Shown: positions 1 through 64,000 of the stretch, one piece after another
How positions within the stretch are numbered: position 1 is the stretch's first letter
Layout of the letters: every line of letters starts with the position of its first letter
Assembly (NCBI GenBank): GCA_964035545.1
Contig: OZ037766.1
Coordinates: forward strand, 10,220,722 to 10,284,721
Length of the DNA stretch: 64,000 bases
Source of the DNA: Bugula neritina
Taxonomy: Eukaryota; Animalia; Bryozoa
Direction: 5' to 3'
Translations under genes and position numbers: made by a program
Notes under the pieces: generated by a model
What the model saw: only the letters and a program-made list of their open reading frames with translations
What the model was told of the DNA's origin: nothing
Database searches by the model: none

Positions 1-416
1 GTGGAGTAAACTTGAGTCCTAAGTTCATCCATAGGCAACGGAAAAACTGGGAATCTACATAAAGTAATAAATACAACTTGCAAAAGTGTTAAAAAATTAA
101 GTTGATTCATGGGCATGTAACACTCTCTTACCATAAATTTATTCATATTTTATTAAAACTTGATCACATTTTATTTTACTATCAAATATATTTATTGCAA
201 AAATATTAAGCTTTGATGTGTGGCCAAGCATACAAAAATTTGCTCTCCAAACACAAAGACTAATAATGTATGTCTTAATATCTTAAAATAATTACCAGTT
301 ACATAGCCAGACCGAAGCCGGTCATAGTCTATAAAGAATTCTGATGGGCGAAGTCTCTTAGTAAGACAGAGAGTCCTAACTGTCTCTTCCACTTTATCTA
401 CTGCGGCCGCAACCAT
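1..416 (-). CDS. 5' part of an uncharacterised EF-hand-like protein (gene runs off the window start)
   Basis: Exon 416-296 (MVAAAVDKVEETVRTLCLTKRLRPSEFFIDYDRLRSGYVT, GT donor) splices in frame to exon 54-1 (DSQFFRCLWMNLGLKFTP, AG acceptor). F-x-D-x-D-x-x-x-S-G-Y-V-T-x-x-Q-F resembles an EF-hand loop and exit helix. Confidence 0.65.
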
Positions 417-1059
417 TATTTTGAAGGCTTTACTGAATATCTGTACTGTTTCTGCAAGCATAAAATAAAGAGATATTATTGTGCTGTAGTTATGCAAACA
501 GTTGCTGGAAGCTTCCAGAGAGTAATATGCAAGTAGTTGCTTTAAAAATTTATAAACTATAAGTAGGTAGTCAAAGTATTTTACTCCAGCCTGCTGAGCT
601 CTTTAAGAATTTGTAAAAAGTGGTTTTAAATATTGATACATGCCAGTTGCCAGCCAATGACAAAAATGTCAAATTCAAATTTAATATAATGCACATATAG
701 TACAAATAGTGTACAATAGTGAGACTTATCAGTGTCTACATTACTGACAATTGCACAGCTAAGAAAAATATTTTTTACAAATAATTAAAATAATTATATT
801 TTGTTGATCAAATAGCATTTAACTATAATAATAACTATATATAATGTATACCTAATTTATTTTTATATTTAGAATATTTATGATAAAATTATAAACATAC
901 ATTAGTTATTAGAATAATTATCAACAGTATAATTCTATTTTATAATTCATTATAACTATTGTTGTAGCTATACACTAAAAATGTTAATAATTATCATAAT
1001 ATTATTAATTGTAACCATAATCAGACTACATTACATAAATCAAAAGCTAAATGAATTTT

Positions 1060-1442
1060 CTTCACAATAGACAACATAGATTCAAAAGAGGTATGTTTTG
1101 TGAAACACAACTCTGCACCACATACCATGAGATAGCAAAGACTAAGCAAGCAACAAAAACAACACAAGCTGGAGTGTTGGATTTCAAGAAGGTCTTTATG
1201 CCCTTCTAATCCAAAAATTGAAGCTAATATCTGACATATTGGTAAACTGGATTCAAGATTTTTTGACCCATAGAAAGCAAAAAGTAGTTATCAAAAGTCT
1301 ATCTTACTCAAAACTAGAGGTAATTTCAGAAGTACCACAAGGTTCAGTCTTGAGCCCAACACTACTTTTAATATACATTAACATATTAAAATTTAACTGC
1401 AGTGTAAACCTATATGGTGATAAGTTGAGTCTCTGGAAATAA
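1060..1442 (+). mobile_element. Degenerate non-LTR (LINE; CR1/L2/Jockey-like) reverse transcriptase fragment
   Basis: Broken-frame motifs QHRFKRGMFCETQL, LDFKK, WIQDFLTHRKQKV and VPQGSVLSPTLLLIYIN match LINE RT motifs (QxGFR..SCETQL, LDFxKAFD, VPQGSVLGPxLFxxYIND); stops and frameshifts are present. Confidence 0.8.
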
Positions 1443-2168
1443 TGCAGTAAAAGGTTGTGAGATCTATTTCTAGATTAACAAAACAGAAAGTACCACATTG
1501 GCATGCTTCTAGCTTGACCTTTAGTCTTTCAAACATAAGTGCATAAATCGTTGACTAAATCTTCTCAAGAAAATTTTGCAAGAACAACACTCAGCATTTG
1601 CAATAGCAAATGATGAATTTACAAAAGATCACCAAAATGTACTCATAACCACTACGTCTGCTGCTCGATCGCGTTAAATTAACATCGATATATGCAACCT
1701 TACTATCATGGTAGTTTCTTACCAAGAACAATTAGAGATACCGGAGGGAACATAGATTAAAAAATTTACACAACATCCACTTAACCTGCAGTAAAACAAG
1801 TTTCACACTGTAAACCAAATGTAGCACCTCTATAACTGCAAGTGTTCCAAGTGTTTGACATTTTTAAAGGTATTCAAACTCAAAGGTATACTAATGCATA
1901 CTAATCATAATCATAATGATGATGAATTAAATTTAATACTGTACTTATATTACTGAAGAATTGGTGATTCGTTTTGGATGGAATGCTACGCAAAACGAAT
2001 TTATTATTTTAATTATTAGATTTTGTAATTAATAAGTTATTGTAGACTTTACAGTGTAAGTAAGATACCTTTTCTGTATAATATTATCCTTCAGACCTAT
2101 AAAATCATCAGCTCTGGTATGGTACTAGCAGCGTGACATTCAGATACGCAGTAACTTAGTGCTTGATG

Positions 2169-2181
2169 GTTGCCTAGCGAC
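2169..2181. promoter_or_regulatory. Candidate RFX X-box
   Basis: GTTGCCTAGCGAC, one mismatch from GTTGCCTAGCAAC, in the locally CpG-containing region between the divergent EF-hand-like gene and BLOC1S2. Confidence 0.45.
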
Positions 2182-3106
2182 TTGATGGTACATATAAAAC
2201 AGAAACTACAAATGTAACATTAGCATTAGATAGCAACAAAAAACGTTTGATTTTTTTTAATTAAAACAATTATGTTTTAAAATTTTAAATAAAAAAAACT
2301 ATTTAAAACTATTATATAGTTATAAAAAATTTTCTGGACGGACCAGATAAAAGTACTCAATATGTGGAGTTGTCTTTCTTTAGAATACAAACTAGTCAAC
2401 TTTTCTACGAAGTTATCTTTTCTTGCAGTAAAGACCCTATTCTGATCACCGTGATTATTATTTTTTTAACTTATCATTAATAAGAAAGGTCAAGGGCCAT
2501 TAATATTTTATTGATAATTTTTTGTGTACTAATATCATATTTATTGACTGTTTTAGTTAATTATCACGTGCAATCGATCAAATTAAAAATCATTATTATG
2601 GCAATATCAATATGAATATCAATAATAATATCAATATGGATATTATAATTTAAATTATAATATTTATAATAATTAATATTAATATAAGACAGAATGAGAA
2701 TAACATTAAATGTTAATTTAATCATTATCAATGTCAATATAAATATCAACTTGAATATGATATTATATGATGATGATAATGATATTGATAATTGACACAA
2801 TTTGAATTAGTATTACACTTACAGATATACAATTTCAATTTGGATTACTTATACTTATAGCTATACTAATAGTAGTACTAGTACTTATACTTATACTATT
2901 CGCATATGCCTATGGATATTCAATTTCATATTGATATTGAATATAGATAATCATAATGATAATGGTATTCATATTGATATACTATAAGTCACTGTAAGTA
3001 TAACTAGCTTATGTCTAATAGTACAACTACATGTAATACTAATACTAATAGTTAGTATTTATACTTATAAGTTAATGTTATATATCTTATATATAATATG
3101 CTTATA

Positions 3107-4044
3107 GGGTCATTCCGCGTCAACTCAACCAATGGCCCACGCCTTTGCGTCTCAGATTTTGTTCATATTTACACCAAATAGACCTACACATGTTCTGAGT
3201 GCTTTTCTTGAATATTTCTGGCCTGACACAAAAACTTTTTGAGAAATGACTATTTCCATGAACAAAGGTTGGGAAAAATTTTGAGGAAAATTTACGATTT
3301 TTACTTTTAGACTTTTGCCGATTTTCGTACGCATACCATTTTCCTGTGCGATTTACTTCAAGTTTGGACAATATAAGGACGTTCAAATTTATGAACCTAC
3401 AAAATACACTAAATGACGTTACAGAAAATGCTTGTTTGAAAGATTTTACTGTATTCAAACATCGGGTTACATCCTTGTGAAGTTGGGCGAATTTTCACAT
3501 TTTCTTCACTTTGGGTGTCTATATCTCGGAAAATATTATTTTCAAAATTACAAAAATTGAGGAGTATAAAGTCACCATAATCAACTGTTTATAGATAAAA
3601 ATTCATGGAAGTAAAATAAAAATTGACGCCTTTTGTGATGTGGCAAATATTCGAATTTTTTCAAAATTCATAAAAATTTGCCAATATTCAATGGCTTAGC
3701 ATATATGCACACAAAGTATTCTGCAGTATATATTATTACTAGTGCAAATTGATAGGTGTTATCAAATCACACACCAAATTTTAAGGCTCAGTCTAGAAAA
3801 ATAATGGAGATATGGACGTTTACAAATTGGTCTAAAAGTAAAAATCGCAAATTTTCTTCAAATTTTTTCCCAACCTTTGTTCATGAAAATAGTCATTTCT
3901 CAAAAAGTTTTTGTGTCAGGCCAGAAATATTCAAAAATAGTACTCAGGACATGTGTAGGTCCATTTGGTGTAAATATGAACAAAATCTGAGACGCAAAGG
4001 CGTGGGACTTTCTGAAATTTGGTTGATTTGACACGGAATGACCC
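3107..4044. mobile_element. Non-autonomous foldback DNA transposon with ~205-bp imperfect terminal inverted repeats
   Basis: Starts GGGTCATTCCG and ends CGGAATGACCC; 3107-~3312 is the reverse complement of ~3830-4044; TATA flanks both sides (3103-3106, 4045-4048). The mirror ORFs 3120-3458(-) and 3756-4031(+) are a by-product of the TIRs. Confidence 0.9.
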
Positions 4045-4229
4045 TATAGTAATAGTTATTCTTATAGTTATTCTATGAGTATGATGATAAGTTATAGTTA
4101 TACCTCATCCTCCTACTCCTAGTGAAGCTGAAAGTGAATGTGATACTGATAGTAATACTAATAGTCATAATGATAGTGTGACTGATAAGAATAGTATTTG
4201 TAAAAGTTTACAGAGCCAAGACTGATTTG

Positions 4230-4930
4230 ATAGCTCTCATAAAAAATAAATTTCATGTAATCAGGTAAGTAAACACTCGAATCAATGTAGCTATCACCCA
4301 GGTATGAAATTAATTAAAAAACAATAGCTATTTAATCATTGATGCTCTCAAAAATAAAGTCATCAACTCATTGGTCCCTTCTTTAATAATAGATGTATGT
4401 GTGCAGGGATCATTTTCTCTTGCTAAGATTAAGTTTTTGGGATGAAAAATTGTTTAAGTATAATTGTAATTGAGATAGCATGCCATCTGCCTTTCTTAAC
4501 AACTTAAAGTTAAAACCTTTGTCTCTTAGTACATCGATGTTAGCCCTTTTATATCAAATGGATGTATTTTGAGATTTTGATTAAATACCATTTGTAACTA
4601 TTCAAAACATGCAGGAGAATAGGTATCTGTGTGCACGTTTTACAGGTACCAAAGTATTGGACGTTGCTACCACTCATTTCTTTAGTTACAAACTGCAAGT
4701 TAATTATACAGGAGTAGTTTGTAGGGCTTAATTCTTAATGCCTCTGCTTCGGTTTGGTGTTTCAAGCTGTATAGTGGTTGTAAAAGGTATAATTGTACTT
4801 CTTTCACAATGTTGAAGTATGTAATTTTTGGTGATAGCGTGTTTTGGCCCTGTTACAAATTCTCTTCTGCTCCTGACTTAGCTGCAGCTTTGACAGAAAT
4901 GTTATCTAAATAAAAACTTGACACTAACAT
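4230..4930 (-). mobile_element. Highly decayed Penelope-like retroelement RT relic
   Basis: Minus-strand fragments in the expected order: DNISVKAAAKSGA (~4868-4906; cf. IIKPADKGG), FDIKGL (cf. FDVxSLFT), FNFKLLRKADGML (cf. FNxxxYxQxDGxAMG), VDDFIF (cf. YVDDIF), ISYLG (cf. LxFLD). Many frameshifts. Confidence 0.5.
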
Positions 4931-5689
4931 AAAAAGAGTTTTTGAGAGTTATCTTCCTTAAGTTATCAGTTGCATTAATTAAGTTGCAAATTGTTTCTTT
5001 CGCTGCTTCTGCTAGTTCACTACTCTGTTGACAATTGACTCGTTCAATAAAATGCTTTCCAGAATCATTAGATTGCCAGAAGTTTGTTAGCTTTTTTCAG
5101 GAGTACTCTCATCTTAGTATAATATAGTGTATGATGTTTTCGGTATCAGTCGTTTGTATAGTGAGTGATTCATAAAGTGTGGAACCCTGGAGTTCTCAGT
5201 TCTAATAATATATAGTCTCTGGGTGTTTTCAGTGTTTTTTTGCCGTCATCTATGGCATCTATAAAAATAGGTAGTACGTTTCATCCAATACTTGAATCTA
5301 GGGTACACTGTCTTGCTTTTCTCAGCAAAATATCTGTCAATATCATCATCACATATAAAACTAATGACTTTGCTAACCAATTTATTTTGCGTATACAAGT
5401 AGCCAAGAAATCTTGTTTTCTATAATTAATAGCTTGTAGAGTTAATGTTAAAATATAATCTATTTTAAACTCGCTAGGCCCATGACCTGATAATAGATTG
5501 CACAAAGAAATTTCAAATTGCAAATTTTAATTAACTAAACAATGTATTTATGATTAACGGGGAAAAGGTATAAATATGAAACATAAAATTTGAATAAAAT
5601 ATAATTAACACGAATACTAAACACATGGCTAACAAAAAGAAGAGAGAAATTAAATTTTGTAGTCATTCTTTCTTGTATATCATGTAATA

Positions 5690-6050
5690 GACAGTTGATT
5701 TGAAACTATCCTGTCCCAACGTCTACTGTTATCAAACTAGCAATCTAATTTGCTTTTTGTACCTAGGCATGTGGTAAAATCTGTACTTTCTAGCATGATG
5801 CCATTGAAAATATATGTTGTTGTGTTTTGGACTTAATTAAAGGCTAAAATTTTACTTTTACCAGTATTGAGCACTATATTTCAATTCTCAGCCTAAGCAT
5901 CAGGTCATGAAGACTTTGATGAGGAAGTTTCCATACATTTTCAACATTACTGACAGTTTGATGCAATGGGGTATCATTATTGAGGAGGTCTACAAAACAA
6001 TTATTATTGTCTGGAAAGTCATTGATAAATACCAGAAATAAAATTTGTTT
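5690..6050 (-). mobile_element. Degenerate LINE RT C-terminal fragment
   Basis: Minus strand reads FLVFINDFPD...NDTPLH...LNTGKSKIL...YIFNGIMLESTDFTTCLG, matching the LINE RT motifs FLxYINDLP/ADD, LNxxK and KYLG. Confidence 0.65.
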
Positions 6051-6705
6051 CAGAGCAAATTAAAATTTAAGTTTTAAAAATAGATAATGGTTTTAAGTAT
6101 TTTGCCTATTGGGTTTCATCCCAGATAGACGCTATTTTTTATTTTGGTACCACAATAATATATATAGCCTACCTGTATAACCGTGATATTGATTGCTAAA
6201 TAGCTAATATGCTAATAACTATAATAGCTAATATGAATTATCTGGAATAATAGTATCTGCTTATGTTGCCATTGTTTTTAATAGCTTACTTTATTCTTTC
6301 TCTATACATGTTGAGGTGTGCAACATATTTTATGTTTAATTTTAGATTTTAATCGGCTCCATCGTTTATATGATTCTATTTCACACTTTAGTGTACAATA
6401 AACTTTCACACACTGTTAATGTTAGTATCATTTAATAGAGAAGTTCAGTTATGTTTAAATGCACAATTGTATACTAGGGCATAAATACTAATTTAGTTAA
6501 GAGTAATGAATTAAGATTTTCTAAGTACGTATATAGCTCAATTTTTTCCATTATAGGCAAAAAAGTGGATTGTGCTGTGACATTATAGCAATAGGTAGTT
6601 GAATGACCTAAGGAAGTAGATAAAAGCTTTGTCCCCAAATACTCTTGTATGCATGCACCATAACATCATAAACTAACAGTATGTTTTGTTAATAGCTGTA
6701 ACCTA

Positions 6706-9700
6706 ATGGCTGACTCAACAGTATCTGAAATAAATGCTGAAAAAGATTTAACAGCTTTAACTCGAGATGCCTTTGTTAAAGTGGCCGAGTACTTAAATGG
6801 AGAGCTAGATGGTGAGTGTTTCACTAAACTACTAGGCATTCTCGACTTTTAAGAAAATGTTATACCCAACATATTTACTCTGATATTATTATTGAAGCAG
6901 AGTTGAAAATCTCGGAAAGCAAAAGACAAAAACATGTGTATCATTGTATTATATTATGCAGAAAGACATATGTCTAAAAGATAGGTATAATTTAGGTACC
7001 ATTTCACCTTCATAAGGTATTCAAAAAGAACAATTTTGCTTTCATAAAGCATATAATTGATTTTTCTGATTCGTATATATTTATGTCAAGCCTAAATTTA
7101 ACAAAGTACCCTCTAACTAATTACCTAGAATATTAGTTATTACAAAAAAATATTAGTGTAAGAGTTATGTAATAGTCGGCTAATTCATATTTTGAAGCTT
7201 ACTTGAAATCTTGTCTGACTCACTACACTTGAAAGTTATAATTGACTTGCTGCAGTTTTGAAATTTGCGCAGTCCAAAATTGTCGAATTTTCCCTTTCTA
7301 GCAAGCGACTAAATGATTTATTAAACCATATTAATTCAATAATGTTTAATGGAAGTTGTTCATTGCGTTTCAGCAAGTAATTTAGATTTTAATGCTGTTT
7401 TAATGGCTTTTGTAATAAGATGGTATTATATCAATAATCAATATTACAATAATTAATAAATTATTAATCTGAGTTTTATTTATTGAATGGTGCTGAATAT
7501 TCATTTCCAAGCTGCAAATTTATCTATTTTTATTCAAATTGCTAAACCACTTATATACCCACCAATTTTTATTAGCTGCTTGTATTTTCAATTAAGCACT
7601 TTATATTGACTTGGTAAATCTAAATTAAGTAGACTCAGTTTATTGATTGAATTGACTTGGGCTGAACCATGACTTGACACTACTTGGCTAACTTAACTTA
7701 ACTTTCTGTGACTTTCACCACTTCTGGCATGTGTGCATACTCTTGATTCAGATTGCAGGCCTGGATATTAAAAGCTTTTGTATCAATGTGATTTGCAAGA
7801 CAAATGGATACCTGATCTTTACATTCTGTAAAACCTGTTTTTACTAATTGTTCTCTTATTATGATTGTAGATTCAATTGAAGATTACACAATGTTAGAGA
7901 AGATGAACCGAGTGACCTCTTCCAAATACACCGATATTAAAGCATTAGTATCTAGTGTAAACGCATCCATGCAGGACCTAAATGCCAAATGTGTGTATTA
8001 ATTTGTATGTATTGGCTTATAAAACCCTAAATGTACACCTATTTTTTAAATTGTTACAAATAAGTTAAATAAGTTACAAACCACCTAAGTAATAACTTTG
8101 TTTTATACTTCATAATCTAAATATTTATACATAAAAAGTGTAAAACTACAGGTTATATTTTTACGTTTTCTTTCAAAAGTTTCAAAAAAGCTCATAGCTA
8201 AATATAATATGGTAGGATTAGAAATATGGTAATTAATTTAAAGCTAACAGAGACTTGCAATTTATTGAAATGCTAAGCGACTGAAGGTACTTTAAAGTAA
8301 CTGTATACTATTTTAATAGTAACGGACTAATATTCTTCAAATTGCTTTACTCAAACCACAAATTATTATCATAATACTCCATGTTAAAGTATTATATTAA
8401 TATACTTTGCAGCTACGTTCACTTCTTATCTTAGGAGATGACCACTAGCTGCTAAACATCTTATGAAAAATCTCTCACTAATTTATATGCACACGTTTAA
8501 AGCTCAAACCATTAACCTTTGATAATTCTTAAACATTGCTTCTTGGTGTACACACCTTCTTTTCTAGGCATATTGCTACTGCATTACCTCTGCATTATTA
8601 ATTATTGTTGCATTGAAATTACTACCATATTGTTATGTTGTATGTGATGACACAGTATGTTGTAACATGATGTTGCAGATGACTCCCTCCAACCCTATAT
8701 AAATCAAATAGATGATATTGAGTTGGCTGTAAACGCTTTGGAGCAATCTGCCTTCAAACTTGACGCATACTCCAAACAGCTAGGTGGGTGGGCATTCATA
8801 TGCAAATATTTTTCTGGCAAATGCTAATTTAAGTAAGATATTTCCTTCCCCCTACTCACTACAAATAAAAACACTAGAATGGAGTGACAGTGTTGTCAAG
8901 TGCTCAGCATAGTGACAGTGTTGTCAAGTGCTCAACATAGTGACAGTGATGTCAAGTGCTCAACATAGTGACAGTGTTGTCAAGTGCTCAGTATAGTAAC
9001 AGTGTAGCTAGTTACTTGAACTCTGCAATGTGTAGTTAGCCTTTTGCAAGCAATTGTTGCTTATTTTATTTTCAATCCATTTACTGTTTATAGATGGGTT
9101 GAATATTTGCTATTGAGATCATTGTAAATATATTTTTCTTATAATTTATGCATGTGGTTATATGTTATGCAATTGCAATCAATGAAAGCATCCTTTATTT
9201 GATTTACTAGAAAATATTTTATTTGTTTGTGTATTAAAAGACAATTTGATTTCTCACGCCCACCACTAAATAGGGGTGTGTGACTTGAAATGTTTTGTTG
9301 ACTGCTATTTTTGTTTTCCCTAGAGGCATTATTTTGTAGTTTTCAAAATAATGAACTTTGAAGTAGTACATAATAGGCTAAATAGCCCACACACATGCAC
9401 AAGTATATTTTAAAGTTACAGTAAAACTTAAAATAAACTGATATATTACTTTTAGTTTTGAATATTTTTATGGCAACTTTCTGCTTTATTCTATGTGTAT
9501 TTTAATAGTTTTAGTGCAACTTTTATTAAGGATTCAATACTTAATTTATTGATAGTTTTCATAAATATAATGACAGTTTTTTTCTATGCCAAGCCATATG
9601 AATAATTTCATGCTGAGAAAATCATGATTTTGACATTTTTACTTATAGCAAAGATATATTGAACTTTTGTTAGCATTTAAATCAGTGCTGGAATCACAGT

Positions 9701-9750
9701 GCTGTCTGTGTCTTGTAGAAGCCAGGTTTAAAGAGCTGGAGCGACATTGA
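6706..9750 (+). CDS. BLOC1S2: Biogenesis of lysosome-related organelles complex 1 subunit 2
   Basis: Four GT-AG exons (6706-6811, 7871-7990, 8679-8783, 9719-9750) give [55 protein letters not shown]...[42 protein letters not shown], recognisably colinear with BLOC1S2. Confidence 0.93.
8883..9005. repeat. Intronic 28-bp minisatellite, ~4.4 copies
   Basis: Unit AGTGACAGTGTTGTCAAGTGCTCARCAT at 8883, 8911, 8939, 8967 and partial at 8995. Confidence 0.95.
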
Positions 9751-12694
9751 TTGATGGCTGACTTTTCCTTGTAGCTGTGGCATCAGTTGGCGTTCTCAAT
9801 GATTGGTACATTCCCTGCGTCAGCTTTAGAATATATGTTTCTGCTAAACTATTTTAATTGGCAAAGGTTTAGCTATTGTATATATATATTATATCATTCA
9901 AACTTGCTAACTGACCTGAATTTGTTAGACATATGTAATGTCTGTTACTTTCTCTTAGATATGAATTATTGCTCCAAGCATTTCAATCAATAACTGATTA
10001 TTTATGCAACTTGCAAAAAGTTAAACCACTCTAATTTTTTAAGCTGCTATAGTGTTTTCTCACCTGTGGCGATACTATATGATTTATTTTAATTAGCTGC
10101 AAGTCTTGTGTGGTGCTATTATAATTTTGTGATATTTATTATGATATGAAATATTATAATTCAACTAACTATTTAATTAAATACAGGTTGGGAAATCCGT
10201 TTATTCTGTTTTGTTTCATTCTACAGAGATCTCTCTATAGTAATGATTGTGTTAGTTGCTATGCCCTCGCAGGAATGCAAGATAGCCAGCTGCTGAGCAA
10301 TAGAATTGCCCTTTGTGCTGTCAGGAAAGATCTGTTCAAATGTCATGTTTTGACAACCTCACTAAGGGTGGTTGTTGGTGCTGCAACTCAGTTATGGTTG
10401 CATGCAGCAGCAAACTTTGCTTGTGTTTTCAAGACTCTATTATTACAAACTGATTTACTCAGTGACATTATCGGTTTGATTTTTTACCTAAATCCTGGTT
10501 TGTAGAATTTATCCAACTGAGATAAGTTGGCAGAAGGCATATAGTTCTGTTGTTGGTACTATACCAACTCACTTTTCCGACGTCTCTAACAAAACTTGTA
10601 TCATGCAATAATAATGGCATCATTAGTATTGTTTGGTTAGCTAATAATGTATAATACATGTGCAGTGCTCTTTTTAATCCCCCTAAGAGTTGTTTCTTGT
10701 GAATAAATTATAAATACTACAATAGATTAAAAAAAGCTTTTGTAGGCAATTATACTTCAAGTCACTAAGCAGCATGGTTCTAAAAAGGTGGTACAGAAGT
10801 CATATTTGCATGGTGCTGTGAACTTTAATGGCCAGTTGTACATTGTGTCTAGAAACTTGAAATCATTACCATTAAACTACATTAATTTATAACTATGTTA
10901 ACCTATAGTACGCTGTACTTATACTTCTGCATTGCAATCATTATAGACAAAACTAGTGTATAATGGTTACAGTTGATAAGTATAAGATGCATTTATTGTT
11001 GTACAAGCTATTAGTGAATGTTGCCAAGAAATAACAATAAATTTGTGCTAATTAACTTTTGTAAGTAGCAGTACAATTTACTCCTGGAATCTATTTAGTT
11101 TACACCCAAAGAATCAGTATAGATCTAAACTATATTCCTAATTGAGTTATGAGCTGTACTAACATGAAAAATCCTGGTAATGCATGTGAGTTATTAAAAT
11201 ACAAGTGTAAAGTTTAAACTTTTGGCTAACTATCTTGCATTCAAAGTAATTGAATTATACACGAACATAGTTATAAAGTTGTCTGAACGATTTATTCTAT
11301 ACAACTGTATTATAGCTAGCACTGAAAGTTGCAGCTTCTGAAACAAATAGAATAAAACAATAAGAATTATTCTTGGTAGACAATTTAGGAACATAATCAG
11401 AAACAGCCTTGGAATAATATTTGAAAAAAAAAATCAAATTTGTTTACATCCATTGCACATAAAATTGTATAATCTCTACAATACAAGTAATGAGGTAAAT
11501 TATAAAATTGAAGCCCAAATAACATAAGTTCAACATTATTCTTCAACCTATAAGTTACAGCATTTTTGTTGATAGGCTGATTATAAAAATAGTTATTTAA
11601 AAACTCTTAATATACCTACTCCAGTATCATTAATACTTAACAAAAGTTACAATAGGGAGGTTACAAAATTTAAAAATAATTTATTCAGTAAGCAGCTATT
11701 TATCAATTACGATACAAAGCAAGTTTCGTATTGATTTATATAGTGAATGCATTTTTAACATAATTCCGGAGGGAATGCAATACCATTTTTCTAAGTTACA
11801 TGCTGAAGACAAATAATGCATGTGCTGTAAAATGTGCTCTGAGTGAACGGCAGGATGACTTTACACTTTCACCTCCCAAATTACATGCGTTTCAAGCCAT
11901 TTTCTGTAAACAAAATCTAATTTCTGAAAAAGCTTGTAGCTAATATAATAGGACCTTCATGTTTTACTTAATTCAGCATTTGTGTATCTACAGCAGATAA
12001 TTATATTTTAATGCCTTCTTCCTGCCTTTTCTAACAAATGTTGGTGTGAGTCAGTGCAGTATCGCTTGTATACAGCATATCATAAATAAGTAAGTAGCAG
12101 TTAGTTATTATCACTATTACCGTCAACTAGCTCTGTGCTTTTTAAAAGAAACCAATTAGCCTCTTGTTTTCATACAACTATCACATCGATGGATGGAAGG
12201 AAGGGACCACTTAAAAAACTACTTAAAACATAACCATTAATATTTTTAAAATACAGAAGCTCAAAATTAACAGCCCTACCTTTTCAAATTGTCCAATTAC
12301 TATGTAAACATGGATAGACAGAGGTGATAGCCATGTGATGATGGTGGTATGGTTGGTGGGGGCTAACCAAGCAATAAAGAAAGCTATACATAAAATATTA
12401 TAGAAGTAAAATATTAATCAAGACAATGCAGCAGTTGGTTTGGTAAGGTTTAACAAATTAAAAATCTGGTAAAGAAGTCATATCATCACAGTGTCTCAAT
12501 GTGTATGTACAACATGTGTATTCCACCTTCACTTTCCTCCAATCATTGTTAAACGTCTATACTTTTATACAAAGACGGAAGTTGATATATAGATGACACT
12601 TTAACGGTATTTGAAGTTTGCAGTTTTATAGTATAAAAAACAAGATTTGTCTGCAACAAATGTGTTGAATGACTATATAATTTACTAGTTGCCT

Positions 12695-13858
12695 TCAGTT
12701 TGCAGGAGGGTTTAATGAACGCATCAAGTTTTCTTGCATTGCTTCAGCCACTGCACCATTATTGTTAGGCTTGTCTCCATTTTCTTTGAGTAGTTTGGCA
12801 GATGTACACGGAAAGGCATTACATTCAAGTTCAGTTGCACTGGTCCTTGTTGGTCTCGATGAACTTTTCCGCATACGCAGTGAGAGCAGAAAGGAAGTGA
12901 TTCTAGTAGAATACCGGGTGGAGCCTAAATTCGAAGTTTTCTCTTCACATTTCAGCAACTTACAAACAGCTTTTCTAAAACTGCTGCTTAGAAAGCCATA
13001 AAGTACTGGGTTGAGGGCACTGTTTAATTTATATAGTGCTGTTGCTACGTGATAGCCCATTATTTCTGGATGACTAGGTTGTTTGTTGAGACGAATATTA
13101 ATTAGAAATACTATCTGGTAACACCAATATGGTAACCAGCAAGAGAAAAACACCAGTATGATGCATAACACTAGTATTGTCACTTTTCTTGTTCGTTTCT
13201 TTTTGTGACCACGAGACAGAGATGGCGACTGCTTGCACAGCTTCACTATAATCAAGGTGTAGAAGACTGTTATCAATGTCATGGGCAGGAAGAATCCTAG
13301 AATCATTCTGTAGACAGTGAATGAAGTGGCCGAATCAGCTGACCAATCTAAGTTGCACATGTCATGTTCGGCTTTGCTGTACAGCAGCAGCGGCAACGAC
13401 AGCAGAGTTGCCCCAATCCAGATTAGAACACAGCTGATGAGGCAAATCACTGGTTTTTGGAAGTTATTATACTTGAGACTGCAACACACCGCCACATACC
13501 GGTCTAAACTCATTATAGTCAGCGTGTAAATACTGGAGAATATGTTGATTCCAAAGCACCCAAAGTATATTTTACACATTATGTTTCCAAACACCCATCT
13601 CCCCATAAGAAGGCTTGCTGTGGCTATTGGTATTGATAGTAAGAACAAGAAGTCCGCTAATGCTAAGTTGAAAATAAAGATAGTAGACGCAGTTTTTAAA
13701 GTTGGGCTATTGCAGACGACAACCATTGCCAACAAGTTTCCTATTAATCCAAGGACACATATAACTGCATAAAAGGTGCACATGACGTATAAGCCCACAT
13801 TATTCTGCACTTGAATATCATCTGTCATATTTGATGATAATTCTTCTATTTCCTCCAT
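12695..13858 (-). CDS. Rhodopsin-family neuropeptide GPCR, somatostatin/allatostatin-C/opioid receptor-like
   Basis: 387-aa single-exon ORF with seven hydrophobic segments and motifs GLIGN, FIFNLALAD, WVFGNIMCK, MSLDRY, CWLPYW, NSALNPVLYGF. Confidence 0.9.
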   Translation of the reverse strand: MEEIEELSSNMTDDIQVQNNVGLYVMCTFYAVICVLGLIGNLLAMVVVCNSPTLKTASTIFIFNLALADFLFLLSIPIATASLLMGRWVFGNIMCKIYFGCFGINIFSSIYTLTIMSLDRYVAVCCSLKYNNFQKPVICLISCVLIWIGATLLSLPLLLYSKAEHDMCNLDWSADSATSFTVYRMILGFFLPMTLITVFYTLIIVKLCKQSPSLSRGHKKKRTRKVTILVLCIILVFFSCWLPYWCYQIVFLINIRLNKQPSHPEIMGYHVATALYKLNSALNPVLYGFLSSSFRKAVCKLLKCEEKTSNLGSTRYSTRITSFLLSLRMRKSSSRPTRTSATELECNAFPCTSAKLLKENGDKPNNNGAVAEAMQENLMRSLNPPAN

Positions 13859-15805
13859 GCTATTGACAGCTCAGCAATCGAACTTGAAACGACCTTGAAT
13901 ACTGTCAATAAAATAACAATTGATAAAATAAAATCGATTTTGCCCTATTAAATTAAGTACTGATATTTAGCTAGATAAAAGCCTAATCTAGTGACAGTTT
14001 AGCATTTTCAATCCTAGCAACATATTTTATTAGTCAGCCATTTTACTGCAATTTATAATGTAAATTTAGAAAACAACCATATACAATGAGCACCAACTGT
14101 GTTTAGAAAATGGAACAAAAGTGTCCGAGAATCACAATATACTCAACATTAATAAGTTTTTTGAAATTATTAAATTATTACATAAACAACAATTTTATGC
14201 AACCATTTTGTTACTCCATGCCAGTAATTTTTAACCCGGAGAAAATTTTAAACCTTCCAAGAAGAAATTGAAAGTTAGAGCACAGCATACAAGCTGAATT
14301 TGCTGAATTCAAACAGCGATAATCACTTCATATACTATTTATGTCACTTTATTATATACTATTTATGTCACTGCCATGTTATTAAGTCTGCAGGTGCTGT
14401 CCACTAATTATTTACGTCTGCTAAATGGTATCGTGTATTATTTACTTTAGAAGGAAAATTTCAAGTATGCTGCTACATGATGCATTTAGACGGCCATAAT
14501 ACCTACCTTCTAGCAGACTGCAGCAGTGTTTTGAAAACTAGTTGATGATATGAATGAGGGAACCCCTTATGCTGTTTTATAGCATACACCTGACCATCTC
14601 TATTATAACACAAATCATATGCAGCACATGTTGCAAAACCAAATCTAGCAGCTTTATTTTAGCAAAAAAGATGAAGCAGTAACTATCTGGAGATCTATTG
14701 AATGATGTTATCAGATAAAAGTGGCATAAGTTAGTTATCTCACTTGCATACTATAAACTTTGTCAGTGAATCTAAATAATTTCCACAACATAATAAGTTC
14801 GTATGCTATACTATTATTTAATGTTTTTTACAGTCGCTCGCTGTAAAATTATTTTTACCATAATATGTATGAGTATCAGCTTTTCTATTTGTCATCCCAT
14901 TGTATTTTTTGTGTAATTAGTTTTTCAAAATGCAGTCGTACCAAATTTGATGGAAAAGGCTCAAACTTAAAGTCCTATGAATTAAAGTTGTAATGTTGAA
15001 CAGATAATATATATTTAATATCATCACCCTTAAAAACTATTCTACTGTTTGCAATATTTATGCAGCATTAACCTAAATGTTGTATATAAGTGTCCGTTTG
15101 CTCATATCTAGTTATAAAAAAGCAAGTTAGTTAGTTCAATAGCAACTATATTAATTAATAAATGCTAGCAAGAGCACTAAAATCTTTAAAATGTTTCAAG
15201 TTTTGAGTGGATAGTTAATAGCATAGAATATAATAAATTTAAAAAATTAAAAGTACTTCATGAATAAGAATGCAATAATTTGATGAACTATAAATTTACA
15301 AATCAAGTAAAATGATTATTCCTACCTTTTCTTACAAATGATGTTGCTTAGAAAATGTAAGTCTACCAAGCGTAACGTCTGAACGTAATGCAACTCCTGC
15401 ACTGTTTGTAATCACAGTAAGAGAGTTGTTGTAATTATAACATCACAAAAGGTTAGCATGTAACTAGGTTGTAACAAAATCAATGCTGCCTGCAATGCTT
15501 CTATTTAATTACTGGCATCAAATACAAACAGAGTATTACTATATATTACTATTCTTTTTGTAGAGAGACAGTCAAATGGTTTCATATTTAAGTTCATCAA
15601 AATAATCAATAGATGATAACTGTATTACAGTGTTTTATCTAAATGACTGTTATTTTTAGCATGACTATTTTGTTTATATATTAAATGTAAAGTGATTTTA
15701 GATCAACTGTAATAATTAAAGCACAAAGAGAACATATATCTTCTTATTTAAAATACACAGTGTACATATGACATTATACATATATTGTATATAGCCTATA
15801 CATGA

Positions 15806-15852
15806 GATTATATGTATATATGTGTAAATATATGTATATATATGTATATATA

Positions 15853-15934
<82 letters not shown>
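15806..15934. repeat. (TA)n microsatellite
   Basis: Pure TA run from ~15857 to 15934 with a degenerate 5' flank. Confidence 0.97.
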
Positions 15935-15943
<9 letters not shown>

Positions 15944-16833
15944 CATAACATATATATGTTATGTTATATAACATATAAATGAACTAGTAAATACAATAAC
16001 TACACATGTTTGCTGGTGTTAAAAGTTGAATAATTTGGGTTTGAATGTTACCTAAAATGGCAGTTGTCTGCTCCTGAAATATGAACACATGTACATAAGA
16101 GTGGATAACTCTAATAGTTTATAATACAAAACGCTATTAGTTGATGGAAAAAAACATGTTGTCTTTATATTAGAAAGTCTTTTGCTACTTTGTGCTTCTT
16201 TAACATTTTTAGAAAATTGAATTTTGTAATTGTCAATCAGCACAATCTCTTGTAAATTATAAATTGTGCAAGAAACAGTGACAAAGTAGTATTTACACAG
16301 CTTTGTATAAAGAGTTCGTGGTGCATTTTAACATTATGGAACTCATTTTTGGAAGAGCACATGTTTATAATAGTAGTTACTAGTTAAACATAATAGATTT
16401 CTCAATCTTTTGATGAGATAAAGATTTTGATACTTTTGAGAAAGTCTGGATGTTTTGAAACCTAGTTTTACTATTTTATTCATATTATTCTTAAATACTA
16501 ATTTATTTGTAGAAAATCATAAGCAGAAGCTTAAATAATATTGAAACAGTTTGTGTAATTAACCTCTAACGCACATCTACTAGCTAAATTACAATCACAA
16601 CATAAGCGCCTAAATATACACACATACATATATGTTTTTTTGGAAATATTACTATAGCAGCTAATTTCATGATGATACAAAAGGTAAACTATTGTAGAAA
16701 ACTAATACACAAAATAATAAAACATAATTTATAGGATGTTAATTTAATCTAATGGCTAAAAGCAGACATTTTAAGCTAATCAATGGTGAGTTATTCTAAT
16801 CCAATGCTTCAGGTTGACATGAAGTTATTTATA

Positions 16834-19800
16834 TTATTTGTGGCGGTGGCGCCTCAATCTCCTGCTTGCATTATTGTGAGTCTCTACCCTGGCCCAGACT
16901 CCAACCACAAATTCTTCAATTCCGCTTTCATTGGCTCCTCTTTTAATTTTAAATGTCCCGTCCTCTCCCCATCGCTGGCCCCAGGAATTTACACACAGCT
17001 GAAGAAATCCAATAATAGCACCGATTATATCACCACTCATGTAATCTGGGTACGCTTGCAAGAAATATTTATTGAAGTTTGATCTATTAAGACAATTATT
17101 TATGATTTACAATGATATTCAGTTTGTAATGGTTTTCAGTTACAAGAGCTTCATTGAAACATTGAGTTATTTGGTCTCAGTTTCAATTCACCGGTTTTAT
17201 AAAGAGATAAGATTGCTGAAGTGGACTCGTTTAACAAAGCATATCTGAGAAGAACACTTACCCAGTACTTGACACCATTGCTCTCTTCTCCCCAGCTGTA
17301 AATAACATAGTAAATACTGTATTTATCTGGCACAAAGTGCAAATTTATATATCACAGATATATGATATGCTCTCTCAGCTTCACAACAATATATGCAGCT
17401 TTGATATTTTGATATTGTTAGCTTTCGAAATAATTTAGTGTATGAAAATACAACTATGATGCTATTTACCCTATAATTTTGACTGAGTGAGTGCCAGTGA
17501 TGGAGTGGTCACTCTCAGTTAGTCTGAGCTCTTCATTCGTGTGGCTATAAACTCCGCCCTCGTACAGATAAAAGTCTGCTCGAACCTGTATACAAGAAAT
17601 AATTCGCATTCACAATTGCTCAATGTACTTAGCAAAGTGATATGTTTTTATAACTGATTATCATTTACAAAGTCACATCAAATTCTTATAACTTGCAGAT
17701 AACAACTAAATTTGATTTGGTTATTGAAAAATTTTGCATGTTTTTAATATTATATGTTCGTGAAATAGTCTTTATATTAATAAAATGTCAATCATTTTAT
17801 TACAGTCATAAATTTTTCTGCTAATAAATTTTCTAATGATAACTTTAAGTAATAAATAGTTTTAGGTTCATCATTAAAAAATTTTTTACTAGCAGAATTT
17901 ATGAGTGTGTGACGACGATTAATGATAATAGCCAACCAAATATCGTTTTTTTGACATCACCAATACAATTTTTCTGCTATGCAAAAAAAATTCGATATAT
18001 ATTTATCAATTTTGTGTGTTTTATTTTAAATTATTTTATATTGTAGTGACAGATACCGAAATGATTGCTTGGACTGGCCCTTCTTGCTTGATTTCTTTCA
18101 TGATCTGTTTCTCATCATTAGCCACCCTGTAAGGAGGGGTTGTTTTGTGGACGTGAGCATCTTGACAGGTCAGCTCATCCAGATACTTGCATTGCCCTTT
18201 ACTCTTGGTTGTGCCACTTGTATATGGGTAGCACACCTCTGACACTGCTCTGGTAAGTCATTTTTAAAGATTTGGTCATTTAATTATCTCATATTTCACA
18301 CAATAAGCATGCAAGGTAAGCCCAATTTTCACTATTAATCAACTAACACAAAAGCTGTACCTTTAATATAGTGTATAGGATACAATATACAATGTAATGT
18401 GGTTGTTGTTTGGTTCACAAATACTAACCAGTAAGAGATAATAACTAACTGTGTAGCTTAAGTCTTCACAGTATCTACATGCTTAGCAACAGCATTAAAA
18501 CTTAAACTTTTGGTACCTTGTGATATGAAAGAAGCATCCCAAACAAGTATTATATTAATTCATGTTATCATTGTTAAGGTTTATATATGTTTGCTTTGAT
18601 TAAAAGGCATCAAATTTAAATCAATAGCCTTATAATTTACCCTTCTCTCTGTAAGAAATACCACGCATCTTCAATTCGGCCCCCACTACATCCCTCAACA
18701 AAGCTGCATGATATCATGTTTTGGACTGAAAGCTGCTCCAAGGAGTCCCCATCAGACTGGATGCTCCATCTATCTGCTGCCACGCCTTAAACAAAAGTAG
18801 CCAATTAGCATCAGCAATACAAATCTCTGGCTGTACGTTTAACATATTGAAAACCATTTTTCTGCACAGTAAAATTATTTGTGTAAGCTACTAGAATTAT
18901 ATTTTGACCCTGGATTAATAAAACCTATAAAGTAATTTGCAACTCTTTCTGAAACAAGTTTTTGATCAAATTAATTTAGTGCTTTCTGCAAACAAAGGTT
19001 GAAAAACCTGTTTAAACCAATGGATAGAAAACTAGACTTTGCTTATTATAATAATTCAGTTACTAAACTATATTTGCTGTACACCTTCTGATAGCTATTA
19101 GAGTGTAAAAGTTGCAGATAAAAACATCAGCATGGTTACTCGTTATTACAACTCTGTATACAATAATGGGTTACTTTTATCCATTTCGGGTATAGGATTA
19201 CAAATGCAACTATTTAGTTTTTTTTGGAATATTAAACAATTTTAAGACCTGGTATTCTGCTTCTGGGTATTCTATAAAGTACTAGTGTCGCTATTTTCAC
19301 ATCCAATGAAAGTCTCACGGCACTTCAAGTGGTAAAAGGATCAAGTACATACTGTCTTTTTATTCTAAGCTATGAGCTATGAGCTATTCATGTCAAGCAT
19401 GACTTGACATGAATAAATACTTGAAATAAATTTATTTGAAGATGGTCAATTTGGACCCATGATAATTACAAGCTGAACAGATTATTGTGGCATGGCAAGA
19501 CCAGGCTAGACAAAGCTCAATGATTCACTGTTGCTAGTGTAACAACTCGTCTCATTGAACTGCATTGAATCAAGAAGCCCAGTGTTATAAGTATAGCTAC
19601 TTTCAATGCTAATCAGGAGGTAATTATCTCATGTAGTTGCTGTCAATTGAGATGTACACCAGTAAACTCTATACTCTATTTATTTACCAAAAACATGCTG
19701 TGACAACTACTCATACAATTTTTAGAGCTTCATAGTTAAGGCTTGTCCACTTGTGGCCATTTTACAGAAACACCTTTATTTTGGAGAAAGCCACTGTCAT

Positions 19801-22800
19801 TTTAAGCACAGTATATGTTGCACGTATGAGGGAGCAGCCGTGGTCTAGGAGTTAGAGCGTTTGCATAGTAAACATGAGGTCATGGGTTCGAGCCCGGACA
19901 AAGGCCATTGGTGATGTTAGGAAGAGCATCCAGTCATAATTGCTCCTGTGTCTCATTTAAATAAGTCCTTTATTAACCCTCTATATCAGCGGTTTCTCAC
20001 AGGGATAGCGACTATAAACTTGTCTGAGTTTTATATATTGCACATACTATGAAGATTTCTGAACACTTTTTTTGACTGAGTAATTCAAAAATAAAAAAGA
20101 AGAGAATTTTTGCACAAGACTCACTGTAAACACAATTTTCTCTATTCATATTCCATACACAGATTTTGCAAGCAAGAAGACGCCACCTGGTGCTAAAATA
20201 TTTGCCGTTTGAATGCGGGTTTTATAATTTTGCTTTTTGCTGATTTTAAAAGCAGCGTTTTTCAAGTATTCCAATTTCAAACTAGACTATAAAGTAGTGA
20301 CAGCAAAGCCAGTAAAACACAGAAATGCTTTCCAGCTGCTTCTTTTTATGCATTGAAGGATATTACTTATGATACAATGTTGTAAAGTTATGTTTCAGCA
20401 TAATACTGTGTATAAAAATTACTTGCTGTAGAGAATGCCCAAGATGCTGCGCACTCTCCCTGATCCATTGCTGGGTGAATGTAGAGTGGCCATTTATCAG
20501 TTGCGAGGAATTCTCTTTCAAACAACTCATCAGGCTCAATCTTGATGGGATTCAGTCTCACCACCTGCGATTTGGGCTTAGTTGTACCCAAATAGTATTT
20601 AATACCATCTCTTAGAGACACACCATCAAATTTGTTGTATGTTTTAGCAGACCATCTGTAAGAGCAAATTATAGTACCATATCTGGACTTTTCTTTAATG
20701 TAAATATATAGGCTAATGTAATAGGCTTATATATTAGTAGTAAAATATTGACATTTGTTTAAACAGTTAGCAATTGTCACCCAAAGATCCATGAAGGTCA
20801 TATTTTTAAATAGATAAAATACTGAGTACAGCTTAAGCTTTATAAGCTACAAATTTGCTTTGGCATTACTTTAGATTGAGTTGTAGCATAAATCTGCTTT
20901 TATCAGCTAAAATCTTGTATCTTATCACCTCTTATGTTTTAAGAACATACCACATCATATAAAGTGAATAAGTTTATTTCAACCATTAGGTCTATGCCCT
21001 TGATAAGCCTACTAAGTGTTAAGCTTATCTTTTAAAATGTCTGGTATGGAAGGAGAAAAGTGCCAATTGTCATGATAAGAAAACCGCAGCTTTATCATGT
21101 TATCTTGAAGTTGCTTTATCATGCTTTTGGTAAGAGATATGGATAGCAGCTGTGTATATAGTTCTATTTTAAGCTAGCTGAACTATGCAACTGGGATATA
21201 AGTGAGATTTATTTTGTAGTTTAACTAAAACTGATATTATTTATCTACTATATACACAAAAAGTTTTTGTTACTTAATTAGTTATAGCATCTTGTAATTT
21301 ATAGGATGATCTGTAAATATACTGACTGCTTTTATCTAGAATACAATCTTACCCATAGTTTCCTGTATTAATACCATCAACTAAATCTTCGTCGTTGATA
21401 CAAGCAAGGTTTTCACACTGCCATGATTGGACAGAAGTGCTGCTTCCCTCCAGCTTGACACAGGTGCTGTAAAGTTGAATAATAATATACCTTAATTTAC
21501 GGTAATATTTATTGAGACGTACCTTAGTCTACAATTTTATATTTATTGAGTATTCAATTTCGTATTAATTTTATAGCAGCTCACCAAGTGTTGCAGTTTT
21601 TCTTGATTGATTGCCCGAGTGCAAAAAGCTTGCCCAGGTGATAGCACTCATCTAAAATAAACAGATCAGTATTGAATATCACATTACATAATATTGTGCA
21701 AGCAGCTTTCAGCTTCACTAGTGAGCAAGGGAAGTATGCTGCAAGAAAGATAGTACGTGCAGCTTCGGCAATATTGGAAAGTGCCATGCATATATCTAAG
21801 TGATAATATCGAAGATTAGCATAATTAGCGCCAGTCTATGGTGCCCAACTACATTATTATAAAACTTCTGAAATGGTGCATAATATACAGTCAAGCAACA
21901 ACTGATTTGTTAGCAAGAAAAGTCACTGGATTGATTGATTTTGCTAAAAGTAAGTTGTGAATAATATTATAAGCTTGAGGCAGTCAAATTATATAAAATT
22001 TTGGTAACTTTTCTATGAGCACTCGTTTAACTACTTCATATAATAAATTTAAATGCAGTAAACAAATAAAACATTAGCATACTGATTACTAGAAAAAATA
22101 CAGAAAAATATGTTTGTTATTTTATATCTGTAAATTTGCTTCAACTTTTTCAATAGAATTGATAATATATGGTTTGAGCATGGGTACACCTTTTTTAGTG
22201 TCTAATATTTTCTGAAGTGAACCATCTGTGTGGCAAAACTTGTGAAAATCTATCATCTGGCCTGTTCAAATGTTAAAATGCATTTTATAGAACTAAAAAG
22301 CTAATAAAAAATGGTCATTAAACCACTTTTATCAGAATTTTGGCTTGCTTTCGTTTTTATGTTGAATTTATGTTTCTTGGTTTAAAGTGAGGATTATCCA
22401 TGTATATTATGAAAAGGTGTGAGAATGAGGCACTTTATAAAAATACCAAAGTCGTGCTCAACTCTAAAATTAGCAGCTGGTGTGGAGTATAAATATTTTT
22501 ACTATGAATATGCTGATCAGGTATAAAAGAATAATTACGCTGCACGACAAACATAATATTAATGCACATTATTTATTTTTTATAGTTAAACAATTACTAA
22601 TGTAATAGTATAACTATCTTTTTTAATTACAGCTAATTTTTTAAAATTATTTGATGTTTTATTCATAATAGAAATAAAAGTTTTATTAAACAGCTAAAGA
22701 ATAAAATGTCCATTTATTCAATAAAGAAAACAGGTGCCTTACTTGTAATTGGGTTACTTGGTGGGGCTGTAGTTGGTCTTGGAATACCTTGGCAAACATC

Positions 22801-23022
22801 TTCGTAATCGGGGCAGCAGTCTACACTGTTGTGAAGGGCACAGAACTGGTCGCAGTAGCAGACGGTATCTTTAATAGGCACGGTGCATGTGTCATCTCGA
22901 CTCGGACAGCATTGTTCTGGCCGTCTGTCTCGACAATATGGGCCTGGAAATCTCTGTCTACGGTCTCTCACTATGCCGCTGGCACTCACGATCAACAACA
23001 GTAGCACATACACTGAGTCCAT
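16834..23022 (-). CDS. TINAGL1: Tubulointerstitial nephritis antigen-like protein (TINAG/TINAGL1/Swim family; catalytically inactive C1A peptidase)
   Basis: About 9 exons (approx. 23022-22743, 21651-21585, 21467-21353, 20655-20423, 18785-18641, 18250-18057, 17586-17470, 17296-17262, 16999-16834). Signal peptide; somatomedin-B-like CYCDQFC...CCPDY; NCNTCTC; DQGECAASWAFSTAS (catalytic Cys replaced by Ser, as in the family); GTHSVKIIGWG; NSWGQRWGEDGTFKI. Confidence 0.92.
19830..20022 (+). mobile_element. tRNA-derived SINE, copy 1
   Basis: GGGAGCAGCCGTGGTCTAGG (A box) ... GGTTCGAGCCC (B box), then a body GGCCATTGGTGATGTTAGGAAGAGCATCCAGTC...GCGACTATAAACTTG shared with 45489-45679. Confidence 0.85.
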
Positions 23023-24397
23023 GGTATAGTACTTGCCACGAGTAAAGTTGGGGCTCTAATGTTGACGATGTGCAAATATTTGCAACTTGAGACCACAAAA
23101 TGACGTTTGGGCAAGTGTGTGTTGTGCTTCATTGATAATGTACACATTGATTAGCCATCCCAGTAGCTTTAATTATATGGTTATCAGAGCTGTGTGCACC
23201 ACCTTGTATGTATGTCTGACATATTAAGATATATCAGAGGAGGTTTATGTCAAATCATGCAAATAATTCTTGGAAATTGCAAATTTTATATACATGTATA
23301 TAATAGTCCCTTTTTGATCAGCCTTGTAATAAGTTGTAGTAGAAATAGCATTTGTATGCAAGCCTAGGTATAAAATATTCTCATAAGTTGGAAGTTGAAT
23401 ATAAAATTTGAACACAGAATGACAAAGCAAAATAAAATTCTGATTTTAAAACCTTTTATTCATATAAATTAATTGTTTAACTATATACTTATATCGCAAT
23501 AAAAGGCTCTATAAATAACTTTATATATAGTTATGCTTATTTTATATTTAAAGTATATAATTATGCAAGTTTTCATCAATCATACTATGTCAAAGTTGAT
23601 TATAAGAATAATAATGCATCACACCTAAACCATAGTAACTGCAAATGTTAACAGACTTTATTGCAAAAACATAATATATTTACTATGAAAAAGCTGTAAG
23701 AAAATTTTTGATGGTAAATCCTTCTTTAATTTGTTATTACAAATTTTATTTTGAGAATTGTAATTATTTCAACAATAAAAATGATAATCTGTGAAACAAA
23801 ATAGTGAAAAATATAAAAAAAGAGAAAAGTTTTTTATTGAAAATGTTGCTGTTTTAAAATACATTACATTTAATTATCAATTTTAACAAATAATTGCCCA
23901 CGAAACATTTTTTAGTTTACAGTTACTGCAAATGTTGATGTAAGTTTTCAACAAAAAAATATTAAGCGCACAACACAATGTAATAAAGTAAAAAAGTACA
24001 GTAATATTTATTTTATTTGCAATATAGCTGTAAAACCTTTCAAACTGGCAGCATGGTTATAATTGTTTTTAAGTTAAAGCATGCATAGACAATAAGAGAT
24101 ATTAGTAATAAATATATAACAACAATACACACATGCTTGATGGTAAAATTTGTAAATTGATTTTGAGCTCATAATTATAATCAAAGAACTTCTATTTCTA
24201 TTCTAAAAAAATGATGACTAGATAATTTTTTTGTAAATCTGGCTTAACTTATTTTACAGTATAAATCGTTATCTAAAAAGTTAGTTAATAATAAACATAA
24301 ACACAACAACTACAGACAATGCAAATTGTTCACCACCATTATATAAGAAGAAATAATGAGATGCCTGATGACTCCTGCACCGCATAACATGTTCTGT

Positions 24398-27300
24398 TTA
24401 CAGCAAAGTAATTGGCATCATATTTGGATCAGCAACTTCTTCTTCTTCTTCAGGGATACTCAGCTTTCCAGCTCGGATTGTTTTTCTAATGTCTTCCATT
24501 ATGCTAAAGATGAAGACAATATGATAACCTCATGAAAGTAGCAATGCAGAATAACTCCGCATCTACCACGATTGAAAGTTACTTCCAGATTTAAAAAAAT
24601 ATTTTTTACCACAGTTGATGCTCTTTCTTTCAGAACGAGTAAATTTGTTAGGCAGCTCAGCTTGTGCCTGCTTGCAATCTGACTCCGTCACAGGTGGTGT
24701 GTTGTTGTACCTTCTCAGAGCTGAAACACTGACGAACTGCCCGTTTATATTATTGAAACCAGAAGGACACTCTTTGTTGTCACATCTCTCTTGCATCTCT
24801 TCCTCCAGTGACCTTCTCCGTGCTGCGTTGGTGAGAATAGCAAAATCTGTAACTGTAAATTTATTACAAAATACAAATTGTTTTCCATGTTAGTGAACAG
24901 CAAATACTTGCTTTCAAAAATTTAAAATCATAAAACAACTCTAAAACATTGTAATATTTATTCTATAAAAGTCTTACAAACATCTTACAAACGCTACCCA
25001 TGGCAGTTTTAAAAAGAAAGTCAGTGATGCGATTTCTTTTTAAAGACACTAACAAAGCAATGCTCATCAGGCTCTTTGGATTTCACAATTCTGCAGTTTA
25101 AATCCTGAGAATAGTGGAATTGTAAAGTTGCACGTGACATGAAGTGTTAGTGGGAAAAGTACTAACTGCAACCGATATAACATTTCTATATTCTGATAGG
25201 AGGTATTTAATCTACATGCAGTAAAATATTGCATACTATGTTACTACTCTTGCTTTTCAACAATAATATAATATACCAGCCAGCTTTTCTGTGTTCCATA
25301 ACCGGGCTGAATAAACACGATAACTTGTTTTACTATTTGTGTTTAATCTATGAAAGATGGCAATAATAAAAGAAGAAGAAAAATTTCGTGTTAGATCTTA
25401 TAATATACCATAACTACAAATATAAATAAAATATTATAATTTTTGAAAATAAACTTGAACTTAATTTAGAGAAACAGTTGAAAGAGCACCTATTTCATTT
25501 CAAAGAGAGTAAAATTTCCCTCTCACTTAACAGTTTATCTTTCGTGTTTTTAAAGCTTTTATAAAGCTCATGTTATTAGAATGGTTTCTACCAGCAAAGG
25601 TGAGGAATAGCTATAAATTACGTTAGTCTATTCACCTGCATCTTTCTGTTGCTCAATACTTTTATTGCCAGCAGTCAGTTTCCGGTAACACATGATTGCT
25701 ACAGCGAGTGCTATAGTCACTAATACCACACATGATACTGCTACTACCACATAGAGCTCTGTTTTTCCGAAAGCAAGTGAACTGAGTGGTGGAGGTGGCG
25801 TTGATGCTTCTGTAGAGTTTCCATGAAAAAGTTTAAATAAAAAAGTAACACAAATCCATTTTGTATCAGCACGATGTAAATTTCGGTGCCAATAACATTT
25901 TCAATATTTTATATGTAGAATTTTTGTGCAATACTTTAAATAGAAAAGTAGCATTAATCCAGATAGTATCAGCAAGAATTAGAAAGATATTAATTTTAAT
26001 GCCAACAACATTTTTAAATATTTTATATTAGCTACCATATAATATCAATTCTCATTACGACTTACCGTATCTCAACACTGTTCTACCAACAAAGTCAGCA
26101 GTGCAATTTTGTTTCATCCAGTATTCATAATTAGATGCACAAACTCTAAAAGTGTAGTTAGTGTTTTCAAAAAGTTGCTTCACACTAAAGAGTGGTGCCG
26201 ATTGATTAAAAAGCACTGTAGGCTATATGTATCAAATGTTCGCAGCTCTAAAGTGTACGTAGCTAGAGATCCACCATCATATGCTGGTGTGCAGGATATC
26301 TCTAGCGAGCTCAAGGTTCTGTTGAACACTGTGCAATCAGAAGGGGCATCAGCTGGACCTGAAACAATTTACATTCAAGTTGAATCTGCACAAAATGTAC
26401 ATTAGTATGCAGAAAAGTCACCACTTATTAAATTTTACCATTCAGTATAAAACAAATAGGAAATTCATAAGAACTAAAAAGTTTTTATATCACTAAAAAA
26501 TTTGAAACTTATTAAATCTTGAAAGTAAAGTACAATCATGACTTAGTGGAATGTAATAAAACTAAAAGTTAAGAAGTATGTATGCACAATAATGCAGAAT
26601 TGCTTCACATTCGAATTGTACAAAATGACTATATTAAAGTTCCGGAAAAATCTTCCAGCAAATAATTTGTTTTAGAACATTAAGATAAGCTACAGTTTAT
26701 ATCTGATAAAATTATTGTCTGAAAACAACCTTGTTTCTATTTATCTTAACTGAAAGGAGTAAAACAACTGTTAATGAAAATCATTTGATCTAATAACTAT
26801 GCAAACTTATCTGAAGAACTGAAGAGAAAGCAACTCCAACATAATAATACTTTGATAGTTATAATCTGCTCTATAAAAACTCGTGCCTGGTAAATGGAGT
26901 TCAGTAACACAAGGTTCGATCATCGCTCCTTCGTAGTTTTCTGCGTAGCATTCATAATGGCCATAATCTTCCAGCACTCTACAGAATAACATGTTTAATA
27001 TTATTCAAGTTTGACAAAAAGACAAAAAATTGTGAGCTGGGTATGTAAATATAAGGGCATTTCGTGTATTTAAATAAATATTGCAACTGTTAATTTCAGG
27101 ATATGCAGTAGACAACTACCATTCAGCTGTTGTTTTTATCAATTTTCTAAAGTTTTCTTCCTTTTTAGAAATGAGTACTTACAATTTTTAGTGAAAACAT
27201 GGTTTAAAGTAAGAAAATTAATATATTTAATGAAACAAGAAACAAAATAGGATTAGTTACATGGAAATGTTTTTAACCACTATTTGCAATTTTTTTTAAA

Positions 27301-30300
27301 GTATTTCAATAAATAATTTACAACCATTTATGCAATGTAATTGCATATATTAAAATTGTATTGTTCCATTATATCCGTATACATGTTACAAACAGGTTAA
27401 AAACACTTGAAAGCTCCTAATTTTAGTTGATGAATGAACTTCAAAGTTTTAATTTTTAATAAAATCCTAAATATTGAGAACAGCTATATACATAAATGTT
27501 TTTATACCTTGGAGTGAACGTGTACTCTGAATAGACTGAGAACTGGTCATCAACCCTCCCTGCCAATTTAGATATTAGGGTGACACCCGCCTTTCTCCAC
27601 AAGAAATTAACATGCATGGGATTAGCAACTACAGTGCATCTCATTGTTACAGCCACTCCTACAGCTGCAGCTTGCTTCTTTGGCTGTTCAGTTGCACACT
27701 CTGGCTTGTCTGAGGAAATTCAATGACAAATAGTATACATATCTTATAAGTGCAACTCATTATGCATGAAGACACACCATATTTCTAAAATGTCATAATT
27801 CAGCTACCAAGTTCAGTAACATCATCTTCAATAAAAGATAACATGTCTGCTCTATAGTGAGATTTTAGCTCTTACACCAATCACTTTATACATATTATAA
27901 CTATCTTTATATGAATATCTTTGCTAATATAGTCTATTAAATTAAAATTTTCTATGAGGAAGGGGCAAGAATGGGGCTTATCCTTATGGCATGCCACTAC
28001 AACTGGAAATTGCTTAATAAAGAAAACATGCTTTGAGTAAATTACTTGATGCTGTTTACCAATAGACCGGTTGCATAGCCTGCAGGGATGTAAAGACTTT
28101 TAGAACATGAAAGAAAGTACAGCAAAATATTCTTATTAATAATTCAACTAGTAAATCTAATAAATTGGACACATGAAAAGAGCTCAATCATTCAAAATTA
28201 CCAGTCTATAAATTAGGCACATTGCAAAGGAGATTTGTATTTTATATAATATCATGAAAAATCTAGGTATAAAATATTTGTAGTGAATAACAGTCAGTAA
28301 TGCGCAAGTAATAACTTACGAAATACATTTGCAATAACAACATTAGAGATAGCAGTTCCCACATAATTTTGTCCTTGACATTGCCAAGAGCCACCATGTT
28401 CTCTACAATCACACATCTACTAATTTTAGAATAAATTTTTTACATTTTACAACAAAATAAAATCTGACCGCATAAAAATAATATCAATGATATTTAACAT
28501 AAAATTTCTATGAATGAAATAAAAACAGTATTCTGATATCAAGAAAAACTTGAACTTAAAATCTGTTAAGGCTGTGTAAGTTTTACTATCAGAAAGAACA
28601 AAGGGTTGAAAAAAGCAAACTTTAGATTAACAATGGAATGTAGAGTTGACAAAAGTAAGTTACTTATTGCATTTTTCTTTCATTTTGACAGCTTTTGATT
28701 AACAACAAAATTAGTAGAGTATGGTTTGCAGTTCAATTTTTTGACCAAGCAGCTAGCCATATACACGTAATCTGAATGTTATTGTAAGTTTTATATAAAA
28801 GTAAATGATTAAATTAAGAAAAATCTACAAAAAGGATTACAAGAAAAATTATAAAGCAAGCTAGTTTTCTGTTGTAGTGTCTTAACAATCACTTTTTGGA
28901 CGAGCACTTTTCTCAAGCATAATAATGTAGTGTTTAGATTACCCAGTAGCTCCTGTGGTGCAACGGTTAGCGCTTGCTTGCAAGCCAGAGATCACGGATT
29001 TGAATCCCAGTAGCGGCAAATGTTTTATAGATAAACTCTGGAAATTTAACGTGTACCAAAAACTTTAGCAAACATTTCTAACATGGTGGCTGAGCCTGTA
29101 GTCAAAAACTAGTGTTTATTATGCTGACCTTGTAATGGAGAAGATTGTAAACGCAGCCATCTGAGGAAACTCAGAGTAGTCGTGATGTGAGTCAGCAACA
29201 ACCAACTCAGAATTATGCAACCATGATATGTTATCTACAGCCGGCTTTGAGTCCAAAACGTAGCACATGACTGTTAAATTATTTCCTTCAGAAATGTTGA
29301 CTGTTTGATCATCATTAAAAGTTGTGTTGATGAGTAGCACAGGTCTATCTATAAAACAGTTCATTTATCTATGAAATAGTTCAAATTATCTATAGAAAAA
29401 GTTTCAAATGTCTATGAAATAGCTAAAATTATCTATAAAAGTTGAAACAGAATATATGTAAAACTGATGAAATTATCTAAAAAAAACCTCAAACATAAAA
29501 TATTACGATGGCCAGAAAAAACAATTCTTAGCATGTACAAACATGAATGATACTTCGAAAAGTAAATCAAATGCTATACTGTGGCCCATATCTACTGTTA
29601 TTTTAGGCCTGCAAGCTATCTTATAACTTATTTTCGTCCAGATGCATGTAAATAAAACTTTTTAGCATGCTTGCTTTATGAACCAATAGAACTTAACAGA
29701 ATTGTGGTTCTCAGCTAAAATATCTAATGAAAACACCTAAGCATTATTATTATACCGTGTGTCCTCCCCCCCCCCCCCCCCCGACACTTACAATCAACTT
29801 GTAAATCATAATAGCTGCTGGGTCCAACTTTCTTACTACTCAAAGTAACTTCATTATAAGCTGAACATTTCAACTTTGCACCATCTTCTGCAGATGTCAC
29901 TCTCACAGAAATATTACTCTCAGTTCTACAATATTAAAAGCCACAATTGCTTTTTATAGTTGTTAGAGTATAGCCAACATATTGTATATAACGCATATAT
30001 TAATTACTATTTCTCAATATACAAGTAATTATTATGCACTATAAGCAATAAGCGTAAGACAAGAAATTTTTAACATTGCATCACCAAGTGCACCTTTTTA
30101 GGGTGTACCATGCTGAAGCCACCTAGTTGCTAAGATCTAAGTGCAAGTTTGTCCAACCATCAAATTGAATCTTAGTTAGGATAAAGCAACTTATTCTTAC
30201 TTAAATTAAATTTTATTCAACAATATATCAAAATATGAATCAAATTTATCATTTTAATAGATCAACTCCTACTTGTAATAAGAATTGGTGTAAGAGACGT

Positions 30301-32760
30301 CCTGATTGGTGGAGGTGAGATCAACAGTTGAACCATTTTCATATAGAATACTCCATGATATGTTGGCAGGGGAATTGGCAAAGTTAGTAGTGCAGGTAAA
30401 TGTATAGATGTTATTTTCTCTTAATGGGTTGCTGTGCCCAATAATAGAAGCAGTCAAGGGAGCAACTACAACCACACAATATACTAGATTCAAAACTAAA
30501 CAATATGTAACTCACAGTAGAACCATATAATTATTAGACTTGAGATAAAAAGACCAAAACCACTTTAATTGTAAAATAACTAGGAACAAACAAAAACCTG
30601 AGTATGGTAATTGAGTGTAAGAATAAATCAAAGAAGCAGTTGTGTTTTCTATATGCAGCAATAGTTTACAGTTTCACAGATGCCTTGACCTTACAAGTTT
30701 TTACCTGTTGAATATGGAGTCTTCCTTTAGCTACTGAGAAATACAGAAATCAAAATATCCTATATATAAAACCTATAGACAAATGATATACTGGGATAAA
30801 ACACTTTATTATACATGCATACATAGTGCTACATTGTTTTAGTGGTAACCTAAAGATATAATTTACTACCAATGTGATATATAACTATACGCAAGTTTAC
30901 AGAATAGTGAATAGTACTCACAATTTGCTTTAGTGATCAGTTGACTAATTGTATGATTGTAGTAATCTTCTAGTCCAGGCTGCACCACATTACAAATGAA
31001 ACGAGCTGCTTGATGTGCTCGAGTGAGGACAACTCCTAATCTTGATATAAAGTGTCCAGTATCGTTTCTGTATTCATTTACAATAGCGTTGTCTAAGGAC
31101 ATTGAAGAGCCATTAGCAGCTGTAAATAAGAATTGACAACTCCTTATATTAAAAAACCGTGCACTTTTTATTTTTTTATTATGGAAGAGTGACCTCTTAG
31201 GCTGAAAAAACGTTTCAATCTGCATTAACTTAGACTAATTAGCAGAATATAAAATGGTGGGAACCATACATATGAATCAACACTGTAGTAACATCATATC
31301 AAGGAATACTAAAGAAACGCAAACAAAAATTACTACATTATATGTAATGTTACACTCTGTTTTGCAACAAATATATCTTCTTTTTCTTTCTTGTTATCAC
31401 ATGAATGACTCACTCCTGTAGATTTCATTGAAACTAGATGTACCTAATAAACCCCACTTGCATTTCTATTTTGCATACGTGGCTTAAATATTTGGCCTAC
31501 ATCTAACTATCTAATTTAGAAATATCTTTGCATAACTGAATCAAGCCACACCCTCACTAAAATGACACATTCTAAAACAAACCAATATCTCACAAAGCAA
31601 AATACAATAGGCTCTATAAAAATGACTTTTATTTGGTGAATTTATTCTCCAAGACATGCAGATGAAAAATAGCTTAAGGTAGCATACCAAGTAAATACCA
31701 AGTGAAAATTGGTGATGGTTTCCCTCCACTCACACTACTTTCTATGATATATACTCCATTTTCGTTTGCTTCTTTACTTTCTCTGAGAGCAGGATCACTT
31801 GGCATCACTAAAAGATTACTGAACTGCAACTCATGTCATCAACAGTTGGCTGCTAAGGAACAAGCAGCAATGCAACGATACAATTTATTCAAATGTTACT
31901 TACAGTTTTTTTTCTTATTTATTATTACATTTACATTGTTGTAACTACAAACTATAAAAATATTCACAACGAATCTTTACACTTTTAGCCATTTTATTAC
32001 TTGGAAAAAAATAATTACAAAAATTACGGCCATAATTGTAACACTGACCAGTGACATTTAAGATCCAAAATTGAACATCTTGTTGAGGAAACTGATAGCA
32101 TGAATAAACTCCTTCGTCTGCAACAGATACCTCTAAAATTGTCAAGACACTCTGATTGATCATCAAAAATCTATCCTGCAGCTTATATCTTCCTTGAAGG
32201 GACCAACCTAGAACCAAGATGGAAAGGAAGATGATACAAGAGCTATTATAACCATATTATGGTCCAAGAGGTCTATTAAGTGCAAAGAATAGTTCACTTG
32301 ACCAAAAAATAAATGTTTTTTATGCATCAATTAAAATCATATATGGTATATATTGTTGGGATTCCAACTTACTAGTTGGTGTAGACAATTCCCAGTTTTA
32401 TGAATGATTCATTCAAGAGTTGAAAGGTGCATATTTAACATGAGAAATATGTTTAACTGGCTGGTTTAGGTTTTAATAAGATCAAGTTTAATTGTTTCAA
32501 AAACCAAAATAGATATGTCAGCTGCCTATACACCGTTAACACATGAAGATGAGCAGGAAGACATTACCAAGATACTCACCTACACTAATAGTACTCAGCT
32601 GATTGTTACCATCTTCCCTTTGCCAAATGATATTTGTGTTGCTTTCAACAGGCAGTGTACATGTGAAGGTTACATTAAAACCAGTGTATATTTGGACAGA
32701 AAATGTGCTTGGCAGCACAAGAAAGACCAATATGCACAATACATATTGTTTTGATACCAT
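24398..32760 (-). CDS. Sidestep/nephrin-like immunoglobulin-superfamily membrane protein (about 5 Ig + FN3 + TM + cytoplasmic tail); apparent frameshift in the FN3 exon
   Basis: Signal peptide MVSKQYVLCILVFLVLPSTFS; Ig motifs DEGVYSC, GGKPSPIFTW...ARFIC, FTCTTNFANSPANISW...DGAKLKC, MCYVLDSKP...GSWQC, CTVVANP...DYGHYECYAEN...PC; FN3 CTPAYDGG...YTFRVCASN; TM YVVVAVSCVVLVTIALAVAIMCY. The last exons are less certain. Confidence 0.8.
28946..29030 (+). mobile_element. tRNA-derived SINE head (second family) or tRNA pseudogene
   Basis: A-box-like TGGTGCAACGG and B-box-like GGATTTGAATCCC with tRNA-like spacing, but no closable acceptor stem. Confidence 0.55.
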
Positions 32761-34558
32761 CTTTAGCTAGAGTTAGCGATCGAGTCTACAAAAAGCAACA
32801 GCAGTATAACTCTTATCTTCTATATAAAGAAAGCCAGTCACTAAAAATATGCAAAAACTGTTTATAATTATTAAACATAATATTCTTGCTGACTAGCAAA
32901 GCAACTTTTAAGAAAATGGATGCTTACTTGAGAAGTTAGTGCCCTGAGCGCCAACTGCTATCCTAGGTCAGCCAAAATTATATTCAACAAATCATCAGAA
33001 GACCACCCAGCAAACTGATATTTATTAAGTACCATTTTTGCAGTCAGGTTAGATTACCTAATTTAATGTACCAACATCAAGCTGCGTAGGTAAGTAATTG
33101 GCAAGCTCATCTTAACGACCAGTACAATATCTGTCATGTAAACATATATATGTGTTAATTTCAAGTGGCATCTTTCAAAGCTTATGAAACTCTGTTTATT
33201 TAAACTTTTTGTACATTTTGCTACATAAATGTATTTATTGCTCTTGTGATGGTCAGTGTGTATTGCTTAATTCTGCTGTACCAGCACACCTCCAAATAGA
33301 TAGTAAGCTTACTTATTTATACACAGCACTGTACAGATCTATCATGAACAGATTCACATTACATTAGTATGCACTTTACCCAAAGATAGAAATTTTGTTA
33401 CATGCATATTTTTGTAAGTTTCTATAGTACACTGCATTGCTATAAAATTAGCTCTAAAACTTTACTGCAAAAAGAGGGGAAGTAGAAAAAACAGAAAAAC
33501 TGTCTGTGATATACTTCATTTTTCTCCTGTAATATTAAAGCTTTTAAGAGGAATGCAATTGTTTGGCCGGATTTCCACTTTGTGGTAATTTAGGTAAGAC
33601 CTATGAGACCTCATTGGACATTTATATCCAATAAGCTGACGTTTCCCTTGTCCAATAGGAGCCTGGTGTAATCTTTTGAATCAAGCAATGTAACGTCATA
33701 CAAACAGCCTAGACATTTTTAAAAATGGCTGACATTTCCCATTAAGGTCTATGTTACGCCAAAGTTTGTGAGGGGGTTTAACTTAAAATTTGCAGTTTGA
33801 TGTTACAAGTTCTGTTGATGAATCCTCAGCTGTACCAACAAATACTAGTATAGATTGCAACTTCCTATATAATGAAAACTACTAGTTAAATGTCAAGTTT
33901 GCAGCCTGTTGATAATCAATAACTTACATCTATGGAAAGCTAAAATATCACAACTTTTACAGTAACTTGAAGCACCCAGAGTAAAATTATAAAAAAGTGT
34001 TTTAATTCCAAACAGTTATACATTGGTGAAAGAAACTTAACGCGACCCCCTTTACAGAAAAATTTACTTAAAAAAAGGAAAACTATATTAACATTATTAG
34101 TAGAAACAGTAAATTAGGCAGTACACCAACTTGAGGGTTAGTTAAAAATTAAAGTAGATACAAATACTATATTAGAAGTACAATACTTATGAATATAATA
34201 GTAGTGCACAATAGAACTTCAACTTGGAAATGCCATTTCTCAAGTTTCCTAAATGAAATCAAAGTGTAATATGGAAACATCATACTAACTATAAAACCAA
34301 AAAGGTCCCCATCACAACACAGCTTTAAGTTATCAAAAAGGGGCTGTGTATACCCTTCCCGCTAAGCCCCGCTGTTTATATGGTAAGAGTTTAGCCTTCA
34401 ATTGATTACAACAAATAGTGTTTGGCAGACTGTCTTTCAAAAATTAAAATAAAATAACAAAATGCATTCCAGGGAGTTATCATCCCAGAATATATTCTAC
34501 TAGGTAGGAAATAGTTGTTGCAGTTGAAAGCCGTAGCATACAGTAACTGTCTTCAATG

Positions 34559-40094
<5,536 letters not shown>

Positions 40095-42599
40095 GCCTTG
40101 TACTAGTTACTTTTCTCATGAAGGTCTTTCTAAACAAAACAATTAGCAACTTTATAGCAAATTAAAATGCAGTGAAAACATCCATTAAATATTAAAAAAA
40201 TTGTTAAGAGCCACTGAATACTACTAAAAGCTGTAAGTACATATGAAGGAATAGCATAAAAAGTCATAAATGAGGAGTTAATATCAGTTTTGTTTAAACT
40301 ATGATGCGAATCAAGTCAGAGAAATCCATTTCAAGTCATAGAATGACTTGACTTGTTACAAATTAAAAAATAAATAAGAGCACTCAAGATAATAGATTAA
40401 TGCAAAAAATAAAATGTTTTTATCAAAAACCATTTTTACTAATATCAAGGCAGTAAATTAGTATAGTAATTGCAATGATAAATGTTTATATTACAATCAA
40501 TGGTTAAATGCATCCTGAGAAAAATGCATACTCTTTTAAAATAGAAGTAAAAAATCAAATTAAAAAGATAACCATAAGAACTGATGCAGCATTTCAGTGG
40601 GTTTAGGCCTACTTAGTTACAGTCATAGTTATCGTGCAGAAAATATGGGTTGAAGCAGAACACAACAAGTAAAATTTCAGGTCAAGTGCAAATTGAAATA
40701 ACTGATTAGATTCAACTCAAATGAACTCTAATTTAAATGAAGTGGCAAGTCTTTAATCATGATACACGTCAATAATAATTATAATTTAGAATACAACATA
40801 AGACCAAGTCTGCATATATGGATTATCATCACTCTAACTAAATCTACATATCAAATTATTTAACTAAAAGCAGCATTTACAGATTTTCTAGTTTTTAATT
40901 TCTATGATCTACGATTTTGTAAAAAGCCAATCATAAATGACAAGAGTTAACACATTGGTCCAGCAAGTTTATCAATAAGGTCACATCTAATGCACATAGT
41001 CTGCTAGCAATGACTGCAAATGAATATTTTACATATTGATCTCATTAGTAGCAGTTATAATTTTTTTGAGGAAAATAATAACTAACAACACATTATATAA
41101 ATGCATATACTGATCTTAAACATCAAGCATATTTAAACGGAGATATTATGAAGTCATGCAATATTGTTTCAAAAAACAGAGTTTTCAAACATATTAAGTT
41201 GAATAGAAGAAAAGCAGTAGACCTACACACTGACCCATTAGAAAGTAAACAAAATCTTAAAATCAGTATATAAAGGAACAAAAAAATTTTATCAGAAGCC
41301 CTTCAGAAATGTTGTTTAAACAACTCCTCCTGCTTAAAAAATCTAAGATCTTAAAATTGATTAGCAAAACTGCAAACAGAATTTTTGGATTTTTCATTAA
41401 TTACTGCTAACGACAATAATTTAAACATAAACATTTTAAGTAATATATTCAATGTTGATTGTTCCTACCCACATAAATATAATGGTACCATTACAGATAT
41501 TACTATTACAGTATATAGATTAAATATAAAAATAATATTTGTATGACTTTTTCATTTGCTATTATTAAGTACAGTTAGTACTACTATATTAATTATCTCA
41601 AATAGTAAATGCGATAGTGATGATCATAATTGAATGATTGATAATACCATTGCATTATACTTCAAGTTATATTATTATAAACAAGGTTTACCTTAACCAG
41701 CTATCTAATTTCATGTCATATTTATATTACAAAACTTATATTACTAAAAAGAGTTTTTCATAAAGCAGACAAATATATTACCATAAATTAATAATAATAT
41801 AAATTTAAATTTAAACATTGATAGTGGTAAATTACAACTACAACTAAATAAATATTAAAATAAATATTTACAAAATTATCCAAATAAATATTTACATCAA
41901 ATATTTACAACTACAATAAAAATTAATCACAATTATACACAGTCATACTACCATTCGCGACCAGCCCTAGACATGACAATGACATTGATTTTGATGAGCA
42001 TGTCAACTTCAGTTTTCAAGAAATTGAAGTTAACATAAAGTTGAAGTAAAACTAAAAGTTACAGTTATACTTTAACTGAGGTTAAGTTCAGGCGTGAGTC
42101 ATGATCTACTTCTAGTCTAAGTCTCAGACTCACAGTCACTCACACCGTGTCTGGCTAATGAGAGTGAGTGAAATGATTATGATAATGATGAATGATTCAT
42201 GAAATTGAATGACTTATATTGTTGTCACAGCATCAGTATGACTATGAGTAAATTATAGTTTTACTTACTTTTAGACTTACTCATATTGACTTTGAGTTAC
42301 TCATACTGTTACTCTTAGTAAGAGTGTTAGTCTTACACTTACAGTTAGTGTTACTGTTATACTTTGACGTACTGTGTTACACTTAGTGGCTTACTGTTAC
42401 TGTTAGTGTCACTGTTACTGTTAGTGATAGCACTCATTTATTGTTATACTAATACTAATAATATTAATACTTAAAGTTAATAGTAATACTAATACTAATA
42501 GTAATAGTAATAGTAATACTAATAGTAATTAGTAATCGTTGAAGTTAAATTTAAAAATATTTAGACATTAATCTGAACAAGTTAAAAATTAACGGCAAC

Positions 42600-43540
42600 A
42601 TGACTCATAGTCGTACATTGTTATGACCGTAAAAAATCCAGCATAATCTCATACGAAAACTGCTAATATAAATAGTGCTACTAATTCTAATAGAAATGAC
42701 AGGTTGCCCAACACAAACCGGAAATGTATATTACACAATGTCGTAACGTGTGGTAGCTTATTTACGGTTTAATAAGAACCAATAGCGTCGGGTGCGCGAC
42801 AAGTTTGAGTGTTCACGCAATTTATGAAATCGCTATCAATTTGAGCTGGTGTCTGCCTCTCGGACTCTATGATAAACTCTACGATAATATAATCATAAAG
42901 AACCTAAACCAGAACTGCTGCTTAATCTCCATGTAGTGGTAAATTATTAGTATTTGCTGCTAAAAATATTTGTTACTAGTATAAGGCTAAGCTTTTTCAT
43001 ATTAGATTTCAAATCCAATCCCATCGCCCATCGGCATTAGTATCACTATGAGTATGACTATCACTATCAGACCACCATTACCATGACCATCGGCATAACA
43101 CTGACAGTGATAACCATGACCATGTTAAACTTAAAGTTAATCTAATGTAGCGCTAACATCAAACATGTTTTGGTTTTAACTTTAAGTTCATCATTTTGTT
43201 ATTAAAATTATTGTTTAATTTAAATTCTAACGTTGATGATTAGAAGACAGGTAGAACTCGCTGAACTGCCATTTCAAGTTCAACTACTAGTGCTGTAGTA
43301 GTACTAGTGCTCTGTGCTAGGGCTAGTACTAAGTCTAATAGTAATACTAGTACTACGAGTACGTCTGCTGTAATATTATTAGATTACTACATCTACTGAG
43401 CACTACAACGTCTTCTCTTACTAATACTAATAGTAAATCACTAAATGTAATACTAATAAAGTTATAAACTCATAATAGTACTATTAGTATTACTAAAAGT
43501 AATACTAATAGTAGGTAATTCAAACGCGAAAAAGATTCAA
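42600..43540. promoter_or_regulatory. Probable bidirectional promoter region of RAB10 and the kinesin-8 gene
   Basis: CpG-containing patch between head-to-head genes, with CCGGAAAT (ETS-like, ~42718), CCAAT (~42779, ~43015) and TTCAAACGCGAAAA (43519-43532; CHR+E2F-like on the minus strand). Confidence 0.5.
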
Positions 43541-44151
43541 TGCGGACAGCACAAGCATTAGGTTACTATATTAAAAATGTTAGTAGTACTAATAATAGTA
43601 CAGTAGTTTAGACACTAGTAGTACTGTACTAGTAGTAGGTCTAGTACTAGTAGTCCTACGAGTGAAAAACAGTTTTATATAATTAGTTTTATGGAGCATG
43701 GTCATGAATCATTGCTAAGTCTGAAAGCTAAAATTTTTGAACTTGTTTTAGAATAAGTTCCCACTGTTTGCCGTTGATGCTTATAAGGCTTGAAACTTTT
43801 TTGTGGCATCTATTTAAACTAAATTTAAGGCATGCTGTTTGTGTTGATTGAATAGTGTTTTTCATATATTTTGTTGCCCTACTTATGTACAGCCCAATCA
43901 TTACATGTTCTGTCAAATTTGCTAACTGTATGTGCAGACAAAATTTGTTGAAAGATGCATTTTATACATGACGGAAGTTATTCAAAACTTGTTAGTTGAA
44001 AAAATAATTGACTCAAAGTTCTAAATGCTTACTAATCTAGGAGAACAAGAAGATTTGTGTTACCAACCGCTTTTAAAGATATCCAATTACTGAAATTAGT
44101 ATAAAAAAGGAAAGTTATATATTTTTCATTAGTTTCTAATTTTCTTATTAG

Positions 44152-47100
44152 ATGAGTACTAATATCAAGGTGTGTGTAAGAGTTCGGCCCGAGAATGAGA
44201 AGGAAAGGGCTGCAGCTCAGAATCATGTAGTGAGGGTGGTCGACGAGGCACTGCTGGTGTTTGATCCTGTCTATACGGCGAATGGTAAGCTTGGTTTTAT
44301 ATTCAGCTAATTTTGTTATTTATGATATCAAAAGCTGCACCATCAATATATTCTATTTCAAGAGTTTTGCTTGTTTTTATTTTAGTCACATACTTTCACG
44401 GAAAGGCTGTTAAAGATCCGACCAGCAAAAAGCCTAGAGATGTCAAGTTTGCTTTTGACCGAGTGTTCTCTCCATCGGCTACAAACATTGAAGTGTATGA
44501 ACAGACAACTAAGTGTGTCCTCAGGTCGTTAGTGGATGGATACAATTGTTCGGGTAGGTTATCCAAACGCCCGTACCTTCACCAAATATCAGAATTCCTA
44601 ATTCTATATCTCAACTGTTGTATCTCATACATTGACATCTTTATTTTCCAGTTTTTGCCTATGGGGCTACTGGGGCTGGCAAAACATTCTCCATGCTGGG
44701 ATCGCCAAAAACACCTGGTGTAATTTTCCTCAGCATGATGGACTTGTACAACATAAAAGAGTCTGAGCAAGATGACAAGCATATTGACATATCTGTGTCA
44801 TATCTTGAGGTTAGCCAAGTTGATATTCCATCTAGTACAGTCTAAGAAAGTAACTATTTTCCCCACATTAAAATAAAATTTCTGAAAACAAAGAACGCAG
44901 TTACTCTACTATTTATAAACCTAGTAAGGCATGTAATTCGATTTTCAGTTGAATTATTAGCACCTTTTCAAACTATTTCATCAAGTGTTTATTCCGTTTC
45001 TTCGGGAATTATAATGTTATATAGTTTTGAATTTATGGTGAAGAATTTTGCTGACCATTATGTCTTGGGCTGTGCTTCATATAAAACTGATTTTAACTTT
45101 TTGTTTTTTTTAAAACTATTGTTTCATGAACTCTGACTAGTTTCAGGTGGTGATGTAACACACTCAATGAGAGTTAGAATATTGTTTAGCTACTTGGGGC
45201 TGCAAGTAGGAGGATTGTGATTACAGGTATACAATGAAAATATCAAAGACTTGCTGTCGCCGAGTAACAACAACCTGCCAATTAGAGAAGATGGAAAGCA
45301 AGGAGTTATCGTTTCTGGCTTGTGTGTAAAAGAACCTGATTCTGCTGAAGAACTTCTCCAAATGCTTGAAAAGGGAAATAAAAACCGAACTCAACACCCG
45401 ACTGATGCAAATGCAGAATCTTCCAGATCCCATGCTGTCTTTCAGGTTGGTAATGTTAGATTAGATGCATTGCAATAGCGTGGAACTAGGGAGCAGCCGT
45501 GGTCTAGGGGTTAGAGTGTTTACTTAGTAAGCACGAAGGTCATGGGTTCAAACCCTAGTAAAGGCCATTGGTGATGTTAGGAAAAGCATGCAGTCATAAT
45601 TGCTCCTGTGCCTCATATGAATGAGTCTTTAAAAAACCTTTTCATCAGGGTTCTTGTGGGGATGGCGACTATAAACTTGCATGATTTTTTTTTTCATAGC
45701 AGTAAAACTCCTTACTAAGCAGGGTAGCTGGAATACGTCTTATGCCTCCCATAGACCGCACATAACATTTAATAACATTAATGGAGCATTGGTCTTTAAT
45801 GTAGCTGTATCTAGCTGTACTAGTGTCATCTTTGTTTGCTGCACCCTGATTGGCTGTGGTAAATGTTGTGGTTTTTTAAATAAGGGCTGGTGTATGTGGA
45901 GTCTTTTTACCTGGGTGATCTTTTGCACACTCACAATTTCATTACTGTGCCATGCATCATCATACAAATGGTAAAAGTAAACAAGATATCTAAATTTGCA
46001 TCAACATTACCCGCTACAAACTTGTGTGTTCAATGTCTGAATATGCATCTAAATTTAAACAATTTAGCAGGTACATGTCGCCATTTTACTGTGCGAAATT
46101 CTACTGCTGGAAAGTTGAAAGACATTGGCTTATGACTTTTGCACGTTTAGGTTTTTGTGAGAATCCGAAATTCTGCTGCTGGCCTCTCTGAAGAAGTGAA
46201 GACATCAAAATTGTCTCTTATTGATTTGGCTGGCTCTGAAAGAGCCACTGTCACCAAGAACAGAGGCGCCAGGTTTAGAGAAGGTGCTAATATCAACAAA
46301 TCTTTACTGGCTCTTGGCAACTGTATCAATGCGTTGGCTGATACAAAGGTATGTTTTGTTACGATAGTTTATTAGCCATCACATCCACATGATAAGAATA
46401 GCTTCCTCAGTCTAGTTGAATCACCAACTAGCTTTAGTTTTCTTGGCAGTATTCTTTACTAGACTCCATGACTCATCTTTCATGGATATTGATTTTATCA
46501 CCAACCATACATGTATATATCCAGTGCTAGAAGGGCTTGACATGCAATGCTTGGTTAAAAGATAAAGAGTAATTATAATTAGTTCGTGGTTTGTCATGAA
46601 TTAGTTGGCAGCACCAATTTTAGGTAGTATCTCTTATACACGTAGTTGCCACGTTATGAACCGAAAATTTTAATTCTAAACCAATATGAACTAATTACCC
46701 TAAATATGAATAGTGATCTGGTTATCTTATACAAGGGAATACAACTCTTAAAACATTGGTAGTATAGTAGGTGCATATCAATTCCACCAGTCTTTGTGAA
46801 AAATAAATTCAATGCATATATATATTATATTATGTAGCTCTGTAGTTTATATAAATATGTAGAGTGTGTTTTTTTGGTGTAGCAAACATGTTCAGTTAAT
46901 GATTTGACAGTAATTGATATACAATTAGAATAATAAGATTATAAAATGAAATAGCATTTGCTATATTTGAATTTTCATTACAATTATTTCAGATTACATT
47001 TGAATTTTAATAGGCTAAAGACCATTAGTCAAGCAAATATGCTTTGTATTGGAAGTAACAGATAAATCATCAGTAAATGATAATTTTGCTCTGTGTCAGG

Positions 47101-50100
47101 TTTATATTTCTCTATAATTTCCTTTTAAACCGTTTTATGTTAATATTTGTGATAAAATAGTCCCACATTGTGAATCACCACGCTTTCAGGTTTAGCTAGA
47201 ATAAATTATGGTTAATAGAATGTACCCATCTTTATGCAGTACTATTTGAATATAATATAACGAGAGGACTGTACAGTCTCAATTTATTGCAGAGAAAAGG
47301 CAGCAAGCATATTCCATATCGTAACAGTAAGCTGACTCGAATACTAAAAGACTCACTCGGAGACAATTGTAAAACCGTGATGTTAGCTGCTGTGAGGTAA
47401 CTCTTGGCCTTTCATTAAAATAATAAAATTCTGCTAATTGAATAATTTTGTCTCAAAAGTTTTACTTTTCAAAGAAAACCTGCCCGCAAAAAACTGGTTA
47501 AATTTGAGGAAATTTCAAAACTGTGCACATGTGTAACCCTGCATTGTGTTTGGGTGGTGATTGTGTTGTTTACTTGCAGTCCTTCGCGCCAGTCTTACGA
47601 GGATACATTCAACACTCTCAGCTACGCAAACAGAGCCAAGAAAATTAAAGCAGTTGTAAGTTTGGTGTTCACTTCCTTGTAAAGCTGATTTTTTTTCTTA
47701 TAAATTGTATGTATTGTATTACAAGTAGACTATAATCATTAAGTGATTTCACTTTAAATATGCGAGCTCCTGTGTGCTCTAAGAATTAAATGGATGAATA
47801 TTGGCCAAAATTGGCCAGTTTTGCTAACATTGGTTTAATGAAACTTACCATCTTATTCTGCTGGGTTGACCCTGAATTACCAAAATGTTCATCTACTTTA
47901 CTCAATGAAGCTCTAGTTTGCCTAGCCTTTTTCTAAATTGCTATATATGCATTCCAGTCTTGAGTAAAACATTTTTTGTTTTGTCTTTATTGCAGCTCAA
48001 GAAGAACATCATAAATGTCAGTGCAAGAGTTCAAAACTACGGCAAAATAGTGGATGATTTACAAGGAGAAGTGAGTATTAATATATAATAATATACACAA
48101 TACTATGTGTGCATTTCATTTCTTGCCGTAGCCCTCGCTATGTCTAGACTTTAGAGTCTAGCGGTATTATTTTATCTTGTGTTTCAGCTGCTGCGTCACC
48201 CGATTATTTTATGTTTAAGGTTGCCCGGCTGAAAGCCCAGCTAGAACTGCGTGAAATAAGGCCACAATGCTCCTTCAACATAGACCAGTGAGTACCTAGT
48301 TTTATTCCTCTCCCATCTTCTGTTCTAGTAATGTGTCTGCACACCATTGCACTCTATATCCTGTTGTTTAGGCTACAAAATGATATAAGTACGGCTTACG
48401 GAGAGAGAAGGCAAATACGAGATGATATCATGCACATCGAACTGATGGTTAAGCAGACGAGTTTCGCAACGATGAGGAGGGAGCAAACACTGAAGAGGTT
48501 GAACATGGTGTCGTCTGATCTCTACACTCCCGGTGAAAAGGTATGCATCACTCATTTACTCTACCGTAAACTTCAAGCAGATCACCTAAAAAGCTCTGTG
48601 ACTTGGTGGCACTAGTATACACAGTAGCACAATATCGCACTAGTTTATCACTGGCTTCTGTTATGATTTACAGACTGTAGGAAAGATAGTGAGGGCCATG
48701 AGCTCAGCTAGTAATAAGACTATGAAGTTGGAGAAATCTAAACAAGTGGAGCTGGAAAGATTGAATGACAACACCGACAGGTTGAGAGCACTTGTTAATA
48801 CTGGCAAGACCTTGGAGAACCAGCATGCTCAAGAGGTATGTCCAAGACAATAGCTTGAAAAAATTGTGACACATTGAAGACTGCAAGCTTCATATAAACC
48901 TTTGCATGATTATATGAGTTTATGTGAAAGCTGTGTAGTATATCAATAGCATTTCATAGTCTAGGATTTTTTTATATACATCATGTTTTGGTTATGAACA
49001 GCATTCATATTTTTAATTCATTAAAATTTCTAGGTCTTATTTGTTTGAAATTAATTAATAGCCCTAGTTTACAGCCCTAAAAGTTTCCATCTAAGACTCT
49101 AAGTCATTGATCAGCTTCACATGCATAGTGGTGTGTATATTTCTAGATATTGTCATTGCAAATGAAAGCGTATCACTTTGAGCAAGAATCGCGAGAGTAT
49201 CAGCGACAGAGCCAGCATTATGCCAGATTACTCAACTCCATGCATGAAGAAGAGCGACACAATGAAAAGTAACATATTTGCTACTACTATTCACTCTAGA
49301 TATATACAGTGTACATTGTAACATGCAAGAGTAATGTTATGTTAAAAGTGTAGGGCTTGCATTTGGTAGTGGCCATGGACAAGAAAAACATGAAATGTAT
49401 TTACATTCTAATTATGTGAAAGCAGAGTGATGTGTTGATTACAGGATTGTAAAGATGTTTCTGGAATACTTGGAGTCATCAGAATCTATTCTGCGGCAGA
49501 ATGGCTTACAGACCAGTAGAATTGTTGACATGTACACTAACATCAAGGCGTGTATCACCAAAGAAAAACACGTGCAGTTTGACGGAGAGAGGGATGTTGA
49601 GGAAGATACGGAGACGTTCAAATCCATCATTAGCGTGCCGGTCATGTCAGCCAATGAAAGCTCGTTGCAGATTTCAGGTCAGTTCTGAATGCTTTCTCTT
49701 TACCTGTAGTCGTTGTGTATTCCTCATACCTTATATTTGTAATGCTGCAAGTCTTGTTAACTACTGAAGATCTACTGTTGTGCACTGTTTGCAGGTAAAG
49801 CTGTACTAGTCTATGAGGAAACCAGCTCAGCTGATCAAACCTTAACACTAGAGGATGCAAATGGGACGTTCACAATACCGCATATTGATTCTCCAGAACA
49901 TGAGGCTGCAGGCTCATCTGTGCCAGGATCTTCACCTGTACAAACACCGCCTACTCCCTCATCTCCTGCACAAACTCCTCCCCCACCTTCTCCACAGCCA
50001 GCGCATGGATGTGGAGTTGTCTCCCCACAAGAACCTAACCCACCGTCTCCTGGTCAACCATCTGAGGTCACACGCTCACCATCTCCAGAATCTGATACGG

Positions 50101-52731
50101 AGAAAAGCGAGGTATTTATTAATTATCCCTTCTCACCTTTCTTTTGGTGTCTAATGCAAAAAATTTGAAATTAGTAGTCGTAGGTAGTCTATAAGCTATT
50201 TCACATATATCAATTCACGCTATAATCTTGGTTGGAATGATTTATGTTGGTTAATAGTTTATGTTTTCATTTAGGGATCGAAAGGTGCCGAAGAAATTAC
50301 TTCTCCATTGCATGGGAAACCAATAAATAAATTCACACATATCAAGCCACAAGCTCGCTCTTTTTCAGACCAAACTGTGTTCAAGCCACTACATGAGGTT
50401 TGTAAATAAATCTTACCTAGGTTATATATGACATGCAGGTTTCAATGAGAGTTTTTCTTTTATAGAACGTCTTCACCAAATAGTTATTTTTTCTTGCTAT
50501 GCTTACATTTTATAAAGGTCAGTGTGCTTCTAGAAGTTCTGCAAATTATTAAATTTTATTTTCTACAAAGTAATGGTATGTTTGGTAAATTGGCAGATGA
50601 GCTAAAGGAGTGGACTGGCTGAAATTTCAAGCTATAAAATTGGATTTTTATGCAGTTTTGAAACTTTTTCATCTTATAATTTATTTCACTTGTTTATTTC
50701 GCAAATTACATAGAGTAGTTATAGCATGTCATATTCTATTGTAGTGGTATTATGGTGATTTTATTTCATTTCTATGTTATATGCAAATTTATAGGTCTTT
50801 TATCATCTGCACCCAATATAATGTGGCAGTGTGCAATATAATAGGCTGCATGATTGTAGCTACTCGGTTGAAGATAAACATATATATCCAGTTCATCTGA
50901 TTTGACATTAAAACTAAATCCTATAGGGAAGTTATTAATCAAGTTAGTTCTAGGAAGTGGAACTCAGTCTAAGATATACTGACTGGTCTCGTTATGTAGG
51001 TATTGGGGCTAGCCAAGGGAACTGGATGTGAAGAAATTGAAGCTGCAGAGGGTACGCCTGACCGGCCCCCAGCTAAACTCAGAGTGCTGGAGCAACCAAG
51101 TGTACCCGCCAAGGCTACTACTTCTGGATCTGCATTCTCCTCCACTTCTACAGCATTTAAAGGTGATTTGTTTGGGCATAAATGAACTGCTTCTTATAGG
51201 TGGCCATTACTTTGGGGGTCTATATTGATAATTAACATATTGAATTTTCTAGCAAGCAATGTGCCGTGTATCCATTTCCTATGATTTGATGCTCTTCTAT
51301 TTTGTTGCTGGCAAAGAGTGAATGACATCTATGTGTGTTACTCAATTTATTATTTTCCAAGTTTTTGTCCACAATCATTAGAACGAAACAGTATAGCTTT
51401 ATTTTCTTATATTTAAGCTGTTCAAGAAAAAAATGCATAGTTTCTGTATCAAGCTTCGCAGCGTTACTTGTAGTTTGTATTTAGTACTCTGTATCAACTA
51501 TGTATTTAGTTGACTACCAAATCAACTGTTTGCTGACTTGTTTCTCTCTTTAGATGCAGCCAAAAAGTTCCAGGAGGACCTTTTAGCTCAAAAGCAAGTA
51601 AATTATGCTCCTCAATATGACAGTAAACCTCTCAATGAAGGGCGAACAACTCCAGAGCCCATGGATGTGTGCACAGTTGATGAGGATCATGCGAAGGACA
51701 CTACTGTTGTATTATATAGGCATTCACCTGGAGGTACATCACTGCCAACTTCTCTGGTATCAGATGAGACAAACACAAACAATGAACCATCCAAGTTGTT
51801 ATCTGATGGCAGTAAGTCATTACTGCCAGACTCTGAAAGTACTCTCTCACTCTCCGCTAATAGTGCATCACTCAACGCCACTCTAGAAACTGGCTCTACT
51901 AGTCTAACAGCTCACACTCCTGCATCGGAAGATAAACTCAATCACTCAACGCCTCTGAGGAATTCCAGCAACAAAATGGCTGCTGCTAAAACGTCTGTAC
52001 CGGGATATTTGAAAATGACTGCCGCATCTGCATCTAAGCGCGCCATCTTGGACAGGTATGTAGCCTTAGTGTGTTCATTCAGTGTTTTCGTTGTGTCTGT
52101 AATATGTGGTTCAAACTAGCATTGCGCTGGCTATTTCGAAAGTTTGGTAATCATTATAATCAGTATTTCATGTTAATGGGCAACGGTAATGCAATAATTT
52201 ATATATATTTGTATTTCAATAATTGGTGTAATTTATAATTAAATAATTGGCCCAGCATTAAGCAGACTCAAGGCTAGTCTGCACTTGTATGATTTCATGA
52301 TTAACTTGTTGAAACTGGCTACTGTCATCAAGGTTTTGCTTCTAGTAACAATATTTGGGATAAATTGACAAATTTGCAATCTATGTTTAGTGTTTACACA
52401 CACTTGTATTGTGTAATAATCGGATGTTGAATGTTTTAAGCGAAAAGCATGCTTTGAGTTTTTAAATTTTTCTTGTGAGAGAACAAATGGTATTCGCCAA
52501 TGAAAACGTAACTTTCTATTCTTTGTTAAATAAGACCTTATGTTGGTTTTACTAAAGCAGTAGCCTGTTGTGGTTTATAGTTAACATGAGAAAGATAGTA
52601 ACTCACTGATTGTATTTTTAAATTATACATTATAATAAGTATTTTTGACCTGACAATCATAGAATACTGGCAGTGCTAACATTTATATTTTTAGTTCCAA
52701 CAGACTGGCTCATAAAGAAAATGTGACCTGA
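44152..52731 (+). CDS. KIF18A: Kinesin-8 family motor (KIF18A/B-like)
   Basis: About 18 exons. [21 protein letters not shown]-loop [80 protein letters not shown]; tail with KHVQF (RVxF), [14 protein letters not shown] and terminal HKENVT*. Confidence 0.92.
45489..45679 (+). mobile_element. tRNA-derived SINE, copy 2
   Basis: Colinear with 19830-20022 (same head, A/B boxes, body and GCGACTATAAACTTG end); lies in a kinesin intron. Confidence 0.85.
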
Positions 52732-54028
52732 TTCTACTCCTAGTCTTCACAGGCAGCAGAAGTCTGCCTGTGTTTTAATGTTTAGCATGCCGTGCTGGTA
52801 GCTGAAGACTATATATCACTCAGTTATATTCGAGAGATGAGATGATATTCAACACTTTTATGCACTGAAATTGTATCTTATGATTATAGTTGCCAGTGCT
52901 GCTGTTTTTATGCCAAAGTATATTTTATCATAATTTAAACTGCATAGGCTAAACATATGCTTGCTATTCATTTGGGAAAGTTGCACATGATGTCCATACT
53001 GCATTGTTTCTTTTGGCTGTGTATACATTCATAGCATTGATGAATAGCTTTTTTCATAAAATATAAACATATTTAAACCATTCATTACTGTCCTGTGTGT
53101 TGAAAAGCAGACATTTTAGTTTAAGTGCAAAAGTCATACAATTACCCAGTGCCAATTCCCTCCATGGATAAATCTGTGATTGTAGACTATTCATTGCTTT
53201 TGTTGCAATTCAATAATATTTTTCACAATTATTGTATGTACAAACAACAGTTGACTAAAATAGTGGCTTGACTTATGTATATTATATGATATTTTAGAGG
53301 TAGTAAATTGGTTCCAAGCCAGATGCAAGTTATTTGGTTGATGCAATGAAATATGTAGTTTATGCTGCCACTGAGGCTCATGAGGAACTTAAATGCACTT
53401 TTATTTTAGGTGAACTTGAAATGACAAGGAACAATTATTTGTTTAGTGATTTGTAAAATGAAAAGTGTGTTTTGAGTGAATGTTGAAGTATATAGAAACA
53501 TTATGTTCTTAGTCACTGTTGTCCTCTACTCATTCTCTAAAAAATATGAAGAATAAAGAAAATTCTATAAGATAGTGGTCAGCCAGTTATAGGATGAAGA
53601 CTTGCAAGGTTGAGAAGAGTCTTCAAATTGACTTGATTTGAATCAATTTTACATGACAAAAACTGCTAAGGAATGAAAATTCAAGTAATTGCAATGAAAA
53701 AAATTAGAAGTTGCCAACTAAAATGTCATCTTATTTCATTTTTAAACCTGCTGGTATCTACATGGTTGATAACAGGGCATTCTATTGATTTTTCTTGTTG
53801 AAGAGCATTCCGTTTTATGATTTGAAAACTATCATACCGCCCTGAGAATTTAAGTATATTTACCAAGTGCATATTATGCTGTAGTTATTGAACTGTTTAA
53901 TTGTTGTAGTCTGTAATAAATGATCATTATCAGTCTATCCTAGCTTTGAAATTAAAGAACTTTTGTTTGCTCATCTGTGTAATTATTAATATTTAATTTC
54001 AATTATTGGAATATTTATTTTTGTAACA

Positions 54029-56751
54029 GCAGTGCTCTGGCTACTATCTCATCGCAACCAATAGGTATATTAACAATATTTGAAATCTGCTGTCACTATC
54101 ACCATACATTTATATTCAATTTCGAGAAAAACTCGTGATGCATGTTTTATTTACAAATGCTGTGACAATTGGTTTAATGTCGATTCTCTATGGGGAGGCA
54201 ATAAATGTAGGAGTGGTTTTTCCAGCCAATGTGTCACTGAGCAGGTAAGACTTAATTCTAACATTTTTGAAAACTATTTGAATAGATTCATCAATTTTAA
54301 AATTAAAAATTTATTATAGTATGCAATAAGTATATTTAAAATATAGAGGAGAGGGAGAAAACGTATCGAATTTGATTTGGACGCAACGCAGGTACATTTA
54401 CAAGTTTGGATGACATAATGATATTTTGTAGGTATAAACTTTTACATACAGCTTTTGTGTACTAATTGTGAACTTGTTACAGGTTCAAGAGTGGTGCATT
54501 AGAAATCCGAAACTCTCTCAATTTAGATTTCAAAGTCCAGGATATTTGGCTATCCGAAAAGAATGTTCACCAAACTGATGTGTGGAACATGCATAATTTG
54601 GATACTCTGATATATTTGATAAAAGGGAAATGTCATCAAGCATTGCATGATGCCAACAAAAATCAAAAACCAATTTTTACATCTGTAAGCTATTAATTAT
54701 AACTTCAGCATATACATTTGCAGCTGAATGGGCACTCTATTACAAAGCAATTTCCTTCATATATATGTGCACAAAAATCTGAACACATGTTATATAAATA
54801 CACCATTTTTTATAATCAATTCAATTTTTTACATGAAGAATTTGATATTGACTAAAAAACTTTAAATTATGAATAACCATTGTGTGTAATCATAAGAATT
54901 TGAGTAAATTAATTTCTATATTTGCAATTTCCTAAAGTACAAACATAATATTGCTTATAATCTAGATATAAGAAAATATTTTATATACCAAAAACATCAA
55001 TAGCTAAACTATTTTACTGCTATATTTTATTTTAAACTCTCAATTAATTTCATCTTCTCAGAATTGTGAAGAGAAAGATGACATAGAACTGAGGTACAAA
55101 TACCGCACTCACATCCGACTTGATAGGACCATGTCTAGTTTAGTGCTGCACATCAAACGCTTGGTTGAGCAGATAATACCAGCTTCCACCACAGTTTCCA
55201 TCCAGACACTGGACTCAGCTCAGACCCGAATAGCCATTGAATTGCTTGTAGCCTTGGGATCCTCTCCAGACATAGATGTGGAGATTTGTCAGCGCTGCAA
55301 ATCTAACCCCTCACACCAAGGTACAGATTTGGGTTTTGCTATGCCTTGTGCTACCTTGCATTTTATTTGTTTATTGTGTAACAATTTATAAACTTATAAC
55401 ATAGGCCAATGTTTATAACTATTGCTAAATAAACTTGCGATTATTTGATGTTGCCATTAAAGGCCAGAACATTGAAAACTTTGAAAAGTTTTCAGTAATA
55501 ATAGCCAATGAGTTTTATATACTTATGTTCACAAATATTTTTCTTAGACCTTGAACCAATAACATTTTCACAAAAAATTCATTTTGCTTATTGTTTAGCT
55601 TTAATAGTGCATGGATCTGCATTTGAGGTGCTCCTCAGAGCAGAGCACGTGGCTAGACAGCACTGGAAGTGTGTCATATTAGCTACATATCAGAAACTTA
55701 CCAGTAGTCAGGGTAAGTGACTTGACCACTTTTACAGACTTGCATCGATTATCTAAACACAAATGCTTTGAACGTTTGTTATTTGTACTACATTAAGGAT
55801 ATATCTTACTCTATAAAGATACAAGAGCATAATTATTGTCTAAACATATAAAGTATATAATTATAGTTTTGCTAGAGTTGTATGTAATAATAATTTGTAT
55901 TATTCCGCAATATATCCTTCTTCCACTCATTCCTATAGTGCAGATTAATAGAAACTTTTAGTAGAAACTAGCTGAGATTTTCCTGCAGGTTTTAGTTGTT
56001 ATATAAATCGTTGGGTTAACATTTTAGTTGCAGATTTAAGCAGTTACTTCGTGCAGAGTAATACTGAATTGTTTCTTATCCAACCTACAGAGAATGATGA
56101 AGATCAAGTAAGTTATTAAAATATTTTTATAAAACATAATAGACATCTGAAATGATAAGTAAATATAACCTTAACAATAGTGTCGAATAGTGAAACACAA
56201 TTCTCTGACTTGCCAGACTAAACTGTTTACTTGTTTGAACTTGTATTTTTTCTAAACATGTTACTTAACAAATTTTCAAAAAAGATTTTTTAGTAAATAG
56301 CTATTCGGTCAAAATTTAGATCACCCATATCCTATTACATTTAGTTTTAGGTTATGCACTTTAGTTTAGTACAATCTGCCATTGCAAGGTTTATTTCGCT
56401 ATATTTTTTAAGGTGTCAAGTTTTCAGCAAGCCTACTATTTATACCTGACGTTCCTAGTACACGAGGCATCTACTAGACGCCCGTACATGTCAACCGATG
56501 TAGTTAAGCATCTTTTCCATGACATAAGAGCTAATTGCTACCCTGGTGAGTAATGTTGGCCATTTCTTATGGCAGAATGAACTCATAAAATTTATTTATG
56601 TTTTTATATTTGACTTTTAAAGGAAAAATTTTTGTGTCACATTAGTACCAACTGTACAGCGAAAATAGTTCTGAAACAGCTATTTAATAGCATCAACCAA
56701 AGCGTGCTGAAGAATATAGAGCAGTTTGTGTTCAGAAGAGACATGACATAA
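54029..56751 (+). CDS. Uncharacterised multi-exon protein-coding gene (5' end uncertain, possibly from ~53410)
   Basis: Phase-compatible GT-AG exons at approx. 54029-54063, 54211-54244, 54348-54391, 54483-54684, 55062-55320, 55599-55712, 56091-56107, 56413-56545, plus a probable last exon ending TAA at 56751. The frame stays open across the joins; no family recognised. Confidence 0.55.
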
Positions 56752-56811
56752 AAAAGTGTGCTACAGTATAATTGCATTATATTTTCTTATTTCATTTTTT
56801 CTTATTTATAT

Positions 56812-57163
56812 TGTAGTGAGTAGTGCAAGTACAAATACAGGAATCGCCCTCTCCCTATTCTTGGAATACTTAGACTCTTATGTAGCAACCAATTAGCAGC
56901 TCCGGAAGATATGCTTCCGAGTCACGTGACACTTCCCGGGTTAATAAGATTATATCACGTTGTTGTAAGCGGAGGCTTGTAGTAGTAACATGTGTTAGTA
57001 GTTGACTCTTGTATAGGATAATTTGATGTGATGTTTGTTTTATGCTTTATTGTGGATAATAAATATAATTACTCGACAGCTACCCTAGTAATTGATAACA
57101 GAATAACCAGCTAACTATACGCAAGTAAATAACTCACGCTCAGTAATTGCACAAATTACTACA
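56812..57163 (+). repeat. 5' LTR
   Basis: Direct repeat of 61720-62071; TG...CA ends; contains CCAAT, CGGAAG..CTTCCG, GTCACGTGAC and AATAAA. Confidence 0.97.
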
Positions 57164-57164
57164 G

Positions 57165-57182
57165 TGGTGGCAGCGGTGGGAT
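57165..57182 (+). promoter_or_regulatory. Primer binding site complementary to the tRNA-Leu 3' end
   Basis: TGGTGGCAGCGGTGGGAT, one base after the LTR, is the reverse complement of ...AUCCCACCGCUGCCACCA of metazoan tRNA-Leu(AAG/UAG). Confidence 0.9.
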
Positions 57183-57198
57183 CTTGCGTATAGCAGTC

Positions 57199-58149
57199 AT
57201 GGCAGAAGACGGCACGGAGCTACCCATTCCACTGAATGAAGGTGAGAGAGATAATGTTGATATACCTGTGGAACCAGTGGTGTTAGATGAAGAAGTGAGA
57301 ATTCTTAGAGAGCATGGTGAAGATAGATACCGGCTGAAGGCGCCCACCTTCACTGGCGAAGAAGCAGTGGAGCAGTTTATTCAAGAATTCCAAGATGTGA
57401 TGGAGATTGCAGAATGGCCGCCAAGGGTGGCGTTGCTAAAGCTCAGGATGGCGCTGACGGGCAAAGCTAAGCCGTACGGAGCTGGACCTGACATAGACGG
57501 AATCTTTGCTTCCCTGCGGGCCCGTTTTGGCATCTCTCCCATAGATGCGCGGGCCCGTCTACAGAGGATGCGGCGTGATCCTCACACGTCACTAGAAGAG
57601 CACGCTGCCACGGTGTACCCATTAGCGCAGATCGCATTCCGCGATCTGCCTCCGGTACACCGTGAGAGGTATACCTATGATGCCTTCGTGCAGTCCATCA
57701 ACGACTTGGGGCTCCACCATCAACTCCAAGCGAGGGGAGTCACCACAGTCGAAGATGCACTTGCGGTGGGAGAAGCCTATCTCTTGGCGACTCATATGCA
57801 CCGCAACCGCGTGGCCTCCCGCCAGGTGACCACGGAGCACTCTACTGCTCACACCGAAGTAAATGCGGAACCCTCCGCGGTGGCTAATGTGAACCAGATG
57901 TCACTAGTGTCAAAAATCTCACAGATGACTGACATGCTAGATAAGCTGGTCACCACATTAGCCTCCCCAAGCCAGGTAGATACTGCCCGTGAGCCTTGCG
58001 GGCCGCAGGTACAATCACCAGACATGGGGCACCACTTCTGCTGGGAATGCGGAAGGCCAGGACATTTCCAGAGAAACTGCCCTCAACTCCCACCAGGGTT
58101 AAACTACCCCGGCCCGCAGATGTTCCCACCTCCTGCGGGCCGTCTGTAA
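57199..58149 (+). CDS. gag: Retrotransposon Gag
   Basis: ATG at 57199 (MAEDGTELP...); capsid-like KAPTFTG..VEQFIQEF...W...L..ALTGKA; CCHC knuckle CWECGRPGHFQRNC. Confidence 0.92.
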   Translation: MAEDGTELPIPLNEGERDNVDIPVEPVVLDEEVRILREHGEDRYRLKAPTFTGEEAVEQFIQEFQDVMEIAEWPPRVALLKLRMALTGKAKPYGAGPDIDGIFASLRARFGISPIDARARLQRMRRDPHTSLEEHAATVYPLAQIAFRDLPPVHRERYTYDAFVQSINDLGLHHQLQARGVTTVEDALAVGEAYLLATHMHRNRVASRQVTTEHSTAHTEVNAEPSAVANVNQMSLVSKISQMTDMLDKLVTTLASPSQVDTAREPCGPQVQSPDMGHHFCWECGRPGHFQRNCPQLPPGLNYPGPQMFPPPAGRL

Positions 58150-60356
58150 ATCACCCAGGGAGGCCCGCGCGTCTGTCGCCCCGCTGGGCGCCGCGCGGAG
58201 ATGCTGTGAAGTGGCGACCCCCGCGGCAAGTAGGCTCAAGCCACTCGCCGCCTGGGTCCTCTACGCCACTCCGGCACCAACACGAAGCCGGCAGACGGTT
58301 GACCACAGAGCCTGCGAGGGAAACGGTACAAGCGCCGCAAGGCGTACCGCCCCAACCTCGGCAGCTGGTCAATAGTCGCCGCCAACCGTGGACCCCTCGA
58401 CCCACAGCGAGGGAGGTGCAACCACGGCACACTCAATTGCAGCCGCACGGAAGTAGCTACTTCCTGCCAGGGAAGTTAGCCGGCAAGCCTGCCAACTTCC
58501 TCCTGGACTCCGGCTGCACCACCAACCTCCTTAGCCGTCAGTTCTTTGACACCCTCAGCGCTAAGGTCAAGGACAGGTTGGCACCGTACGAGGGGGATCA
58601 CGGCACCTTGGCAGACGGGTCGTGCATTCCCTTCTACGGCATTATTGAGCTAACTGGTTACGTCCGTAACCAGGCCATCCAAGAGACGTTTATCGTCGGG
58701 CAGCTCAACGAGGATGCTATCCTCGGGATGCCATTCTTACAACGACACGGTTGTCGCATCGATTTCAGTAAATCTGCGATAATCATGGGCGACAAGGAGC
58801 TCGCTTGTGTCGATAAGTTTGGTCGTCCTCTAGCGGGAGCAGTGCAGGTAGTACGGAGCTGTACTATACCAGGCCACTCCCGGGCTACCGTCCGCTGCAA
58901 GGTAGACGGTGGCCAAACCTCTAAGTTGGGAGTTGTCGAAAGTACGCACTCGAGAGTCCAACTTGCCCGTAGTTTTAGCCGGCTCACGGGGCAAGGAGAG
59001 ATCTCAGTGCAGTGTGTCAACCCCTTCTCAGAGACAGTAGACCTACCACCCAGATCCATGCTGGGTCGCTTCCATCCTGTCCAGGAGGAAGCCATTGGGC
59101 CGTCGTCGGGAGCTACGACGGAAGGTCCTCAGCAGAGCCCGTCTCGAGGGCGGAGGACCGTCCCAACCCACGCCTCCCCTCCTCCAGGGACGCGTGGCTG
59201 CACAGGCAACGGGAAACGCCAGGCTATGGCTAGGTTGCCACATGGGTACAGTGAGGCGTTCAGCCACACAGACCACGGAGCCCGCCTAAATAGAGCAGGC
59301 TGCCGTGAGGTACCGCGGGCGGCGAGGACCGCCCCTGCTCAGCCACTTCAACAGAGGGCTGACACGCCCCCGGAGGCTGCCCAGAGCCTCCGCGCCAAAC
59401 CTGTATGGGCTGGTAACGTTAGGGAGCTGCCGAAGCTCCAGGAATGCCTTCCTGGGGTGGTAGCCGACGTGTACCGAGCGAAACAGGAGGGGCGACGACC
59501 CAGTAGTACACAACGGCGACAGGGATGCGCCGAGTTACGGCTGTACTGTCAACGTTGGAGCTCTCTGCGGGTCGGGCCAGATGGTCTGCTAACCATGACC
59601 TTGGCCACCAACAGCAGACAGCCAGTCAGGAAGAGGGTTGTCTGCCCAGTTGCCATCCGCCGGAAGTTGATACAAGACACTCACGAGGAGACTCACGGAG
59701 GAGTCCAAGGGGTGGTCACCAAGCTACAACTCCGGTGGTACTGGCCTAACATGGAACGGGATATCCGACGCAGAGTGAGACGGTGCAAAGTCTGCCAGAC
59801 CAACAAGCATAGCCGTCTCCCTGGTGAAGTGGGGCGGCAGACGCATTGTGTGAGAAGGTCTCGGCAGGCGGAGACTGTCAACCTGGCCGGAAACACCTCC
59901 ATGACACGTCAGGAAGACTTGGCGAGGCGAGAAAGGCCACTTCCGTCCTTGAAAGTGCGCCCACCGCCCCCAACGTCAAGCCTGCCATCATCACCACTTC
60001 CGGAACCAAAAACAGGTCCGGAAGTGCAAAAACCCCCCCTGGGAGGGGCTCCGCAAGGAGATGCCAACATAGGACCAGCACCACACACTAGGCAACTTCC
60101 AGCGTGTCTCAGAGACTGTGTACGTGACCGCGGTATAAGCGGCAGTAACAAAAGTCTAGAGAGGCCTCGCGTAGGAAAACAGGCAAAGAGCCGTGGGAGT
60201 TGTGATCACCACGAGAATCTCAACTTTTGCCTCGGCGGAATCTCACACGAGATTCATCCGCTGGAAGTGAAAAGCCCTAGTCACGTTTCACAACCACGCT
60301 GTCCGGTCTTTTCCTATGTTGATGCAGTCGAGAGTAGACGTGCCAGTAAACAGTAA
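57996..60356 (+). CDS. pol: Internally deleted Pol: aspartic protease plus integrase zinc-binding remnant; no RT, RNase H or DDE core
   Basis: -1 frame relative to gag; protease FLLDSGC...ILGMPFL; HHCC H-EET-H-GG...WYWPNM...CKVC; no YxDD, LxTDAS or SDxG motif visible in the 786 aa. Confidence 0.88.
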   Translation: MRAAGTITRHGAPLLLGMRKARTFPEKLPSTPTRVKLPRPADVPTSCGPSVNHPGRPARLSPRWAPRGDAVKWRPPRQVGSSHSPPGSSTPLRHQHEAGRRLTTEPARETVQAPQGVPPQPRQLVNSRRQPWTPRPTAREVQPRHTQLQPHGSSYFLPGKLAGKPANFLLDSGCTTNLLSRQFFDTLSAKVKDRLAPYEGDHGTLADGSCIPFYGIIELTGYVRNQAIQETFIVGQLNEDAILGMPFLQRHGCRIDFSKSAIIMGDKELACVDKFGRPLAGAVQVVRSCTIPGHSRATVRCKVDGGQTSKLGVVESTHSRVQLARSFSRLTGQGEISVQCVNPFSETVDLPPRSMLGRFHPVQEEAIGPSSGATTEGPQQSPSRGRRTVPTHASPPPGTRGCTGNGKRQAMARLPHGYSEAFSHTDHGARLNRAGCREVPRAARTAPAQPLQQRADTPPEAAQSLRAKPVWAGNVRELPKLQECLPGVVADVYRAKQEGRRPSSTQRRQGCAELRLYCQRWSSLRVGPDGLLTMTLATNSRQPVRKRVVCPVAIRRKLIQDTHEETHGGVQGVVTKLQLRWYWPNMERDIRRRVRRCKVCQTNKHSRLPGEVGRQTHCVRRSRQAETVNLAGNTSMTRQEDLARRERPLPSLKVRPPPPTSSLPSSPLPEPKTGPEVQKPPLGGAPQGDANIGPAPHTRQLPACLRDCVRDRGISGSNKSLERPRVGKQAKSRGSCDHHENLNFCLGGISHEIHPLEVKSPSHVSQPRCPVFSYVDAVESRRASKQ

Positions 60357-60379
60357 TCAGATACCACTTTCATTCCAAA

Positions 60380-61427
60380 ATGTCTTACTATTCTGGATCG
60401 AAGGGTGAGTTAATTATGTTTTTGGTACGATAACTAGACTGCATCAGTCAGCTACACTAGCTAGCTGGAGATTCGATAATGATAAACAGTGGTGGGAATA
60501 CACGTCGACTTTGATTTTAAGTAATCTATCATAGCGAGTGTGTTCTCCATCAACTATTCATTAGCCTGAATCTCACGAGTGTAACTGAACAGAGTACCGG
60601 TCAGGCTGTACACGCCGACGGTGTCTCAGTGTATAATCTTTAACACTGCTACTCTTTCAGATCACACTCGAGTGACCACCTCCCGGTCACGAAACCAGCC
60701 AACCTCTCTGTCTATGGAAGAAGAGCCTGTAATGGAGAATGGCATACCAGTAGTACTCCGCCGACGACACCGTTGGGTGTCACCCACGACAGAGAGGAGA
60801 ATTGAAGAAGCCTGGGGACCCAGTGGACCACACCGAACCTGCCAGGTCTGCTTTGAGGAGTGCCCGTCGCACCGCTCCTTGCGTTTACATGTGGATGCCC
60901 ATTTCCTACTCCACTTCTGTCCCTGCGGCTTCCACGACGTCTACCCGTATCCCGTGACAGTACATAAGCTAAGCTGCTTCGCCGGAGAGAACCACACTGT
61001 TGATGAAGACAGTTTCCCCCTATACCTGGATGCCATCAAACCAGTCATCAGGAAGGCTATTACCCTGGCCGCACTAACGTCAGGGTTTCACGTACTGATA
61101 CTATCTGCCCGCCATAAGTCCCCTATGGTTCAGGGCCCACCTCCTACCCCCGTCAACCCTAGCGACACCCCAGAAGTAGAAGAAACAACCATATCCCGTA
61201 TCACGGAGACCCCCGTAACCCCACCAAGACCTAGCCAGCTGGCTAACGTAGAAGAGCGGCTTCTAAGACTGCAAGCCGAATTCACACAACTTGCCCCTGA
61301 CTTGCTGGATACGACGACAGGTCTATACCAGTTGAAAGACTCAGTGGGACGACTGAAGAGGCGGCTACGGGCCCGACAGGCTCGACACCGAGCACGGTCG
61401 CTACAAGAAGCAGAGTCCAACCAATGA
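60380..61427 (+). CDS. Accessory ORF3 of the LTR element: tandem zinc finger plus coiled-coil protein, probably spliced
   Basis: Mini-exon 60380-60404 (MSYYSGSK, donor G|GTGAGT) joins acceptor CTCTTTCAG|A at 60660/60661 in frame with ORF 60621-61427. C-x2-C-x12-H-x3-H followed by C-x-C-x12-H-x3-C; heptad-like Leu-rich segment and Arg-rich C terminus. Confidence 0.75.
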
Positions 61428-61708
61428 GAATGCCTGGGGTAGGCACCTTCGTTGAGCTATAGCTCGTTTAGGATATGACGAGCGCTCCGACATTGGCCCG
61501 CGTGCTGGTAAGCACCCTCTCTCTTAATAGCTGACTAGATGTGTGTGATCGATCACCCTGTTGTCTTCTAATGTAAACGTTGTCGTGTTTAACTATTTCT
61601 TTTCTTACTCTTTGTGGGTTTACTTATGAATATTTCCTTTTTGGATTATTGTATGGTTTTTCATTATGTTTTTTATTATTGTGTTATCAGAAAGTAGGGC
61701 TTTCTGCT

Positions 61709-61719
61709 GGGGGGGACGG
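61709..61719 (+). promoter_or_regulatory. Polypurine tract
   Basis: GGGGGGGACGG immediately before the 3' LTR. Confidence 0.85.
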
Positions 61720-62071
61720 TGTAGTGAGTAGTGCAAGTACAAATACAGGAATCGCCCTCTCCCTATTCTTGGAATACTTAGACTCTTATGTAGCAACCAA
61801 TTAGCAGCTCCGGAAGATATGCTTCCGAGTCACGTGACACTTCCCGGGTTAATAAGATTATATCACGTTGTTGTAAGCGGAGGCTTGTAGTAGTAACATG
61901 TGTTAGTAGTTGACTCTTGTATAGGATAATTTGATGTGATGTTTGTTTTATGCTTTATTGTGGATAATAAATATAATTACTCGACAGCTACCCTAGTAAT
62001 TGATAACAGAATAACCAGCTAACTATACGCAAGTAAATAACTCACGCTCAGTAATTGCACAAATTACTACA
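61720..62071 (+). repeat. 3' LTR
   Basis: Identical by eye to 56812-57163; followed by the ATAT TSD. Confidence 0.97.
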
Positions 62072-64000
62072 ATATTTAAATTTATTGAAGATTGTCTGTT
62101 ACATAGCTCTGTCCTGGTAATAGTAATAATAAAATAATATTAGTATATGTACTCTTAGCTAATAATGGTTACATGAATCAGCAAAATGTTTTTCCTAATG
62201 CTACAACCTTATAGAAGCATCTTCCTTCATAAGCTCAAGTCATCACGGCTAGTAGTTCGTTTATTCAAGATCTTGTTCTAATTTACTTTTATTTGTTTGG
62301 ACTTCTATCAATTTAAAGCAATTATATTAATTTCTAAAAATATTATTTGAATAACAAAACTAATTCAAAATCATTAAATGCTAGCCATCAGAAATTTGAG
62401 TGTACAATGTCGTATCTATAAAATGTCAAGTTTAGCTACGAATTCCTGTACAAGCATAAAGAAGATAGGCATGTATGCTTTGGGTTTTCATTGATAACTT
62501 GATGTATATACATGTGAAGGTGGTCATACTTACAGCTGATTGGTTGGGGTTTGTTTATACACATGGTATACACCCTTAATCAACTCTGGTTAAGTCAAGG
62601 ATATACAGTCGGTAGTTAGGTAGTATGTTAAAGACCAACACTTTATCGTGACAAATAGTAATAATATATATTATGTATTTAGTCTAAACTCTAAAATAAT
62701 TATACACGTAGCTGTTGAAAGCATTCTCACAACTGTCTGTTGAAAAGTTAAGTTGATTATTGAGTTGGTAGTTGCAACAAATAACTGGTTGACTAATGGA
62801 CCCAAATCTCTAAGGGCCTGCTATGTGTGACCAACAACTGCCACCTAATTAGAATGGTCAAGAGTAAATAAAATATTCAAGCTGATGTCTTTGTAGTTGG
62901 TGAGAAGGATTTGAAATGCTTTGACGATAATGCCTGGGTGCTGAGCAGTTACCGAGTTTGGCGTTACGCGAGAAGTACCTGCAATGAAACGTTGGGGGAC
63001 TATTTCTATTTGTTTGCAAACTTTCTCTATGACGTGTCTACACCTGTGAGTAGTTTCATTTAGCAAATATTCTGTTTGACCTACTTTTACAAAGTGTTAC
63101 CTCATTGAATACAAATAAAATACAATGATGAGGTAGTTTAAAGAAAACTTATCTAGCCTGTTCGCTAGCGGAAAATTCTTATGTATGAAGTTTGTTGACC
63201 ATATAGGGAAAAAGCAATTTAGCTTATAAAATATTTGCGTAACTAATTATATTTCCTAGATTATGTTGTTGTAATTTTTTGCTCTTTAATTTTTGATATT
63301 TCATGCAATCATGTAGGTACTTTTTTATCTAAATATTTTAGTTTAATGTTATACACTTAGAGTACATAATAATGTAGATATATGTAAATTATACTATAAA
63401 TTTGTATTTAGTGATATTAATTTTATTTAGCTTGCCATATGCCCAGGTTCAGAGTAAATGCAATAAGTCTCAACTACACATGAGTAAATTAAGTATAATG
63501 ACATTATTCTGAACATATGTTCTCATAAATCTTTATAACATTGATATTACTGACATATTAGTATAAGTAAATTCAATAGCAGTATGGGATTATTCTATAT
63601 ATTTAATGCATAGTTGTATTTCAAAGCTTTTCATTTTAAGCTGATCTCCAGAATGTTGATGCTGTCATAATTTTTCTGACCCTAATATCTACAAATTAAG
63701 CAACTGGGGAATTTTTTTAACAAAAAGTAATTTTTGGTGCCTTGATGTTCTAAATAAGTGCATTACACTTAAATATTTACTTAGAATTGATTGTCTAAAA
63801 ACCCTGAATTAAGATCATCTACAAACATAATTAGTTACTTACCTTGAAGCTATATTATGAATAATTGATGCAAGTGAAGATTTCTATGTATGATGAGCAC
63901 TATATAAAATTGTAAAGAAAGATATATGTTAGATATATATACACACACAGCCTATATATACATACATACTTGTGTGTATATAAATATTGATTGCTATGTA

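Follow-up and report, generated by a model that had tools for sequence, protein, structure and literature searches.

How did an element that encodes no reverse transcriptase (RT), RNase H or integrase core come to be inserted in an animal chromosome? The question is raised by an LTR element of 5,260 bp at positions 56812–62071 of a 64,000-nt stretch of Bugula neritina DNA (the window), on whose + strand the element and all of its features lie. As set out below, it probably integrated recently and belongs to an old, semi-autonomous branch of Ty3/gypsy type that arose once and is supplied with RT and integrase in trans.

The element is bounded by a 5′ LTR (56812–57163; 352 nt, TG…CA, AATAAA at 57058–57063) and a 3′ LTR (61720–62071; 352 nt). 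A first-pass annotation made from the sequence alone had judged the LTRs identical by eye, and pairwise alignment gave 352/352 identical nucleotides (100%); no further LTR copies were found elsewhere in the window. The same 4 nt, ATAT, stand on both sides (left 56808–56811, right 62072–62075), so that the perfect target-site duplication claimed earlier is real, yet it is only 4 bp long and lies within AT-rich DNA, where the local composition gives a chance 4-nt match of ~0.007. The primer binding site (57165–57182) starts one base after the 5′ LTR, and its 18 nt can pair with the 3′ terminus of tRNA-Leu(AAG) including its CCA. When the 15 non-CCA bases were scanned against a public collection, each of the 8 tRNA genes overlapped by a match was tRNA-Leu(AAG) and carried it at its 3′ end, which upholds the earlier assignment of an 18-nt tRNA-Leu site. 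The polypurine tract, also recognized earlier, is a G-rich run (61709–61719) adjoining the 3′ LTR, at the end of a conserved block (61684–61719) that is near-identical in the window element, its relative L002 and the full-length relatives L004 and L005. Direct TG…CA LTRs with a short (4–6 bp) duplication, and a tRNA primer site with a polypurine tract, are those expected of Ty3/gypsy elements. Searches of the window found no Rfam match and no tRNA gene anywhere in it. The window averages ~32% GC, and flanking the element are an intronless gene for a rhodopsin-type receptor and an exon of a kinesin gene. A human origin was considered and rejected on these grounds, on the presence of a young Ty3/gypsy-type element whose ORFs are open, and on the occurrence of its relatives in environmental and host-associated assemblies.

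Coding content of the element

Three ORFs are open in the window element. The first, gag (57199–58149), has 316 codons plus a stop and encodes a CCHC zinc knuckle (Pfam zf-CCHC); 119 relatives of it were found. The second, in the −1 frame relative to gag, is a pol-frame ORF (57996–60356) in which Pfam finds Asp_protease and Integrase_H2C2 only, and no RVT, RNase H or rve domain was detected by Pfam in the element, as the first-pass annotation had proposed. The aspartic protease domain (58467–58745; Pfam Asp_protease_2/gag-asp_proteas) has its active-site Asp codon at 58506–58508, and its DSG and ILGMPFL motifs are invariant across all RT-less relatives. It is followed by the N-terminal zinc-binding (HHCC) domain of integrase (59646–59813; Pfam Integrase_H2C2, PF17921, E = 1e-14) and by a remnant of the integrase C-terminal tail with the pol stop (59906–60356), which aligns with positions 9686–10140 of L004, downstream of the rve core. 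A zf-CCHC Gag together with an Integrase_H2C2 domain of Ty3/gypsy type again places the element in that group. The pol order protease (PR)-RT-RNaseH-IN is present in L004 (Asp_protease, RVT_1, RT_RNaseH, rve, SH3_Tf2-1) and is reduced in the window element to PR and the zinc finger of integrase, indicating that the latter is a deleted derivative rather than an autonomous member. With intact GAG and protease coding sequence, and with RT and the integrase core missing, it conforms to the description of a semi-autonomous element. The earlier account of its content as Gag plus PR was right on both counts and incomplete, since the element also keeps the zinc-finger domain of integrase and a third, spliced ORF (ORF3). 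A domesticated host gene was also considered and rejected because of the LTRs, the target-site duplication and the many diverged copies.

A candidate −1 frameshift signal (58098–58142) consists of G_UUA_AAC (58098–58104) and, 5 nt further on, a GC stem of 10 bp (58110–58119 with 58133–58142). The G_UUA_AAC motif is kept in the window element, L001, L006 and L004. The stem folds with z = −4.76 in the window element and z = −3.86 in L002; in L006 it forms with a z of −0.71, which is not significant, and in L004 it is not conserved. This signal, the spliced ORF3 and a conserved structured RNA described below were absent from the first-pass annotation.

ORF3 exon 2 (60661–61427) takes up one fifth of the internal region and encodes a C2H2-like zinc finger, a long C-terminal helix and an arginine-rich tail. 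A splice donor, D1 (G/GT boundary, 57241–57243), is found after gag codon 14, with the exon ending at 57241 in phase 1, and its GT is kept in relatives. In a processed copy (L010), the D1 point at 57241 is joined exactly to the ORF3 acceptor, the AG at 60659–60660. On the basis of this copy, we infer that the ORF3 protein would be made from a spliced RNA joining gag codons 1–14 to 60661, its N-terminus thus being the acidic start of Gag. A mini-exon with a second donor, D2, lies at 60380–60406 and comprises an ATG plus 8 codons, with the D2 G/GT at 60404–60406, also in phase 1; its ATG and GTGAGT are invariant in 8 copies, RT-less and full-length alike.

ORF3 was searched as exon 2, gag codons 1–14 being covered by the Gag query. 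Of its 134 relatives, not one has a Pfam domain, and exon 2 itself gave no match in Pfam or in a PDB sequence search. Its AlphaFold model, of moderate confidence (pLDDT 65.7), retrieved nothing below E = 1 from PDB or BFVD with Foldseek. Avian leukosis virus makes its env product from a subgenomic RNA that fuses the opening codons of gag to env, and ORF3 resembles the arrangement of simple retroviruses and errantivirus-like Ty3/gypsy elements in being a third ORF at the env position with a donor just inside gag. Unlike their envelope genes, it is short (~270 aa) and has no envelope match. An identity as envelope protein was rejected, as ORF3 lacks both a signal peptide and a segment that would span a membrane, its maximum hydropathy of 1.47 not exceeding the usual threshold; the membrane glycoprotein that defines env-bearing retroviruses and errantiviruses has no counterpart in ORF3 by Pfam, PDB sequence or fold.

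Shared deletions and selection on the retained parts

To refute its own reading, the first-pass annotation had named the case in which the pol deletions were unique to this copy, and had asked for a search for others sharing them. Such copies were found among relatives that are short metagenome contigs rather than parts of the window's own genome: L001 and L007 are ~99% (99.0–99.4%) identical to the window element, and the L002/L003 and L006 subfamilies are only 77–78% identical to it. By collinearity with full-length L004, the junction J1 (59344–59345) marks the loss of RT and RNase H (~1.35 kb of L004), and J2 (59895–59905), just after the first core strand, marks the loss of the integrase catalytic core (~0.93 kb of L004). 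J2 shows no gaps and falls at one identical position in the window element, L001, L002 and L006, copies that differ by ~22% in DNA, and this divergence excludes the contigs as assembly copies of one locus. J1 is common to L002, L003 and L006 at a GGAGGTC microhomology, and its spacing is the same in nine further RT-less Pol proteins. The window element and L001 have a further in-frame loss of 102 nt across J1 and so no longer show the ancestral junction; the common origin of J1 in their subfamily therefore rests on nesting and on J2. Secondary indels at J1 measure 102, 90 and 12 nt, all of them in frame. A tree of the protease region, which is unrooted, separates 14 RT-less rows from 18 others (13 with confirmed RT) with branch support of 100/99.

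Omega was estimated pairwise on alignments guided by tblastn, a procedure that tends towards low values. Between the window element and L002 it was 0.18 for gag, 0.17 for PR, 0.36 from PR to J1, 0.38 (0.25–0.61) from J1 to J2 over a dS of ~0.45, and 0.09 for ORF3, and in none of these five did a bootstrap replicate reach 1. Across the retained parts omega ranged from 0.09 to 0.56, with 0.18–0.21 for gag and 0.17–0.24 for protease against the RT-less relatives and 0.28–0.45 for the integrase zinc-finger region. The tail after J2 is weakly constrained (omega ~0.55), its interval reaching 1.15 against L006. By these values, Gag, protease, the integrase zinc finger and ORF3 are kept under purifying selection in the RT-less lineage. 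Shared junctions, a one-sided split of the tree and omega below 1 together mark the loss as that of a propagating lineage and not of a single copy.

The alternatives to a propagating lineage differ in how they account for these data. Copies that are "dead on arrival" through internal deletion are frequent, and the window element might be such a one-off, its deletions having arisen during the reverse transcription that made the insertion or later; other deletion types do occur in the same family (P0131, and P0149 on L008). Such an origin is extremely improbable, because the junctions are shared by copies 77–99% identical the RT-less rows group together with strong support and the retained ORFs are under purifying selection; the shared J2 contradicts it already. 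The insertion might instead be older than it looks, or be partly a product of assembly, the identity of its LTRs coming from gene conversion, polishing or repeat collapse, in which case present activity of the element would not follow. The absence of differences over 352 nt bounds LTR divergence only below ~0.85% (95% Poisson bound), and odd joins are seen in related contigs, L007 being made up of a 3′ part, an LTR and a 5′ part and L001 having an inverted fragment in its flank. Three open ORFs, the target-site duplication and the same internal structure in independent assemblies at 99% identity make this very unlikely, and recent activity is suggested by the identical LTRs, the open ORFs and the other copies at 99.0–99.4% identity.

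A further possibility accepts a non-autonomous lineage and regards what is left of pol (zinc finger and tail) as non-functional read-through sequence, whose apparent constraint would reflect constraint at the RNA level or of composition, or too little time for decay. The remnant region is ~60% GC, the tail after J2 is weakly constrained, and the position of the first catalytic Asp of integrase is D or N among RT-less copies. We find this unlikely, as the dS between J1 and J2 accumulated entirely in the RT-less state while omega there stayed well below 1, the HHCC ligands are retained in 7 of 7 unbroken RT-less proteins, and the indels at J1 preserve the frame. An old RT-less lineage with a maintained remnant remains the explanation that we prefer.

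Source of RT and integrase

Since RT and the integrase core were lost long ago and the element nonetheless spreads, the enzymes presumably come from full-length relatives. L004 and L005 are RT-bearing relatives with PR-RT-RNaseH-rve-SH3, and they have the same LTR ends, tRNA-Leu primer site and polypurine block as the window element; across the shared parts, the window element and its autonomous relatives are ~73% identical in DNA. Full-length relatives with the matching termini and primer site that the first-pass annotation had asked for were thus found among metagenome contigs, although an intact helper Pol did not turn up. The RT-bearing relatives that match occur in the same metagenome samples; they are broken or fragmentary, L004 having LTRs 91.5% identical and a pol split into several ORFs. 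A search of the pol ORF against a library of 1.84 billion proteins returned fragments of the family and no intact full-length Pol, the nearest long Pols being 29–38% identical. A scan of metagenome_contigs and viral_contigs with a back-translated Gag alignment gave no relative, and the JGI samples that contain the family lie outside both sets. The earlier proposal that the element supplies its own Gag and PR and borrows RT and integrase is well matched in its first half by the invariant DSG and the low omega of gag and PR (~0.17–0.24), and its second half is a likely extension.

The supplier could also be another tRNA-Leu-primed Ty3/gypsy family in the host and not the RT-bearing sister lineage. 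Apart from their termini, the LTRs of the window element cannot be aligned with those of L004, an intact sister Pol was not among the 1.84 billion proteins, and partners described in wheat have only short motifs in common (PMC9744471). We nevertheless regard a foreign helper as unlikely, because the sister lineage has the LTR termini, the primer site and the ~36-nt polypurine block almost exactly; the same cis signals make it the most likely supplier.

In the history that we propose, two internal deletions removed RT with RNase H, and the catalytic core of integrase, from an ancestor whose descendants continued to transpose and diversify. In the cycle of these elements, the LTR would drive a full-length RNA from which Gag is translated, and a −1 frameshift at G_UUA_AAC would yield a Gag-protease-deltaPol fusion; a spliced RNA joining gag codons 1–14 to the acceptor at 60661 would give the ORF3 protein. 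Unspliced RNA would be packaged, then copied into DNA from a tRNA-Leu primer and inserted into the genome, with RT and integrase given in trans, most likely by the RT-bearing sister lineage.

Relation to known elements and a possible regulatory pair

Deleted or non-coding LTR elements that depend on others in trans, such as mouse IAP I-delta-1 and ETn/MusD, may exceed all other members of their family in activity. ETn encodes nothing, and IAP I-delta-1 carries one deletion that fuses gag and pol with RT still present; both are class II retroviruses. The window element is likewise an internally deleted animal LTR element with a probable dependence in trans, but it belongs to Ty3/gypsy. With LARD and TRIM elements it shares LTRs, a primer site and a polypurine tract without RT or integrase, and presumably mobilization in trans; these have by definition no conserved coding capacity, whereas here three intact ORFs are under constraint.

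The closest parallels come from wheat. RLG_Sabrina_SA and RLG_WHAM are "semi-autonomous" Gypsy elements with RLG_Wilma as autonomous partner, whole lineages that have only GAG and protease, lack RT and integrase, have lasted millions of years, have LTR termini and primer site in common with the partner and have diversified into subfamilies (PMC9744471). The general statement of the first-pass annotation that non-autonomous elements lose most coding capacity or keep only gag is incomplete in view of these Gag-protease lineages. The window element resembles them in having GAG and protease without RT or an integrase core, LTR termini and a primer site like those of its relatives, and subfamilies. 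It differs in its animal genome, in the ~73% DNA identity that it still has with autonomous relatives across shared parts, and in keeping an integrase zinc finger in frame with protease, a spliced ORF3 and a structured RNA. RLG_Quinta, which derives from RLG_Cereba and is non-autonomous, lost RT and integrase and kept GAG, with primer site, polypurine tract and LTR ends conserved and a GAG tree that indicates a single origin (PMC11302176). Descent from an autonomous family with RT and integrase lost, retained cis signals and a single origin are features in common with Quinta; Quinta has GAG together with a domain whose function is unknown, without protease, whereas the window element keeps protease, the integrase N-terminal domain and ORF3. 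A helper-dependent lifestyle is thus already known in wheat, and the present lineage appears to be an animal variant of it. Long-lived semi-autonomous LTR lineages, until now best documented in cereals, would then occur in an animal genome too, here with unusually clear evidence in the form of conserved junctions, a tree that points to a single origin and codon-level constraint on each retained part. The retained parts (Gag, protease, integrase zinc finger, spliced ORF and structured RNA) may be read as a natural dissection of what such an element needs in cis.

The structured RNA is a long hairpin (60468–60574; fold z = −4.62) within the region that is spliced out. In 8 copies, 94% of its cells are paired, and 11 pairs are changed on both sides, compared with 4.0 ± 1.5 in shuffles (0/500) and 1–5 in slid controls. 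A more elaborate reading, to which we assign a low probability, would make the lineage more than a reduced parasite and would have the protease-integrase-zinc-finger protein act as an adaptor docking on helper integrase/RT, and ORF3 and the hairpin exert a Rev/RRE-like control of export or packaging. In its Rev/RRE-like part, an arginine-rich, coiled-coil ORF3 would act on the hairpin, which is present only in unspliced RNA, and the regulatory pair would be common to the lineage and its helpers, as in complex retroviruses. If true, a Ty3/gypsy element of an invertebrate-type genome would contain a Rev/RRE-like circuit. The lineage also offers concrete hypotheses on accessory-gene regulation in Ty3/gypsy elements.

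Anatomy and coding content of the element

The LTR element spans 5,260 bp (56812-62071), and its 5′ LTR (56812-57163) and 3′ LTR (61720-62071), 352 nt each, show no mismatch between them, so that the identity judged by eye in the first-pass annotation is borne out over all 352 nt. Both LTRs start with TG and end with CA, and no other LTR copy was found within the window. The perfect target site duplication reported earlier was confirmed as ATAT at 56808-56811 and 62072-62075, although it is only 4 bp long and lies in AT-rich DNA (chance match about 0.007, computed from local composition). The 18-nt primer site was located at 57165-57182, one base from the 5′ LTR, and the polypurine tract is a G-rich tract (61709-61719) that adjoins the 3′ LTR and sits within a 36-nt block nearly constant in distant relatives. 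When the 15 bases of the primer site outside the CCA complement were scanned against a public metagenome collection, all eight tRNA genes predicted by ARAGORN to overlap a match were tRNA-Leu(AAG), with the match at the 3′ end of the gene, in agreement with the proposed tRNA-Leu priming.

Gag (57199-58149, 316 aa) carries a CCHC knuckle, and the pol-frame ORF (57996-60356, 786 codons), in the −1 frame relative to gag, encodes an aspartic protease and an integrase H2C2 zinc-binding domain. Domain searches of this ORF revealed neither RT nor RNase H nor an integrase core, as first described. The gag-pol overlap contains a textbook-like candidate −1 frameshift signal (58098-58142), in which the heptamer G_UUA_AAC (58098-58104, 50 bases ahead of the gag stop) is followed, after a 5-nt spacer, by a 10-bp GC stem (58110-58119 with 58133-58142; z = −4.76). 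The heptamer, at which equine arteritis virus also shifts frame, is kept in the window element and in its relatives L001, L006 and L004. The stem is formed by L002 (z = −3.86) too and, not significantly, by L006 (z = −0.71), and shows no conservation in full-length L004. Frameshifting here would yield a Gag-protease-deltaPol fusion.

Shared deletions, age and selection

A Gag word search recovered 119 relatives, nearly all on short contigs from two JGI metagenome samples, the sources being environmental and host-associated assemblies only. Contigs of several types were fetched: L001 and L007, which match the window element at 99.0-99.4% identity over 3.4-3.7 kb; L002/L003 and L006, 77-78% identical and collinear end to end; and L004/L005, a full-length relative of 7.4 kb (~73% identity) with 91.5% identity between its two LTRs. 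The pol order of L004/L005 (protease, RVT_1, RNase H, rve, SH3_Tf2-1) assigns the family to the Ty3/gypsy type.

Compared with L004, the window element lacks ~1.35 kb encoding RT and RNase H at 59344|59345 (J1) and ~0.93 kb encoding the integrase core near 59900 (J2). At J2, directly past the first strand of the integrase core, the window element, L001, L002 and L006 align without gaps, and all of them pass from the left to the right L004 flank at one place. The J1 breakpoint is common to L002, L003 and L006 and falls at a GGAGGTC microhomology present on both sides in L004, while the window element and L001 have lost an extra 102 nt (34 codons, in frame) across it; nine further RT-less Pol proteins have the J1 spacing of L002. 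Copies sharing both pol deletions, sought as a check on the first-pass annotation, therefore exist, and the simplest history would have two old deletions occur first and the nested in-frame loss later, in the window subfamily.

In an unrooted maximum-likelihood tree of the protease-to-J1 region (32 rows), one branch with support 100/99 separates 11 confirmed RT-less and three early-stopping proteins, which also show the RT-less junction pattern, from all 13 RT-bearing proteins, four unclassified rows and one other deletion type. Within the RT-less side, the window subfamily branches off first. The tree being unrooted, the root could be placed within that side, a reading we discount since it needs RT to be regained.

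The window element and L002 differ by a dS of 0.43-0.69 in gag and pol, which indicates that the RT-less lineage is old, and all divergence of the window element from L002/L006 accrued while RT-less. Comparison of the window element with L002 (NG86 with codon bootstrap; pairwise, protein-guided values that lean low) gave omega of 0.18 for gag (95% interval 0.12-0.26), 0.17 for protease (0.08-0.36), 0.36 from protease to J1, 0.38 from J1 to J2 including the zinc finger (0.25-0.61), 0.56 for the tail after J2 (0.38-0.91) and 0.09 for ORF3, the third ORF (0.05-0.15). The DSG motif of the protease does not vary and the HHCC ligands are retained in all seven unbroken RT-less proteins, whereas the first catalytic Asp position, the rest of its core being gone, is D or N. 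We therefore conclude that Gag, protease, the integrase N-terminal domain and ORF3 have been kept as proteins. With the shared junctions, the one-sided branch (100/99) and omega below 1, the lineage-level interpretation put forward initially is supported.

That interpretation included a helper supplying RT and integrase in trans. Full-length relatives with matching LTR ends and primer site were found, but an intact helper was not. Full-length and RT-less elements have in common the final LTR bases, the primer site, the polypurine block and the initial bases of the 3′ LTR, whereas their LTR bodies are unalignable. L004 is broken, no intact helper Pol was seen among the RT-bearing proteins found (at most 735 aa), and a search of 1.84 billion representatives of any length returned family fragments only, the long Pols being 29-38% identical. 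As only short contigs of the family are known, the failure to find an intact helper counts as weak evidence.

Further internal-deletion derivatives occur on the RT-bearing side (P0131; P0149 at L008:10001-11431; L134), in one of which, within 476 aa, the RT start is fused to the C-terminal region of integrase. Loss of pol segments is thus recurrent in this family. In L007:1-4770, a 3′ part with 95.9% identity to the window element is followed by an LTR and then a 5′ part (99.4%), representing either a tandem pair with a common LTR or a path taken through the repeat during assembly. In L001, the 5′ flank (L001:1-183) is an inverted piece of another copy's 3′ end. The dS from L002 is 1.8 in ORF3 (60663-61424) against 0.43-0.69 in gag/pol (57199-60353); this excess and the mosaic identity of L007 hint that subfamilies may recombine via template switching.

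ORF3 splicing and a candidate RNA structure

ORF3 exon 2 (60661-61427) lies 3′ of pol and has 134 relatives, none with a Pfam domain or a name; it is present in full-length relatives too. Among the ORF3 relatives, P0169 starts with Gag residues 1-14. It is encoded by a processed copy (L010:829-2282, on a JGI contig) that arose by retrotransposition of the spliced ORF3 messenger. In this copy an LTR end (the 5′ LTR is mostly missing from the contig), the primer site and gag codons 1-14 lead directly into ORF3, with the polypurine block and 3′ LTR behind it. The join runs exactly from a GT donor (window 57241|57242) to an AG acceptor (window 60660|60661), and the frame is kept because both are phase 1. 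This copy is natural evidence that ORF3 is expressed from a spliced subgenomic RNA. A mini-exon (60380-60404; ATG plus eight codons) is followed by a second conserved donor, GTGAGT, of the same phase, and the two together (60380-60409) are invariant in all eight copies. The ORF3 protein has a C2H2-like motif, an arginine-rich tail and, in a structure model, a long C-terminal helix (residues 192-253). An envelope protein was rejected, as neither a membrane segment nor a fold match was detected in ORF3.

The noncoding stretch from the pol stop to the ORF3 acceptor (60357-60665) is more conserved at the DNA level than the coding regions and folds with z = −4.62 against shuffled sequence. The consensus structure, built around a long hairpin (60468-60574), is paired in 94% of cells across eight copies of both lineages, and 11 pairs show changes on both sides, compared with 4.0 ± 1.5 in shuffles (0 of 500 reaching 11) and 1-5 with slid partners. 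Rfam gave no match for this stretch. Since structure and covariation test were drawn from one alignment of only eight sequences, we regard it as a good lead rather than proof; it is a candidate cis-acting RNA that would be confined to unspliced transcripts. Within the mini-exon, CUUACU is a potential pairing partner of the GTGAGT donor (candidate helix 2 of the consensus fold, invariant in all eight copies).

Comparison with wheat elements and genomic setting

Wheat RLG_Sabrina_SA and RLG_WHAM encode GAG-Pro only and depend on RLG_Wilma (PMC9744471), and RLG_Quinta depends on RLG_Cereba (PMC11302176); the element is therefore not a new category. Unlike the wheat GAG-Pro elements, it resides in an animal host, retains an integrase zinc finger fused in frame to protease, and has a spliced ORF3 with a candidate RNA element, and these features are what is new here.

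A rhodopsin-family receptor gene without introns (12695-13858, minus strand, 387 aa; 7tm_1, E = 1.6e-57) and a kinesin motor domain exon (44313-44723, plus strand) identify the window as animal nuclear DNA. A human source for the contig was rejected on its base composition, the presence of a young Ty3/gypsy-type element whose reading frames are open, and the restriction of relatives to environmental and host-associated assemblies. The element has a GC content of 50-61% against ~32% in neighbouring DNA, a contrast that is sharp over the internal region (57000-61000) and persists across the diverged family. Repeats at 15809-15934, 35055-35200 and 36655-36773 comprise the microsatellites (TA)63 and (TAG)49 and a minisatellite (18-nt unit, 6.6 copies, 98% identity).
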